A DNA stretch of 63,491 bases, filler included, from a bacterium (lineage in GTDB: Bacteria > UBA9089 > CG2-30-40-21 > SBAY01): assembly GCA_040757115.1 (NCBI GenBank). It is 10 parts of 10 records of this genome, joined end to end, with 100 filler letters (N's around TTAATTAATTAA, not from the genome) between each part and the next. Parts side by side here need not be neighbours in the genome. Positions count along the whole stretch, not along the records: positions 1 to 6,472 come from JBFLYA010000213.1; 9 more parts are not named here. One strand, given 5' to 3'. Below, piece after piece: positions 1 through 63,491 of the stretch (the first letter of the stretch is position 1; every line of letters starts with the position of its first letter). Position numbers and translations under genes: made by a program. Under the pieces are notes generated by a model that worked only from the letters and a program-made list of their open reading frames with translations, had not been told where the DNA came from and did no database searches.

Positions 1-127
1 TTGTTTTCCACAATCAATTTCTACCTATTTCTATAAATTTCAATCTATTTCTATTATCTTATCTCCATATCACTCTTATCTCCTTATCCCCTTTCTTACA
101 CTTTTGATATATAGCTTGAACGGTTAC
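1..127 (-). mobile_element. MITE-A (IS66-type TIR), partial copy at contig start; supplies the last codons and stop of rpe
   Basis: Reverse complement of the first half of the 237-bp element at 7327-7563; ends ...TGAACGGTTAC at 127. Confidence 0.9.
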
Positions 128-767
128 GATTTTTAAGACTTTTTATTGCCTCAACAGGGTCTTGAGCACCATAGACAAAAGAGCCTGCGACTAAAACATT
201 TGCCCCTCGTTTGACGACTTCAGCCCCGGTCTCAAGGTTTATTCCGCCATCTACCTCAAGGTCTAAATTAAGTTTTTTTTGAGTTATAATCTTGTTTAAT
301 TGCTCTATCTTGGGCAAAACATCATTGATAAATCCCTGTCCACTAAAGCCTGGATTAACGGTCATCACCAGGGCAACATCTATCTCTTTTAGAACAGGAT
401 AAATTTTATCCAGTGGGGTTGGCGGATTGATAGATACACCGGCTTTTACTCCCCTATCCTTTATCTTCTGAATATTTAACATCAGGTCATCTGTAACTTC
501 GGCATGAAAGGTGATTAAATCCGCACCAGCATCAATAAACTTATCAATAAATTTATCCGGATTAGTAATCATCAGATGAACATCAAAGAAAAGATTACTC
601 TTTTTGCGAAGATTTGCGACGGCATCTGGTCCAAAGGTAAGATTATCGACAAAATGTCCATCCATAATGTCCCAATGTAACCAATCGGCAACATCTTCTA
701 TTTTTTCTACCTCGCTGGCTAATTGACTGATGTCAGCTGATAATATTGAAGGTGCTATCTTTATCAT
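96..767 (-). CDS. rpe: Ribulose-phosphate 3-epimerase
   Basis: IAPSILSAD, HWDIMDGHFVDNLTFG, DVHLM, MTVNPGFSGQ, EVDGG motifs; ATG at 767 (MIKIAPS) preferred; tail RNRSSYISKV is read from MITE-A. Confidence 0.95.
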   Translation of the reverse strand: MIKIAPSILSADISQLASEVEKIEDVADWLHWDIMDGHFVDNLTFGPDAVANLRKKSNLFFDVHLMITNPDKFIDKFIDAGADLITFHAEVTDDLMLNIQKIKDRGVKAGVSINPPTPLDKIYPVLKEIDVALVMTVNPGFSGQGFINDVLPKIEQLNKIITQKKLNLDLEVDGGINLETGAEVVKRGANVLVAGSFVYGAQDPVEAIKSLKNRNRSSYISKV

Positions 768-777
768 CTTAATCAAA

Positions 778-806
778 ATCATACCATAATTTAATGTTTT
801 TGTCAA
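778..806 (-). promoter_or_regulatory. Sigma70-type promoter for rpe (TTGACA-17-TATGAT, TG extension)
   Basis: Minus strand TTGACA 806-801, 17-nt spacer, TATGAT 783-778. Confidence 0.7.
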
Positions 807-822
807 CCTTTTTGCTAAAATT

Positions 823-945
823 AAAACGAAAGGAAAAACGAAAAAGTTTATAAGAATTAAAAATAACTCTTGACAAATCCCTCTGGATGTAGTATAATAT
901 AATTAGAGGTTTCAAGAGCAATAAAAACGAAACTAAAAACGAAAG
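823..945 (+). promoter_or_regulatory. Two pairs of AAAACGAAA direct repeats (candidate DeoR-family operators)
   Basis: Motif at 823, 835, 924 and 936; 12-bp spacing within each pair; pairs flank the fapA promoter. Confidence 0.55.
870..898 (+). promoter_or_regulatory. Consensus sigma70 promoter TTGACA-17-TATAAT
   Basis: TTGACA 870-875, TATAAT 893-898; AAGGAG SD upstream of ATG 969. Confidence 0.8.
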
Positions 946-968
946 ATAAATTGAAAGGAGTAAGTAAG

Positions 969-2414
969 ATGACACACCAGGTTACTTCAACAAAACCAGA
1001 AGCTTTGACGATAAAAATTACTGAAGATGGGCTAAAGGCTTTTATGACTATTAATTCCAACAATTGCCATCAGCTATCTTTAGACTTAAATTCCATTCTG
1101 CAAAGATTAAATAAACAAGGGATAAAGTTTGGGATAAAAGACCTGGTGATTAAAACTATACTACAAGATAAAATCTATAATCGCTCGATATTAGTTGCCG
1201 AAGGAATCCCACCGCAAGCAGGTAAAGATGCCAGCATTGAATATAAATTTAACAAAAAAGATAAACCAGGGTTATTGGAGGACATAGAAGGAAAAGTGGA
1301 TTTTCGTGAATTAAGATTAATTGATATTGTGCATACAAATGATGTGCTTGCCTCTAAAATCCTTCCTACTCAAGGAACTCCTGGCAAAAAAGTTACAGGT
1401 GAACAAATACCTGTTAAAAAAGGAGAGGATATTAATATCCCGGTTGGTGAAAATACCTGCCTTTCCCATGACAAATTAACACTTTTTTCATCAGCGGATG
1501 GTTATGTATTCTGGGAAGATAGTAGAATTGGTGTCAAGACAACTTATGAAATCCTATCTGATGTTGATATGAATGTCGGAAATATCAATTTTATAGGTCC
1601 GGTTAAGGTCAAAGGAGATGTAAAAGAAGGTTTTTTTGTTAAGGCTAAAGGAGATGTTGAAATTGGCGGCGTGGTAGAAAACGCAACCGTAATCTCTGAA
1701 GGAAATATTACGGTTATGCAAGGAATCATTGGCAGTAAATCTAAAATCGTGTGCGATGGTGATTTAAAATGCAAATTTATCCAGAATGCTAATATTGAGG
1801 TTAAAGGTAATATCATTGTTCATGATGCTATTTTACATAGCGATGTCCATGCGGGAAAAGGTGTTTTTGTCTTAGGTGGAAAAAAAGGGGCGATTATTGG
1901 TGGGAGAATCTCGGCTAAAGAAGAAGTAAATGCTAAAAATATTGGCTCTATCTCCGAGGTTACTACTGAAATCGAAGTCGGTGTTGACCCTCAAATTAGA
2001 CAAGAAATAGATGCATTAGAAGAAAGTTTAACTACGGAAAAAACTCAATTACACCAGGAAAGGTTAAATTACAAAACATTACTTGCTCAAAATAAAACAG
2101 AGTTAGCCGAACAATCATTATCTAAACAAAAGGAATTAGAAGAGGTTATTAAAATGATGCATCATCACTTATATGAATTCAAAAAACATGTCCGTGCTAA
2201 CTATAAAGGTAAGGTATCTGCCTTTGATACACTTTGGCCAGGTGTAAAACTTACTATTGGCAATGCTACAGTTCCACTAAAAATTGATTATCGGTATGTC
2301 ACCTTTTATAATAGCGTCGGCCATATTGAACAGACTGGATATGAAAAACCAAAAATTAAAGTAGAAACACCTACGATTACTTATTGGGAAAGAGAAATTG
2401 ATAAGGTAAAATGA
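969..2414 (+). CDS. FapA/DUF342 family protein
   Basis: VAEGIPPQAGKD, VDFRE, VGNINFIGPVKVKGDV beta-helix repeats, IIGG, EVGVDP followed by coiled coil; ATG 969 has SD. Confidence 0.85.
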   Translation: MTHQVTSTKPEALTIKITEDGLKAFMTINSNNCHQLSLDLNSILQRLNKQGIKFGIKDLVIKTILQDKIYNRSILVAEGIPPQAGKDASIEYKFNKKDKPGLLEDIEGKVDFRELRLIDIVHTNDVLASKILPTQGTPGKKVTGEQIPVKKGEDINIPVGENTCLSHDKLTLFSSADGYVFWEDSRIGVKTTYEILSDVDMNVGNINFIGPVKVKGDVKEGFFVKAKGDVEIGGVVENATVISEGNITVMQGIIGSKSKIVCDGDLKCKFIQNANIEVKGNIIVHDAILHSDVHAGKGVFVLGGKKGAIIGGRISAKEEVNAKNIGSISEVTTEIEVGVDPQIRQEIDALEESLTTEKTQLHQERLNYKTLLAQNKTELAEQSLSKQKELEEVIKMMHHHLYEFKKHVRANYKGKVSAFDTLWPGVKLTIGNATVPLKIDYRYVTFYNSVGHIEQTGYEKPKIKVETPTITYWEREIDKVK

Positions 2415-2532
2415 AGGTTGGGATAAAGTGGCTCACACAGAAGACCTTCGGATAAAAATATCCCAGAACGCAGAAGATAGAAAGTATGGGTAAATTACAA
2501 AAAAGTCTTCACACATATAAAAGGGTACTGAG

Positions 2533-3651
2533 ATGGAAAAATCATCATCTGAAACAAGACGATATGTTATTTTAAAAGAGATTTATAAAAAAAGGGTTGT
2601 CTCTAACGATGATTTAATGGATAAATTTGGAGTTTCGTTAGTAACAATTAGAAAGGATTTAGATGAACTTAAATCACTGGGATTGGTAAATAGGACATTT
2701 GGTGGGGCAGTCCCTATCATGGCAAAGGTAAATGAAGATAATTTGGAAGGTTCTATTGAAGACCGCTCGGAGATAATTGCCATTAGTAAATATATTGTCG
2801 ATAAAAAAGTTATAAAAGATGGTGATATTCTATTTATGGATGGTGGAATAATTATTAATATGCTGGCAAAAAGATTATCTGATAAAAAACCAGGACACAT
2901 CACTGTCATTACAAATGCCGTCAATGTCGCCAATGAACTTGCCTCTAAATCAAATGTTATTCTCACCGGCGGTGACCTGAAAGACACCCAGGGAGTTCTC
3001 TCAGGAAATTTATCTACCCAAACAATTGACCAATATTCAGTTGATGTAGCATTTATAGATGTTGATGGCATATCGTTTAATAGCGGATTATGGGCTAAAG
3101 ATGAAGTTGAGGCTCAGGTTAAAAAGCGAATGATTAAAGGAGCAAAGCAGGTAATAATTATGATCAAACATTCAAAATTAGGTCACGAGGTAGGTCAAGT
3201 GTTTGCAGAATTTTATCTTGAAGAAGGAAATAATCTGAAACTTATGCTCCCGGATTTAAAAGATGAAAAAACAGTGAGATTAGATTTTGTTGATCTACCA
3301 TCTGATTATAAATCATTAGAAAATGACCCTGTTCAAAAGTGGCTTGAAAAGAATTTAAAGGAAAAAGGTATAACCGAACCAATCTGGGTCAAAGAAAAAG
3401 CAGGTGGTAGGTTTGAAATTATTGATGGTAAAAGAAGGTATTTGGCGGCTAAATCACTTGCAGATGAAGGCTCAAGCACCTTTTCTTCCATCCCCATAAA
3501 ATTTGAAAAAGAATCTTGTGTCAAGCGTGATTTCCAGATTATCACCTCGTCAAAATACCTCAAGCAAGATGTGGCAAAGAAACACTTTTTAGCAGAAAAG
3601 AGAAAATTCGAAGAGATAGCCCCAAATACCTTCATTGATATTGCCGATTGA
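2533..3651 (+). CDS. DeoR/GlpR-family regulator with an inserted ParB/Srx-like domain
   Basis: HTH FGVSLVTIRKDL...RTFGGA; DeoRC VITNA, LTGG, AFIDVDGI, HSKLG; insert GITEPIWV...FEIIDGKRRYLAAK. Confidence 0.85.
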   Translation: MEKSSSETRRYVILKEIYKKRVVSNDDLMDKFGVSLVTIRKDLDELKSLGLVNRTFGGAVPIMAKVNEDNLEGSIEDRSEIIAISKYIVDKKVIKDGDILFMDGGIIINMLAKRLSDKKPGHITVITNAVNVANELASKSNVILTGGDLKDTQGVLSGNLSTQTIDQYSVDVAFIDVDGISFNSGLWAKDEVEAQVKKRMIKGAKQVIIMIKHSKLGHEVGQVFAEFYLEEGNNLKLMLPDLKDEKTVRLDFVDLPSDYKSLENDPVQKWLEKNLKEKGITEPIWVKEKAGGRFEIIDGKRRYLAAKSLADEGSSTFSSIPIKFEKESCVKRDFQIITSSKYLKQDVAKKHFLAEKRKFEEIAPNTFIDIAD

Positions 3652-3730
3652 GTAACTGTTCACCGCAGAGACACAGAGAAAAAATTAAAAACTATTTGTA
3701 ACTATTCACCACGAAGAGCACGAAGGGCAG
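3652..3730 (+). repeat. Two nested IS66-type left ends (GTAACTGTTCAC at 3652, GTAACTATTCAC at 3698) with 8-9-nt tandem repeats
   Basis: Same ends as elements at 16666, 12653 and 44257; begins immediately after the deoR stop. Confidence 0.7.
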
Positions 3731-3788
3731 GGAGATGTTACAGAACAAATCTCTTCATGCCTTCTTTCAATCTTTCCACATTGAAATT

Positions 3789-3968
3789 TATAGCACTTAT
3801 TAATCGAAACTTAACATAGAACAGATAGAAATTTGACTATCAATTGAATGAATGTAGAATATCGAATAATGAATTTAGAATAATGAAGTTTTAGTATTAC
3901 TTCTACATTCTACATTCAATATTCAATATTTTTCATTTTATGGAAACTTTTGATTAATAACTACTATA
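3789..3968. mobile_element. TATAGC-type TIR mini-element with internal inverted heptamer repeats
   Basis: TATAGCACTTATTAATCGAAA ... TTTGATTAATAACTACTATA; same family at 6120-6347 and 37247-37470. Confidence 0.7.
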
Positions 3969-4020
3969 TCCCTGAAAGATCAGCTGGTAGGCTGGAGGGC
4001 AATGCCTCCAACCCCCAATC

Positions 4021-5045
4021 ATCGCCAAATTTGTTAGACAACATAACAAATTCTTTTAAACCATACGTCTTTCTCGTAGTTAGCGACCCCGTATAGTTGC
4101 TCTATGGTAGAGAGAAGTTACTATTTATACACAAGCCCTCTTAAACTTTTCCTCCTGGATAGTCTCCGAATTGTCCATTTATCAACCGTGTTTCCCCAGT
4201 TTACCCCTTCTGATACGGCAGAGGTTACCGCTTTTGTTCAGATTATCAGTGGTTATACCTGCTGAGCGTATTAAATGGACATCTTTGGCTATCTCCTATA
4301 CGGTTATGTCCCTTCATCCTGATTTTCTCAAGATTACTATGAACAATGCTGACGACTCTAAAAATGGGTAACCGTTCAGGCTATATATCAAAAGTGTAAG
4401 AAAGAGGATAAGGGCGATATGGAGATAAGATAATAGAAATAGATTGAAATTTATAGAAATAGGTAGAAATTGATTGTGGGAAACAACAAATTTCCATAAA
4501 TTTCTATTAGTTTCTACTAATTTCAATTTTTTTAATAATATCTCCCTATCTCCTTAATCTCCACATCTCCTTTTGTTACCCCACCTGAACGCTTACAAAA
4601 ATGGACATTTGAGAGCTAAACATCCATCACTACCTCATAAAGATTGGATTTCGGATTTCCCTTATACTAATCCCTTAGTCTTAATTAAAAGACAAGATGT
4701 GAGTCCTCCTTTGGTCATATGGATTACCCATTTTCCTTCCGTGATGTATGTTTAAACGCATTACCCAGAGATGCTTTAACCTAACCTATTTATTCATCTC
4801 CGACAAGGACATTGCCAGTGCTTCGCTGAGAAAGGGCAGTTGGCACGAGTTAATACGCCATAATCATACACCCCAATAGGTCATCTGTAATTCGTCACTC
4901 CATCATATCACCTCACGATGATACCCTGTCTTTCTGTAGATACGGATTGCTCCTTTATCTACATAATTACAAACTTCTATACAAGGATTAGGCTTGCATA
5001 GGTGGTTTTCCCAACCACTCTGGTATCCCATACTTCAAAGCACAC
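4021..5045 (-). ncRNA. ORF-less, degenerate group II intron-like RNA interrupted by MITE-A
   Basis: 5' GTGTG at 5045; DIII-like GTCAGCATTGTTCATAGTA...GAAGGGAC (4358-4308); DV-like AACTATAC/AC bulge/GTATGGTT (4098-4059); terminal hairpin then CGAT end at 4021; no RT ORF. Confidence 0.6.
4368..4596 (+). mobile_element. MITE-A, full copy (229 bp), 8-bp TSD AAAAATGG
   Basis: GTAACCGTTCAGG...CCTGAACGCTTAC; AAAAATGG at 4360-4367 and 4597-4604. Confidence 0.95.
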
Positions 5046-5222
5046 CAAATCTCAAAACGCAAAACGCAAAACTACAACGCAAAGCTCAAAACTATTTTTA
5101 TTATGGACTTTCGCCGGTTTTCAAAGAATCCTATATTTTTTGACCTCCGTTCAGAATGGCACTGAATTAGTTTTAAGGTTTTGAGTTTCAGCTTTGAGTT
5201 TTGACATTTGAGTTTTGAGTTG
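5046..5222. repeat. Inverted heptamer tandem-repeat shell (CAAAACG-like / TTTTGAG-like)
   Basis: ctcaaaacgcaaaacgcaaaac ... gttttgagtttcagctttgagttttgac. Confidence 0.7.
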
Positions 5223-5309
5223 ATTTTTGCAAAAATTGCTTACCAAAGAATCACAAATTGTCACCCTAATATAGTATAGGATTGTATGGAGACTATCGTG
5301 TCAATTGAG

Positions 5310-5498
5310 CGAACGCCTTAAGATGAGTGATTATCGGAAAGCCGTGTAAGGGAAAACCTTCGGGTCACCCACGAAGTGGGTCGGGTTTGATGCGGGGGTG
5401 TTGGAGAAGTGCTATAGTGAACCTAAAACAGGCATCGTTGGAAACGATTGAGGCAACCAAAGGAACACCTACGGTAACTCGCCAGTGCTCTACTCTAC
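5310..5498 (+). ncRNA. Group II intron 3' fragment (DV-DVI) with disrupted DV
   Basis: GAAAGCCGTGTAAGGGAAAACCTT...GGTTTGATGCGGGGG...CTCTACTCTAC; 3' arm of DV replaced by an ACCCAC-GAA-GTGGGT hairpin. Confidence 0.75.
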
Positions 5499-5532
5499 TA
5501 AAAAAGGGGTGAAGTTGGGCTAAAAGTAGGAT

Positions 5533-5880
5533 TTACATCTTCTTTTCCCACTTCAGAATCTCTCTTAGAACTCTGACGAGTAAATCAATATGTTGTGGAT
5601 TTATTCTTTCTATTAGTCCTATAATCTCAAAGGTAGAAGATTCTTCTTTACTTACAACTTCTTGGGCAGAAGGAAGAGATAAAAGATCTGTTATCGTCAT
5701 TCCTAAAACAGAAGCAATTTTGTTAAGAACTGTAATGGTAGGATTTACTTCTCCTCTTTCTATTCTCCCAATATATGTTGGATGTAAACCAGCTCTTTCT
5801 GCCAATCTTTCTTGAGATAACCTCATTTCATTCCTTAATCTTTGTATTCTACTTCCTATCTTGATTAACAATTCATTCAT
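5533..5880 (-). CDS. XRE-family HTH transcriptional regulator
   Basis: LSQERLAERAGLHPTYIGRIERGEVNPT. Confidence 0.9.
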   Translation of the reverse strand: MNELLIKIGSRIQRLRNEMRLSQERLAERAGLHPTYIGRIERGEVNPTITVLNKIASVLGMTITDLLSLPSAQEVVSKEESSTFEIIGLIERINPQHIDLLVRVLREILKWEKKM

Positions 5881-6119
5881 TATAATCTATAGCCCTCCAT
5901 TCTTATTTTACTGTGAATATTAAAATGGATTTTTAACTTATTTTTTACGGATAACAACAATTTCCAAATGAAGATAGATCAATTAAGAATTGGCAGTTGA
6001 CAGAGACAAGATATTATGATATTTTACAAAATAAATAGAAGAAGTGAGATTTGATATGCCCAAAGAAAATAGAGCATGAGGGGATGTCTACTTCGGGTAA
6101 ATGGAATATTTGTTCATCT

Positions 6120-6347
6120 TATAGCGGTTATTAACTGGAAGTTTACATAGGATAATACCCATAAATAAGGCATGAGAATAATCGTTCCGTTAGGAACATA
6201 ATATCGGTAGGAATAGATAGACAAATCAATCAGTTCCGTAGGAACGATATATTGGTAGAAAATTTATGGAAAGCCATTTACCGATATATTGTCCCTATGG
6301 GACATTATTTGTATTTCTAAGTAAAGTTTTGAATAATAACTGCTATA
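6120..6347. mobile_element. TATAGC-type TIR element containing REP-like GTTCC-N-GGAAC hairpins
   Basis: TATAGCGGTTATTA ... TAATAACTGCTATA; internal gttccgttaggaac, gttccgtaggaac, gtccctatgggac. Confidence 0.7.
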
Positions 6348-6472
6348 ATTTTACATTTTGATGTTTGATTTTTAATTTATTTTATGGTATTCCAGAAAAG
6401 TGGAAGTTAATTTTGCAAAAACCATAAGCCTCGCACTACAAATCTTTTTATTATTCGTGTTCATTCGTGGTT

Positions 6473-6572
6473 NNNNNNNNNNNNNNNNNNNNNNNNNNNN
6501 NNNNNNNNNNNNNNNNTTAATTAATTAANNNNNNNNNNNNNNNNNNNNNNNNNNNNNNNNNNNNNNNNNNNN
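6473..6572. other. Artificial contig linker (first of nine)
   Basis: N-TTAATTAATTAA-N, 100 nt; also at 12997, 19516, 26018, 32377, 38621, 44864, 51088 and 57302. Confidence 0.99.
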
Positions 6573-6697
6573 GTTTTCCACAATCAATTTCTACCTATTT
6601 CTATAAATTTCAATCTATTTCTATTATCTTATCTCCATATCACTCTTATCTCCTTATCCCCTTTCTTACACTTTTGATATATAGCCTGAACGGTTAC
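6573..6697 (-). mobile_element. MITE-A partial copy at contig start
   Basis: Near-identical to 3-127. Confidence 0.9.
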
Positions 6698-6736
6698 ACA
6701 GATTTGATGGAAATTTATAAAAATTGGAGATAAATA

Positions 6737-7318
6737 ATGTTGCGGGGTGCAATTGCATTATTTTGTTTAATGGTTATTTTGGGGTTAATATTAGTTAATA
6801 GTAATTGGTTTTGGGATACAATTGCCCCGGTTTATTATGAAGACATAGTTTATAAATATGCCGAAAAGTATGACATCGACCCTTTTTTAGCTATGGCTAT
6901 TATCAAAGCTGAATCAAGTTTTTATTCTGGAGCACAATCGCCAAAAGGGGCAATTGGTCTGATGCAAATAATGCCGGCAACGGGTAAAGAAATTGCCTCT
7001 AAATTAAACTTAAGACCATTTGCGGTTTGCGACCTATACGACCCGGAGATAAATATTCAAATTGGATTATATTATTTCGTCAAATTACAAAATAAGTTTA
7101 ATGGAGATATATATTTAACTTTAGCCGCATACAATGGTGGAGCAGAAAATGTAAAAAAATGGCTATCTGAAAAGAAAATGGGAACGATAAAGTCAAAAGC
7201 GGACATTAAAAATATACCATTTAAGGAAACACGAGAATTTGTCCATGATGTTATCTGGAATTACCTGTGGTTTAAAAATATTCATAAAATCAGGAAGGTT
7301 TTACAAATCAAAATATAA
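6737..7318 (+). CDS. SLT-domain lytic transglycosylase
   Basis: IKAESSF, SPKGAIGLMQIMPAT, LAAYNGG, ETREFV; N-terminal TM. Confidence 0.92.
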   Translation: MLRGAIALFCLMVILGLILVNSNWFWDTIAPVYYEDIVYKYAEKYDIDPFLAMAIIKAESSFYSGAQSPKGAIGLMQIMPATGKEIASKLNLRPFAVCDLYDPEINIQIGLYYFVKLQNKFNGDIYLTLAAYNGGAENVKKWLSEKKMGTIKSKADIKNIPFKETREFVHDVIWNYLWFKNIHKIRKVLQIKI

Positions 7319-7326
7319 CTTATTTC

Positions 7327-7563
7327 GTAACCGTTCAGGCTATATATCAAAAGTGTAAGAAAGGGGATAAGGAGATAAGAGTGATATGGAGATAAGATAA
7401 TAGAAATAGATTGAAATTTATAGAAATAGGTAGAAATTGATTGTGGAAAACAACAAATTTCCATAAATTTCTATTAGTTTCTATTAATTTCAATTTTTTT
7501 AATAATATCTCCCTATCTCCTTAATCTCCACATCTCCTTTTGTTACACCACCTGAACGCTTAC
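7327..7563 (+). mobile_element. MITE-A, full copy (237 bp), 8-bp TSD CTTATTTC
   Basis: TIR GTAACCGTTCAGG/CCTGAACGCTTAC; CTTATTTC at 7319-7326 and 7564-7571. Confidence 0.95.
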
Positions 7564-7583
7564 CTTATTTCAAGAATAAAAAA

Positions 7584-8156
7584 ATGACATTAGCCAATAA
7601 AATTACTATTTTAAGAATCTTATTAATTCCGGTTCTTGTTATCTTTTTAGTCTATGGTTACCGAAAAAATCTACTACTTTTTCGCCATATCGCCCTGGGT
7701 ATTTTTATCCTTTCAATGATAACAGATGCCTTAGACGGAATGGTTGCCCGTGCATTTAAACAAAAAACTAATCTTGGAAGTTTATTAGACCCGCTGGCAG
7801 ATAAATTACTTCTGGTAACTACCTTTGGAGTTATAGGATATATTGGAAAAATCTCATTGGGAATAGTAATCCTGGTGATAAGTCGAGAAGTGATTATGAC
7901 ATTAGGGTGGATTATTCTTCATATATTTAGTCCTAATACGATTACGATTAAGCCAAGCATCCTGGGAAAGATAACAACTGCCCTTCAAATGTTGACAATT
8001 ATTTGTTGTCTGATAGAAATTCAATATCCAATTATTATTCGCTGGACGCTTATTACCACTATGGTAATTTTTACTATCGTCTCCACACTTCATTATATCT
8101 TTGTTGGTAGTCAGATGCTTAATGAAGAAGGAAAGGGAAAGAATAAAGGAGATTAA
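7584..8156 (+). CDS. pgsA: CDP-alcohol phosphatidyltransferase (PgsA-like)
   Basis: ANKITILR, TDALDGMVAR...GSLLDPLADK. Confidence 0.85.
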   Translation: MTLANKITILRILLIPVLVIFLVYGYRKNLLLFRHIALGIFILSMITDALDGMVARAFKQKTNLGSLLDPLADKLLLVTTFGVIGYIGKISLGIVILVISREVIMTLGWIILHIFSPNTITIKPSILGKITTALQMLTIICCLIEIQYPIIIRWTLITTMVIFTIVSTLHYIFVGSQMLNEEGKGKNKGD

Positions 8157-8390
8157 CCACGAAGGCACGAAGATACAAAGGAGAATGAAAATAAAGGCTG
8201 AAGGAAACAGCGTTCAAAACTTCAGCCTATATCCTTCAGCCTTCAGCCTATTTTCAGGAGAAACGCTCATGCCCACAGGGAGTGGGCACAAAGGAGGATG
8301 AAAATCGGGCATAGAGATTAGAGATTAGCAAGAGTGCAGGTTCTAATTCACTAATTCTCTAATCTCTAATTAACTATTTTCAGGAGAAAA
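8155..8390 (+). repeat. Tandem ACAAAGGRGRATGAAAAT-(inverted heptamers)-ATTTTCAGGAGAAA units with a central hairpin
   Basis: Core 8250-8305 matches the reverse copy at 19353-19404; final AGGAG lies just upstream of the pilB ATG. Confidence 0.7.
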
Positions 8391-10097
8391 ATGGAAAATA
8401 AACCACGAAAAAAAAGATACTTTTTAGGTGAAATGTTAATAGAGTCAAAGATAATTACCCAAAAACAACTGGATGAAGCAATAGAACTACAATTGAAAAC
8501 AGGTGAGAGAATTGGTAATATCTTAAGAAATTTAGGTTATATAACCGAAAATGACCTTTTAGAAACATTAAGTCAACAATTGGGTATTCCTCGAATTAAT
8601 TTTAGCGATATAGGAGAAATCCCGAGTGAAGTATTAAAATTAATTCCAGAATTTATCATTAGAAGACATAATTTAATTCCTATTTCACTTGCAGACCATA
8701 ATTTAACCATAGCTATGTCTGACCCACTGGATATATTTGCCATAGATGATGTAGCGTTATTTATAGGTGACTATCGCATAACTCCAGTAATTGTCTCTGA
8801 GGATGACATAAGAAAAACTATCGATAAATATTATGGCGGAGAGATAACTTTTGAGAAAACAATAGAGAAAATAGAAGTAAAATCCACTGAGGTTGAAGAG
8901 GAAGTAATGGATGTCAGTAAAGTTACCTCTGCGGCTGAAGAAGCTCCATTAGTTAATCTGGTCAATCGTATTATTTCAAATGCGATTCAAACCGGGGCAT
9001 CAGATATTCATATTGAGCCCTATGAGTATAAACTTCGCGTTCGACAAAGAATTGATGGGATTTTATATGAACTTTCTGCTCCACCTAAAAAATTACTTCT
9101 ACCTATTATCTCTCGTATAAAAATTATGTCCAAGGCTGATATTACTGAACATAGACGACCACAAGATAGTCGAGCAAAGGTTATTGTTGGAAATCGAGAG
9201 GTAGATATGCGAATATCTTTTATTCCGACTATTTTTGGCGAAAGGGTTGCGATTAGAATTTTAGACCCCAAAAGTCTATATTTAGATTTATCTAAACTTG
9301 GTTTTGATGAAGAGTCACTTGCAATTTATCAAAAATATATTAAATCTCCTTATGGAATAGTTCTGGTGACAGGTCCAACTGGAAGTGGTAAGACAACAAC
9401 ACTCTATTCAACATTAGCCACACTTAATTCCGTAGAAAAGAATATTATGACCATAGAAGACCCGGTGGAATATGTTCTTCCGGGTATAAATCAGGAGCAG
9501 GTAAGACCAGACCTTGATGTTACCTTTGCCAGTGGTCTAAGGTCTTTTTTGAGGCAAGATCCGGATATTATTATGGTGGGTGAAATACGAGATAAGGAAA
9601 CAGCAGAAACCGCAGTTCATGCCGCATTAACCGGTCATTTAGTCTTAAGCACACTCCATACAAATGATGCGGTAAGTGCGATACCAAGATTGATTTCAAT
9701 GGACATCGTGCCTTTTCTGGTTTCTTCTTCTTTAATTATGATAATTGCCCAGAGACTATTACGAGTTTTATGTCATAAATGTAAAACACCTTATCAAATG
9801 CCAGGTTCCATACTTACAGAAATGGGATTAAAAGTAGAAGATGGAAATAAGGAAATAACTCTATATCATGGCAAAGGCTGTCCTGCTTGTTTCGATACCG
9901 GCTATCGTGGTCGAATTGGGATATTTGAAGTCTTACCCATAGATGAACACATTAGAAATTTAATCTTTAAATCCGCCTCTATTATTGAAATTAAAGAATA
10001 TGCCTGTAAGATAGGAATGAAACCGTTAAAGGAAGTAGGTTTTAGTCGAGTCTTAGATGGCACGACCAGTTTAGAAGAATATTTAAGGGTGATTTAG
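8391..10097 (+). CDS. pilB: Type IV pilus assembly ATPase (PilB/GspE) with MshEN-like N-terminus
   Basis: LGEML..., GASDIHIEP, GPTGSGKTTT, LRQDPDIIMVGEIRD, CxxC pairs, GYRGRIG. Confidence 0.9.
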   Translation: MENKPRKKRYFLGEMLIESKIITQKQLDEAIELQLKTGERIGNILRNLGYITENDLLETLSQQLGIPRINFSDIGEIPSEVLKLIPEFIIRRHNLIPISLADHNLTIAMSDPLDIFAIDDVALFIGDYRITPVIVSEDDIRKTIDKYYGGEITFEKTIEKIEVKSTEVEEEVMDVSKVTSAAEEAPLVNLVNRIISNAIQTGASDIHIEPYEYKLRVRQRIDGILYELSAPPKKLLLPIISRIKIMSKADITEHRRPQDSRAKVIVGNREVDMRISFIPTIFGERVAIRILDPKSLYLDLSKLGFDEESLAIYQKYIKSPYGIVLVTGPTGSGKTTTLYSTLATLNSVEKNIMTIEDPVEYVLPGINQEQVRPDLDVTFASGLRSFLRQDPDIIMVGEIRDKETAETAVHAALTGHLVLSTLHTNDAVSAIPRLISMDIVPFLVSSSLIMIIAQRLLRVLCHKCKTPYQMPGSILTEMGLKVEDGNKEITLYHGKGCPACFDTGYRGRIGIFEVLPIDEHIRNLIFKSASIIEIKEYACKIGMKPLKEVGFSRVLDGTTSLEEYLRVI

Positions 10098-10160
10098 GAA
10101 TTAGATGTCAAAAGACAAAAGAGAAATATCCGCAGAGGAGATTAACACTAAACTAATAAA

Positions 10161-10553
10161 ATGATTCATGGTATTGGAATTGACATTATTGAAATTAAAA
10201 GAATAAAAAAAACCAAAGAACGATTTGGTAACATATTCTTAACTAAAGTTTTTACTGAATCAGAGATTCGGTATTGCCAGACACATCCTAAAACAGAAGA
10301 CCAACATTTTGCCGGGCGATTTGCGGCTAAAGAGGCAGTGTTAAAGGCATTTGGACTCCGATGGCCTTTTATCTCACTTAAAGATATTGAGATAATCCCT
10401 GATGTGATTACAGGTGCTCCGGAGGTGATTTTATACGGAAATATACTTGGCAAGGCAAATAGACTAAAAATATCATCTATCCTTCTCTCTATCTCTCATA
10501 CGAAAGAATACGCCATTGCCCAAGCAATATGTAATGTTGGAGATAAATTATGA
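10161..10553 (+). CDS. acpS: Holo-ACP synthase
   Basis: GIGIDIIE, FAGRFAAKEA, SISH. Confidence 0.95.
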   Translation: MIHGIGIDIIEIKRIKKTKERFGNIFLTKVFTESEIRYCQTHPKTEDQHFAGRFAAKEAVLKAFGLRWPFISLKDIEIIPDVITGAPEVILYGNILGKANRLKISSILLSISHTKEYAIAQAICNVGDKL

Positions 10554-12094
10554 AAGTCGTATCTAAACAACAAATGCAAGAAATTGATAAAAGAGCCAGT
10601 CTTGAATTCAATATCCCGGGTATTGTTCTTATGGAAAATGCTGGACTTGTATCTTCTTTAATTTTAGAGGAGGATTTTCCGGATTTAAAAAACTCTAAAA
10701 TTGCCATCTTTGTCGGTGGAGGTAATAATGGCGGCGATGGATTGGTTGTTGCCAGACATCTGTTTAATCAAGCGATGGATGTCCAGGTGTATTTGTTAAG
10801 AGAACAGGCTCAGATTAAAGGCGATGCCTTGATTAATTTAAACATAGCAAAATCAATCGGTATTCCCATCAAGGAAATAAATGAATTAGAAAAAGAAAAA
10901 ACTAACATCCTTCAAGCAGATATTATTATTGATGCAATACTGGGCACTGGCATCTCAGGAGAGATAGAAGGTTTTTTAGCAGAGGTCATTAATTTTTTAA
11001 ATGAAACTCAGAAACCAGTTATTGCCCTTGACATTCCATCTGGATTAGATGCAGATACAGGTTTTCCTCTGGGATGTAGTATCCGTGCAAATTCTACTTT
11101 TACCTTCGGATTACCAAAGATTGGATTATTACTTTATCCTGGAGCAGAATTAGTCGGAGAGTTGTCTGTTATTGATATAAGTCTTCCTGAACAACTCCTG
11201 AATGATAAGGAGATTAAAGTAAATTTATTATTAGAGGAGGATATTTTTCCGTTATTGCCACAACGGGCTGAAGATAGCCATAAAGGTTCTTGTGGTAAAG
11301 TCATAGTTATTGCTGGCTCGGTGGGTATGACGGGTGCGGCAACAATGACCGCTCAATCTTCCCTGTTGATGGGTGCAGGATTAGTCATATTAGGTATTCC
11401 CAAAAGCCTGAACCTAATTATTGAGATGAAACTTACGGAAGTGATAACGGTACCTTTACCTGAGACTGATGACCAGATACTGAGTCTGAATAGTTATGAT
11501 AAAATTATGGAATTAATAAAAGATGCCTCTTGTCTCGCCATAGGGCCTGGTCTGGGAAGAAATAATGAGGTTGTAAATTTAATTAAAAAGTTAATTCCAA
11601 AGATAAATATTCCAGTGGTTATAGACGCAGACGGATTATTTGCCTTAGTAAATAATTTACACATATTAAAGAATAAAACCTCACCGGTAGTCATTACTCC
11701 TCATCCGGGAGAAATGGCGCGTCTTTTAGGAATAGGTATCGATGAGGTAAAAAGAAATACATTAACTCTCGCTCGAGAATTTGCCCAAAAATACCAATTA
11801 GTGGTTGTGCTAAAAGGTGCGAGAACAATAGTTGCTGACCCAGAAGGTAATATCTTTATCAATCCCACAGGCAATGAAGGTATGGCAACGGCTGGTTGTG
11901 GAGATGTATTAACCGGAATGATAGCTGGATTATTAGCTCAAAAGGTATTGGCATTAAATGCGGCTAAATTAGGTGTTTTCCTGCATGGCCTGGCTGGAGA
12001 TTTAGTTTTAGAAGAAAAAGGGATGTATAGTTTAGTAGCATCTGACTTGATTCTTAAAATTCCAAAAGCGATTAAACGAGTAGACAATAGATAG
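10550..12094 (+). CDS. nnr: Bifunctional NAD(P)H-hydrate epimerase/dehydratase
   Basis: LMENAG, GGGNNGGDG, DIPSG, HKG, GPGLG, DADG, TPHPGE, ATAGCGDVL. Confidence 0.95.
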   Translation: MKVVSKQQMQEIDKRASLEFNIPGIVLMENAGLVSSLILEEDFPDLKNSKIAIFVGGGNNGGDGLVVARHLFNQAMDVQVYLLREQAQIKGDALINLNIAKSIGIPIKEINELEKEKTNILQADIIIDAILGTGISGEIEGFLAEVINFLNETQKPVIALDIPSGLDADTGFPLGCSIRANSTFTFGLPKIGLLLYPGAELVGELSVIDISLPEQLLNDKEIKVNLLLEEDIFPLLPQRAEDSHKGSCGKVIVIAGSVGMTGAATMTAQSSLLMGAGLVILGIPKSLNLIIEMKLTEVITVPLPETDDQILSLNSYDKIMELIKDASCLAIGPGLGRNNEVVNLIKKLIPKINIPVVIDADGLFALVNNLHILKNKTSPVVITPHPGEMARLLGIGIDEVKRNTLTLAREFAQKYQLVVVLKGARTIVADPEGNIFINPTGNEGMATAGCGDVLTGMIAGLLAQKVLALNAAKLGVFLHGLAGDLVLEEKGMYSLVASDLILKIPKAIKRVDNR

Positions 12095-12158
12095 GAAACA
12101 ATAGTCAAATGTAATTTTGACTACTAACTACTGACTACTGACTACTGACTACTATAAG

Positions 12159-12234
12159 GGGGGCGTAGCTCAGTTGGGAGAGCGTCGGCTTCGCATGTCG
12201 AAGGTCAGGGGTTCAAATCCCCTCGCCTCCACCA
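12159..12234 (+). tRNA. tRNA-Ala (CGC)
   Basis: 76-nt cloverleaf GGGGGCG.../CGCCTCC-A-CCA, G3-U70, anticodon loop TTCGCAT, GTTCAAATC T-loop. Confidence 0.95.
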
Positions 12235-12266
12235 ATAAAATAGAATGATGGAGTAAAGGAGAATAT

Positions 12267-12650
12267 TTGATAACTATGCCTCCAGAAATTGGAAGTATCG
12301 TTGAGGGAAAAATTACAAAAATAACGAATTTTGGGGCATTTGTCCAACTTACGGATGGAAATCAAGGGTTAATTCATATCTCTCAAATCGCAAATCAATT
12401 TGTTAAAGATATTTCCGAGCATCTGAAGATAAACGATGTTGTTAAAGTTAAGATTCTGGCAATGAATAAAAAAGGTTGTTTTGACCTATCTCTAAAAGAT
12501 GCACAGGATGACCCTGAAAGTCCAAAGAAAAAAACTGACTTATTTGAAGAAAAATTAGCCCGGTTTTTAAAAAGTAGTGATGAAAGATTATCAGATTTAA
12601 GACGCAATATGGAAGCAAAACGAGGTGGCGGTGGAAGAATTAAATATTGA
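12267..12650 (+). CDS. S1 RNA-binding domain protein (YabR-like)
   Basis: GKITKITNFGAFV...GLIHISQI; FEEKLARFLKSSDERLSDL. Confidence 0.9.
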   Translation: MITMPPEIGSIVEGKITKITNFGAFVQLTDGNQGLIHISQIANQFVKDISEHLKINDVVKVKILAMNKKGCFDLSLKDAQDDPESPKKKTDLFEEKLARFLKSSDERLSDLRRNMEAKRGGGGRIKY

Positions 12651-12652
12651 AA

Positions 12653-12895
12653 GTAACTATTCAGCCACTGATTAACACGGATTAGCACGGAATTGGTTTT
12701 CAAGTTAATAGGACGCAGATTTGCGCAGATTATCAGGATAATAAAAAAAATCGGTAACCGTTCAGGTGGTAATTTACCGCAGAGACGCAGAGAAACAGAG
12801 AGGAAAATATTTGTTTTTTTCGTGTTTTTCGGTGTTTAAAAAGGCTTAAAAACAGTTAGTCGAAAGTCCGTATTACTCGATGTTCAAGTTTTTGG
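12653..12895 (+). repeat. Nested element ends: IS66-type at 12653 and 12754, TACTCGATGTTCAAG end at 12874
   Basis: 12754-12867 is a reverse copy of about 35660-35778; 12874 motif recurs at 63366. Confidence 0.7.
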
Positions 12896-13096
12896 ATAGG
12901 ACTCAATATGATAGAAGTTTTTGGCACGAATTAGCTAAATAAAGAAAGGTCTTTTGCCGATAGTAGAAATAGTGTGAAGACACGAAATTTACTATTNNNN
13001 NNNNNNNNNNNNNNNNNNNNNNNNNNNNNNNNNNNNNNNNTTAATTAATTAANNNNNNNNNNNNNNNNNNNNNNNNNNNNNNNNNNNNNNNNNNNN

Positions 13097-13314
13097 AGAG
13101 TCATTGGATGCGCTATAGCGGTGCATCGAACTCTTGGACCAGGTTTGCTTGACACCGTGAAGAGTGATAATTCACAATTCACAATTGACAATTCACCATT
13201 CACCATTATTAAGGAAATTTAGGAAAGAAATTGTGAATGGTGAATTGTGAATGGTGAATAGTTACCTCTGCGAACTCTTGCGTCTCTGCGGTAAAGGACT
13301 ACCTGAACGGTTAC
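13097..13314 (+). pseudogene. GxxExxY N-terminal remnant followed by a heptamer shell and two IS66-type right ends
   Basis: RVIGCAIAVHRTLGPGLL; TGAATAGTTAC ends 13265, CTGAACGGTTAC ends 13314. Confidence 0.75.
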
Positions 13315-13332
13315 CGTTCTTAATAAAATAAT

Positions 13333-14472
13333 ATGCGAAAGATTTGTGTGGTTACAGGTTCAAGAGCAGAATATGGCTTACTTTCCCCGGTGATGCAGGC
13401 TATTCAACAACATCCGGAATTAAAGCTTTGTGTTGTGGCTTGCGGCATGCATCTTCTGGAAAAATTTGGGCTTACTGTAAAGGAAATAGAAAAAGACGGA
13501 TTTACCATTTCAGAAAAGGTATTTATTCCAGAGCAAGAGGATATTTCAGTCGCATTCGGACAGACAGTAATTGGCATTTCCTATGCAATTGACCGGATTA
13601 ATCCTGATTTTATATTAGTTCTGGGAGATAGATTTGACGCATTAGCCGGGGCGATAGCCGGGGCAAATAAAAATATCCCGGTTGCCCATATCCATGGTGG
13701 AGACAAAACAACAAGCGGACATATCGACGAATCGATACGGTTTGCGATAACTAAATTTGCTCATTTACATTTTGCCGCAACTTCACAAAGTAAAACCCGT
13801 CTAATTCAATCAGGAGAAGAGCCCTTTAGAATTTATCAAGTTGGTTCCCCAGCAATTGATGTTATCCTTTCTAAAAAAGCAACATCTTCATCCCAAACGG
13901 CAAAATTTCTTAATCTTACTATGAATAAACCAATCTTAGTCGTTTTACAGCATCCGGTTAATGTGGAAAAAGATGACTCGGCAAATCAGATAAACCAGAC
14001 ACTACTTGCGGTTAAAAAATTAAAGTATCAAACAATTATTATCTATCCTAATTCTGATTCAGGCTCTTGCGAGATGATTAAAAAAATAGAAGAATATAGA
14101 AAACTACCTCATATCCAGATTTATAAAAATATAGACCACACCCTTTACTTAGGATTATTGAGATTAGCCTCAGTTTTAATTGGCAACTCAAGTAGTGGAA
14201 TAATCGAAGCCCCTTGCTTTAAACTTCCGGTAGTCAATGTCGGCACAAGAAATAAAGGTAGAGAACATGCAGAAAATGTTATATTTGTTGATTATGACAA
14301 ACACAAAATTATAGACGGAATTAAAAAGGCTTTATTTGATAAAGAATTCAAGAAAATAGTAAATAATTGTACCAATCCTTATGGTGATGGAAAATCATCC
14401 TCACGAATTGTGGAAATATTAGCCACCATTTCTCTCGACCGCAAATTACTAACAAAACAAATTATATATTGA
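13333..14472 (+). CDS. neuC: UDP-N-acetylglucosamine 2-epimerase (hydrolysing, NeuC-type)
   Basis: VTGSRAEYGL, LGDRFD, HIHGGD, GNSSSGIIEAP, NPYGDG. Confidence 0.9.
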   Translation: MRKICVVTGSRAEYGLLSPVMQAIQQHPELKLCVVACGMHLLEKFGLTVKEIEKDGFTISEKVFIPEQEDISVAFGQTVIGISYAIDRINPDFILVLGDRFDALAGAIAGANKNIPVAHIHGGDKTTSGHIDESIRFAITKFAHLHFAATSQSKTRLIQSGEEPFRIYQVGSPAIDVILSKKATSSSQTAKFLNLTMNKPILVVLQHPVNVEKDDSANQINQTLLAVKKLKYQTIIIYPNSDSGSCEMIKKIEEYRKLPHIQIYKNIDHTLYLGLLRLASVLIGNSSSGIIEAPCFKLPVVNVGTRNKGREHAENVIFVDYDKHKIIDGIKKALFDKEFKKIVNNCTNPYGDGKSSSRIVEILATISLDRKLLTKQIIY

Positions 14473-14586
14473 TTTTACATTTTATTATGTATCTCCATCC
14501 AATAAGTTACCAAATTTTTCATTTGCCTACAAAATTTCAATTGACATTTATACCATTATCCTATATACTTTTGAAAGAGAGACAAT

Positions 14587-16647
14587 ATGAGTTTAAAAAA
14601 AATCAAGCATAAAGTCCTAAAGATAATCTTTGACGGTTATGGGTTTGACCCTGTAAAGGAAGAGAATATTTTAAAAACCGTCTGGAAAGAATTACCTGAT
14701 GTTATAAAGCAAAAGTTTATCGAAGGATTAAACAAGGCATTTGGTAAAGAGATAGATATTGAACGGAATAAGGAAAATCTATTCTTACAAATATTTTCAA
14801 AGACATTTATTACTACACCACAATATCCTTCTCTAAAGAAATTAGATTATCATCTGGATAAACACCGTGCCCTGAATTTTAAAAAAGTTTTAAACGAGTT
14901 TAATTATAAGAGAAAGAATTATACTGAATTTATTGATGATTTAATAGGAGAAATTTCTAAAAAAGAGAACTATGTTATTTGGACAGTTAATACTCCATTC
15001 ATTTTTTCTCTCCGAAATGAATTCCCTTCTATTGTTACAAAAACAACTGGTAAAGAAATTGGTTATGAAGATTTATCTCCTGAGGTGCAGGGTAGCTCGG
15101 AAACAGGTCATCAACAATTGGGTAATTTAATAGTTGGGCTTCAGCCACCTTTTGAAGTAACAGCAGGAATTGAAGACGGCTCTTTTTTTGAAAATCCGGT
15201 GCTTCAAGAATGCCTGAATGGGGTCAAAGGTTATGAACGGAATCTTAATTTAACCTTTCTTTTGTCAGGAGAAAAAGGAGATGACGGCCGAGTTCATAGC
15301 TGTTGGAATCACTTAGAAGCCTTTTTTAAAATGTTCTTTGAAAATTATGGTATTAGCCCTGATAAACTCAGAATGCAAGTAATCCTGGATGGACGAGATT
15401 CACCACCGTATTCTTCTATTAAAAATGAAAATGGGAAATATAATTTTATGAATAAATTGATAACACTATTGTCACAGTATAATGCGACAGAATCTATTAC
15501 CTGGATAATAGGTCGGGGAATCGGCATGGATAGAGATTATGATGAAATAAAAGGCAAGGCTGACTATGAATTGATGGTAAAAGGGAAAGGGACTATTGTT
15601 AAAGATGTTTCAGAAGCACTTAAAGAGATAGAAAATTTACATAAAAATGGCTATATGGATTCGAATATCCCTCCTATAATTATTAGAGATAAGAATGGAA
15701 GTATTAGAAAAATAGAAACAAATGATTATTTTTTAGACCTTAATTTTAGAGCAGATAGACAGCGGGCAAAAATAGCCTCACTCCTTGGGGCGAAGGAATT
15801 TTTGGTTAGGGAGTCTTCGATTAAAGGAAGGCAATGGAAGGTTGATTGGACAAAAGATGATTTAAAACTACAGGTTTATACTTTGACCGAATATCACCCT
15901 GATTTTGAAAATAAGTATGGGGTAAAAATTTTGTTCCCATCAAAACCTTTTGAACATAATTACTTATCTATTTTAGCAAAGGCGAGTGAGGAACTCAATT
16001 TTAAATTTAATTATCTCTTGTTAGCTGAAAGCACTAAGGCTTTACATGTTGGTTTTTTCATTCGAGGGAAAAGAGAAAAAATTGAAATTCCAGAACATGA
16101 AACAAGAATAATAATTCCATCATACGGAGTTGAATTAGATATTAAAAATGATGACGATTATTTTAAGACACCTCAAATGAAGGCGTATTCTATTATGGGA
16201 ACTCTTTTAAATGAATTATATAGAGAAGACTTCGAGCTTGTAATTGTAAATTTTTCAAACTGTGATATGTTAGGGCATTTAATAGTAAATCATTTCACCG
16301 CCTGTGTTAAAGCGGTGGAGGTTATGGAAGAAATATCAAAGATTATTATTCCTTTTGCATTAAAAATGGGCTATTATATAATATTGACCTCTGACCATGG
16401 TTGCATTGATGATTCATCTCCAGGACATGGATTAAATGATATCCTGACAACCTTTATTTCACCTGATGACGATATAGATTTAACCGTGGATTATAAAGAA
16501 AAGGCTAAATTATTTGATATCCCCTGGTGTGTCCTGGAGATTATGGGTGTAAAGGAATTGATAAAACCTTTCATTCCTGATATTCCTATGACACTTAAAA
16601 CAAGAGGGTTAATAGGTAAATCCCTGATTTCATTAAAACGGTACTAA
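14587..16647 (+). CDS. gpmI: Divergent 2,3-BPG-independent phosphoglycerate mutase-like protein
   Basis: DGYG, SSETGH, DGRD, MDRD, NFRADR, DMLGH, SDHG; upstream TTGACA-17-TATACT at 14541-14569. Confidence 0.7.
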   Translation: MSLKKIKHKVLKIIFDGYGFDPVKEENILKTVWKELPDVIKQKFIEGLNKAFGKEIDIERNKENLFLQIFSKTFITTPQYPSLKKLDYHLDKHRALNFKKVLNEFNYKRKNYTEFIDDLIGEISKKENYVIWTVNTPFIFSLRNEFPSIVTKTTGKEIGYEDLSPEVQGSSETGHQQLGNLIVGLQPPFEVTAGIEDGSFFENPVLQECLNGVKGYERNLNLTFLLSGEKGDDGRVHSCWNHLEAFFKMFFENYGISPDKLRMQVILDGRDSPPYSSIKNENGKYNFMNKLITLLSQYNATESITWIIGRGIGMDRDYDEIKGKADYELMVKGKGTIVKDVSEALKEIENLHKNGYMDSNIPPIIIRDKNGSIRKIETNDYFLDLNFRADRQRAKIASLLGAKEFLVRESSIKGRQWKVDWTKDDLKLQVYTLTEYHPDFENKYGVKILFPSKPFEHNYLSILAKASEELNFKFNYLLLAESTKALHVGFFIRGKREKIEIPEHETRIIIPSYGVELDIKNDDDYFKTPQMKAYSIMGTLLNELYREDFELVIVNFSNCDMLGHLIVNHFTACVKAVEVMEEISKIIIPFALKMGYYIILTSDHGCIDDSSPGHGLNDILTTFISPDDDIDLTVDYKEKAKLFDIPWCVLEIMGVKELIKPFIPDIPMTLKTRGLIGKSLISLKRY

Positions 16648-16665
16648 AATGCTTTTAAGTATTTG

Positions 16666-16957
16666 GTAACTATTCACCGCAGAGACGCAGAGGAACAGAG
16701 AAAAAAGGATTTAAATTAGATTGTGGATACCGGATAGATCTTTTAGTTGAAGAAAAAGTTATCGTAGAATTAAAAGCAGTCGAGCAACTACTTCCGATTC
16801 ACGAAGCTCAACTTTTAACCTATCTAAAAATGATGAATAAAAGGATAGGTTTATTGATCAACTTTAATGTTTCTGTTCTAAGAGATGGAATTAAACGTAT
16901 AGCCAATAGATTTTAATTTTTTCTCTGTGTCTCCGCGTCTCTGCGGTGAATAGTTAC
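16666..16957 (+). mobile_element. IS66-type TIR element carrying the C-terminal half of a GxxExxY gene (16704-16916)
   Basis: About 40-bp imperfect IR GTAACTATTCACCGCAGAGACGC...; internal GYRIDLLVEEKVIVELKAV...AQLLTYLK...GLLINF. Confidence 0.85.
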
Positions 16958-16978
16958 TTTTTAGGTAACGCTTACGAA

Positions 16979-17695
16979 TTAATAATAATACCCCTTATAA
17001 TGATAAAGTTTCTCATAAACATATTGAGGCAGAATATGTTCCTTTTTATTTAATACCACACCTAATATTTTAGTTTGAGTAGATTCTATTGATAATTGAG
17101 CTCGCTGTATCATTTCTCGTTGAGTCTTATCTGCCTCAACAACAAGAATTACACCATCCACATAAGGACATAAAACTAATGGGTCACTACTTGATAAGAC
17201 AGGTGCAGAATCCAATAAAATAATATCGGATGCCCCTTTTAAGACTTGAATAATTTCATTCATCTTATTTGAGCCTAATAACATTGATGTGCTTGATGAT
17301 GATTTACCACTTGGAATTACACATAAATTTTTAATATTTAATTTAGTTACCACATCATTAAGTTGGCAACTATTGATTAATACATCAGATAATCCCGGGT
17401 CTTTGTTTAAATTAAATAGATGATGTATAGTTGGATGATACAAATCACTATCTATAAGTATTGTTTTCATTTCATTCACTTTGGCAAAACCTAAAGCCAG
17501 ATTTGCCGCAACCACAGTTTTTCCTTCTCCGCCAAAGGTACTGGTGATTAATATTGTCTTTAATGAGCCTTCTTTTACCAATAGATATATTTTACCGAGC
17601 AGATTGTAAAAAGCCGCTCCAAATGAAGACCTTAAATCAAAATCAAAAAGTATATTTGTCTTGTAATCTTCAAAACTTTTTCTATGTTTTTTCAT
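16979..17695 (-). CDS. CpsD/CapB-type bacterial tyrosine kinase
   Basis: TSTFGGEGKT, IDSDL, LDSAP, C-terminal Tyr cluster YHYKGYYY. Confidence 0.9.
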   Translation of the reverse strand: MKKHRKSFEDYKTNILFDFDLRSSFGAAFYNLLGKIYLLVKEGSLKTILITSTFGGEGKTVVAANLALGFAKVNEMKTILIDSDLYHPTIHHLFNLNKDPGLSDVLINSCQLNDVVTKLNIKNLCVIPSGKSSSSTSMLLGSNKMNEIIQVLKGASDIILLDSAPVLSSSDPLVLCPYVDGVILVVEADKTQREMIQRAQLSIESTQTKILGVVLNKKEHILPQYVYEKLYHYKGYYY

Positions 17696-17710
17696 TTTCG
17701 TTTTAGCTCC

Positions 17711-19219
17711 TTACTTTTTCATCGGGATTAGTCCTAATACAGGTAATTTTAAATACCCTTCTGCATCTTCAGGTGTTTTAAAAGAATGGTTAATGTATTC
17801 AAGTATAAAGGCTAATGTAATTCCTACCATAATTGAGCATAGAGCACCAATAAGTAAATTTCGTGTTTTGGTTGGCTTTATTGGTAGTAATGGGACCAAT
17901 GCAGGTTCTATAATCCTGATATTTCCAATCTTTATTGCCTCAGAAATCATAGATTCTTGTTGCTTTTCTAGAAGGATATTATACATCTTTTCAGTGGATT
18001 CCACTTCACGGGTAAGCATGGCTAAGACCATCTCCTTTTCTGCTAAACCCTCAAGTTTTGATTTATATTCATTGATGGTTGTAATTAATGCGTTTCCTTT
18101 TGACTCTAAAGCATTTATCTCAGTTTCAAACATTATTATTTTTTCTTTTATATTTTCATGAATAGGATTTAATGTTGAAACCTCCTGACTAATAACCTTT
18201 TCTACTTCACTCTTTATTCTTGCGGTAACCTCCTTAATCTCAGATTCTACTTCTCTAACCTTTGGATGGGTTTTACCATATTTTTTTAATAAAGTTGGTA
18301 ACTTAATCTCTAAAGATGTCAATTCTGCCTTGAGGTCTTTAACGATAGGATTTTCACTAATAGTTGTCGAGGAGATTATTTTTTCATCCTGAAGTTTAAA
18401 TTTCTCTTTTAAATTCCTGTAATTTTCATTTAATTCCTTTTTATTTGCCTGTAATTTATAATACTCTGCCTCAAAATTTGCGATGCTTGCTACTTTACTT
18501 TGCACCTCAGTAGGTAGTGACATAATTCCTTCCTGCTCTTTAAATTGCTTAAGGTTATCTTCATACTTTTTTAATTTAGATTCCATAGTTTTTAATTGTT
18601 CTGTAATGAAATAATACGCGTTTCTGGCTTCACTACTTTTAATATCAAGTGATTGGTCGATATAAACCTGAACTATGGTATTGGCAATTTTTGCGGACAT
18701 CTTAGCATTATGGTCTGTAACTCCGACCATGATAATATCTGTCGTTTTAATAGGAACAATTTGAACACTCTCTTTTACCTTATTTACAACTATTCGAAAA
18801 TGCGAAAGTCCTTCTCCTCTATCTTTTTCAGGTAAAAGATGTCCTGGAATTATCTTTTTGATAGAAGATTTGATAGAATTGATACATTTTTCACTAAAGG
18901 TGGGGGTTATTCTTCTTTTATCCAAATTTAATCTTCTAACTGTTTCCTCAATTATCGGATTACTTTTTATTATTTCACTTTGTGTCTTCAGGACATCACT
19001 TCCTCGTGCAAGTGATACTTCACTCAACTCTTCGGAAAATGGAACTTCCACACCTTTAGGTCCTTCTATTAAAACCTTTACGATTGACAGATAGGTTGGT
19101 CTTTGAAGATTATTTCCAATAATGACCATAATGATGGTGAATAGGAAGATAAGAATTATCATCCATTTCCTTTTATATAATATTTCGATGTAATTAATAC
19201 TACTGGTGTAGTGAATCAA
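17711..19219 (-). CDS. Polysaccharide chain-length determinant (Wzz/GumC)
   Basis: Two TMs, coiled coil, YGKTHPKV, PALVPLLPIKP, LPVLGLIP. Confidence 0.88.
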   Translation of the reverse strand: MIHYTSSINYIEILYKRKWMIILIFLFTIIMVIIGNNLQRPTYLSIVKVLIEGPKGVEVPFSEELSEVSLARGSDVLKTQSEIIKSNPIIEETVRRLNLDKRRITPTFSEKCINSIKSSIKKIIPGHLLPEKDRGEGLSHFRIVVNKVKESVQIVPIKTTDIIMVGVTDHNAKMSAKIANTIVQVYIDQSLDIKSSEARNAYYFITEQLKTMESKLKKYEDNLKQFKEQEGIMSLPTEVQSKVASIANFEAEYYKLQANKKELNENYRNLKEKFKLQDEKIISSTTISENPIVKDLKAELTSLEIKLPTLLKKYGKTHPKVREVESEIKEVTARIKSEVEKVISQEVSTLNPIHENIKEKIIMFETEINALESKGNALITTINEYKSKLEGLAEKEMVLAMLTREVESTEKMYNILLEKQQESMISEAIKIGNIRIIEPALVPLLPIKPTKTRNLLIGALCSIMVGITLAFILEYINHSFKTPEDAEGYLKLPVLGLIPMKK

Positions 19220-19221
19220 TT

Positions 19222-19404
19222 TATTCTCCTGAAAATAGCGAATTAGTGAATTAGAGATTAGCGAATTAGTATAGTATCCACAGACTCGTATCCTCTGGTG
19301 TAGAACAGATATTCCCCCTTAATAAAGGGGGTTAGGGGGTTGTTCTTCCATTATTTTCATCCCCCTTTGTGAGTCGCAGACTCATGACCGTTTCTCCTGA
19401 AAAT
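19222..19404 (-). repeat. Reverse copy of the ATTTTCAGGAGAAA hairpin repeat plus a CCCCCTT-N-AAGGGGG palindrome
   Basis: 19353-19404 homologous to 8250-8305; AGGAG precedes the wzz TTG. Confidence 0.7.
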
Positions 19405-19615
19405 GTTTGTAAGTTGTTGTAATTACTAATGTTTTGTAATAAAGATGAGAGATTTAAACTACCTTTTCTCTTAAAAACACACAATATTCCCTTCTTGCCA
19501 TCGTCTCGAAAAAAANNNNNNNNNNNNNNNNNNNNNNNNNNNNNNNNNNNNNNNNNNNNTTAATTAATTAANNNNNNNNNNNNNNNNNNNNNNNNNNNNN
19601 NNNNNNNNNNNNNNN

Positions 19616-19803
19616 AAAAATTTGAAGTAGTGGAAGATTCTGTTAATGGACGTTGGTCTCCAGATGGAAAGATGTTTATAGGAGAATGCTTTTCTCTATA
19701 TGATAGCACTAGTGGTAAACGAATAGGTCATCCATTGTCAGTTGGAGTGCCATCTCAAAGCGGTAAATATTTTATATATAAAAAGCCAAATAATATTTGG
19801 TAA
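19616..19803 (+). CDS. 3' end of a TolB-like beta-propeller protein (5' truncated by contig)
   Basis: GRWSPDGK...KYFIYKKPNNIW*, same terminus as 20823-22004 (KRPNNIW*). Confidence 0.75.
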
Positions 19804-19821
19804 TCAAGGAGGTAAAAGGTC

Positions 19822-20812
19822 ATGAAAAAGTTTAACTTATGTATTTTATTGTTGTGCATTCTAAATAGTAAAGTAAGTGCCGAGGAATTTACCTGGGGAA
19901 GTTGTACCACTTATGCTCCATATCCTGTGCTATTTATCCACGGTATTAACGCTAATTCATTAACATGGGATACTGCGACTAAAGAATTAGAAAAGTACTT
20001 TGGATATAGATGGGTGCAATTTAATAAGCCAACCGAACCAATAACAAAAGAGAAGCCAGCAGTCACCTATGACGAAACCAAGCCCAATGCTCCGCAGAAC
20101 AAGGTAGTCAAGCATTATTTAGAGGCGTTTGATTATGGTGGGGAGGATACAGTAGGGAGTACTAAGGCATTAAAGGGAAATTATACCGAGTTAGTAGAAG
20201 AAATAGAGAAGGTATTAAAGGCATATTATGGGGAAGATAAGTGGCAAGAGGGTAAATTAATCTTAGTTGGGCATTCACAAGGAGGTTTGATTGCCAGAGA
20301 TTATTTACAACGGAATCCTGATAATGCTAAATACATCAAACGCCTTGTAACTATTGGTACTCCTCATTATGGTAGTCACTGGTTGGCTAATATATCAGCT
20401 ATGGCAATGCAAGATCCATCTCTTTCACCGGGTACAAAGCCTAACTGGTTGGGTAAAATAATAAAAGCTTTTGACCAAACATTCAGAAACAATATAAAAG
20501 CAGTAGAACGAGGTGATGCTGCGGTAAAGGATTTATTACCTAATAGTGAATATTTAAAAGAACTTAATCGTCTTTCTATTCCTAAGGATATTGAATATGT
20601 ATGTTTGGTAGGGCAGGTGGCAATTCCAGGCCCTCCATTTACATGTGATAGTGATGGTATAGTTATGGGTTATAGTCAAAGGGTGGATTGCTACTAAATG
20701 TGTTGATGAAGATATGTGGGAGGGATATAGTAAAGTTACTGAGACTATCTATACGAAGAGCCAAATTAATACTGGTCTTGCTGATAGTGAATTTGAGCCA
20801 ACATTTGAATAG
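19822..20812 (+). pseudogene. Internally deleted paralog of the 1104-aa lipase-domain protein
   Basis: ORF 19822-20697 (signal peptide, GHSQGG); out-of-frame 20684-20812 WIATK...INTGLADSEF resembles the C-terminus WIPTQ...LNIGISDEEF of 22020-25334. Confidence 0.8.
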
Positions 20813-20822
20813 GAGGGAACAG

Positions 20823-22004
20823 ATGAATATGGACAAGGTGGTAAGGATTTCAGCATTAACAGGATTAGGAGTAGTAGTTTTTTTGTTGGGATATACATTA
20901 TATTATGCAGTTTTTTCTATTACTAAGGAATCAGATTTAATCTCCTACCATGCACCTTGCTGGGGAGAGAAAAACAAGATTTATTTTATCAAGAAAGTGG
21001 CTTATGGGAAGGCAATAATAAATCCTTCTTCATTATTAAACAAGATTCTTTATCTTGAGGGGGATTATTTGCCAGAGAAAACCGAGGTATATGTTTGTTC
21101 GATGAATTACGATGGAAGCAATAAAAAGGAGATAGTAAAACTTTGTGATACAGAGATTGGTAATAGAGAATATGGTGATACAAAGGAAGGGAGTTATTGG
21201 TTACCGAGATATATGGACTGGTGTTCTGCTAATAATTTACTGCTTATTTCAGGAGGAGATATTCCAGGAAGAGGAGAAACTTCACAAGGGGTATATACAA
21301 TGAAGATAAATGGGCAGGATAAGAGGAGACTGTCAGAGACAGGGGTGCATGCCTCCTGGTCACCGGATGGAAAGAAAATAGCATATGAAATAATCACAAA
21401 AGAATCAAGGAGTGAAAAAATGTATGGTTATAAGGAGCCTGTAGAATATTATGATGAAGAAAATACTATCTGGGTAATGAATAGTGATGGCAGTGATAAA
21501 CATCAGATATCAAGAGAGAAAATACTAACGCGAACAGGCAGATGGGTGCGTGATGAACAAGGGAAACCAGTTATGGAAAACGGAAAAGAGAAGTATGTCT
21601 GGAAGGAAATGTATGAAGATACAGATCCCATCTGGTCACCCAGAGGTGACTTGATTGCCTTTGTTTGCAAAGGCTGGATATATACCATGAAACCAGATGG
21701 AAGCGAGAGGAGGAAGGTGATTGACAGCTCTCATCTTGCAGGTTGGACAGTAGATGGGAAAATGCTCTTTGTCGGTGGAAAAGAAGAAGGTGGTAGCGAA
21801 CATGCATACAATTGGTTTGTGGATTTAAATGGTAACATTGTTAAGAAAGTAGCTTACTGGGGTAAATTTTCTTTAGACGGTTCATTATTACGTTGCACTT
21901 TGGATATTATTTACAATAAAGAAGGGGAAAAATTGCCTTTGAAAGAACCATTTCCTGAAAAAGAGAAATACTGGCAATATAAAAGACCAAATAATATTTG
22001 GTAA
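20823..22004 (+). CDS. Membrane-anchored TolB-like (PD40) beta-propeller protein
   Basis: AGGAGG SD before ATG 20823; TM; WSPDGKKIAY, WSPRGDLIAF, MNSDGS repeats. Confidence 0.85.
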   Translation: MNMDKVVRISALTGLGVVVFLLGYTLYYAVFSITKESDLISYHAPCWGEKNKIYFIKKVAYGKAIINPSSLLNKILYLEGDYLPEKTEVYVCSMNYDGSNKKEIVKLCDTEIGNREYGDTKEGSYWLPRYMDWCSANNLLLISGGDIPGRGETSQGVYTMKINGQDKRRLSETGVHASWSPDGKKIAYEIITKESRSEKMYGYKEPVEYYDEENTIWVMNSDGSDKHQISREKILTRTGRWVRDEQGKPVMENGKEKYVWKEMYEDTDPIWSPRGDLIAFVCKGWIYTMKPDGSERRKVIDSSHLAGWTVDGKMLFVGGKEEGGSEHAYNWFVDLNGNIVKKVAYWGKFSLDGSLLRCTLDIIYNKEGEKLPLKEPFPEKEKYWQYKRPNNIW

Positions 22005-22019
22005 AGGAGGGTAAAAATC

Positions 22020-25000
22020 ATGAAAAAAATTGGATTTTATTTATTATTAGTAGGAAGCATTTTGACTAACAGGGTGTATGGAGAAGAGACAAAGTGGTCA
22101 GATAAAGAAAGTTATGGGCCTATGCCGGTTCTGTTTATTCATGGGATTAACGCTAATGCAGAGACATGGGACACTACTACTGAAGAATTGGAGAAGTATT
22201 TTCAATATAAATGGAAAAGATTCAATGGAGAAGATATAACATCTGAACCTTATCATCCAGTCACCTATGACGAGGAACATCCCACTGCCCCGCAGAACAA
22301 GGTCGTGAAGCATTATTTAGAGGCGTTTGATTATGGTGGGGAGGATACAGTAGGGAGTACTAAGGCATTAAAGGGAAATTATACCGAGTTAGTAGAAGAA
22401 ATAGAGAAGGTATTAAAGGCATATTATGGGGAAGATAAGTGGCAAGAGGGTAAATTAATCTTAGTTGGGCATTCACAAGGAGGTTTGATTGCCAGAGATT
22501 ATTTACAACGGAATCCTGATAATGCTAAATACATCAAACGCCTTGTAACTATTGGTACTCCTCATTATGGCAGTGACTGGTTGGCTAATATATCAGCTAT
22601 GGCAATGCAAGATCCATCTCTTTCACCGGGTACAAAGCCTAACTGGTTGGGTAAAATAATAAAAGCTTTTGACCAAAGATTCAGAAACAATATAAAAGCA
22701 GTAGAACGAGGTGATGCGGCTGTAAAGGATTTATTACCTAATAGTGAATATTTAAAGGAACTTAATCGTCTTTCTATCCCTAAGGATATTGAATATGTAT
22801 GTTTGGTAGGGCAGGTGGTAATTCCAGGCCCTCCGTTTATATGTGATAGTGATGGTATAGTCAAGGGTTATAGTCAAAGGGCAGAAAAGCCACTTCCTCG
22901 ACTATATCCAAAAGACCCTATCATAATTGAGCAAAAAATCCCCTGGGATTATATAATTAACTTACCGGGGATAGAGCATACAAAAGAACCTAAACAATAC
23001 CAAAAAATCTTCGAATCCCTCGACGGTATACCTGATGACCCTGATGGGGAAAAAAGATATTATTACGATACACCAAAAATTACACTTGGCACTTATACCT
23101 TCACCCCAGCTACTGATACTAATTTGTATTATGATGGTTCTGGCAATGACTTCTATATCACTGGTAAAATCTATGATTACTTACCTGCCAGCTGTACGAT
23201 TAGTTTAGAAATAAATAACCCAGACAATTATGTTATACAAAACAAGCCAGTATCAGCATTAAATATGACTACGGAATCCCAGGAAGAACCAAAAACAGGT
23301 CGTCCTCTTAATGCCAGGTTTAATTTTAAACCCGATGTTGTTTTATCACTTGGCATCCATACATTTCGCCTTACTATTAAAAATTCAGCAGGTTTAGTCG
23401 GCACAGCGACTACGCAAAACGGTTCATACTGGATACCATTCAGGATAACGGAAAAGGTAGTTGAGGTGCCGGGGCAGATAATTACTCCAGCAGGGACGGT
23501 TACGATTGCTGGCGGGTTTCAGGCGGCTTCATCCCTCTATTTCTGGGATAATCAAAATAATTACTGGGAGCGATGGATTAATTCTAATCTACGCGTGGAT
23601 TCAGATAATATCATCCGCTATAATTGTGGCACTTCTAACCTCGATAACCCTAATCTCCGACATCGCGTTTATCTGGAAAGCAGAATCTATCCACCGGCCT
23701 CGATGTATCCCAAAGCCTCTTGCGTCAATAAAAAGGAGATGCAGGCGATTACCTATACCTACGGCTCGCCGCCTTTTAAACTACTCCCATTTCCTAAAGC
23801 CGATAACACGGTAGTATATCGGCCTGATGTAGATGACAACGGCACAATTACCTATCCAGAAGATATGGTTACCTTTACTAATAACGAGGTTATCTTCACC
23901 CCAAAGAAAGATGCCTTACCCAATCTTAATTTTGGACCAATCATCCTTGGTAATCCGATGTATACTTACCCACTACACATAATTATCCCACCAGAATATC
24001 AAGGTGTTTCTTCTAATGAGCTGGATATTTATATCAATCAGGTCGGAGGATTGTATGCCTTAGAATCGGTCCAGAAGGCGTTCGATTATAGCCAGAGTTT
24101 ATCCAGCCAACAGGGTTTTAACCCCACACTAAATATTGCCTGGGCTCAAGAAGCAGATTTAACCAATGACGGGATTACAGGGTTTGGTAGTAACACTGCC
24201 GGCGTCTATCGACTATTAGTCAATGGAGATAGGGAGGATGAGTTTAATGAGGATAGGATTATTCAGGCTTATGGCAATGCCTTATTGACTCATTACACCA
24301 ATCGGCAGTATGGGCAGGGTTATTTTGACTACAAGTTACCCATTGCCTCAATCACCTATACGATGAGTCCACAGCAGGCGTTTGTAGATGGTTTTTGCCT
24401 GCGATTTAGTGCGGCGGTGCGTGGTTCTTCAATCGTAGAACTACCCATAGCATTGGATAAGATACCCTTTGATATATCAGAATCTACCCATCGCGGCACA
24501 ACATCAGCCTTAGGCATAGCTCAGGCATTATATCGAATACCAATGAAGAATATCTGGCAGGCATTAGAGAACCCGAACAAGACTATCGAGCATTCAGGAT
24601 ACACGATTCTTGATTTGCTTGATGAATTAGATACGCAGGGTTATGATACCAGTTCAATCAGAGCTGAGTTTTTTTCAACTGCCATGCCCACCCCCGCAGA
24701 AATTCTGCAAAAGGTAGCCGAGAATTTTGGGAAGATTGAGGATATGAAGGCAAAGATGATTAGTTGGGGGAGTGCAGGAACAAAAACTTTCTCTGCAGTA
24801 GAAAGAAAACTTTTATTCAAAAAGCCAGATAAAATGAAGTTTATAACCCCAGATAGAAACCGAACTGTGATTATAAATGGTGATATACAATGCGAAATAG
24901 ACCAGCAGGGAACTATGACTACAAATATTTCTGATTATGCAGATATATCTGAACGCCAATTAGATATTCACTACTATCTTCAGGAGTTTAAAGACAAACA

Positions 25001-25334
25001 CAATATTGTTATTATTGATCATCAGATTGTCAAGGGGAATATTTATATTTTAGAAGCTATTCCTAAAGAACCTAACATAATTTATGGAAGATTAGTCTTT
25101 TATATCGACTATGATAAAGGGATTGATGTTAAAAGGGAAGTATTTTCTGATGATAATATATTGTTAGTTACTAAAGAAATTACCATATCTGAATTGATAA
25201 AGGGTATTTGGATACCTACTCAATACATTGATAAGATGTACTTTGAAGATGGAGTGATTGAAACAAATACAGAATTGAGAGAGATTGAATTAAATATTGG
25301 GATTTCGGACGAAGAATTTAGTATTCCTCAATAA
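22020..25334 (+). CDS. Secreted multidomain protein: PGAP1-like alpha/beta hydrolase, middle domains, C-terminal LolA-like domain
   Basis: PVLFIHG, GHSQGG, TIGTPHYGS, DSDGIV, GIEH; FKKPDKMK...YILEAIPK...WIP...LNIGISDEEF. Confidence 0.8.
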   Translation: MKKIGFYLLLVGSILTNRVYGEETKWSDKESYGPMPVLFIHGINANAETWDTTTEELEKYFQYKWKRFNGEDITSEPYHPVTYDEEHPTAPQNKVVKHYLEAFDYGGEDTVGSTKALKGNYTELVEEIEKVLKAYYGEDKWQEGKLILVGHSQGGLIARDYLQRNPDNAKYIKRLVTIGTPHYGSDWLANISAMAMQDPSLSPGTKPNWLGKIIKAFDQRFRNNIKAVERGDAAVKDLLPNSEYLKELNRLSIPKDIEYVCLVGQVVIPGPPFICDSDGIVKGYSQRAEKPLPRLYPKDPIIIEQKIPWDYIINLPGIEHTKEPKQYQKIFESLDGIPDDPDGEKRYYYDTPKITLGTYTFTPATDTNLYYDGSGNDFYITGKIYDYLPASCTISLEINNPDNYVIQNKPVSALNMTTESQEEPKTGRPLNARFNFKPDVVLSLGIHTFRLTIKNSAGLVGTATTQNGSYWIPFRITEKVVEVPGQIITPAGTVTIAGGFQAASSLYFWDNQNNYWERWINSNLRVDSDNIIRYNCGTSNLDNPNLRHRVYLESRIYPPASMYPKASCVNKKEMQAITYTYGSPPFKLLPFPKADNTVVYRPDVDDNGTITYPEDMVTFTNNEVIFTPKKDALPNLNFGPIILGNPMYTYPLHIIIPPEYQGVSSNELDIYINQVGGLYALESVQKAFDYSQSLSSQQGFNPTLNIAWAQEADLTNDGITGFGSNTAGVYRLLVNGDREDEFNEDRIIQAYGNALLTHYTNRQYGQGYFDYKLPIASITYTMSPQQAFVDGFCLRFSAAVRGSSIVELPIALDKIPFDISESTHRGTTSALGIAQALYRIPMKNIWQALENPNKTIEHSGYTILDLLDELDTQGYDTSSIRAEFFSTAMPTPAEILQKVAENFGKIEDMKAKMISWGSAGTKTFSAVERKLLFKKPDKMKFITPDRNRTVIINGDIQCEIDQQGTMTTNISDYADISERQLDIHYYLQEFKDKHNIVIIDHQIVKGNIYILEAIPKEPNIIYGRLVFYIDYDKGIDVKREVFSDDNILLVTKEITISELIKGIWIPTQYIDKMYFEDGVIETNTELREIELNIGISDEEFSIPQ

Positions 25335-25398
25335 AAAGAGGTTATTTTAAAAATAGAAAGAGTAATAAGGTAATAATGAATCTAAAATGGGTAGGAAG

Positions 25399-25826
25399 GT
25401 AGCCGCAGGCTTTAGCCTGCGTAGCTCGGCAGAAAATAATGGAGAGACATATTAAAGAAAAGAAACATCGGTTGTCTTTAGATAATTATAAAGGTTTTGT
25501 AAGAGTTACATTTACATTAAGTCAGATTTATGGAGAGTAATAATTGCCTTTAAGCAGAAAACAGGTTTTTGGTTTTCCCAGAACAGGGAAAGGATACAGT
25601 GGCAAAAGGATTTTTATGATCATATACATCGCAAGGAGGAGGATTTAAGAAAGCATATAGTATATATTTTTGAGAATCCGATAAGAAAAGGGATAGTAGA
25701 TAATTTTAAGAATTATCCCTATTTAGGGTCATTGGATTAAAGTTTAGAGGAAATTGTTTTATAGGGTCGGTTTACGAACCAGCGGTTATCAGCTACCAGA
25801 CAACGCAGGCTAAAGCCTGTGGCTAC
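25399..25826 (+). mobile_element. RAYT (REP-associated tyrosine transposase) pseudogene 25439-25740 flanked by inverted GTAG-type REPs
   Basis: GTAGCCGCAGGCTTTAGCCTGCG / CGCAGGCTAAAGCCTGTGGCTAC; WQKDFYDHIHR...YIFENP; HUH region deleted, frameshifted. Confidence 0.85.
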
Positions 25827-25835
25827 CAACTTAAG

Positions 25836-26017
25836 GTGGAAAAGATAATGAAGACAATTGAAAATATATGTATTTTAGTTTTGGTTATTTTTTTAGTAGT
25901 AATTATCTTCAAGAAGAAGGCGATAAAAATAATCATTATCAGTGGGATAATCATAGGAGCAATAATAGGTGGTTGTAAATGGTTAGAATATAAGTTTGGT
26001 GCCAGAGAGAGTGATAG
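25836..26017 (+). CDS. Hypothetical membrane protein, 3' truncated by contig end
   Basis: Two hydrophobic segments. Confidence 0.5.
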
Positions 26018-26147
26018 NNNNNNNNNNNNNNNNNNNNNNNNNNNNNNNNNNNNNNNNNNNNTTAATTAATTAANNNNNNNNNNNNNNNNNNNNNNNNNNN
26101 NNNNNNNNNNNNNNNNNATAATTAATACAGGTAAATTTAAGCAAGAC

Positions 26148-29100
26148 ATGGAAGTAGTTAGTTTTATTGAGGGGTTTAACTTTAGCACTACCACCTTGCT
26201 TTCTTTATTACCATCACAAAAAGGAAATCTTAGCCTTAGCGCACCTATTCCAGCAAGTTTAACTGCTGGGTATTATTACGGTAGTGTCTGCGTCCAGATT
26301 GGTACTTCTTCTAAATATAAACAATTTAGTTTTTATATCCCGCAGGCAAAATTAGAGGTTAAAGTTAATGATAAAAGTTATCAGTTAGGGGAAACAGTAA
26401 ATATTTATGTAAAGAATATCGGCGGTGTAGCGGATAGTTGGGATTATACTATAAGATTATTTGATACAATAGGAAATGAGGTTTATACAGGTGAAGGGAG
26501 TATAGATAATTTATTTCCAGCAGATGATGAGAGGATAATAGGATTTGATATTCCAGGTGGACTAATAACCGGAGATTATATCATAAGTTTAATTACGACT
26601 GCTCAACTTATACAGTTAAGAGAAAATTTTGATAGATATATCAGTATAGAAGGGATAGATGCAGATATGAGTATATGCACTGCTCAGAAGACATACTCTA
26701 TTAATGAGCAAATTAATGTAAATGTAAAGATAGATAATAAAAATGACGCTATTGAAGGTGCTAAGTTGAGCCTGAAAGTAAGAAGTAATTATCCTGGGTG
26801 GCAGACTTTTACTGCATTGGAAAGAATTCGTGATATTAAAGTTGATGGTAATTATGTCTGGTTTGCAACTAATTTGATTGTGAAAAGATATAATAAGGTA
26901 GATAATAAGTGGGATGATTATAATAAGATACAAGATGCTAATACAATAGCAGTAGATGGGAGGTATATCTGGTTTGGGACATGGGATGGTGTATCACGAT
27001 ATGATAAGGAAACCAGTAGCTGGATAACTTTTAATATAGAAAATAGTGGGTTAGTGAGTAATCATATTAGGTCAATAGCAGTAGATGGGAAATATATTTG
27101 GCTTGGGACATGGGATGGTGTATCACGATATGATAAGGAAACCGGTAGTTGGACAACTTTTACCAAACAAAATAGTGGGTTAGTAAATAATGAGATTAGG
27201 TCAATAGCAGTAGATGGGAAATATATTTGGCTTGGGACATGGTATGGTCTATCACAATATGATAAGGAAACCGGTAGTTGGACAACTTTTACTAAACAAA
27301 ATAGTGGGTTAGTGGATAATGAAATTATGTCAATAGCAGTAGATGAAAAATATATTTGGTTTGGAACAGGGTATGGTGTATCACGATATGATAAGGAAAC
27401 CAGTAATTGGACAACTTTTAATGAAAATAGTGGGTTAGTGAGTAAGTATATTAGGTCAATAGCAGTAGATGGAAAATATATTTGGTTTGGAACATGCTAT
27501 GGAGTATCACGATATGATAAGGAAACCGGTAGTTGGACAACTTTTACTAAACAAAATAGTGGGTTAGTGAGTAATGATATTAATTCAATAGCAGTAGATG
27601 AGAAATATATTTGGTTTGGAACAGACTATGATGGTGTATCACGGTATGATAAAGAAGGTTATAATTGGATAGATTTTACCCAACAAAATAGTGGGTTAGT
27701 GAGTAATGATATTATGTCAATAACAGTAGATGAAAAATATATTTGGTTTGGAACAGAGTATAAAGGTGTATCACGATATGATAAGGAAACCGGTAGTTGG
27801 ACAACTTTTACCCAACAAAATAGTGGGTTAGTGAGTAATGATATTCATTCAATAACAATAGATGGAAAATATATTTGGATTGGAACAGAGTATGGTGTAT
27901 CACGATATGATAAGGAAACCGGTAGTTGGACAACTTTTAATATAGAAAATAGTGAGTTAGAGAGTAATGACATTTGGTCAATAGCAGTAGATGGAAAATA
28001 TATTTGGGTTGGAACATGTAAAGGTGGTGTATCACGATATGATAAGGAAACCGGGAGTTGGACAACTTTTACCCAAGAAAATAGTGGGTTAGAGACTAAT
28101 TGTATCAGGACAATAGCAGTAGATGGAAAATATATTTGGATTGGAACATGGGATAATGATGTATCACGATATGATAAGGAAACCGGTAGTTGGACAACTT
28201 TTACCTCATACAATAGTGGGTTAGTGGGTTATAAGATTAGGTCAATAGCAGTAGATGGAAAATATATTTGGTTTGGGACACGCTATGGTGTATCACGGTA
28301 TGATAAGGAAACCGGTAGCTGGACAACTTTTACCGAACATAGTATTATGTCAATAGCAGTAGATGGAAAATATATTTGGATTGGGACATGGGTGGGTGTA
28401 TTACGGTATGATAAGGAAACCGATAGTTGGACAACTTTTACCCCAGCAAATAGTGGGTTAGTGAGTAATTATATTAACTCAATAGCAGTAGATGGGGAGT
28501 ATATTTGGTTTGGAACAGAGTATGGTGTATCACGATATACTACAGCAGGGGATGTGATTTATGAAAAAGAGTATGAGATAACCTGTTTAGAATCAAGTAT
28601 TAGTCAGGAAGTAATAAATATTGGTACTTTAAGTAGTGTAGGTAAGCTATATATTGAAGGAGTACTTACCTCACATAAAAATCAGAAAATAGCTATAGAT
28701 ATGAATTCATTCTATATATTTAAGTCAAATTTATACCTAACATTTGATACTGATAAAAAGGTGTATAAACCTGATGAGTTGATTACTATATCCGGAACTC
28801 TAACAAATAAAGGAGAGAATATAGAAGCAGGTGACTTAGAGTTAAAGGTAAAAGATAGAGATGTAATATTCAGGACGCCAATTAATCTTGGCTCTAACAG
28901 TAGTTATAGTTTCATTGCTACTACTACGGCTAATTCATCTTTTGTCTTAGAATGTATGATAAACGATGTAAAGGTGATAGATTATATCCTGGTAGAAGAG
29001 ACAAAAGTTAATATAGAGATAATTACAAAACAGGCATTAACAAGAGGAACAAATACACTAATCATAAGGTTAAAGAATATAAGTAAAGTTGATGTAGTTA

Positions 29101-32051
29101 TTAATCATTGGTCATTAGCTATTAGTGATATAAAGCAAGAGTTTGATACTATTAGTATTCCGTCTTTACAAACAGTGGTCAAAGAAATTAATTACCAATT
29201 ACCAGTTACTGGTTACCAATCAGACTATGCTACAATTACCTTAGTTTTATCAGGAAATGTAAGTGGGACTTATACTAAGCAGGTAGAGTTTGGAGAGTTA
29301 GTAGATTTAAGTATTAATCCTGACTCAGTATATCCAATAGGGTATCTGGAAATACCGTTTGAGGTAGTAAATAGGGGTAAATTAGATTCGGAGTTTCCTG
29401 CGACATTTACGATATTCGCCACAGAGACACAGGGGCACAGAGAAATGTCAAATTCCAAATCTCAAACTACCAGGTTAGCCAATTACCCAGTTACCAAATT
29501 ACCCGCTTGGTGTAAGGTAATGCCGAAGGTAGTGATCAGTGAGCAGAAGGCAGAGAGCAGAGTGCAGAGTGCAGAGAGCAGAGGGCAGAAGACAGAGGAC
29601 AGAGGAGAGAAGACAGAAGACACCAGACACCAGACACCAAATCACCCGGTTACCAAATCTTCACTCGGCCCTATCATTTCGCAAGTCGGCCCTAATTCCA
29701 TCATTCTTGCTTGTAAATTCTATGTTCCAGCAGGTGGCATGATTACAGGTAATCTAATATTTGAGTTAGAAGAGGAAGTGTATGAACTTGGATATGAGTA
29801 TTTTCGTGGTACTGGAAGTGCTAAGTTCAAGGTAGCAAAAGAAAACATTGCTAAGATTAAGGGGTTAACCGTAGATAGTCCCCAGTTTAGAGTAAGGGTA
29901 GAAAATCCTGGCTCAAATGAGTTTAATGGAATGCTACAATTTGAAACACCGTTTTATCAAACCCAGACTTGTGTAAATCTTGATGCAGGCAAAGGTGCAA
30001 CATATACGATTAAAATTCCAAATCTCAAATTCCAAATTCCAAACAAGTCTCAAATTCCAAACTCCAAATCCCAAATTACCCAATTACCCAGTTACTCAAT
30101 TACCCAATCTCCCTTACCTGGAACTTATACTGCTAAGGCTGTAATTTTGTATGATGGAAATGAGGTAGATAAGGAAGAGATGGTATTTAGTTTAGAACCG
30201 AATTTTGAGATTCTGGATGTTAGTCATCTTGAATTAGCAGTTGGAAATGAAGGAACGATTAGCGTTGCAGTTAAGAATATTGGGATGGCTATGGGTGAGG
30301 CAAAGGTAAAGGTAAAGTTGTTGGATTTGCTGGATGAGGAAAAGGTGATTTGGTTAGCTCCGGAGGAAGTGGGGACGCTCAACTTCAGGTTATTTGTGCC
30401 ATCAGATTTTGAGGAGGGAACTTATACAGGAGTGGTCAGTGAACAGTGGTCAGTGATGAGTAAAGAGTTTTCAGTAAGGATAGTTGGGATAAAGATAGAT
30501 GTAGAAGCAAGTTTGGATAAGGAGTGTTATGGAGAGAATGAGATGGCTACCTTTACCTTGAGGGTAACAAATCTAAGTGATGCAGGTTTAGGCACATTAA
30601 ACCTATCGGCAAAGGTAAAATTCAACGATTATGCAGAAACAAAAACAATTACATTAGGTTATTTACAACAGGCTGGAAGCCTATTTTACTTACCTATCAA
30701 TCATACAGGTCAAAAACTTAATTTTGGTATATATTCTTTGGATGATAGGGCCATCTGGCTTGATGCCATTTATGTTCGACCAAAAGGAACACTTACAATA
30801 ATTTCAGATAAGCAAATCTACAATCAAGGGGAAACTGTAACCTTAACCATAATCTCACTTGAGGCAGGCACTGTGAGTTTAACCACACCAGGAGAGCCTG
30901 CGAGTGATACAATTACATTTAACGGAGCAAGTAGTCAAACATTTGCATTCAATCTACCTGCACAAATGCTAAGTGGAACATATTATGTAAGTGTGGTAAC
31001 CGCCCAGACGCAGAGACACAGAGAAATCTCAAATGTCAAATTATCCAATTTCCCTCTACTCTCTACTTCCTACTCTCTACTTCCTATTGATGTGCGAGGG
31101 ATAGAGGTAGTAATAAAAGGAGCAAGTTTGGATAAAGCAGGGTATTCGTTTAATGAGGCATTTAAGGTCAAGATAAGTGTAGAGGTGAGTGAAGAATTTG
31201 AAGGGATGATAAAGGCATGGATAGATGAAGGAGATAATTGGACTAAGGTATATGAGAAAGATGAAACATTTGAAAGTGGAAGGCAGGTCTATGAGATAGT
31301 AAGTACTACAACTACATCCCCCAGACAAACATTAATCTATGGTATATATTTAGGAACACATACCTTAGTTACATCAGGAAGGAAGGGAATAAGTATCTAC
31401 AACATTCCTGAAGAAATGGGTAAGATTATAGAGAAGGAGTGGCTAATGGTAGAAATAATGCCATCTGCACTAAGTAAAAACGCCTTGTTTGATTTTTTTA
31501 AGGTAACACAATATCCATCACCACCAGCAGGGATACAGCCAATAGGGTGTTATGAGTTTGTTATTTATGATAAGGATGTAGAGATAAAAAAAGATTTAAA
31601 GGTAACATATTTTTATGGACAAGAAGGCATAGAGTATGATATAATAAAAGATAGTTTAAAGGCATATTATATCAGGAATGGGGAGTGGGAAGTAGTCAGT
31701 AGCCAGGAATTGGATAAAGTGAATAATAAGTTAATATTTTATTTACCACATTTATCATTGGTAGGCATAGGTGCAAAGGTAAGTAAATCTTTAGGGGAGG
31801 TAATAGTTTATCCTAACCCGGCAAGGGAGCAAGTAACTTTTGGTGATAACTTACCAGCTACAATAATGGTAAGGATATTTAATATAGTCGGTGAAGAGGT
31901 ATATGAATATGAGGGAGTAAGTAGTAGTGGTAAATGGCTCTGGAAGCTCCAGAATAAAGATAATGAGAAAGTAGCCAGTGGGATTTATATTTATGTGATT
32001 AGTAGTTCTGAAGGAGATAAGAAGGTAGGTAAGATAGGTGTGGTGAGGTAA
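26148..32051 (+). CDS. Large surface protein: Ig-like domains, 14-blade tandem beta-propeller, C-terminal FlgD-Ig/T9SS-A-like domain (probably 5' truncated)
   Basis: Frame open from the contig start; about 43-aa repeats SIAVDGKYIWFGT-xx-GVSRYDKETGSWTTF (about 26800-28540); VYPNP...VASGIYIYVI...GKIGVVR. Confidence 0.85.
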   Translation: MEVVSFIEGFNFSTTTLLSLLPSQKGNLSLSAPIPASLTAGYYYGSVCVQIGTSSKYKQFSFYIPQAKLEVKVNDKSYQLGETVNIYVKNIGGVADSWDYTIRLFDTIGNEVYTGEGSIDNLFPADDERIIGFDIPGGLITGDYIISLITTAQLIQLRENFDRYISIEGIDADMSICTAQKTYSINEQINVNVKIDNKNDAIEGAKLSLKVRSNYPGWQTFTALERIRDIKVDGNYVWFATNLIVKRYNKVDNKWDDYNKIQDANTIAVDGRYIWFGTWDGVSRYDKETSSWITFNIENSGLVSNHIRSIAVDGKYIWLGTWDGVSRYDKETGSWTTFTKQNSGLVNNEIRSIAVDGKYIWLGTWYGLSQYDKETGSWTTFTKQNSGLVDNEIMSIAVDEKYIWFGTGYGVSRYDKETSNWTTFNENSGLVSKYIRSIAVDGKYIWFGTCYGVSRYDKETGSWTTFTKQNSGLVSNDINSIAVDEKYIWFGTDYDGVSRYDKEGYNWIDFTQQNSGLVSNDIMSITVDEKYIWFGTEYKGVSRYDKETGSWTTFTQQNSGLVSNDIHSITIDGKYIWIGTEYGVSRYDKETGSWTTFNIENSELESNDIWSIAVDGKYIWVGTCKGGVSRYDKETGSWTTFTQENSGLETNCIRTIAVDGKYIWIGTWDNDVSRYDKETGSWTTFTSYNSGLVGYKIRSIAVDGKYIWFGTRYGVSRYDKETGSWTTFTEHSIMSIAVDGKYIWIGTWVGVLRYDKETDSWTTFTPANSGLVSNYINSIAVDGEYIWFGTEYGVSRYTTAGDVIYEKEYEITCLESSISQEVINIGTLSSVGKLYIEGVLTSHKNQKIAIDMNSFYIFKSNLYLTFDTDKKVYKPDELITISGTLTNKGENIEAGDLELKVKDRDVIFRTPINLGSNSSYSFIATTTANSSFVLECMINDVKVIDYILVEETKVNIEIITKQALTRGTNTLIIRLKNISKVDVVINHWSLAISDIKQEFDTISIPSLQTVVKEINYQLPVTGYQSDYATITLVLSGNVSGTYTKQVEFGELVDLSINPDSVYPIGYLEIPFEVVNRGKLDSEFPATFTIFATETQGHREMSNSKSQTTRLANYPVTKLPAWCKVMPKVVISEQKAESRVQSAESRGQKTEDRGEKTEDTRHQTPNHPVTKSSLGPIISQVGPNSIILACKFYVPAGGMITGNLIFELEEEVYELGYEYFRGTGSAKFKVAKENIAKIKGLTVDSPQFRVRVENPGSNEFNGMLQFETPFYQTQTCVNLDAGKGATYTIKIPNLKFQIPNKSQIPNSKSQITQLPSYSITQSPLPGTYTAKAVILYDGNEVDKEEMVFSLEPNFEILDVSHLELAVGNEGTISVAVKNIGMAMGEAKVKVKLLDLLDEEKVIWLAPEEVGTLNFRLFVPSDFEEGTYTGVVSEQWSVMSKEFSVRIVGIKIDVEASLDKECYGENEMATFTLRVTNLSDAGLGTLNLSAKVKFNDYAETKTITLGYLQQAGSLFYLPINHTGQKLNFGIYSLDDRAIWLDAIYVRPKGTLTIISDKQIYNQGETVTLTIISLEAGTVSLTTPGEPASDTITFNGASSQTFAFNLPAQMLSGTYYVSVVTAQTQRHREISNVKLSNFPLLSTSYSLLPIDVRGIEVVIKGASLDKAGYSFNEAFKVKISVEVSEEFEGMIKAWIDEGDNWTKVYEKDETFESGRQVYEIVSTTTTSPRQTLIYGIYLGTHTLVTSGRKGISIYNIPEEMGKIIEKEWLMVEIMPSALSKNALFDFFKVTQYPSPPAGIQPIGCYEFVIYDKDVEIKKDLKVTYFYGQEGIEYDIIKDSLKAYYIRNGEWEVVSSQELDKVNNKLIFYLPHLSLVGIGAKVSKSLGEVIVYPNPAREQVTFGDNLPATIMVRIFNIVGEEVYEYEGVSSSGKWLWKLQNKDNEKVASGIYIYVISSSEGDKKVGKIGVVR

Positions 32052-32172
32052 GAAGGTAGGAAAGAAAGTAATGCCTCGATTATCGGGGGTAAAGAAAATA
32101 AAATTGAGTGAAGTTGGAAATTAGAAATTGGGAAGAGAAGTGAAAGCCTAATTTCCAATTTCTAATTTCAGT

Positions 32173-32376
32173 GTAACTATTCAGCCACTGATTAACACGG
32201 ATTAGCACGGATAAATACAGAGGTCAGAGACGGGTTGTCCCCCGCTGGCGGGGGTTAGGGGGTTGTAAGTATGAAGATTCATTACAATCCGAAATTGAAA
32301 ACTTACGCCAGAGAACTTAGAAAGCAAGGGGTTTTATCGGAAGTATTGCTTTGGAAGTATTTGAGAAGCAGAAAGA
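32173..32376 (+). mobile_element. IS66-type left end followed by the 5' part of a DUF559 (Vsr-like) endonuclease gene (32271 to contig end)
   Basis: GTAACTATTCAGCC...; CCCCCGC-TG-GCGGGGG palindrome; MKIHYNPKLKTYARELRKQGVLSEVLLW. Confidence 0.75.
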
Positions 32377-32607
32377 NNNNNNNNNNNNNNNNNNNNNNNN
32401 NNNNNNNNNNNNNNNNNNNNTTAATTAATTAANNNNNNNNNNNNNNNNNNNNNNNNNNNNNNNNNNNNNNNNNNNNGAGATTGAAAGATGGGATTAGGAG
32501 ATTTGTTTTATAATTCTTCGTGCTCTTCCGGGGTACCCACTTGTGGGTCGTTCGTGGTTTTAAAAGATGTGAGGAAGGTTAATCTAACCGCACAGGTGGA
32601 AAAAATT

Positions 32608-32937
32608 CCACCTGTGCAGTTAGGTCGTAGGCTGTTAAATTAAGTAAGGACGAGGTTGCTTTATCCCTACTTTCTCATTACTTCTTACTATATTCAGTTA
32701 AACATTTCGCTCCTACGGAGCTGAATTCTTTAAGGATTATCATAGTCTACAAATATATCACTCCTAACGGAGTTTAAAAATATATTCAGCCCTGTAAGGG
32801 CGAGATGTTTATAGATTTATCGTCTCAACATCAAATTAGCTCTGTAGGAGCGATATGTTTATTGAGAAAGTTATAGATATTTTCGTGCAAAAGTTAGTTG
32901 TCAGATTATTGCTAATAATTTCTAACTGCACAGGTCA
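32608..32937. mobile_element. Mini-element with CCACCTGTGCAGTTAG TIRs and internal REP-like CTCC-N-GGAG hairpins
   Basis: CCACCTGTGCAGTTAG ... CTAACTGCACAGGTCA; preceded 8 bp upstream by another right end finishing at 32599. Confidence 0.7.
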
Positions 32938-32947
32938 AGAATTTTTT

Positions 32948-33496
32948 CAACCTGTGAAATAGGAATATTTTGATCGTGGTTAGTATAAGAAAGGGGATAA
33001 GGGGATAAAGGGGATATGGAGATATCAAAAGAATATCAAGAAAATTTACTTACTGAGATAATAATTCAATGTATTATTAAGGTACACCAGACACCGGGTC
33101 CAGGTTTTCTGGAAAGTATTTACCGCAGGGCAATGGTAATTGAACTTACAAAACAGGGATTGAGAGTTGAGACAGAGAAAGAAATACTAATCTACTACGA
33201 AGGAGAAGAAGTTGGGAAACACAGATTGGATATTCTTGTAGAAAGCAAGGTAATAGTAGAACTAAAAACGGTGGAGGAATTAAGCAAAGCTCATTATGCT
33301 CAGGTTCGCTCATATTTAAAAGCTACAGGTGTAAAAGTGGCTATTCTTGTAAACTTTGCTAAAGAAAAGGCAGATTTTTTAGAAGAGTGGAATTAGAATA
33401 ATATCCCCTTATCTCCTTAATCTCCCTATCTCTTTTTCTTACACCAAGTAGTGGAGTATAATTTTGTTTTCCCATGTCGACCTATTTCACAGGTCG
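32948..33496 (+). mobile_element. Non-autonomous ISKra4-type element carrying a GxxExxY gene; 8-bp TSD AATTTTTT
   Basis: CAACCTGTGAAATAGG...CCTATTTCACAGGTCG, same TIR as the IS at 52347-54006; TSD 32940-32947 and 33497-33504. Confidence 0.88.
33016..33396 (+). CDS. GxxExxY protein (PD-(D/E)xK-like); possible late frameshift in a T6 run
   Basis: GPGFLESIY, RLDILVESKVIVELK, AQVRSYLK, LVNF. Confidence 0.9.
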   Translation: MEISKEYQENLLTEIIIQCIIKVHQTPGPGFLESIYRRAMVIELTKQGLRVETEKEILIYYEGEEVGKHRLDILVESKVIVELKTVEELSKAHYAQVRSYLKATGVKVAILVNFAKEKADFLEEWN

Positions 33497-33504
33497 AATT
33501 TTTT

Positions 33505-33533
33505 TTGACAAATGGATGATTTTGTGATATGAT
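33505..33533 (+). promoter_or_regulatory. Sigma70 promoter for scpAB (TTGACA-17-TATGAT)
   Basis: TTGACA 33505-33510, TATGAT 33528-33533. Confidence 0.65.
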
Positions 33534-33596
33534 AATAAGTGTTCGGGGCTCAAGGGATAAGTATTAGATGTTAGGTATCAGGTAGGGAGGCGAGAG

Positions 33597-34292
33597 ATGT
33601 ATCAAATAAAATTACCCGTATTTGAAGGACCGTTTGATTTATTATTATATTTGATACGCAAAGACGAGATTAATATCTATGATATTCCTATTGCTAAGAT
33701 TACTAAACAATATCTGGAATATTTAAGTTTGATGGAGTCTTTAGATTTAGAGGTAGCCTCTGAATTTCTGGTTATCGCCGCCCTGCTACTATCTATAAAG
33801 TCAAGAATGCTTCTTCCTAAATCTCAAGTAATTGAAGGTGAGTCTGAAGAGGCAGAAGACCCAAGATTAGAGTTAGCTAAAAGACTTACAGAATATAAAA
33901 CATATAAAGAGCTGGCTAGTAAATTTGAACAAAGACTGGATTTTTATCAAGGAATATTCACTCATCCTTATCACTTAGAGATAGAAGAGGATACTGAGCT
34001 GATAGAATGTGACCTGTTTGAACTTATTAAGGCATTCCAGAAGATACTAAAAGAAAAAGATGGGAAAATGGAGATAACCGTAGACGATACTTCTCTCGAA
34101 CAAAAAATGGCGTATCTGCAGAATTTGTTAGATCACAATGAAAAAGTCTCTTTCTTGAATTTATTTAAGGGAACAAAGATGAAGATAGAGGTAGTCATTA
34201 CCTTTTTAGCCCTTTTAGAACTTATAAAATTAAAAAAGGTTTATATTCGTCAACATCGGTTATTTTCCGATATTTGGATATATAGGATATGA
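33597..34292 (+). CDS. scpA: Segregation and condensation protein A
   Basis: FEGPFDLLLYLI, ITKQYL, EDPR, TFLALLEL. Confidence 0.95.
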   Translation: MYQIKLPVFEGPFDLLLYLIRKDEINIYDIPIAKITKQYLEYLSLMESLDLEVASEFLVIAALLLSIKSRMLLPKSQVIEGESEEAEDPRLELAKRLTEYKTYKELASKFEQRLDFYQGIFTHPYHLEIEEDTELIECDLFELIKAFQKILKEKDGKMEITVDDTSLEQKMAYLQNLLDHNEKVSFLNLFKGTKMKIEVVITFLALLELIKLKKVYIRQHRLFSDIWIYRI

Positions 34293-34825
34293 AAGATTAT
34301 TCAAAAGCCAAAAAGATAATTGAGGTATTATTATTTGTTGCGGCAGAGCCGTTGTCTGTAGATAAGATTAGTCAAATATTAGAGATGAAAGGCTCCCAGG
34401 TGCAAAATTTAATCTTTGAGTTAAAAAAAGAATACTGGGAAGACCAAAAAGGGATTGATATTATTGAAATAGCCAACGGCTATCAGATGTGCACTCGTTA
34501 TGAATACTCACCCTGGATTAACAAACTAAAAAAACAACGAAAAGAAAACAAACTATCTACCTCTGCATTAGAATCTCTGGCCATAATCGCCTATAAACAA
34601 CCAATTTCAAAAATAGAAATAGACAATATCCGTGGGGTAAATTCAACTGGTGTCCTTCAAACATTATTAGAGAAGAAATTGATTAAAATCGTTGGTCGAA
34701 AAGAAGTCCCTGGCAAACCACTGCTTTATGGCACAACCGTAGAATTCTTAAAAATCTTTGGACTACCTAACCTATCGGCATTACCACAAATTGATGAAGT
34801 GATTGGAAAAGAGCTCAATCTGTAA
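34289..34825 (+). CDS. scpB: Segregation and condensation protein B
   Basis: LSTSALESLAIIAYKQP, IRGV, PGKPLLYGTT, LP. Confidence 0.95.
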   Translation: MKDYSKAKKIIEVLLFVAAEPLSVDKISQILEMKGSQVQNLIFELKKEYWEDQKGIDIIEIANGYQMCTRYEYSPWINKLKKQRKENKLSTSALESLAIIAYKQPISKIEIDNIRGVNSTGVLQTLLEKKLIKIVGRKEVPGKPLLYGTTVEFLKIFGLPNLSALPQIDEVIGKELNL

Positions 34826-34887
34826 TGCCGTGTATTCACATAATTGAAATCTTAATTTCTTATGCCTTTGTGGCGAAATAGGTACAA

Positions 34888-35625
34888 ATGCATACAAATA
34901 ATATTTTGTTAGAAAGGAAAGGTTCAAATACTAAATATTTACTCTCTAAAAAAGCAGGCAAGGCGATTAAAGATTATGATATGATTCAAGATGGGGATAA
35001 GATTATCGTTGCGGTCTCCGGCGGTAAAGATAGTTTGACTTTACTTGAGATACTACGAGATAGACAACGATATGCACCGATTAAATTTGAACTTCTCCCG
35101 GTTCATATCAAAATAGACTTTCAGAATATAGATGTTGCCAGATTAGAAGGCTATTTTAAAGAGAAAGGCTATAATTATCACATTGAACCAATAAACCTCT
35201 TGAAAGATAATGAAAAAGTAGAATGTTTTTATTGTGTCTGGAGTCGAAAAAAGACTCTTTTTGAGGTGGCGGATAGGTTTGGTTGTAAAAAGATAGCTGT
35301 GGCACATCATAAGGATGATATACTTGAAACATTCCTTCTAAATCTTATATTTCACGGAGAAATTGGCACGATGACTCCCAATGAGAAATTTTTTGGTGGA
35401 AGATTCTGGATTATAAGGCCATTAGTGTATGTAGAAGAAAAAGAAATGGTAAAATTTGCTAACCTGTATCATTTACCAGTCTTAAATTTTGATTGCCCAT
35501 ATCGAGGGACAAAAAGGGAATTTATGAAGAAATTACTAAAAACCCTTGAGAAAGATTGTAGTATTCACGCTAAAGCAAATATATTTAATGCCTTGAAAAG
35601 GGTAAAAAAAGACTATCTTTTATAA
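34888..35625 (+). CDS. ttcA: tRNA 2-thiocytidine biosynthesis TtcA-family PP-loop ATPase
   Basis: SGGKDS, CFYC, HHKDD, IRPL, CP. Confidence 0.85.
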   Translation: MHTNNILLERKGSNTKYLLSKKAGKAIKDYDMIQDGDKIIVAVSGGKDSLTLLEILRDRQRYAPIKFELLPVHIKIDFQNIDVARLEGYFKEKGYNYHIEPINLLKDNEKVECFYCVWSRKKTLFEVADRFGCKKIAVAHHKDDILETFLLNLIFHGEIGTMTPNEKFFGGRFWIIRPLVYVEEKEMVKFANLYHLPVLNFDCPYRGTKREFMKKLLKTLEKDCSIHAKANIFNALKRVKKDYLL

Positions 35626-35626
35626 G

Positions 35627-35778
35627 TATAGCAGTTATTATTCAAAATTTTAATGCTTACTTTTGACTAACTGTTTTAAGCCTTTTTAAACACCGAAAAA
35701 CGCGAAAAACACGAAAAAAAGATATTTTCCTCTCTGTTTCTCTGCGTCTCTGCGGTAAATTACCCCCTGAACGGTTAC
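35627..35778. repeat. TATAGC left end fused to an IS66-type right end
   Basis: TATAGCAGTTATTA at 35627; ...CTGAACGGTTAC ends 35778; reverse of 12754-12867. Confidence 0.7.
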
Positions 35779-35800
35779 GATTTTCACAATTTTCTCACTC

Positions 35801-36085
35801 TCAAATTATTCGTGGGACTTTAAAGAATTGATTCTCTTCATCCGGGGCATTGGCTAATACATTTGCTACTGGCAGGGAATTCTGGATTTCATCTTCGCGC
35901 AGGACATTAGTTAATGCCAGAGGATGCGAAGTTGGTGGTATATTTTCAGTATTTAGTTCGTTGATTTTAGTCGCATAATTTAAGATATTATTCAGTTGAT
36001 GAGTAAATTCCTCCTTTTCTTCCTCTTCTAATTTTAACCTTGCCAATAAACATACATGTTCAACTTCTTTTTTGGTAATACCCAT
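35801..36085 (-). CDS. gatC: Asp/Glu-tRNA amidotransferase subunit C
   Basis: EVEHVCLLARL, LRED, NAP, FKVPRII. Confidence 0.95.
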   Translation of the reverse strand: MGITKKEVEHVCLLARLKLEEEEKEEFTHQLNNILNYATKINELNTENIPPTSHPLALTNVLREDEIQNSLPVANVLANAPDEENQFFKVPRII

Positions 36086-36140
36086 TTTTTCTGCTCCCTT
36101 TTTTTAACTGGATAATGTCAAAAATTCACTCTCAACCTTC

Positions 36141-36761
36141 TTAATGTCCTCCGCCTTCTTTAGCCTCTTTCTTCCATTGGTATAATCGAGGATAGAGTTT
36201 ATTATGTAGATATTGAGTCCTTACTGCTTCTAATTTTTCTTTTACCTCTATATCTTTTTCTGCCTTATTTAAAAGTCCCAGTTCAATCTGGCACATCGTG
36301 ATTATTTCTTTTCTCTGTTTAATCCAGGGAGCATTCTGACTGGCGTCTTTAGTCTCTAACCAATATAGTTTATCTTTTTGTTTTTTTATGGTGCGTGCTA
36401 TTTTTTGTTTTGTTGCTTTAGGTTTGTTCAGGTCGATGAGACTAAGTGCCTCGAGCACCACATCGGGAGTAACATTAAATCGGGTGGATAATTCGACAAT
36501 AATTTTTAATGTCGTTTCATCTAATTTGTAATCTTTATACAGTTTGAGTAACTCATTTAATTGATTTCCTTCTGTTCTGGTAGTTTCTGCAATCCATGTT
36601 TTTGTCTTTTTTTCTCTTAATTCCTTTTCTTGTTTAAGCACTTTTTGTTTTTCAGCGGTTTTATTATAAACAATATTATAAGTCACAATAAAGACTATTA
36701 CCGTTATTGTGACTAATATTATTAGACCAATGATTTTACTTATTATTTTTAACAACATCAA
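36141..36761 (-). CDS. Hypothetical protein with N-terminal TM anchor and helical body
   Basis: 206-aa ORF in line with the dCMP deaminase and gatC genes. Confidence 0.7.
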
Positions 36762-37185
36762 TATTTGCCTCTTTTAAGAGATTCATTGCTAACTCATCCG
36801 GATACGCACCTTCATAGACTATCTTTTTAATTCCAGCATTAATTAACATTTTAACACATAAAATACAAGGTTGATGGGTGCAATAAAGTGATGCTCCATT
36901 AATACCCATTCCATGTAATGCAGATTGAATAATAGCATTTTGTTCAGCATGTAATCCCCGGCAGAGTTCATGTCGTTCTCCAGAGGGAATTTGCATTTTA
37001 TCCCGCAGACAACCTATTTCATCACAATGTTTTAGTCCTGTCGGAGCACCATTATAACCGGTAGATAAAATATACTTATCTTTAACGATAACGGCGCCCA
37101 CCTGCCTTCTCAGACAGGTCGAGCGTTTCGCAACCAAGTGAGCAATTTCCATAAAATATGTATCCCATGACGGTCTTGTTTTCAT
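36736..37185 (-). CDS. dCMP deaminase (ComEB-like)
   Basis: [31 protein letters not shown]. Confidence 0.93.
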
Positions 37186-37246
37186 TATTTAATCAGAAGA
37201 CAACTTCTATCTTCTACCCTCCTCAAAAGATTTCCACCTGTGCAAT

Positions 37247-37470
37247 TATAGCAGTTATTAGTCAAAATTTTACTCAGGGTGGATAAGTAAAAAATCCCAA
37301 ATCCCAAGCACCAAATTCCACATACCAAAAAGCGAATTAGAGATTAGTGAATTAGAGATTAGATTTTACTAATTCGCTAATTCGCTTAATTCACTAATTC
37401 ACTAATTGGAATTTGTGATTTGGAATTTCATAGCCATATCTGGGTCAAATTTCGATTAATAAGTGCTATA
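37247..37470. mobile_element. TATAGC-type TIR element with nested inverted heptamer repeats
   Basis: TATAGCAGTTATTAGTCAAAA ... TTTCGATTAATAAGTGCTATA. Confidence 0.72.
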
Positions 37471-37531
37471 GAAATAAAGGGATAGAATTTTTTCTTGACA
37501 ATTATATTAAGTTAAATATAAAATTATATCT

Positions 37532-38497
37532 ATGCGTGAAAGATACACTGATTGGAAAATATTTTTTATTTTCTATCTTCCATTAGCCTTCATTACTACC
37601 TACATCCACATCCGATTTACCAGTGAATTTGGTTATGAGTGTGAGGTATTTGGCAAACCTAATGGTCATTCAGCCATCATAGAAGGACAAGCGTTTGCTC
37701 CAACTCAATATCGAATATTAATGCCATTTTGTGCAGAGTTTATCCATCAAGTGCTAAATATCTCTATTGCCAGTAGTTATCATTCACTCCGTGTGATTAC
37801 CACATTTTTAGTTCTTTCGCTTTTTCATATCTACCTTACCAGATGGTTTGATACACCAAAGGCACTTATTGGCACACTTTACCTCGCTGGCTCGATTCCT
37901 TTATCTTATCTGTATTGGCCCTATCCCCAGGATATGTTTAACTTAATGATGTTTATCATAGGATTCATCGCTATTCGTGAGCATAAAGACAATTGGCTTT
38001 ATCTTATCCTCATCTTAGGCGGCCTGAATTATGAAACGATAGTGTTTTTAATCTTATTCTATTTCTTCTATCATTCTGGGCAGATGAAGTTTAAAAAATT
38101 AATTTTACGGACAATAAGTTATCTGGCAATTTGGACTTTAGTTATGGTTCTAATTCGCTTAAAATATGGACTTTTACCCAATTTTATGGATAATCAGGTT
38201 CATTTAATTGGCTATCCAATGTATCAAACTAATCTAAAGATGTATGCAAACATCTTTAAAAATATCTCTTTAACCAATGGTTGTTTTTATATCTTTTTGC
38301 TTTTTGGTTTTTTTTGGATATTAGCCTTTCTTCATCTGAGTAAAAAGCCAAAATTTTTAGTAAAAACGGCGTGGGTAATTCCGATATATTTAGTATTTCA
38401 TTTTTTCATCGCCAGTTTTGGTGAAACACGGGTATTTCTACCGTTGTTTTTGTTACTTATTCCTCTGGGACTTTTTTCAATATTTAAAGTTTGGTAA
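37532..38497 (+). CDS. Polytopic membrane protein; stop codon supplied by an IS66-type end at 38494
   Basis: Multiple TMs, PTQYRILMP, ETRVFLP; TGG-TAA overlaps GTAACCGTTCAGG. Confidence 0.75.
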   Translation: MRERYTDWKIFFIFYLPLAFITTYIHIRFTSEFGYECEVFGKPNGHSAIIEGQAFAPTQYRILMPFCAEFIHQVLNISIASSYHSLRVITTFLVLSLFHIYLTRWFDTPKALIGTLYLAGSIPLSYLYWPYPQDMFNLMMFIIGFIAIREHKDNWLYLILILGGLNYETIVFLILFYFFYHSGQMKFKKLILRTISYLAIWTLVMVLIRLKYGLLPNFMDNQVHLIGYPMYQTNLKMYANIFKNISLTNGCFYIFLLFGFFWILAFLHLSKKPKFLVKTAWVIPIYLVFHFFIASFGETRVFLPLFLLLIPLGLFSIFKVW

Positions 38498-38867
38498 CCG
38501 TTCAGGGATATAGCCACAGAGTCACAGAGAACACAGAGGGAATATATAACCACGAATGAACACGAATAATAAAAAGATTTGTAGTGCGAGGCTTATGGTT
38601 TTTGCAAAATTAACTTCCACNNNNNNNNNNNNNNNNNNNNNNNNNNNNNNNNNNNNNNNNNNNNTTAATTAATTAANNNNNNNNNNNNNNNNNNNNNNNN
38701 NNNNNNNNNNNNNNNNNNNNCGAACATACTATTTTTGTGCCTTTTTAGGGATATAAGTCAAGAAAAATATTTTTAAAAAAACTTAATTTTTTACTTGACA
38801 TTTCACCATAAGACTTTGTGAGTCGCAGACTCATGAGCGTTTCTCCTACCAATAACTGACCGATTAC

Positions 38868-38967
38868 CTCAGCCGAACGGTATTTAATTACCAGTTACCA
38901 ATTACCAGTTACCAATTACCAGTTACCAGAATCAAATTCCGTGCGTTATTTGTTCAACACGACACTA
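38868..38967 (-). repeat. Repeat with GGTAACT/GGTAATT heptamers, second copy at about 43613-43710
   Basis: TGTCGTGTTGAACAAATAACGCACGGAATTTGATTCTGG... shared; overlaps the pilT stop. Confidence 0.8.
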
Positions 38968-40041
38968 GACCATCTGAAGTCTTGTTGCTCTTTGTTCAAA
39001 TTCCTTTGGATTTGGTGAACGAGCTAACGCCTCATCGTAAGTAACAAGGTTATTTTTAACTAATTCTAATAAATCACTGTCCAGGGTTCGCATTCCATAA
39101 CCACCACTGGATTGAATGATAGTATACATTTGATGTGCCTTTCCCTCTCTAATCAAACTTCTAATGGCTGGGATAGCAATCATAATTTCAAAGGCAACAA
39201 CTCTGCCTTTCCCATCAACTCTGGGCACGATAGTTTGTGAAACAATCGCCTGAAGATTTACGGATAATTGAAGTCTAACCTGTTCTTGCTGTTCAACCGG
39301 GAAGACATCAATAATGCGGTCTATGGTTTGAACGGCATTATTTGTATGTAATGTTGCAAACACTAAAACCCCGGTTTCAGCCGCAGTAATAGCCGCAGAG
39401 ATAGTTTCTAAATCGCGCATCTCTCCAACTAAAATAATATCTGGATTTTGTCGCATCACATGCTTTAACGCATCGGCAAAGGAAACAGCATCTACGCCTA
39501 TTTCCCGTTGATTTATGGCACATAATTTATCCGTATGAACAAATTCTATGGGGTCTTCAATCGTGATTATATGTCCTTTTTTATTCGTATTTATATGTTC
39601 AATCATTGCGGCTAATGTTGTTGATTTACCACTTCCGGTAGGTCCTGTCACCAATATAAATCCACGCGGAAGCATTGCCAGTTGTTTAAATACCTGCGGC
39701 AAAACTAATTCATCAATTGTCTGTATCTTGATAGGTATCGTTCGCAAAACAGCACCAATGTTCCCTCTCTGTTGAAATATGTTCACCCTGAACCTTGCAA
39801 CATCAGAAATCGTATAGGATAAATCTAACTCAAGATTCTTCTCAAACCTTTTCTGTCTTTCCTCACTTAAAATACTGTATAATAATTCATTAGCATCTTG
39901 TGGAGATAGTGCTGGAAATTTTTCTGTTCTGGTTAAATGCCCATGTATTCTAAAAAAGGGTGGTTCTCCAACACGAATATGTAAATCAGAACCACCTTCA
40001 TAGACCATTTCTTTCAATAGGTCATCAAGTGTAAATTCCAT
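38965..40041 (-). CDS. pilT: Type IV pilus retraction ATPase
   Basis: GSDLH, GPTGSGKSTT, EDPIE, RQNPDIILVGEMRD, ATLHT, AIRSLIRE. Confidence 0.95.
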   Translation of the reverse strand: MEFTLDDLLKEMVYEGGSDLHIRVGEPPFFRIHGHLTRTEKFPALSPQDANELLYSILSEERQKRFEKNLELDLSYTISDVARFRVNIFQQRGNIGAVLRTIPIKIQTIDELVLPQVFKQLAMLPRGFILVTGPTGSGKSTTLAAMIEHINTNKKGHIITIEDPIEFVHTDKLCAINQREIGVDAVSFADALKHVMRQNPDIILVGEMRDLETISAAITAAETGVLVFATLHTNNAVQTIDRIIDVFPVEQQEQVRLQLSVNLQAIVSQTIVPRVDGKGRVVAFEIMIAIPAIRSLIREGKAHQMYTIIQSSGGYGMRTLDSDLLELVKNNLVTYDEALARSPNPKEFEQRATRLQMV

Positions 40042-40061
40042 TCGGTTGCTCCTTGTTTTTT

Positions 40062-40298
40062 GTAACCGTTCAGGCTATATATCAAAAGTGTAAGAAAGGG
40101 GATAAGGAGATAAGGGCGATATGGAGATAAGATAATAGAAATAGATTGAAATTTATAGAAATAGGTAGAAATTGATTGTGGAAAACAACAAATTTCCATA
40201 AATTTCTATTAGTTTCTACTAATTTCAATTTTTTTAATAATATCTCCCTATCTCCTTAATCTCCACATCTCCTTTTGTTACACCACCTGAACACTTAC
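40062..40298 (+). mobile_element. MITE-A, full copy (237 bp), 8-bp TSD TGTTTTTT
   Basis: TSD at 40054-40061 and 40299-40306. Confidence 0.95.
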
Positions 40299-40317
40299 TG
40301 TTTTTTAAAATCGAATT

Positions 40318-40764
40318 TTATCTCTCTTCTGATTCAATCGTAACTTTTGCCGGATACGGGTAATTTTCCTCCATCACTATCGGTCCGCTCATAGTTGGTG
40401 TTTTAACATTAATAATTCCGTCTGAAGCCGCAAATGAGTATTTATGAGTGCCTGCCTGTAACTTAGTTCTATATTGATATGTTACCCCATCTTCATAATT
40501 ATTATCAGTTACATCCACCTTTTCCATCGGATATATTCTGTCATCAATCCAGACCTCAATAAAACCTGGTGGGGCACCTTCTGGGTCTGCATAAATTATT
40601 GTATAAGTGAATACTGTTTTAAGGTTACCATTTACAGGAGAGACTTTAGGTGGAACAGGATAACATATTACCCAATTCTCATCACTATTTCCTTCATTTA
40701 ATCCAAAGGCATAATTTGAAAATAATATGAAACAGATGGTCAATATAATTATTTTTCTTTTCAT
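40318..40764 (-). CDS. Secreted hypothetical protein (Ig-like)
   Basis: Signal peptide; VSPVNG...FTYTIIYADPEG...YSFAASDG. Confidence 0.75.
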   Translation of the reverse strand: MKRKIIILTICFILFSNYAFGLNEGNSDENWVICYPVPPKVSPVNGNLKTVFTYTIIYADPEGAPPGFIEVWIDDRIYPMEKVDVTDNNYEDGVTYQYRTKLQAGTHKYSFAASDGIINVKTPTMSGPIVMEENYPYPAKVTIESEER

Positions 40765-40777
40765 TTTCCTATCTACT

Positions 40778-40957
40778 TTATTTCCCTGTTTTTCCTACTG
40801 CGGATTGATATATTGGGCATTGTAAACATCTGTCTTTATCATTTCGTTTACAACAGGGTATATTAAGAATTTCCCAACAGTTAGAATTTTGCTGGTAAGC
40901 CTGACAATTCAAATAATGGCTTGCCGGGCACCCTCTAATCTCATAACATCTTTTCAT
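40778..40957 (-). CDS. 59-aa eight-cysteine 'two-CW'-like protein (absent from ORF track)
   Basis: MKRCYEIRGCPASHYLNCQAYQQNSNCWEILNIPCCKRNDKDRCLQCPIY...; AAAGGGG SD. Confidence 0.75.
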   Translation of the reverse strand: MKRCYEIRGCPASHYLNCQAYQQNSNCWEILNIPCCKRNDKDRCLQCPIYQSAVGKTGK

Positions 40958-41010
40958 TAAAAACCCCTTTTGGAAGTAAAGTTAACCATCTCGATATCTT
41001 TGACAACTGC

Positions 41011-42999
41011 TTACTTCCTACTTTTTATTCGTTCTTTATTTAAAACCTTAATAAACGCAGACACTACTTTACCATCAAATAAATACCCACACCCTCTTTT
41101 GAGTTCTGAGATGGCATCTTCTGAACTAAATGCTTTCCGATAAGGTCTAATTGAAGTCATTGCATCATAGACATCAGCAACCGTGATAATTTTAGCGATT
41201 AAAGGCACACTATTATCATTTAGAGATTCTGGATAACCACTACCATCTATTCTTTCATGATGGAATTTTACGCCGTCAATAATTTCCTTTTCAGAACAAA
41301 TTGGCTCTAATATTTTTGCTCCAATTAAAGTATGTTTTTTAACATTTTCAAACTCGGGAATTGTTAACCGTTCTTTTTTATTAAGTATTTGATCCGAAAT
41401 ACCAATATTACCTAAATCATGCAAAAAACCCGCTATTTTAGCCTTTTTTATCTCTTCTGTTGACAGTCCAAGTTCCGTAGCTATCATCTCTGAATATTTA
41501 GCCACCCGCTCACAATGACCATGAGTATAGATGTCTTTTGCCTCCACGGCGGCCAATAATGATTGAATAGTATTAAGGAAACTTGTCATTTTCTCTTGAT
41601 AAAGATTGGCATTTTCAATCGCTACGCCGACTTCATTGCTCAAGATTGAAAGAAACTCTATATCCTCTCGGGTATAAGATTCCAAAGACATCTTTTCCCC
41701 TAATGATAGCATTCCCAATAACTTATCCTTAGAGGTTAAAGGAATACATATAGCGGCGTCTAATGCCTCAATGTCTTTTTTTATCTCACGCCATTGTCCA
41801 TTAATACTATTTCTTACCTCTTCCCTGATAATTGGTTTTTTAGATTGAATTAAGTAATGAATTAGTCCAGAATCAGTTTTAAATCTCGTTGTTTTCTTTT
41901 TTATTACATCTAATCCTATCGCTCGATTTACCTGAACAGTGTCCTTTGTTTCATCAAGTAAAATAATGGATGCATTCCGAATATGTATCATATTTACCAT
42001 AGAATTTAAAAAGGTATCTAACAATATTTCCCGGTCAAAGTTAGAAGCAATCTTCCGACTAATTTCTTTCGCCATATATTCCTGATTAAGTCTTTCACGA
42101 AAAAAATATCTATCAATAGTCGCCTGCATCTTCTCCCATATAAATTGAAAAAAGATAATTAATGTCAGGATAATTAATATAGATGTGATGAGTGAATTAT
42201 AACCGATTAGTTTTCTAAATGCCAGTTCAAACCATAGAATACCTCCCAAAAATAAAGCAAATATAAACCCACTTAGCCCAAAATAGATAAATTTTCTTCC
42301 CAAAATCTCGATATTTTGGGTTTCAATCGTAACTAATCTATGTCTAACAATAGTATAAACTATGATTAAAGGATAAATCCCCGTAAGAAGGTGTCCTGCC
42401 GCATACATCTTACCAGATATAAAACAAAACAGATTACTTCCTATCCCAACAAGATTAATATATCCTCCAACAAATAACAATCGTAATTGTTTTTTTTCAA
42501 TAATATTACTTGTTGTCCTTCTACGGTTAGCTAAAACTAAAAGGCTATAAATTCCTGTTCCGCTAAAAAAGATAAAGAATAAAAAATCACCAACTTGACC
42601 TACTGGATAGTAACAACCTTTAACATAATTAACATCCTGAGTCATCATTCCCATTGCACTTAGAATGAGAAATAGATAACTAAAACCGTAATTAACCTGG
42701 CATATCCTTTTAGTAATTAATCGATGGTCTCCAATAGTAGTTAATACCAGATGAAAAAAGACGGAAGGAATAAACACCAGACTTATGTAATAGAATTTTA
42801 ACCAGATTAATGCCCCTTGACTGCTTAAAGAAAAATATATCCCTACGGAGGCAAAATTCCATAGCGCTAATATTAGTCCATAGAGTATTATTTTAGTTGC
42901 ATTAGGGTCTTTTATTTTAAAAAGAACAAATCCAATTAACAGAAGGTTTGTTATCCCAGATAAAAATGCACTTAAAAAAAGGAAAACATTTGGCTCCAT
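41011..42999 (-). CDS. Membrane-sensor GAF + HD-GYP phosphodiesterase
   Basis: N-terminal multi-TM region, GAF, HDLG, HHERIDGSGYP, VADVYDAMTSIRPYR. Confidence 0.9.
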   Translation of the reverse strand: MEPNVFLFLSAFLSGITNLLLIGFVLFKIKDPNATKIILYGLILALWNFASVGIYFSLSSQGALIWLKFYYISLVFIPSVFFHLVLTTIGDHRLITKRICQVNYGFSYLFLILSAMGMMTQDVNYVKGCYYPVGQVGDFLFFIFFSGTGIYSLLVLANRRRTTSNIIEKKQLRLLFVGGYINLVGIGSNLFCFISGKMYAAGHLLTGIYPLIIVYTIVRHRLVTIETQNIEILGRKFIYFGLSGFIFALFLGGILWFELAFRKLIGYNSLITSILIILTLIIFFQFIWEKMQATIDRYFFRERLNQEYMAKEISRKIASNFDREILLDTFLNSMVNMIHIRNASIILLDETKDTVQVNRAIGLDVIKKKTTRFKTDSGLIHYLIQSKKPIIREEVRNSINGQWREIKKDIEALDAAICIPLTSKDKLLGMLSLGEKMSLESYTREDIEFLSILSNEVGVAIENANLYQEKMTSFLNTIQSLLAAVEAKDIYTHGHCERVAKYSEMIATELGLSTEEIKKAKIAGFLHDLGNIGISDQILNKKERLTIPEFENVKKHTLIGAKILEPICSEKEIIDGVKFHHERIDGSGYPESLNDNSVPLIAKIITVADVYDAMTSIRPYRKAFSSEDAISELKRGCGYLFDGKVVSAFIKVLNKERIKSRK

Positions 43000-43114
43000 T
43001 ATTTAGTTACCCTTTATCAAACCATCTACCCCTCCCATATTGTAATACATTACCATAAAATATTAAAAATGTCAAGGGAAAAAAGAATCACACATCCTAA
43101 AAATAAAAAAATTC

Positions 43115-43143
43115 TTGCAATATTTTTGATAATATGTTATAAT
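43115..43143 (+). promoter_or_regulatory. rplM promoter TTGCAA-17-TATAAT (TG extended)
   Basis: TTGCAA 43115-43120, TATAAT 43138-43143. Confidence 0.7.
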
Positions 43144-43176
43144 ACACTTTTCCAGAAATTTAAGGAGGAAAGATAA

Positions 43177-43605
43177 ATGAAAACTTATATGGCTAAAGAA
43201 AAAGACTTGCAAAAAAAATGGTATGTTGTAGATGCAGGAAGTCAAATACTGGGGCGTATGGCAAGTCACATCGCTCATATCCTGCGAGGTAAACATAAAC
43301 CAATCTATACTCCCTACTTAGACACGGGTGATAATGTAGTCGTGATTAATGCACAGAAGGTTAATGTGACGGGTAAGAAAGCAGAGCAAAAAATTTATTA
43401 CCACCATACAACCTATCCTGGTCATTTAAAGAGTATAAAATATAACAAATTAATGGCTCAGTCCCCGGATAAGGTAATTAGATTAGCGGTGAAAAGGATG
43501 TTACCTAAAGGGGTATTAGGCAGAAAAATGCTTAAAAAGTTATACATCTACCCAGGTAATACTCATCCTCATCAGGCTCAACAACCAGAAATGTTAAATA
43601 GGTAA
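43177..43605 (+). CDS. rplM: 50S ribosomal protein L13
   Basis: [31 protein letters not shown]. Confidence 0.98.
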
Positions 43606-43783
43606 CGGGTGACTAATGTCGTGTTGAACAAATAACGCACGGAATTTGATTCTGGTAACTGGTGATTGGTAACTGGTAATTGGTAATTAAATACCGTTCG
43701 GCTGAGCTCAGGACGAAACTATTTAACCAATTACCAGTTACCATTTAACCAATTACCAGGCAATAAGGAGGTTTTGTAAAAAA

Positions 43784-44182
43784 ATGGCTACAACTCAAAA
43801 TTATGGGACAGGTAGAAGGAAAAGGGCAATTGCAAGGGTAAGACTTCTTCCGGGAGTAGGTAAAATAGTTATCAATAAAAAAGAACTAAAAGATTACTTC
43901 GGTGGTAGAAGTTTAACCTTTGAACCTATTATCCAACAACCACTAATGGCTACTTCTACTTTAGGTAAGTATGATATTTTAGCTACCGTAGAAGGCGGTG
44001 GTGTTACTGGTCAGGCAGAGGCTATTCGCCATGGCATAGCCAGAGCCCTTGTCCGGGCTAATGAGGAATTGCGAACAATTCTTGGCCGGGGCGGATTTCT
44101 AACTCGAGACCCGCGCATGCATGAACGGAAAAAATATGGACTCTATGGCCGAAGACGCAGATTCCAGTACTCCAAACGGTAA
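43784..44182 (+). CDS. rpsI: 30S ribosomal protein S9
   Basis: [31 protein letters not shown]. Confidence 0.98.
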
Positions 44183-44193
44183 TTTAATGATTG

Positions 44194-44505
44194 GTAACCA
44201 TTCAGGTAGTCCTTTACCACAGAGACGCAGAGGAACAGAGAAGACATAGAAATAAAGTAACTATTCAGCCACTGATTAACACGGATTAGCACGGATAAAT
44301 AGCAGAGGACAGAGGGCAGAAGGCAGAGGGCAGAGGGCAACAAGAGAAAAACCCTTCAGCCTGATTACGGACACGGATTACGAATTTTCAGTGTTTCATC
44401 TGTGTTCATCTATGGCTGAATAATTACAATCAGGGATGTTAATCGTCTCGTCCATAGATTTTAATTTTTTCTCTGCGTCTCTGTGTCTGTGCGGTGAATA
44501 GTTAC
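44194..44505 (+). mobile_element. Nested IS66-type TIR shells (inner 44257-44427) with a GxxExxY 3' remnant
   Basis: GTAACCATTCAGG...GTGAATAGTTAC; inner GTAACTATTCAGCC...GGCTGAATAATTAC; VNRLVHRF* resembles IKRIANRF* at 16916. Confidence 0.75.
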
Positions 44506-44649
44506 CTAATGTCCAATTGACCTAAAAAATGTTGAATGACAACATAACTAATACCAGTAGATAGTAGCAAGTAGAGAATAACAAGTTGCAAGGTAATTTT
44601 CTCGCTACTTTCTACTCTCCAGCCTATTTTCAGGGAGAATATACATACA

Positions 44650-44863
44650 ATGAATGTTCCAGAGGTGTTTTTGGATTTAGTAAATAAGGTAGCGAAGGGG
44701 CAAATATCATTAGATTCCGCAGTGGCAGAGATTCAGAGTCAAAGGATAAAACCCTGGCTGGAGAAAGAGGCAGTGTTAAATCTGGAGCAAACAATCAATA
44801 GCCTGGCTAACCAATCTCCACCACAGGCATATTACCTTGCTACCCTTAACTATGAATCAGCAA
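44650..44863 (+). CDS. Hypothetical protein, 3' truncated by contig end
   Basis: Open frame to the gap. Confidence 0.5.
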
Positions 44864-44963
44864 NNNNNNNNNNNNNNNNNNNNNNNNNNNNNNNNNNNNN
44901 NNNNNNNTTAATTAATTAANNNNNNNNNNNNNNNNNNNNNNNNNNNNNNNNNNNNNNNNNNNN

Positions 44964-46427
44964 TTAGAATGCCTTCAGCAAGCAGAATTGGTTGTCTATG
45001 ATTATCTGGCGAATGAAGAACTACTGAATTGGGTTAAAAATGGTGCGGAGGTAATTTATGTTGGGAAAAAGGCTGGTGAACATACCTTTTCTCAAGGACA
45101 AATTAACCAATTATTGGTAGATAAAGCTAACGAAGGCAAAGTCATCGTTCGACTTAAAGGTGGCGACCCATTTGTCTTTGGTAGAGGTGGCGAAGAAGCT
45201 GAATTCCTTGTTGAAAACGGTATAGATTTTGAAGTTGTGCCAGGCGTAACATCTGCGGTTGCTGTGCCTGCCTACGCTGGCATTCCATTAACCCATCGAA
45301 AATATACATCCCTTGTAACTATTATTACGGGTCATGAGGCTTTAGACAAATCTTCTTTACCCGGGTCAGAGATAGCTAAAGTTGGCGGGACACTTGTTAT
45401 CCTGATGGGGACTTCAAAATTGGAACAAATTATTAATGAATTGATAAACAATGGGTTAAATGGACAAACGCCCATTGCCGTAATTTACTCTGGAACATTG
45501 AGTGACCAAAAAACAATTACAGGCACATTGAACAATATCGTGGAAAAAATCCATAGGTTAAAACCTCCAACCATTAGCATTATTGGTGAGGTAGTAAATT
45601 TACGCCAATCACTTAATTGGTTTGAGAAAAAGCCGTTATTTGGCAAGAAGATTTTAATCACCCGGACAAGAGAACAGGCAAGTGAGTTAAGTAAATTATT
45701 AAAAACCTATGGGGCTTCGGTTGTCGAATTCCCGGTGATTAAAATCGTTCTACCTGTAGATGTTAAAAAATTAGACAATGCCATTACCCAACTTGATACT
45801 TATGATTGGATTATCTTTACCAGTGTTAATGGAGTAAAATACTTCTTTAATCAATTAAGAAAAATTGGCAAGGATATCCGCGAATTAAAAGGTCTAAAAA
45901 TAGCCGCAATTGGTCCTGCAACTAACAAAATGCTCAGGGATTTAGAATTAAATGTTGATTACCAGCCTGAAGAAGAATGGACGCAGGAAGGATTGATTGA
46001 AGGATTTAAAAAATTTGAAATGAGAGGAAAAAGAGTTCTTGTGCCAAGAAGTGAAGAGGCGCGCCAGGTATTGATTGAAGGACTAAAAGAAATGGAGGCA
46101 CAAGTAGATGATGTGGCGGCATATCGAACAATTAAAGAAGAATCAGATGTAGGTTATTTGAAAGAATTGTTATCTCGCGGCGAAATTGATATAATTACCT
46201 TTACCAGCTCATCTACAGTGACAAATTTCTGTTGTCTTTTTAATAAAGAGGAAATTAACCATCTTTTAAATAAAGTCAAAATAGCCTCTATTGGTCCTAT
46301 CACTACTCAAAAGGCACAAGCCCTTGGTCTAAAAGTAGATATTACGGCTAAGGAATATACAATAAAAGGTTTAGTCAAGGCAATCCTTAAAGCGGAACTT
46401 CCCCTCAAAAGAGGGGTAGGTGTTTAG
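44964..46427 (+). CDS. cobA: Uroporphyrinogen-III C-methyltransferase/synthase fusion (CobA-HemD), 5' truncated
   Basis: [58 protein letters not shown]. Confidence 0.92.
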
Positions 46428-46509
46428 CGTGTTCTGAATGACGCTAATTTAAGGCGTAACTCTTTGGTAAATAATAGGATACCGATGTAAAATATTCCAC
46501 CAGGAGTTT

Positions 46510-46690
46510 AATGCAAATATCAAAATGTAAAAATCAAAATTACAAAGCAAAATGCAAAAATACTTGTAAGGCAATAAAAAAAATCAAATATTAAAAATCA
46601 AAAATAAGAATAAAAGAATTCCTTAATTTTGATATTTGCTCTTTGATTTTTGATATGATATTTGATATGTCATTTTGCATTTTAATATTT
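46510..46690. repeat. Empty inverted heptamer shell (CAAAATG-like / TTTTGAT-like)
   Basis: atcaaaatgtaaaaatcaaaattac ... ttttgatatttgctctttgatttttga. Confidence 0.65.
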
Positions 46691-46695
46691 AATTT

Positions 46696-47796
46696 TTATA
46701 CCTCTTCCAACTCATACTTTCTTGTTCCTAATCCAATTTGCTGGGCATAAGCAAGTTGAGGTTCTCCGGTTAGGTTATGGATAATTCCCTGTAATTTATC
46801 TTTTCCTGGTTCAAGATTGCTTTTTAAGGCGGTATTTGGGATACCGATTTGTTGATTTACGAGGTCAATCGCCGCCTGGTCAATCGCCACAGGGTCTAAT
46901 GAAGATAAAATGCCAACATCCGGAATGATATTAGCATCAGAATGCGGACAACAATCACAATCCGGGCTAACATCCATAATAAAATTAAAAAAACACGCCT
47001 TTTTATCTAAAAGAGCCCCGTAGGCAAATTCAACCATTCTCTCCTGAACAACTATCGAAGAAAGCCCCAGCCAATCAACATTAAAAACCTTATTCGGGCA
47101 CATCACCAGGCATTCCCCACAACCAAGACATTTATTTTTATCAATTCTGGGTAATTTATTTTCAACATTTATTGCCTGTCCCGGGCAATTATCAACACAA
47201 ATTAAACACCCCTGACAATTCTTTGCTTTGACTAACGGGACCGCATTGCAGTGCATTTTAAATTTACCACTACGGTCTGCCAGCCCCATCCCCATATTTT
47301 TTAGCGTGCCTCCAAAACCTGTAACCGCATGTCCCTTAAAATGGGCTAAACTAATCAACAAATCTGCTTCTTTAACTACTTGTGAGATTGTGACTGATTT
47401 AAAATGTTTTTTATTAATTGTTACCTCAAGTTTTGCCTCTCCTTTTAGTCCATCGCCAATGATTATTGGTGCTTGAACACAGGAATAAGTAAAGCCGTTG
47501 GCATAAGCGGTTTGCAGGTGTTTGACGGCATTGGCTCTACTGCCGGCATAAAGGGTATTCGTATCGGTCAGAAATGGATTTCCACCAGCCGCCTTGACAT
47601 ACTTGACTAACTCCCTTATCCAGATGGGATGAATAAATGCCAGATTACCCATTTCACCAAAATGGAGTTTGATGGCAATAAGGGCATTTTTAGTTACTAA
47701 TTCATTTAACTTTAATTTTTTTAGCAATTTATTAAATTTAGCAAATGAATTCTCACCAAAACTTGCCCGCATATTCATAAAAAAAACTTTAGCCAT
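46696..47796 (-). CDS. DUF362 protein with 2x[4Fe-4S] ferredoxin insert
   Basis: IKLHFGE, TDTNTLY, HFKGH, CQGCLICVDNCP, CLGCGECLVMCP, DPVAIDQA. Confidence 0.9.
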   Translation of the reverse strand: MAKVFFMNMRASFGENSFAKFNKLLKKLKLNELVTKNALIAIKLHFGEMGNLAFIHPIWIRELVKYVKAAGGNPFLTDTNTLYAGSRANAVKHLQTAYANGFTYSCVQAPIIIGDGLKGEAKLEVTINKKHFKSVTISQVVKEADLLISLAHFKGHAVTGFGGTLKNMGMGLADRSGKFKMHCNAVPLVKAKNCQGCLICVDNCPGQAINVENKLPRIDKNKCLGCGECLVMCPNKVFNVDWLGLSSIVVQERMVEFAYGALLDKKACFFNFIMDVSPDCDCCPHSDANIIPDVGILSSLDPVAIDQAAIDLVNQQIGIPNTALKSNLEPGKDKLQGIIHNLTGEPQLAYAQQIGLGTRKYELEEV

Positions 47797-47913
47797 AACT
47801 ACTCTCCACTTTTTTCTAATCTTTACTCTGCGGTGAACGGTTACGAATTTTGTAATTTACATCCACTCTCTCTATCCTTATGAGATGTTTCCCGTCTTGC
47901 TATTTCTTCAGGC

Positions 47914-48624
47914 TTAAATGGTTTTATTTAATAAATTCTTCATAACTTCAAATGCAATTAAAAGGTTTTCTTTTCGTAATGCCTTGTAATAATCAGGCTT
48001 ATGTATTGGTCTATTAACTTTGCGCTCTCCTTCAAGTAAAGTAAGTATATTTAAGTCAATATCAAAATATGATAATAGAGTATGTGTAGAGGGACTACCA
48101 TATTGGACACTATTTGCTGATGAATAATCTCCACCTAATTGACTTTCTAATTGAAAAAGTACAAAAAACAAATCAGGATACATTTGTTTTAACAAGGTAA
48201 AATCAACAAGAATTCTCTTCAACATTGCATTTTCAGTATATGCTTTACATTCTATTGCAATTTTAAACTTACCATCTATGTAAACATGTATATCTGTGGC
48301 TAATGAATAATAAAACCTTTTTATATTTTTTTCAATGTATTCCTTTACTTCAAGACTCTTAATTCTTTTTAGGTATTCCTTTTTCAATGGGATTTTTATC
48401 CTTTTTCTTTCGGTAGATAATCGATTAATATCATAACCCAATTCCTCCCATGCTATTTCTATTAAACTTTTGGCTAAACTCTCAACTAATAATCCTTTCC
48501 CTGCCCTTATAATACCACCGTACGCTCTGTCTTCGGAATCCTTTGCCTTTGTATCAATGCCTTTAACCAAAAACTCATAAGCATTAATAAGTGATTGAAT
48601 GTTTCTTGAAACTTTGTTTTTCAT
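47914..48624 (-). CDS. Probable type II restriction endonuclease (PD-(D/E)xK)
   Basis: TDIHVY...IAIECKAY; directly downstream of a DNA methyltransferase. Confidence 0.75.
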   Translation of the reverse strand: MKNKVSRNIQSLINAYEFLVKGIDTKAKDSEDRAYGGIIRAGKGLLVESLAKSLIEIAWEELGYDINRLSTERKRIKIPLKKEYLKRIKSLEVKEYIEKNIKRFYYSLATDIHVYIDGKFKIAIECKAYTENAMLKRILVDFTLLKQMYPDLFFVLFQLESQLGGDYSSANSVQYGSPSTHTLLSYFDIDLNILTLLEGERKVNRPIHKPDYYKALRKENLLIAFEVMKNLLNKTI

Positions 48625-48632
48625 ACTTTTCT

Positions 48633-49844
48633 CTAAAATAATCTCATGTCAATCTGTGTTTCTTTAAGTCTATTTTCTGCTTTTTTACAGTATTCTTCAG
48701 AAATGTCAATACCAATATATTTTCGGGACAGTTTTTTAGCCACAGCAGTAGTTGTTCCGACGCCATTAAAAGGGTCTAAAATTACATCGCCTTTATAACA
48801 AAACAATTTTAATATCCTCTCAACGAGATTTTCAGGAAACATCGCCGGATGTCCATATTTTTTCATGTTTCTTTCTGGAGCAATATCCCACTTTCCTATT
48901 ACATATTTCTTAAATTCTTCATCAGAAATATCAATATTTTCACTATTACCGTCTTTCTTTAAATCGCCTTTACAAAATACTTCAAGGAATTCCCATGTAT
49001 ATTTTAAATAGGGATTACTTGGGCTTTTCCATGACCCCCAGGCGGTATATTTGCAATTCCAATTATGTTTATCCCATAAAATTTCACCTTTCCAGATCAT
49101 TTTTTGGCTCATAAAAAAATTAGAGATTATGTGATGAATTGGAATATAATCTGAAAATAAAGGTTGAACATTAACAATAATTCTCCCGCCATATTTTAAA
49201 ACCCTTATACACTCCTTAAATACAGCAAATAGTTTATTAAAATATGAATTCCATTCTGTCCCATCTTTATGATTTTCATAATCTAATCCAAAATTATACG
49301 GTGGGGATGTAAAAATTAAATCTATACAATTGTCAGGGAATTGCTTTAATACTTCTTCACTATCTCCTTTTATTATTTTATTTATAAACTGTTCAGGCAC
49401 CCTGTGGTTATTTTTTGAGAAGGTATTATCTTTTGCATAATAATACATTCCTCTTTCTTTTTCTTTTCCTTCTCTTCCCTTAACTTTTCTCTCTCGAGTA
49501 TATCCGACATATAATCTTTTTCTACCTTTTAAACCATAACTTTTTATTTTTTCAATGCTCTCCAATATAACTTTTAATATGTTGGATTCTTTATCATCCG
49601 CATCTTTTGATAAAATATATATATTCCTTTTGAAATCAGCAAAATCTATTTGATATAGATTAATTATTAAATCATTATCTTTAAATTCAAAGTATATATC
49701 TTCTTTAGAATAAAGAGACAAAAGTTGCTGTATAATAGGATTATTTTGTAAATCTATACCATCTCGATTGATTTTTATGATTTTATATCCATCTTTAATA
49801 TTTTGTTTTTTATTTACTTCCAGCATTTTTGTCAATCTCTCCAT
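48633..49844 (-). CDS. Beta-class amino DNA methyltransferase (likely m4C)
   Basis: TSPPY precedes HPAMFP and LDPFNGVGTT. Confidence 0.9.
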   Translation of the reverse strand: MERLTKMLEVNKKQNIKDGYKIIKINRDGIDLQNNPIIQQLLSLYSKEDIYFEFKDNDLIINLYQIDFADFKRNIYILSKDADDKESNILKVILESIEKIKSYGLKGRKRLYVGYTRERKVKGREGKEKERGMYYYAKDNTFSKNNHRVPEQFINKIIKGDSEEVLKQFPDNCIDLIFTSPPYNFGLDYENHKDGTEWNSYFNKLFAVFKECIRVLKYGGRIIVNVQPLFSDYIPIHHIISNFFMSQKMIWKGEILWDKHNWNCKYTAWGSWKSPSNPYLKYTWEFLEVFCKGDLKKDGNSENIDISDEEFKKYVIGKWDIAPERNMKKYGHPAMFPENLVERILKLFCYKGDVILDPFNGVGTTTAVAKKLSRKYIGIDISEEYCKKAENRLKETQIDMRLF

Positions 49845-49850
49845 TTTTAA

Positions 49851-51080
49851 TCATTTCCACCACTTCTTAGGTTTAACCTTATCAATTCTTTCGATAAGTC
49901 TATCTGCAAGTTGAGTAATACTCTTAGAAATATCACTTTTAGGGTTTTTAATAATAAAAGGCACGCCTTCGTTTATGGAAGGGATAGCCACAGGACCATT
50001 ACTTGGAATTAATTCGAGGATAGGCACAGAAAGGGCTTCTTTTACCTCCTTCATAGAAATGCCCATTTTGGTATTAGCTCGATTGAGAACTAATTTTACC
50101 TTAGGCATAAATCCAAGTTTTTCCATTATTTCTAATGATAGTTTTGCGTTTTTAATTGTAGGAATATCGAGGGTAAGCAATAAAATAATTATATCCGCAC
50201 TGGTTAAGGCAACTAAAATAGACTCAGATAAAATTCGACTGCAATCAATAATGGTGTAATGGTATTTATTACGGATTAGTTTTAGAATTTTTTCTATGTG
50301 TTCGCCGCTAACTAAATCTGCCTCTTCTGGGGTTAGTGGTGCAGGTAAAATGGCGAGTTTATCCCGATATTTAATCAGATAGGATTCTAATAATTCATCA
50401 TCTATCTCGCCTAATTCATTAATCTCTTTAGTTAAGCCGGTAATAGTTTTAGTTGGAGACAAATTAAGCATAATGGCAACATCACCAAATTGTAAGTCAA
50501 GATCTATCAAGGCAACTTTTTTATTTTGGGGATGAAGGGACTCAGCCATACATACGGCTAAATTAGTGCTTAATAGAGTTCTCCCAACACCGCCTTTTGC
50601 CCCGAAAACTGCAATTATTTTGCTTTTCACTATAGGAGCAGGCGTAACCGCCGTGGTCTCTATTTTTTCCCGTCTTTGATTATTTAACTCAAATATCTCA
50701 ATTATGACCTTATGTAACTCAAGTTGGTCTATTGGATGAACTAAAAAGGAGCGGACGCCACTTAACATCGCTTTCTTCAATTCATCCGGGGTTAAAGAAC
50801 GGTCACTGAGAGTTATCACACTTGAGCCTGGAAATGTCCGCGCTATTCCACAGGAGGCATTTAGACCTTCGATATTAGTGCTCAGGAGGATAATATCTGG
50901 TGAGAATTTTGTGGCTAATGTTTCTATATCCCTGAAACTATCTGCTTCACCAACTATTTGTAGGTCTTTATCCCCTAAAATAAGTTTAGATTCTGGGGTT
51001 ACTTGAAATAATAACTTTTTTAATTCTAATCGTGTCTTTAAATCTGCATCAGCAACAAGTATTTTTATCATTTGTGCCAT
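49851..51080 (-). CDS. CpaE/TadZ-like protein (receiver-like domain + MinD-type ATPase)
   Basis: REC-like N-terminus; GAKGGVGRT, LIDLDLQFGD, VLNR, SINEGVP. Confidence 0.85.
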   Translation of the reverse strand: MAQMIKILVADADLKTRLELKKLLFQVTPESKLILGDKDLQIVGEADSFRDIETLATKFSPDIILLSTNIEGLNASCGIARTFPGSSVITLSDRSLTPDELKKAMLSGVRSFLVHPIDQLELHKVIIEIFELNNQRREKIETTAVTPAPIVKSKIIAVFGAKGGVGRTLLSTNLAVCMAESLHPQNKKVALIDLDLQFGDVAIMLNLSPTKTITGLTKEINELGEIDDELLESYLIKYRDKLAILPAPLTPEEADLVSGEHIEKILKLIRNKYHYTIIDCSRILSESILVALTSADIIILLLTLDIPTIKNAKLSLEIMEKLGFMPKVKLVLNRANTKMGISMKEVKEALSVPILELIPSNGPVAIPSINEGVPFIIKNPKSDISKSITQLADRLIERIDKVKPKKWWK

Positions 51081-51299
51081 TATTTTANNNNNNNNNNNNN
51101 NNNNNNNNNNNNNNNNNNNNNNNNNNNNNNNTTAATTAATTAANNNNNNNNNNNNNNNNNNNNNNNNNNNNNNNNNNNNNNNNNNNNATAGAAGGAGGCC
51201 AATGTCAATCATTTTTGTTAAAAAATCTACAGATTTTTTAACAGATTAACTACTGATATATCAAGGGGTTAACGCTATTCTGGTTAGCTCACTTGCCGA

Positions 51300-51794
51300 T
51301 TGCAGGTTTATATGTTAGGCTCAATGGGTCTTGCTGCTTCAATTGGTATTGGAATTGCAATCAATGTACCCACTAAACCAGTAATAATTATAGAAGGTGA
51401 TGGTAATTTTTTAATGAATCCTACAAATATGTTTTTAGCTGGGGAATATGCGTTAAAAAATTTGATTCATATTATTATAGATAACAACATGTATAAATCT
51501 ACCGGGGGACAAAAAATATTGAATTCCCAACTTAATATTGCACATTTAGCGCAATTAAGTAATTATCGTAAATGTCATTTTATTACTAATGTTGAAGATC
51601 TAGAAAAAGATATAAAAAATGCAATTACCAGCTTAAACGGTCCATATTTATTTCATTTAAAAATAACAAGGGATATCAATGAACTGTATCCAAGAGTAGA
51701 TATTAAACTTAAGGAAATGAAGGACAGATTCATGAAATTTCTATGTAACTATTCAGCAAAAAGTCAAAAGGAATGCGGAAATGATTGTGGATAA
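51300..51794 (+). pseudogene. TPP-binding subunit of phosphonopyruvate/sulfopyruvate decarboxylase type, 5' degraded; 3' end read from an IS66 end
   Basis: YMLGSMGLAASIG, EGDGNFLM, DNNMYKSTGGQ, KDRFM; GTAACTATTCAG at 51745. Confidence 0.65.
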
Positions 51795-52180
51795 GATTTA
51801 AATTTTTGCCATTATGTTCCGATAATTTAATTTTTAAATAGAAAGAACACACGAGGCATCAATTCTCGGTGAATTTTTAGAGACTGAATTCACCTATGTT
51901 TAGGAGAGATAGAAAAAAATATTTTTCGTAAAGATTTTGAGAGGAAAATAAGGAATAATGAGTCTCTATCTAATTTTTCACCGAGAATTGCTGACACACG
52001 AGGGTAATTAATTGACAATAGAAAATATAAATGTGGATGTGATAGTTAAAAGAGTAAAAAGAGTTCTCAAAGAAGAAAGGGAGTTATCGTCGTCTGTAAA
52101 GTCTATAATTAAATTGCTGGCTATAGTGGTGACATTACTGGGCAATCGATAAATCTTAACAGCTGAAACAATAGGAGGCT
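51745..52180 (+). mobile_element. IS66-family remnant: left TIR plus transposase N-terminal fragment (52012-52152)
   Basis: GTAACTATTCAG; LTIENINVDVIVKRVKRVLKEERELSSSVKSIIKLL...NR*. Confidence 0.6.
51857..51993. mobile_element. 137-bp MITE with 10-bp TSD ACACACGAGG
   Basis: CATCAATTCTCGGTGAA ... TTCACCGAGAATTGCTG; TSD 51847-51856 and 51994-52003. Confidence 0.9.
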
Positions 52181-52346
52181 GAGAATTGTCATTTTTTGAT
52201 TTTCATTATTTGGAAACCCACGTAAAGAGAGGGGGGGTATTTATTCAAAATTTGCATTGTTGGTCAGTCTGGTGACAAAAATCTTTCTTTTACGAGTAAC
52301 CAGAGTGAAAATGATATTCGAATGACAAAAGTTTAGCAAAAGATTT

Positions 52347-54006
52347 CGACCTGTGAAATAGGTTTTAAAGGAAAAGGGAAAAACCTCCGATAATATATAT
52401 ATCCAGTAGAAACAAAAACTGGCTATATAAAGAAAAGGGGGTTAGGTAAAATGAGAAAGAAAATGAAGATTTTGGTATCGATCGAGGATGAATTTGGCAA
52501 TGAAGAAATACAACCTGTAACAATTGAGGCAGATGTACCTGATTACAAGGAATTTGAGAATTTCAGGCAAGGCTTTGATGTGTATGAAAGAGCAGTTTTG
52601 AGAGCTCGAAAAGAAGCTACAGAAGAGGCTACAGAGAGATATATGGAGGGAATGTCTAAAAAAAAAGCCATGATGAGAATGAACGAATTAGAGGAGAAGT
52701 AACTGAAAACGATTCAGAATACAAGATTGAGGCAGAATTAGGAAGATTAAGTTCAAAAACACATATAATTAGTAAGGATCAAAAGGTAGTATTTGACACT
52801 TCAAGGGATTATTTTGAACCAATATGTTCACGGGAATCTTATCGGACAGCATGTTTTGATGAGGTTTTGCTATCGTTAGTAAAAGATGAATCTTATAGAG
52901 ACAGTGAGAAGAAAATAAACCGTATCAGGTGGCAAGAAAAGGACATTACCCAATCAAGGACAATAGCCAATATTGTAGAAGTAGAAGGGAGCAAAATAGA
53001 CCAGGAGATTGAGAAGAGGAGTGATAAGATACTGGAGGCATACGGTTTTGATCGGGATGGCCAACCTAAAGGATGGGATGGGAGTTCCAGAATAGAGATA
53101 GAAACAGAATTAATAAGTGAAGAGATAGTCCAGAGGACAATAGAAGAATACAATAAAGGCAAAGAAGAGGAATTACAAATATCTGCATCTGAGTTAAATG
53201 AAACATACGAGAATCCTTGGACATGTGTAAATATATCAATAGACGAGGTAGGGGTAAAGAAGCAGAAAGAGAATGGAAGGAAACCGAATTGTCCGAGGAA
53301 AGAAGGGAAAGAATATGTGAGAAATAGTATTATCCAAGTCCAGAAAGTGGGGAGTGGGTATATACTTAATGGGTTAGGGATAGTTGAGACGATAAGGAGA
53401 TTAATCGCCTTTCTCTTGCATAATGATTTGCTAAGGAAAGGGAGTTTATTATTTTTTGTGGATGGAGCAAAGGATTTGCATTCAGCAATAAAATCAATGT
53501 TTGGTTGGATACCATATAGAATTATTCTTGATTGGTATCATTTAGTTAAGAAGTGTGAAATGCAGTTAAGTCTTGGTTTAAAAAACAAGGGAATTCGGAA
53601 TGAGATACTTAGGAAGGTAAGGGGTTATTTATGGGTAGGAAAGATTGACCATGCGGTTAAGGTCTTGGGAGCGGTTGAAGAAAAGGATATTAAATCACAG
53701 GTAGCCATTGATTGCTTAATTAGTTATTTTGAGAGGAATCGAAGCTATATTCCTTGTTATGGACTCAGGAAAAGACTTGGGTTGCGAATATCCAGCAATA
53801 GAGGAGAGAAAGCAAATGATCTTGCTGTAGCGGATCGGCAAAAACATAATGGTATGAGTTGGAGTAAAAAAGGGTCAAGTGCTTTGGCTTCAGTTATTAC
53901 CTTGCACCAAAACAATGAACAAGATAATTGGATTAAGAAGAGGCAGATACTCTTTGAGCTAAAAAAGGCTGCATAAATAAAAAGGATAGACCTATTTCAC
54001 AGGTCG
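52347..54006 (+). mobile_element. Complete ISKra4/ISLre2-like IS (1660 bp), 17-bp TIR, 8-bp TSD AAAGATTT
   Basis: CGACCTGTGAAATAGGT/ACCTATTTCACAGGTCG; TSD 52339-52346 and 54007-54014. Confidence 0.92.
52451..53976 (+). CDS. DDE transposase, ORF1 and ORF2 joined by a -1 frameshift at A9 (52658-52666)
   Basis: ISIDEV, FVDGA, LDWYHL, SSNRGEKAN...RQKHNGMSWS; the -1 frame is open from the A-run to 53976. Confidence 0.85.
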
Positions 54007-54274
54007 AAAGATTTCAGGTGGTTTCAGGTTTTTGGAAGGGACTAAAATATTTTGCCGTATCCGTAGTTACATTTCAACTTGTGGGAAAAAATGGAATTGG
54101 TTCGATTCAATTTCTGACTTTATTATTCCAAGAGGAATTATCAGAGTTTAGGAGATAATTGTGCTGAATAGAGGTTAACTACAATTGACATTATTATAGC
54201 AAATCCCATGAGTCTTTTTCAATAAGAGAAATATCTAAATAAGTATTATACGAGTTACAATAAAGGTATATATT

Positions 54275-55477
54275 ATGGAAAATAGAATAAAGGAAAAAAT
54301 AATAAGAATTGCGCAGCAAAAGAGTTTTACAAACAAACCATTTTTTTATTTATATGATATTAAAAAAATCAAAAAGCAATTGTCTATGCTTAAACAAAGT
54401 ATACTTCCTAATGTTTCGATATACTATGCAATTAAAGCAAATTCAAATAAGGAAATTCTAAAAATTATAAAAAATAATAAAGTTATTAAAGGCTTTGAAG
54501 TAGCATCTGTTGGAGAGTTAGAAAAGGCGTTAACAGAAGTTGAGGCTGCCCAAGTATTATTCACTGGTCCTGGTAAGCGCGTTCCTGAGCTGTTCGAAGC
54601 CGTTAAGCAGAGGATACGATTCATTAATGTTGAATCGCTAACAGAAATTCATAGAATTAACCAGATTGCACAAGAACAGAAAGTTGGAAAAGTTGACATT
54701 TTAATCAGGATTAATCCTAATTACAGGATACAAAATTCAGTTTTGGAAATGACAGGATTTTCTACTAAGCTTGGAATAGATGAAAGATACATACCAGAAG
54801 TCATTGAGCAAATAAAAAAAATAGATCATATTAATGTAAAAGGGATACACGTGTTTGCAGCGAGTGGTATTCTTGATTATAATGTCATAGTTGATTATAT
54901 AAAATATATTTTTAATCTGGTTTCCTGGCTCGAAAGGGATGTCCAAAAACTTGATATTGTTGATTTTGGTGGAGGTCTGGGAATTGATTATTTTAGTACT
55001 GGAAAAAAATTTGATACTTCCGCTTTTTTCAGCGAATTAAACGATTTGATCATAAAATACAAATTTCAGAATAAAGAATTCATTCTGGAATTAGGCAGGT
55101 ATATTGTAGGTAAAGCAGGATATTATGTTTCTGAAATCATCGATATCAAAGAATCGTATAATAAAAAACAAGTTATACTGTCAGGCGGTATTAATCATTT
55201 ACGTCTTATTAAGAAACATCCCTTCACAATAATTCACATGGCTAAAGATTGTGTGTATGAAGAACAACCCTTTGTTAATAAGAATGTTGTTGATATTAAT
55301 GGGCCATTGTGTTTTAATGGAGACAAATTATATGATGATCTATTTATTGATTGTGCACATATAGGTGATTTATTTGTTGTTCATTTGGTTGGGGCATATG
55401 GATATAATATGGCCTCTCTGAATTTTCTTGAACATCCTAAACCTGAAGAGGTTTTTTATTACAGTGAAGGAGAATAG
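54275..55477 (+). CDS. Fold-type III PLP-dependent decarboxylase (LysA/SbnH/BtrK-like)
   Basis: YYAIKAN, FEVASVGE, TGPGK, DFGGG, ELGRY, GPLC, GAYG. Confidence 0.9.
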   Translation: MENRIKEKIIRIAQQKSFTNKPFFYLYDIKKIKKQLSMLKQSILPNVSIYYAIKANSNKEILKIIKNNKVIKGFEVASVGELEKALTEVEAAQVLFTGPGKRVPELFEAVKQRIRFINVESLTEIHRINQIAQEQKVGKVDILIRINPNYRIQNSVLEMTGFSTKLGIDERYIPEVIEQIKKIDHINVKGIHVFAASGILDYNVIVDYIKYIFNLVSWLERDVQKLDIVDFGGGLGIDYFSTGKKFDTSAFFSELNDLIIKYKFQNKEFILELGRYIVGKAGYYVSEIIDIKESYNKKQVILSGGINHLRLIKKHPFTIIHMAKDCVYEEQPFVNKNVVDINGPLCFNGDKLYDDLFIDCAHIGDLFVVHLVGAYGYNMASLNFLEHPKPEEVFYYSEGE

Positions 55478-55478
55478 T

Positions 55479-57149
55479 ATGTCTTCATCTACTAATAGTT
55501 TGTTAATAAATTATGTAAGTAATCTGGAATTGTTAAGCGGTTTAATCCCAGATATAGGACTGGCTACTTTGGCTGGCGCCCTTAAAGCAAATGGACATAA
55601 AGTCAAAATTATTGATTATGCTACCATAGATATGATTGACAGACTAGAGCCTACACCTGAGTTGAAACTAGAATATAATGCAATAGTAGGACCACTGGCA
55701 ATCTATTTTCAAAATAATTATCCAATCCCTGATGACATTTTAAAAGGTTTTAATTATGACAAATATCTGAAACTTCTAGAAAGCGAAAAGGCGGAAAGAC
55801 AAATTGTATTAAAGGAAATAATACACGAGCTCTGTAAGGAGATCGAGAATTCTAATATTGATTTTTTAGGATTTAAATTATGGGCCGGGGATGCTTTTGA
55901 AGAAACTTTAATAATTGCTGAATATTTAAAAGCAAAATTTCCTAATCTGAAGATTTTCGGTGGGGGACCACTAGTTGATTGGTTAAAAGAAATTATTTTT
56001 AGTAAAACCCATGCGTTTGATATCGTAGTTTTTGGTGAAGGCGATGAAACGATTGTAAAATTAGCCGATTATTGCCTTAAAAAAGAAAAATTAGAAAATA
56101 TTCCCAATATTATTTTCAGGAATGGTGCTAAAATAAAAATTAATGATAGTGTCATTGTAGAAAATCTAGAAAAGAATTATAAACCCTGTTACTCCCCAGA
56201 AATTTATCCTGCCTTAGCCGGTAACAATAAATTAAAAGTATTTATGCTTGAGGAAAGTAGAGGCTGTCCCTATTTATGTAATTTTTGTGCACATCCGCTT
56301 AAATCAGGTAAGAAGTGGCGTATCAAATCTGCAGATAATATAACAGAAGAAATGGAAAGTATAATTGCTCATCACAATTCTAATACATTTAGATTTTGTG
56401 GTTCCAGTACACCAGCAAGACTACAAACCAGGATTGCTAAAAAAATCATCGAAAAAGGATTGCAGGTCAGGTATAGTAGTTTTGCCCATTTTCAAGATTA
56501 TAATAAATGCAACTTTGAGTTGCTGAGTTGTGCAGGATGTAAATCTTTATTATTCGGGTTAGAATCAGGAAGTCCTAAAATACAGAAGCATATAATGAAT
56601 AAGGTTATTAAAATTGAAAATGCAAAAAAAATCATAGAGGAATGCCGAAGGAATAAGATTCAGACTGTTATTTCTATAATATATCCAGCTCCCAAAGAGA
56701 CAATAGAAACAATGCAAATGACAATCGAAGCATTGAAACATATCAGACCTGATTCGGTTTTTACTTGTATTCCGGTTATTGTACCATATACAAAATGGTT
56801 TAATTATCCAGAAGAATATAATATTGATATTGATTCTAAAATACAGTATATTGAAATGATTTCCAGTTACAAACCGCGGTATAATGGTCATCCTATTCTA
56901 TGGAGATCAGGGGTGCATAGAGTAAATGGTTTGGACTATAAACAGCAAACCTTAAAATGCGGTATTATGATTAATGAATTGAAAAAAAATAATTTTTATA
57001 CTCAGATTACAGAAGAAGAAATACTATTTGCCTCGGTTCTTGGGATTTCTGCTGCCGAACTGGCATATAAGTATCAGAAAATTAGGCAAGATGGCGATAT
57101 TATCGCATTATGGCAACTAGTAACGGATATTAATAATAATTGTAAATAA
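55479..57149 (+). CDS. B12-binding radical SAM enzyme
   Basis: PDIGLATLAG, GGP, GEGD, ESRGCPYLCNFC, GLESGS. Confidence 0.9.
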   Translation: MSSSTNSLLINYVSNLELLSGLIPDIGLATLAGALKANGHKVKIIDYATIDMIDRLEPTPELKLEYNAIVGPLAIYFQNNYPIPDDILKGFNYDKYLKLLESEKAERQIVLKEIIHELCKEIENSNIDFLGFKLWAGDAFEETLIIAEYLKAKFPNLKIFGGGPLVDWLKEIIFSKTHAFDIVVFGEGDETIVKLADYCLKKEKLENIPNIIFRNGAKIKINDSVIVENLEKNYKPCYSPEIYPALAGNNKLKVFMLEESRGCPYLCNFCAHPLKSGKKWRIKSADNITEEMESIIAHHNSNTFRFCGSSTPARLQTRIAKKIIEKGLQVRYSSFAHFQDYNKCNFELLSCAGCKSLLFGLESGSPKIQKHIMNKVIKIENAKKIIEECRRNKIQTVISIIYPAPKETIETMQMTIEALKHIRPDSVFTCIPVIVPYTKWFNYPEEYNIDIDSKIQYIEMISSYKPRYNGHPILWRSGVHRVNGLDYKQQTLKCGIMINELKKNNFYTQITEEEILFASVLGISAAELAYKYQKIRQDGDIIALWQLVTDINNNCK

Positions 57150-57401
57150 GTTTCTAAAAATATTATTGAATTTTTTATAGGGCTTCACGAAATTAAAGAT
57201 TAGGTGCTACATAGCATAACATCGTGCACCCTATTTTAATACAAATTTATAGCAGGACATCGTGCACTCTCACCCCATGGGGTGAGAGTGCACGATGTCC
57301 TNNNNNNNNNNNNNNNNNNNNNNNNNNNNNNNNNNNNNNNNNNNNTTAATTAATTAANNNNNNNNNNNNNNNNNNNNNNNNNNNNNNNNNNNNNNNNNNN
57401 N

Positions 57402-58168
57402 ATGGTCTCTTTAGAACGAGCCCTCCTGAAAAACCTCTGGATGTAATCAACTTTCTTCTTGATGAGGAGAAAGGGCTTGAATTTAAAACACCTCCAATGC
57501 CACAAGACCTTATCCTTACTCTCCTTTACTACTGTTTCAATTATAACTCCTTAAAGGCTCCCTTATTGCTGGTTGGTCAAGATAAAGAGTGCCTTAACTT
57601 TCTTGGTTGGTTATATACCCTTCTGCCTTATTCCTTGAAAGAAAACCTCTCCTTTGATACATATTCTTATGGAGCAAACCTTGGGCTTAAGATTATGGGA
57701 ATTCCTAAAGAATCTGATTTTTATCAAGCAGTCTCCTACTCTTTAAAGATAGACCTCTTAACTTACGATTACAATCTCAACTTTGAGATTAAAGACCCTT
57801 CAAAACCCATATTAGCCCTTACCGAGATAATTGCTACAGGGAGAGAAGAGGAGATTGTCTCTATGTATCCGGCAGAATATTCTTTGAAGATGGGTGACTA
57901 TGAAAGGTTCAGGGAAAGATATATCACCTTCTCCCAAGATGTTAAAGAACTCCTCTACATATCTCATAAAGAGAGAATCTTAAATTATATAATCGACAAG
58001 AAAGACATAGAACTTCTGCAGATAATAATAAACCTCCTTTTTGAGAAAGCCGATGATAAAAAAGGATTCATCACTATGTTGATAGGTTCAATTGAAGGGA
58101 TAAAAGGAAAGAAAGAAGGGGTTGCAAAACCATCATTTTTAGAAAGGTTGTTGGGAGAAAGGGAATGA
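57402..58168 (+). CDS. Hypothetical protein (GAP1-like motif), 5' truncated
   Basis: WLYTLLPYSLKENLSFDTY; stop overlaps the start of the next gene. Confidence 0.5.
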
Positions 58169-59532
58169 AAGAAGATTTTGTCAACTATTTTTCAATACTG
58201 TGGATACTGGGTGGTGGAATCGTCCTATCTGGACTTTTAGGAGGACTTTATCGGGCAATTAATAAGGTTACAGGAAAAGATATCCGGATTTTAGAAAGAA
58301 TCGGCATTGTTATTTTGGAAGGGTCTCTTGCCAGTATTTTTGGCGGATTAGTAGGGTATTTGCTCCTTTCTTATAGTTGGGGTAGTCAAGGTATTATCTA
58401 TGGCTTTCTTATTGGATGGTTTGGAGGTGCTATTGGTGGTTTTGTTTTTGATGAAGACAATTTTGACGAAGAGAGAATAAGGATTTTTGGCATGACTGGT
58501 GGAATTTTTGGTGGTTTGATTTTTGGCGTGATTTTTGGCATGATTGCTGGCATGATTGCTGGCGGGAGTGCTGGCGGGATTGCTGGCATGATTGCTGGCG
58601 GGATTGCTGGCGGGAATGCTGGTATGATTGCTGACGAGATTGCTGACGAGATTGCTAACAGGATTGCTAACAGGATTGCTGGCAGGATTGCTGGCAGGAT
58701 TGCTGGCAGGATTGCTGGCATGATTTTTGGCGTGATTGCTGGCGGGATTGCTGGCATGATTGCTGGCATGATTGCTGACGGGAGTGCTGGCGGGATTGCT
58801 GGCATGATTTTTGGCGTGATTGCTGGCGGGATTGTTGGCGGGAGTGCTGGCATGATTTTTGGCGTGATTGCTGGTGGGATTGGTGGCGCGATTTTTGGCG
58901 TGATTGGTGGCGTGATTGCTACGGCATTGAGCTATATCTCCTCCCTCTTATCAACCCCCTTCCTTATCCTTCTCATCCCTCCAATCTACCGCAGGATTAT
59001 CTGCAACAGCTGCCTTCGCTATACCGAGCCTTTAAGCTCAACCTACAACAATGGCACAAGGCATTGTGAACACTGCAAAGCCAAAGTAGAACGAACAAAA
59101 GAATGCGGCAGGGTTGTCTTTACCTTTGGTAATTCTTGGCCAAAACAGGGTAATCGGATGTTTATCCTATCTGAGCCTCCTTGTGAGGAATTTTATAACC
59201 AAGGTAGGTCTATTGATCTCTCAGAAGTCTATATTGACACAAAGACAGCAGATAAATTCCGTATTGAGCAATTCATCACCTACATTCTCAACTATCCACC
59301 ACCAAAATATGGGCTAAACTCTGTAGAGATATTTTACAAAGGCAATCTTGATGACCTTGCCCATCTTAAAAACTCAATCATGAATAATTTTAAGAGGGTA
59401 ATAAACCCTACAACGTCATTTACTAATTTTACCGCCAGTAAGCGTTCAGATACTCTGAGGTATAGGTGTCTGGTGTCTTGGTGTCTGACCACCAGACTGT
59501 TCTTCCTCCATTCCTTGCTTACATCTGCGTAG
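58165..59532 (+). CDS. Membrane protein with Gly-rich tetrapeptide repeats and a CxxC/CxxC zinc ribbon; 3' end altered by insertion
   Basis: 12-nt repeats GGCATGATTGCT (about 58490-58920); CNSC...CEHC. Confidence 0.75.
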   Translation: MKEDFVNYFSILWILGGGIVLSGLLGGLYRAINKVTGKDIRILERIGIVILEGSLASIFGGLVGYLLLSYSWGSQGIIYGFLIGWFGGAIGGFVFDEDNFDEERIRIFGMTGGIFGGLIFGVIFGMIAGMIAGGSAGGIAGMIAGGIAGGNAGMIADEIADEIANRIANRIAGRIAGRIAGRIAGMIFGVIAGGIAGMIAGMIADGSAGGIAGMIFGVIAGGIVGGSAGMIFGVIAGGIGGAIFGVIGGVIATALSYISSLLSTPFLILLIPPIYRRIICNSCLRYTEPLSSTYNNGTRHCEHCKAKVERTKECGRVVFTFGNSWPKQGNRMFILSEPPCEEFYNQGRSIDLSEVYIDTKTADKFRIEQFITYILNYPPPKYGLNSVEIFYKGNLDDLAHLKNSIMNNFKRVINPTTSFTNFTASKRSDTLRYRCLVSWCLTTRLFFLHSLLTSA

Positions 59533-59963
59533 ATAGCCAATATAACTGTTAACTTTCGCAATTAGCTCGTAACCTTCCTTCCTGAGCTGAACGCTTACGG
59601 ATTTCTCTCCGTAGCCTTCATCCATACAAACATTGATGTCGTCCAGAATTTCTTCAACCGAACCTCTTGCAATCCTGCAAAATCGTATATTCTCCTGATA
59701 ATGCCAACGTCCATGTCCTTCTACGATGTTGTTCGTGACTGAGATAATCGCCTTTCTCATCTGCGGGTCTAAACAATAGCGCTCCTCAGATGGAAGCTGT
59801 TTAATGAGCTTGTAAACATTTTGTCGGAACTTAAGTGCCAGTTGATAAAGCTCAAAATCATCCAGCCGATACTTATCGTCATTCATACCCACCTCACAGG
59901 CACTTAGACACCCAGACACCAGACCACCTGATTTGTGGATCAATCATAGATGTCGTTGTAGGG
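59406..59963 (-). mobile_element. TIR element carrying a four-helix-bundle gene; 4-bp TAAA duplication
   Basis: CCCTACAACGTCATTTA ... TAGATGTCGTTGTAGGG; TAAA at 59402-59405 and 59964-59967. Confidence 0.75.
59446..59886 (-). CDS. Four-helix-bundle protein (23S rRNA IVS/bAvd-like family)
   Basis: LPSEERYCLDPQMRKAIISVTNNIVEGHGR...FCRIARGSVEE; flanked by inverted AGACACC repeats. Confidence 0.9.
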   Translation of the reverse strand: MNDDKYRLDDFELYQLALKFRQNVYKLIKQLPSEERYCLDPQMRKAIISVTNNIVEGHGRWHYQENIRFCRIARGSVEEILDDINVCMDEGYGEKSVSVQLRKEGYELIAKVNSYIGYLRRCKQGMEEEQSGGQTPRHQTPIPQSI

Positions 59964-60251
59964 TAAATATACAATGACTTTACAATCTTTTCTTTGATAA
60001 ACCCAAAAATTGGGTGGTTTTTTTCTTGACTGTTGTTAGCAAATGATGTATTATAATTAGGGGATTAAAAGAATCACAAGAGAAACTATAGAAGGTTCAA
60101 GATGGCCACTTTACTTGCATATAAAAAGGGATGGAGTTTGCTTATGAAAGAAATACAAGAACTAATAGCACGGGCCCATCACGCTCTTAAGTCGGCAAAA
60201 ATGAAGAATCATTTATTACATACCCTTTGGAGACATAGAGGAGGGTAGAAA

Positions 60252-61019
60252 ATGACAGGAATAATTAAGGACATAACAGAACATTTTGCTTTAGAATTGA
60301 GAGATTGCCTAAAGGAAAAGATTTTGGGAGTCTATCTATTTGGAAGCACTGCTAAAGCTCTGACAACCGAAGAAAGCGATATAGATATATTAGCAGTTTA
60401 TTCTGATATAGACGAGCGGAGATTTTTAGAGATAGCCAGTGAAATTAGTTTCAGGATTAGCTGTGAACAAGGAAGATTTATTGAGGTCATTCCTATGTCA
60501 AAAGAAGAGTTTGAACAATCCTTAGGTCGTTCTCCCTTTCTCTGGGAGGTGCTAAAATTTGGAAAGCCCATTTTTACAACATTATCTGGTACAGAATGGG
60601 AATTAGATTTTAGAGATTACCTCAATTTAGCCCAAGAGTATCTCAATTATGCAAAAGATGCCTTAAATGAAGACAAACTGCGTCTTGCAATTGATAGTGG
60701 ATACAATGCCTGTGAACTTTTGGTCAAGGCATTAATTATAAGTACAAAAAATCCCCTTGCCTCTTCACATGGAGGTATTGTCACCCAATTCGGCAAGCTA
60801 TTTGTCTTATCTAAAAGAGTTCCTGAATTTTTTGGGAAAAATCTTAATCTTGGGTTGGATTTACGAGCTAAGGCACGTTATAAACCTCATGCACAACTTG
60901 AACCAAAAGATGCGGAGTTCATAATCAATCTCGCTCAAGAATTACTAAAGATTGCTCAGAAAGAATTAACCGATTTATCACCTGCAGTCTCAACTATCCA
61001 CCACCAAAATATGGGCTAA
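60252..61019 (+). CDS. Minimal nucleotidyltransferase (MNT)-HEPN fusion
   Basis: LFGSTAK...SDIDIL; YNACELLVKA, SHGG, RAKARY. Confidence 0.85.
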   Translation: MTGIIKDITEHFALELRDCLKEKILGVYLFGSTAKALTTEESDIDILAVYSDIDERRFLEIASEISFRISCEQGRFIEVIPMSKEEFEQSLGRSPFLWEVLKFGKPIFTTLSGTEWELDFRDYLNLAQEYLNYAKDALNEDKLRLAIDSGYNACELLVKALIISTKNPLASSHGGIVTQFGKLFVLSKRVPEFFGKNLNLGLDLRAKARYKPHAQLEPKDAEFIINLAQELLKIAQKELTDLSPAVSTIHHQNMG

Positions 61020-61120
61020 GCTCTGTAGGAATATTTTATCGAGGCAATCTTGATGACTTCGGCCATCTTAAAAATTCAATCCTGAATAATTTTGCCAGGG
61101 CTGCAAAGATGGGAGAATAG
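60988..61120 (+). pseudogene. 3' remnant of a paralog of 58165-59532
   Basis: About 115 bp similar to 59286-59399 (LNYPPPKYGL...). Confidence 0.75.
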
Positions 61121-61196
61121 ATGAAGAGGATGGGATAAATATTGCAAGATTTTGCGAAAAAACTAAACTCCTTTATTCTCTCCGGGTAGCATTCAT

Positions 61197-61443
61197 TTGG
61201 GCGTTAGTTTTCGTAATTCTAAGATAAGTATCTATGGAAATACAAAAGGGACAGAGATAGTAGGAACAGTAAAAGAGGATGTTGTTAATATTCGTTCTGG
61301 ACCTTCTACAGACTATGCAGTTATAGGTAAAATGGAAAGGGGTGAAAAAGTAAATATCTTATCAGAAGAAAAATGGATGGTATGTTATCAAGTATAAGGG
61401 TGATAACGGCTATATATACAGAGAACTTGTGGATAAAGAGTGA
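61197..61443 (+). pseudogene. Bacterial SH3 domain protein, frameshifted in an A5 run
   Basis: VNIRSGPSTDYAVIG...EE then alternate frame NGWYVIKYKGDNGYI. Confidence 0.75.
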
Positions 61444-61547
61444 GTGGATTGCACATTGTCAACTAACTTTATTTGTGTCCTTCAATCGCTCGTGTCATTC
61501 GTGGTCTAAATATAAAAACAGTAAAATTTACAGAATTAACAAGGTGA

Positions 61548-61904
61548 GTGAAAATGAGAAAAGTTAAGAAAATAGGAATTGCGGGATTGGTCTTGGGGTT
61601 GATTTGCTTTTTATCTATAACCGCATACCCTTCTTCCCAGTCCTCTTCCCAACTTGAAAAAGAAGTGAGCATTTTAAAGGAACGAGTGGCGAAATTAGAA
61701 GAGAAGGTGGCAAAATTAGAAAAAGAGAAGAGCCAACTAAAAGACCAGACAAGTAGATTAGAAGAATTAGTCAGATGGCTGGCTCGTGCAACAGTAAGGA
61801 GTGAGAAAGAGATAAAACCTTTCTTAGAAAAAGTAAAAAAGGAAAGTATAGAAATGTGGAAAGTCTTTAAGGAAGAAATGGAAAAAGAAAGGCAAGAGAA
61901 ATAA
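61548..61904 (+). CDS. Secreted coiled-coil hypothetical protein
   Basis: Signal peptide and heptad repeats. Confidence 0.7.
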   Translation: MKMRKVKKIGIAGLVLGLICFLSITAYPSSQSSSQLEKEVSILKERVAKLEEKVAKLEKEKSQLKDQTSRLEELVRWLARATVRSEKEIKPFLEKVKKESIEMWKVFKEEMEKERQEK

Positions 61905-61940
61905 CCATGGCAAAAATAAAAGATAAGGAGGTAAAAAGTT

Positions 61941-62105
61941 ATGTCTTCAATAAAATCAGGGGATAGATGTGCTGATTGTAAACATTGTAAGATTTGGTCT
62001 GTGGACCATAAAAAAGCCACCTGCACATTGTATGATGAACAGGGATTTCATCCTGACAGACCTGTACCCAGGAAATGCGTGGGTAATGTGGGGAGGAAAT
62101 ACTAA
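61941..62105 (+). CDS. 54-aa Cys-rich protein (CxxCxxC), absent from ORF track
   Basis: AAGGAGGT SD; MSSIKSGDRCADCKHCKIW...CTLY...C. Confidence 0.65.
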   Translation: MSSIKSGDRCADCKHCKIWSVDHKKATCTLYDEQGFHPDRPVPRKCVGNVGRKY

Positions 62106-62147
62106 TGACTCAATCATTAATAAATCGTTTTACATACGGAAATATTT

Positions 62148-62283
62148 AAACTGAGTTATCTCCATACCATCAAGCCAGACCTCCCAACTTAACCCAGCCG
62201 CACCTAAAGTGGGTGATTCCCAATCATCCTCAACAAATCTTATGTCATGCTCTAATGGTTTTATCCCTAATGCAGTAAGACTA
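62148..62283 (-). pseudogene. glyQ: Internal fragment of glycyl-tRNA synthetase alpha subunit
   Basis: [34 protein letters not shown]. Confidence 0.85.
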
Positions 62284-62598
62284 TTAAATAAGGATTTGAT
62301 TTTGTGATAAGGAGAATAGTGTGCCCAATTTCTAAAATAAAGGAGATTCTCCATAGGTTTAGGAGGGAGAATTTTTAAGCAATTTAGAGGAAGAAGATGT
62401 TTAAAAAGCAAAAAATGGTTTTAAGGTGGTTACTTGGACTGTTTATTCAGATTCACCGAGAATTTCTGAAGAACCGAATTTTTTGTTGACCAAGGATAAA
62501 ATTTGTGGTAAAATATCCTTACCATGGGCACAAATGGATATAATATCCAAAACACTCAAAAAAGCAATTTCCTATCAGTCAAATTATGGAGGTAAGAA

Positions 62599-63402
62599 AT
62601 GACTTTGATTAAGGATATCATAAAACCCAGGAGTGAAATTTTAGAAGGCAGATTTCAGGGAGTAATCCAGTCCCATAAAGTAGATAGTGAGGAAGCACGC
62701 CTTGAGAACAAGGCAGAAGATTTGTTTAAAGTAACCTATGTATCATCAGCACTTAAGAGGGCATTAGAACGGGTCAATGAGAAGCTTACAGGTACTTCAA
62801 ATCAAGGCGCTGTTTTATTAGTAGGACCCTACGGTGCAGGAAAAACACACGGACTTATAACTTTATACCATCTTTTAAGGGAGCCCCAAATTGCGAAAAG
62901 CTGGTTACGGAATTGGAAGATTGACATTGCCTTACCGCCTTCTACTAATACTTGCATAGTTTCTACAAGAAGATACGATGTAGATTTTCTCTGGGAACCG
63001 ATATTTTCCAAATTAGGCAGGGAAGACATTTTGAGCAAAATCAAACGCTTTCCTACTGTGGATCAGGTCGAAGATATGGTTGGTGATAAAACCTGTGCCA
63101 TTTTTATTGATGAGATAGAGAACTGGTATGGCTCATTTGCTCCTGAGAAACAAGCTGACTTGATTGAAAGAAACGAAACTTTTTTAGAACATCTTTTTGA
63201 AGTTGCTAACGATCCGAATAGGAACCTTCTTGTGTTTTTGACTTTTCTCGAAGAAAAAGAAGGTTTGAAAAAAATCTTCAACCGCACAAAACCAGTAAGG
63301 GTCGATGTAAGCTCGACTTCAGACAGAGAAAAGATTGTTTTGTATCGTCTCTTTGAAGACTCTGATACTCGATGTTCAAGTTTTTTAGTTTTAGGGGCAT
63401 AA
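62599..63402 (+). CDS. DUF499-like P-loop ATPase, probably truncated by an insertion at 63366
   Basis: GPYGAGKTH, IFIDEI; TACTCGATGTTCAAG element end (also at 12874) precedes an abrupt stop. Confidence 0.7.
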   Translation: MTLIKDIIKPRSEILEGRFQGVIQSHKVDSEEARLENKAEDLFKVTYVSSALKRALERVNEKLTGTSNQGAVLLVGPYGAGKTHGLITLYHLLREPQIAKSWLRNWKIDIALPPSTNTCIVSTRRYDVDFLWEPIFSKLGREDILSKIKRFPTVDQVEDMVGDKTCAIFIDEIENWYGSFAPEKQADLIERNETFLEHLFEVANDPNRNLLVFLTFLEEKEGLKKIFNRTKPVRVDVSSTSDREKIVLYRLFEDSDTRCSSFLVLGA

Positions 63403-63491
63403 AGTCCTTATTTTTATTTTAGCTCAAGTGAGACAATATGCTGTTCTCCATTTCAAGAAAGGGGTTGATTCCAAATGTCCCCACTCTCGAT

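Follow-up and report, generated by a model that had tools for sequence, protein, structure and literature searches.

A DeoR-family regulator of groundwater Nitrospirota with a predicted ParB/sulfiredoxin-fold domain inserted in its sensor domain

The analysis of a 63,491-nucleotide stretch of joined genome parts (the window) revealed a gene for a DeoR-type regulator in which, as the profile match and the structure comparison of a model show, there sits a predicted compact domain of about 90 residues with the ParB/sulfiredoxin (Srx) fold. In the full-length model, this insert lies just before the last helix-strand unit of the DeoRC sensor domain and is a true insertion. The architecture points to a former sugar-phosphate sensor that has been remodelled to respond to another signal. 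Tentatively, we regard the gene product as a DeoR-family one-component repressor that would act as a local autorepressor, with a decayed sugar-phosphate pocket and an inserted domain that would provide a new input, probably a nucleotide. Taken as a whole, this best explanation has, in our judgement, slightly less than an even chance of being correct.

Domain layout of the regulator and topology of the insert

The gene and the protein segments that it encodes were assigned as follows (positions are those of the window, residues those of the protein).

2533..3651, + strand: deoR::parB-like regulator gene, ATG start, 372 aa plus stop
2557..2712, + strand: HTH_DeoR winged-helix DNA-binding domain, residues 9-60 (Pfam E 1.5e-12)
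2758..3255, + strand: DeoRC sensor/oligomerisation domain, first part, residues 76-241 (Pfam DeoRC E 1.2e-32), with remodelled effector-site positions I81, I106, I107 and K212 (pocket comparison)
2839..2853, + strand: DGGII, residues 103-107, replacing the canonical D-[AS]-G-[TS]-[TS] loop (alignment with canonical DeoRs)
3256..3519, + strand: predicted inserted ParB/Srx-fold domain, residues 242-329 (profile, language-model features, structure comparison of the model)
3343-3459, + strand: core Pfam ParB_N match of the insert, residues 271-309
3427..3438, + strand: GKRR, the phosphate-binding P motif (GxxR, Box II) of the ParB-CTPase fold, residues 299-302 (28-row alignment)
3520..3648, + strand: C-terminal tail, residues 330-372 (strand, helix, strand), which completes the DeoRC fold in the AF2 model

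The Pfam scan matched HTH_DeoR, DeoRC and ParB_N in one ORF. The score of HTH_DeoR (PF08220) was 47.5 bits against a cut-off of 21, and that of DeoRC (PF00455) was 113.5 bits against 31.8, the latter match covering residues 92-221 and profile positions 15-144 of 160. The ParB_N match, which spans 39 residues, reached 26.7 bits in the whole protein (E 5.7e-6), only 0.4 bits over the cut-off of 26.3, and 28.3 bits when the C-terminal part was scanned alone. HTH_DeoR was present in all 11 members of the clade, and ParB_N was found in the same 11 at E <= 0.01. The hhalign comparison with canonical DeoRs covered residues 7-227 with a probability of 100. GlpR (E 6e-41) and AgaR (E 3e-35) were the best NCBIfam models, the best score being 140.7 bits against an equivalog cut-off of 300. 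Since all NCBIfam scores were far below the equivalog cut-offs, the regulator is not an orthologue of any named member (GlpR, AgaR, SrlR, UlaR, DeoR and others). The strings on which the sequence-only reading of this gene was based were all present in the protein: HSKLG (213-217), FAEF (224-227), LKEKGITEPIWV (275-286), RFEIIDGKRRYLAAK (293-307), DFQIITS (333-339) and DGGII (103-107).

The same architecture was found in 11 protein clusters with 71-100% identity over 100% of the length. Strong full-length matches were obtained in all six genomes of the family and in none of six from the sister family, and a search of 1.84 billion representatives did not find the architecture outside this one family of groundwater Nitrospirota. 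The residue 1-241 query (E <= 0.001) gave no insert-free orthologue in four sister-family genomes and one further genome of the phylum. No other DeoRC gene is present in the genome of the regulator, which encodes a separate canonical ParB elsewhere. The regulator is under purifying selection: in 10 gene pairs, dN/dS of the insert was 0.095-0.256, and HTH_DeoR was the most conserved part (90% all-pairs identity, dN/dS 0.01-0.13). The ORF is neither a chance product nor a chimera, since its architecture recurs in the 11 clusters and in 6/6 family genomes and its insert is under purifying selection. With at least 71% identity between its members, the clade is too shallow for conservation to say much on single residues. 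The sequencing runs containing the stretch were DNA runs of one groundwater metagenome study, one of which may be its source; no RNA runs were listed for the locus.

The ParB/Srx fold of the insert was supported by several comparisons. The isolated insert (residues 240-332) was modelled with a pLDDT of 78, and Foldseek matched this model to ParB, Noc, KorB, SbnI, Srx and the free serine kinase SerK (E 7e-6 and weaker, TM 0.71-0.73, rmsd about 2), although, since ParB_N sequences made up the alignment used for modelling, the ParB-like shape of the model does not add evidence independent of the sequence match. In a Foldseek-independent search (VIA) against 48,161 PDB chains, the top 10 matches all belonged to the ParB/Srx superfamily (Z 11.0-5.6) and Z fell to 3.1 below them; the matches included Srx 6ky4 (Z 11.0, 80 of 89 residues), SerK 5x0b (10.1), KorB (9.8), SbnI (9.7) and PadC (9.3). 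The strand-helix-strand-strand-helix-strand core of the model superposes on solved members of the superfamily. At the sequence level, the best PDB matches of the insert were Noc, Spo0J, SbnI and ParB, the longest alignment being that to SbnI (61 residues), and NCBIfam gave a weak SbnI match (E 0.004). Among the 19 non-clade matches to residues 225-372 in the 1.84 billion representatives, ParB_N was found in 16 and HTH_ParB only in one more. The Atlas protein-language-model features placed residues 240-345 nearest to clusters named 'ParB N-terminal domain-containing protein' (score 0.95); the ESM Atlas query with the whole protein gave no usable match, and phmmer with the whole protein against PDB sequences returned Noc alone (E 0.003) and no DeoR chain. 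In the full-length AF2 model, pLDDT of the insert was below 50 (block means 33-46). The two-copy complex prediction of residues 240-332 scored 0.19 and 0.02 against a mark of 0.42, a result that counts neither for nor against pairing of the insert. The anticipated objection that the insert might have no ParB/Srx fold by profile or structure does not hold, since profile, features and model comparison all give this fold.

The resemblance of the protein to DeoR chains of the PDB was structural only. With the low-confidence insert trimmed out, the full-length model (72..369) aligned to E. coli DeoR 7l6l_D (73..252) over 178 of 180 residues with Z 21.6 and rmsd 2.1. The protein is in this respect like DeoR/GlpR/AgaR repressors, having the N-terminal HTH_DeoR, the DeoRC fold and a length of about 250 aa minus the insert; unlike them, it has the foreign domain inside DeoRC. 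A true insertion rather than a terminal fusion is indicated because, in the AF2 model, the chain returns to the DeoRC fold with its last 43 residues and completes it, in keeping with the earlier proposal that the DeoRC tail resumes after the insert. The topology could instead be an artefact: the ParB-like domain would simply be fused on the C-terminal side, an unrelated tail would follow it, and the DeoRC domain would lack its last elements. This would fit the placement by MAFFT of LKLMLPD (234-241) on the canonical '..liTD' strand, where D241 equals a canonical D found in 15/16. It would also fit the lack of recognition of the tail by sequence profiles: Pfam and NCBIfam scans matched neither the tail nor residues 214-246, and when the tail or the mid piece was compared with 13 canonical DeoRs, hhalign found no significant similarity (probability 1-15%). 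We consider it improbable, however, because the 178 aligned DeoR residues cannot be reached by residues 72-241 (170 residues) alone; furthermore, the tail was modelled with block-mean pLDDT of 71-87, has a dN/dS of about 0.07-0.12 and has its elements in the canonical order, a strand ('DFQIITS', resembling 'DLIITD') followed by a helix and a strand. The earlier placement of the insert at 3214-3525 held as to the presence of an insertion; the exact borders are ambiguous (228-331 as placed earlier, or 242 to about 329/345) because both LKLMLPD and DFQIITS resemble the canonical '..liTD' strand.

The effector pocket and the ParB motifs

The loop that reads D-x-G-T-T in canonical DeoRs was DGGI[IT] in 11/11 clade members. 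Its first T, found in 14 of 16 canonical sequences, was I in all 11 clade members (residue 106), and the second, canonical in 15/16, was I in six and T in five (residue 107). Residue 81, which follows the linker and is K in 16/16 canonical sequences, was I/R/T/M in the clade, and residue 212, the D of the D-x-S-K-x-G motif in 15/16, was K/H/Q/G. Thus, four positions conserved in ordinary DeoRs are lost in the clade. The earlier observation that the phosphate-binding D-x-G-S/T-T motif reads DGGII was confirmed, with three further conserved positions lost or changed. We take positions 81, 106-107 and 212 to be those that bind the effector phosphate, by analogy with the related RpiA/DeoR folds, and we infer that the ancestral sugar-phosphate pocket is probably no longer functional. 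A modified small-molecule pocket may still work, because several DeoRC signature residues are kept (D103, G105, T127, G146, G147, G158, S214, K215, G217 and D241).

The insert shares with ParB-CTPase fold proteins (ParB, Noc, KorB, VirB, PadC) the predicted fold, the Box II GxxR motif and a Box I-like helix followed by a GITEP loop. In line with the proposed retention of the nucleotide motif, G299 and R302 were invariant over the 28 rows of the ParB-relative alignment, and the motif was GK[RK]R in 11/11 clade members. In the insert model, DSSP assigned 12 residues to the Box I-like helix, helix and loop being defined as in PMC12704722. Box III (the ENxxR-type P motif) was absent: the chain exits the fold after SIPIKFE (319-325), while the aligned ParB relatives continue into an N..R segment. 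Since the domain has only about 90 residues and is embedded in another fold, it is without the helices that come after the fold in ParB. No HTH_ParB or other ParB domain, including the C-terminal dimerisation domain, was matched by Pfam at E <= 10. The regulator further differs from ParB-fold proteins in having no adjacent ParA, in K300 replacing the E of GERR and in the position of the domain, which lies within another domain and not at the N-terminus. According to a survey of diverse ParB-fold proteins, GxxR is needed for NTP binding and Box III is often missing in the non-canonical ones; there, 17 of 28 purified proteins showed no NTP binding, so GxxR is no guarantee of a nucleotide (PMC12704722).

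Sulfiredoxin and the free serine kinase, which are minimal ParB/Srx domains, were the best structural matches over nearly the whole insert, which is of Srx size and ends before Box III; unlike the insert, they are stand-alone enzymes or enzyme domains, and the catalytic Cys of the sulfiredoxin GCHR motif is missing from it. SbnI of Staphylococcus joins a ParB/Srx fold to transcription control, and its annotation names two functions, transcriptional regulator and O-phospho-L-serine synthase; its fold is N-terminal and followed by its own C-terminal domain, and it has no DeoR parts. The 'HE' dipeptide after the first strand of SbnI, the Glu of which is presumably catalytic in SbnI and SerK, faces Y259-K260 of the regulator, and residue 260 is not conserved in the clade (K/Q/E).

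The operon promoter and its paired boxes

The regulator gene is preceded by a gene of the FapA/DUF342 family, and the upstream region holds a promoter flanked by repeated boxes.

823..844, + strand: boxes 1 and 2, AAAACGAAAG / AAAACGAAAA, two direct repeats in tandem (period 12 nt), the second ending 26 nt before the -35 hexamer
870..898, + strand: sigma-70-type promoter TTGACA-17-TATAAT of the fapA / deoR::parB operon (12/12 consensus matches)
924..945, + strand: boxes 3 and 4, AAAACGAAAC / AAAACGAAAG, in the same orientation and again with a period of 12 nt; they lie in the 5' leader, after the -10 hexamer and before the RBS
951..2414, + strand: FapA/DUF342 paralogue, first operon gene (Pfam FapA_N E 3.8e-45, FapA E 7.6e-70); its true start is probably the ATG at 969, after the AAGGAG RBS at 955-960

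The pattern AACGAAA-N5-AACGAAA occurred in the 4.3-Mb genome only at boxes 1 and 2 and at 926-944, against an expected count of 0.02 in window shuffles. The four boxes were invariant in 6/6 aligned promoters, as were the -35 and the extended -10, and the paired pattern was found nowhere else in each genome. The spacing between the box pairs, counted in the five genomes with two exact pairs, was 101, 101, 101, 99 and 90 nt (G000, G001, G002, G004 and G003, respectively). The FapA/DUF342 orthologue lies directly upstream of the regulator in five of the six genomes (G000, G001, G002, G004 and G005) and under the same box-flanked promoter in 6/6. When any spacing from 0 to 30 was allowed, the genome held 5 AACGAAA pairs versus 16 for the reversed control, and this search gave no sign of further targets that would make up a wider regulon, apart from two AACGAAA pairs with an 11-nt period on contigs C423 and C432. 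Rfam searches of 1-12000 (gathering thresholds) and 3600-5600 (E <= 0.1) returned nothing.

Like DeoR/GlpR/AgaR repressors, the regulator is encoded next to the gene that it probably controls, and repeated putative operator boxes surround the promoter; in contrast to these repressors, the neighbour is a FapA/DUF342 gene and not a sugar catabolic operon. The boxes may resemble the AgaR/GlpR operator consensus, AgaR having a TTTCGTTT-like core. The boxes could also belong to another regulator.

What the regulator may sense

We tentatively propose that the regulator would bind as a dimer of dimers to the four AAAACGAAAG boxes, of which one pair precedes the -35 hexamer and the other lies 90-101 bp further on in the leader, and would repress its own fapA-deoR::parB operon by occlusion or looping, for which repeated-operator repression by other DeoR/GlpR/AgaR-type repressors may serve as the model. 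The ancestral sugar-phosphate pocket would be out of use, and the inserted domain would act as the signal-input module, most likely binding a nucleotide triphosphate (or another phosphorylated ligand) via GKRR and the GITEP loop. The ligand would alter the geometry or the oligomeric state of the DeoRC core, relieving or tightening repression, and no ParB-like sliding or spreading on DNA would be involved. In a more specific version, a minimal ParB/Srx NTP module within a decayed sensor would make a DeoR repressor responsive to the cellular pool of CTP or ATP, tying the expression of a lineage-specific FapA/DUF342 scaffold to that pool via an NTP-controlled repression loop over the four boxes; this is possible, if on balance rather doubtful.

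The insert might also be a nucleotide-independent protein-protein module, providing an oligomerisation surface between DNA-bound dimers or docking a partner such as FapA/DUF342 as a co-repressor or anti-repressor. We regard this as unlikely, if still to be reckoned with: the genomic link to FapA, the lack of Box III, the K300 substitution, the share of surveyed ParB-fold proteins that bound no NTP and the presence among the structural matches of PadC, a ParB-like adaptor protein, all argue for it, while the GxxR motif and the Box I-like helix and loop, conserved under purifying selection, are more easily explained by a ligand site. A catalytic insert, that is, an ATP-dependent phosphotransferase of the Srx, SerK or SbnI type in a bifunctional protein like SbnI, appears improbable. 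The high structural ranks of these three proteins and the SbnI sequence matches speak for it, as does the D-G-x-x-R stretch (IDGKRR), which is similar to SbnI IDGVHR in the alignment. Nevertheless, the position facing 'HE' varies, the motif is GKRR and lacks the Srx Cys, and there are no substrate-related genes nearby.

The stronger form of the sequence-only reading, in which a ParB-like clamp gated by CTP would load at one site, spread along DNA and silence neighbouring genes, is the one to which we give the least credence. The ParB/Srx fold with GxxR favours it, and the same fold can gate transcription factors with CTP: KorB, a transcriptional repressor solved in a CTP-related complex (8qa8), was among the matches, and VirB is described as a CTP-dependent regulator on this fold (PMC10770331). 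It is opposed by the absence of Box III, HTH_ParB and the ParB C-terminal dimerisation domain, by the small size of the domain, embedded in another fold and without the helices that come next in ParB, by a sole candidate operator in which four direct repeats flank one promoter and a palindrome of the parS kind is missing, and by the canonical ParB already encoded elsewhere in the genome.

In recent work, the ParB-CTPase fold has emerged as an NTP-binding module that is reused widely, and the reuse reported consists of end-to-end fusion (PMC12704722). Neither the main text nor six supplementary files of the 2025 survey of ParB-CTPase fold fusions contain 'DeoR', 'DeoRC', PF00455 or PF08220. Here, the predicted ParB fold sits as an insertion within the effector domain of a repressor of the classical kind that senses small molecules, and the pocket of this repressor appears decayed. 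If the insert is merely a structural add-on, the protein would be a lineage-specific curiosity. If it binds a nucleotide, it would be a natural case of sensor replacement by domain insertion and a compact, transplantable NTP-responsive module for DeoR-type regulators; should the nucleotide-pool reading be true, it would be the first ParB-fold switch to serve as an inserted allosteric module in the effector domain of another regulator. The system looks tractable, with one regulator, one promoter and four boxes in a paired pattern otherwise missing from the genome, and it may open a first way into the regulation of one member of the FapA/DUF342 family, which is much expanded in Nitrospirota and poorly understood.

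Domain make-up of the regulator and topology of the insertion

An ATG-initiated ORF (window 2533-3651, plus strand) encodes the 372-aa regulator. Every string quoted in the sequence-only reading was found in the translation, and the HMM scan suggested there, run with Pfam, matched all three kinds of domain:

residues 9-60, HTH_DeoR (E 1.5e-12)
residues 92-221, DeoRC, profile positions 15-144 of 160 (E 1.2e-32)
residues 271-309, ParB_N, barely over its curated cut-off (26.7 versus 26.3 bits)

The alignments to full-length NCBIfam models of the DeoR family (GlpR, AgaR, SrlR, UlaR and others) ended at approximately residues 217-227, and the scores were all far under the equivalog cut-offs.

An AlphaFold2 model of the whole protein, built from an alignment with ordinary DeoR proteins, had a mean pLDDT of 68.6. 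Residues 1-241 were modelled confidently and residues 242-328 poorly (block means 33-46), while confidence was regained over residues 330-372 (block means 71-87), where the order is strand (330-338), helix (348-362), strand (367-369). After removal of the poorly modelled segment, the C-terminal domain of E. coli DeoR (7l6l_D) was aligned over 178 of its 180 residues (model 72..369 to chain 73..252; Z 21.6, rmsd 2.1). Since residues 72-241 supply only 170 positions, this match must draw on part of the tail; therefore, the chain comes back to complete DeoRC, which makes the ParB/Srx domain an insertion, as had been proposed from the sequence. This topology, like the fold of the insert, is drawn from predicted models. 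The borders are uncertain. In the MAFFT alignment, LKLMLPD (234-241) falls on the canonical '..liTD' strand, with D241 matching the Asp of 15/16 ordinary DeoR proteins; DFQIITS, with the helix and strand after it, likewise mimics the canonical end. Neither register gained profile support in Pfam and NCBIfam scans or in hhalign comparisons with canonical DeoR proteins, and under either one the modelled insert precedes the terminal helix-strand unit. We regard the architecture, taken alone, as highly probable, and an insertion topology produced by the modelling itself as improbable.

Fold, conservation and distribution of the insert

Searching 5.8 billion proteins by word index (E <= 0.001) gave 35 matches. 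Eleven, counting the window's own protein, aligned over the whole length (71-100% identity, 372-385 aa) and are referred to here as the clade; the other 24 were ordinary DeoR proteins of 247-295 aa covering just 46-65% of the query. When residues 225-372 were run by exhaustive phmmer over 1.84 billion representatives (50% identity), the search yielded one clade cluster (E 2.4e-53) and, beyond it, 19 weak matches (E 2e-8 to 1e-3), of which 16 carried Pfam ParB_N, one HTH_ParB only, and two were repeat-rich proteins without ParB_N. The nearest non-clade relative of the insert, P0036 (390 aa), is an unusual ParB-fold fusion, joining ParB_N (26-124) to an iron-containing alcohol dehydrogenase C-terminal domain (PF25137, E 3e-38).

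At the genome level, residues 240-372 had strong matches in all six genomes of the window's family (four genera) and in none of six sister-family genomes or 49 other genomes, the latter giving at most weak matches to their own ordinary ParB genes. The DeoR part alone found no match in four sister-family genomes and one further genome of the phylum. On these sequence searches, the architecture is restricted to one uncultured family. The regulator is the sole DeoRC gene of the window's genome, and a separate canonical ParB (118 bits) is encoded on another contig. Within the clade, mean identity rose from 76% in the insert through 82% in DeoRC to 90% in the HTH, and dN/dS of the insert was 0.095-0.256 (10 pairs of five genes, in a shallow clade); these values indicate that the insert is a maintained part of the protein.

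ParB_N was matched in 11/11 clade members at E <= 0.01. Among PDB sequences, Noc (E 0.002, 37 residues around GRFEII.G.RR), Spo0J, SbnI (61 residues) and ParB matched best. Protein-language-model features placed residues 240-345 nearest to the clusters 'ParB N-terminal domain-containing protein' and 'ParB/Sulfiredoxin domain' (score 0.95). When residues 240-332 of the clade were aligned with 17 ParB-type matches, G279, G299 and R302 were invariant, and the AlphaFold2 model based on this alignment (pLDDT 78) had the order strand-helix-strand-strand-helix-helix-strand. Foldseek matched it to ParB, Noc, KorB, SbnI, PadC, sulfiredoxin and serine kinase in the PDB (31 matches at E <= 0.001; best 6.9e-6, TM 0.71-0.73, rmsd ~2 Angstrom). 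In a second comparison, independent of Foldseek and covering 48,161 chains, the first ten rows all belonged to the ParB/Srx superfamily, followed by one unrelated row at Z 5.1 and the rest at approximately Z 3.

Top ten structural matches of the insert model
Srx 6ky4, Z 11.0
SerK, Z 10.1
KorB, Z 9.8
SbnI, Z 9.7
PadC, Z 9.3
human Srx, Z 8.3
Atu1540, Z 7.7
pNOB8 ParB-N, Z 7.5
Spo0J, Z 5.7
Osa, Z 5.6

Profile and model comparison thus both recovered the predicted ParB/Srx fold, and the regulator is, by modelled fold and GxxR motif, a member of that superfamily. The two lines of evidence are not independent, because the insert model was built from a ParB alignment.

The fapA promoter and its candidate operator

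A FapA/DUF342 gene (Pfam FapA_N and FapA) lies directly upstream of the regulator on the same strand in the window's genome (G000) and in four others of the family, G001, G002, G004 and G005, with gaps of 33-228 nt; no terminator-like site was found in the window's gap. In the sixth, G003, the fapA orthologue lies on a different contig from the regulator and is followed by one more ORF and a simple repeat like that opening the regulator's contig. By sequence comparison, this fapA is a paralogue specific to the family, with orthologues at 61-96% identity and the next paralogues at no more than 52%. DUF342/FapA genes are strongly expanded in the phylum (11 matches in G000, 3-12 in each of 24 other genomes searched), and some matches fall within open frames (1,000-2,100 aa) that carry several FapA units in tandem. 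Across genera, the remaining neighbours (rpe, an XRE regulator, radical-SAM genes in G001) show no conservation. Only window 1-6472 belongs to the regulator's contig (G000:C128), an N run following at 6473-6572 and the rest of the window coming from other contigs joined by N; therefore, genes beyond 6472 are not its neighbours. Features noted in the window are:

window 823-844 and 924-945, boxes of the AAAACGAAAG type in two tandem pairs (12-nt period), flanking the fapA promoter
window 870-898, perfect TTGACA-17-TATAAT promoter upstream of fapA
window 4360-4596, 7327-7563 and, inverted, 6573-6705, interspersed repeat of ~237 nt, MITE-like, high-copy
window 5533-5880, minus strand, XRE-type HTH regulator of 115 aa (HTH_3 E 7e-17)

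Throughout the 4.3-Mb genome, AACGAAA-N5-AACGAAA has no exact match other than these two box pairs. One mismatch admitted two further matches (13 for the reversed control pattern), and window shuffles gave 0.02 expected exact pairs. The genomes of G001, G002, G003 and G004 likewise have two exact pairs, both at the fapA promoter; G005 has one there, its second pair carrying substitutions. Across the six aligned promoters, the boxes, -35 and -10 are invariant or nearly so and the spacers variable. In the five genomes with two exact pairs (G000, G001, G002, G004 and G003), these are 101, 101, 101, 99 and 90 nt apart. A paired cis-element found nowhere else in the genome suggests a dedicated local regulator, and the operon encodes no regulator but this one, which is also the genome's sole DeoR-family protein. 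We infer that it may autoregulate through the four candidate boxes, which we take to resemble an AgaR-type operator.

Elsewhere in the genome, close AACGAAA pairs at near-helical spacing (11-nt period) occur only at G000:C423:16049-16066 (-) and G000:C432:9769-9786 (-); they could be further targets or chance matches. The 228-nt fapA-regulator spacer of G002 (L003 1798-2024) contains, on the minus strand, three CACGAAAG units in tandem (8-nt period) and, on the plus strand, two ACGAAAA-like boxes, which echo the promoter-box core and may be extra operator copies. Downstream of the regulator, window 3652-5532 (~1.9 kb) has no ORF > 70 aa and no Rfam match, the interspersed repeat being its sole explained content. 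This repeat has at least 41 matches (91-100% identity) in the 4.3-Mb genome and 456 first-look candidates, and some copies lie near contig ends. G001, of the same genus, has a similar ORF-poor gap (~2 kb), likewise with an XRE-type regulator past it; in G004, carB lies directly downstream of the regulator.

Effector pocket, nucleotide motifs and mode of action

Alignment columns conserved in at least 80% of 16 ordinary DeoR proteins were compared with the 11 clade members. The clade retains D103, G105, T127, G146, G147, G158, S214, K215, G217 and D241. The Thr-Thr loop has become Ile-Ile or Ile-Thr (Ile in 11/11 at the first position, 6/11 at the second), residue 81 (Lys in 16/16 ordinary proteins) is I/R/T/M, and residue 212 (Asp in 15/16) is K/H/Q/G. 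Two of these positions are now variable within the clade, which has the look of relaxed constraint. The replaced residues are presumably effector-phosphate contacts, to judge from related RpiA/DeoR folds. Calling the site degenerated was fair for the phosphate site; part of the cavity may survive.

According to a 2025 survey of the ParB-CTPase fold, Box I is a helix and a loop touching the base, Box II is GxxR, and Box III is frequently missing in non-canonical members; the R-to-A change in GxxR abolishes NTP binding, binders may favour CTP, ATP or GTP, and 17/28 purified proteins showed no binding in the conditions chosen (PMC12704722). No description of the present architecture was found in its text or in six supplementary files: 'DeoR' is absent from the text, and 'DeoR', 'DeoRC', PF00455 and PF08220 from the six files. 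In the clade, Box II reads GKRR (GKKR in 2/11), and the models place a 12-13-residue helix (residues 266-278) and the loop GITEP at the Box I position. The chain exits the fold after SIPIKFE, so Box III is missing.

From these motifs, nucleotide binding by the insert is plausible. Our preferred reading, held tentatively and at somewhat less than even confidence, is a repressor with a decayed pocket and an NTP-type input. A dimer of dimers would hold the box pairs on both sides of the fapA promoter; the ancestral sugar-phosphate site of DeoRC would have decayed, and the input would come through the inserted module, where GKRR and the GITEP loop would most likely hold an NTP; the module would act allosterically on the DeoRC core beside the strand where it is spliced. 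The survey's many non-binders would suit a nucleotide-free interaction module, perhaps for FapA, and the retained GxxR and Box I-like loop would fit a ligand site better; we consider such a module rather unlikely. An enzyme activity of the Srx/SerK/SbnI kind agrees with the top structural matches, which also include KorB and PadC, and is improbable. The sequence-only reading also raised ParB-like spreading. The GKRR motif would fit a true CTP-gated spreading clamp; a search of the regulator for Box III, the ParB HTH and the dimerisation domain found none of them, which excludes it from the CTPase clamps of the ParB type. By sequence, hydrolysis and clamp closure as in ParB are accordingly unlikely, and the spreading clamp as a whole is very improbable.

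By both of its domains the regulator belongs to the DeoR family; it is orthologous to no named member and fails the effector-site signature. Functionally, its nearest analogues are KorB and VirB, in which a ParB fold makes the regulator NTP-gated, and SbnI, a regulator with a ParB/Srx fold; unlike in the regulator, the fold is not inserted in another sensor domain in any of the three. The insertion and the clean one-promoter system should be attractive to specialists in ParB-fold switches or one-component regulators. The regulator combines known kinds, DeoR and ParB/Srx, in a new variant form within one uncultured family.
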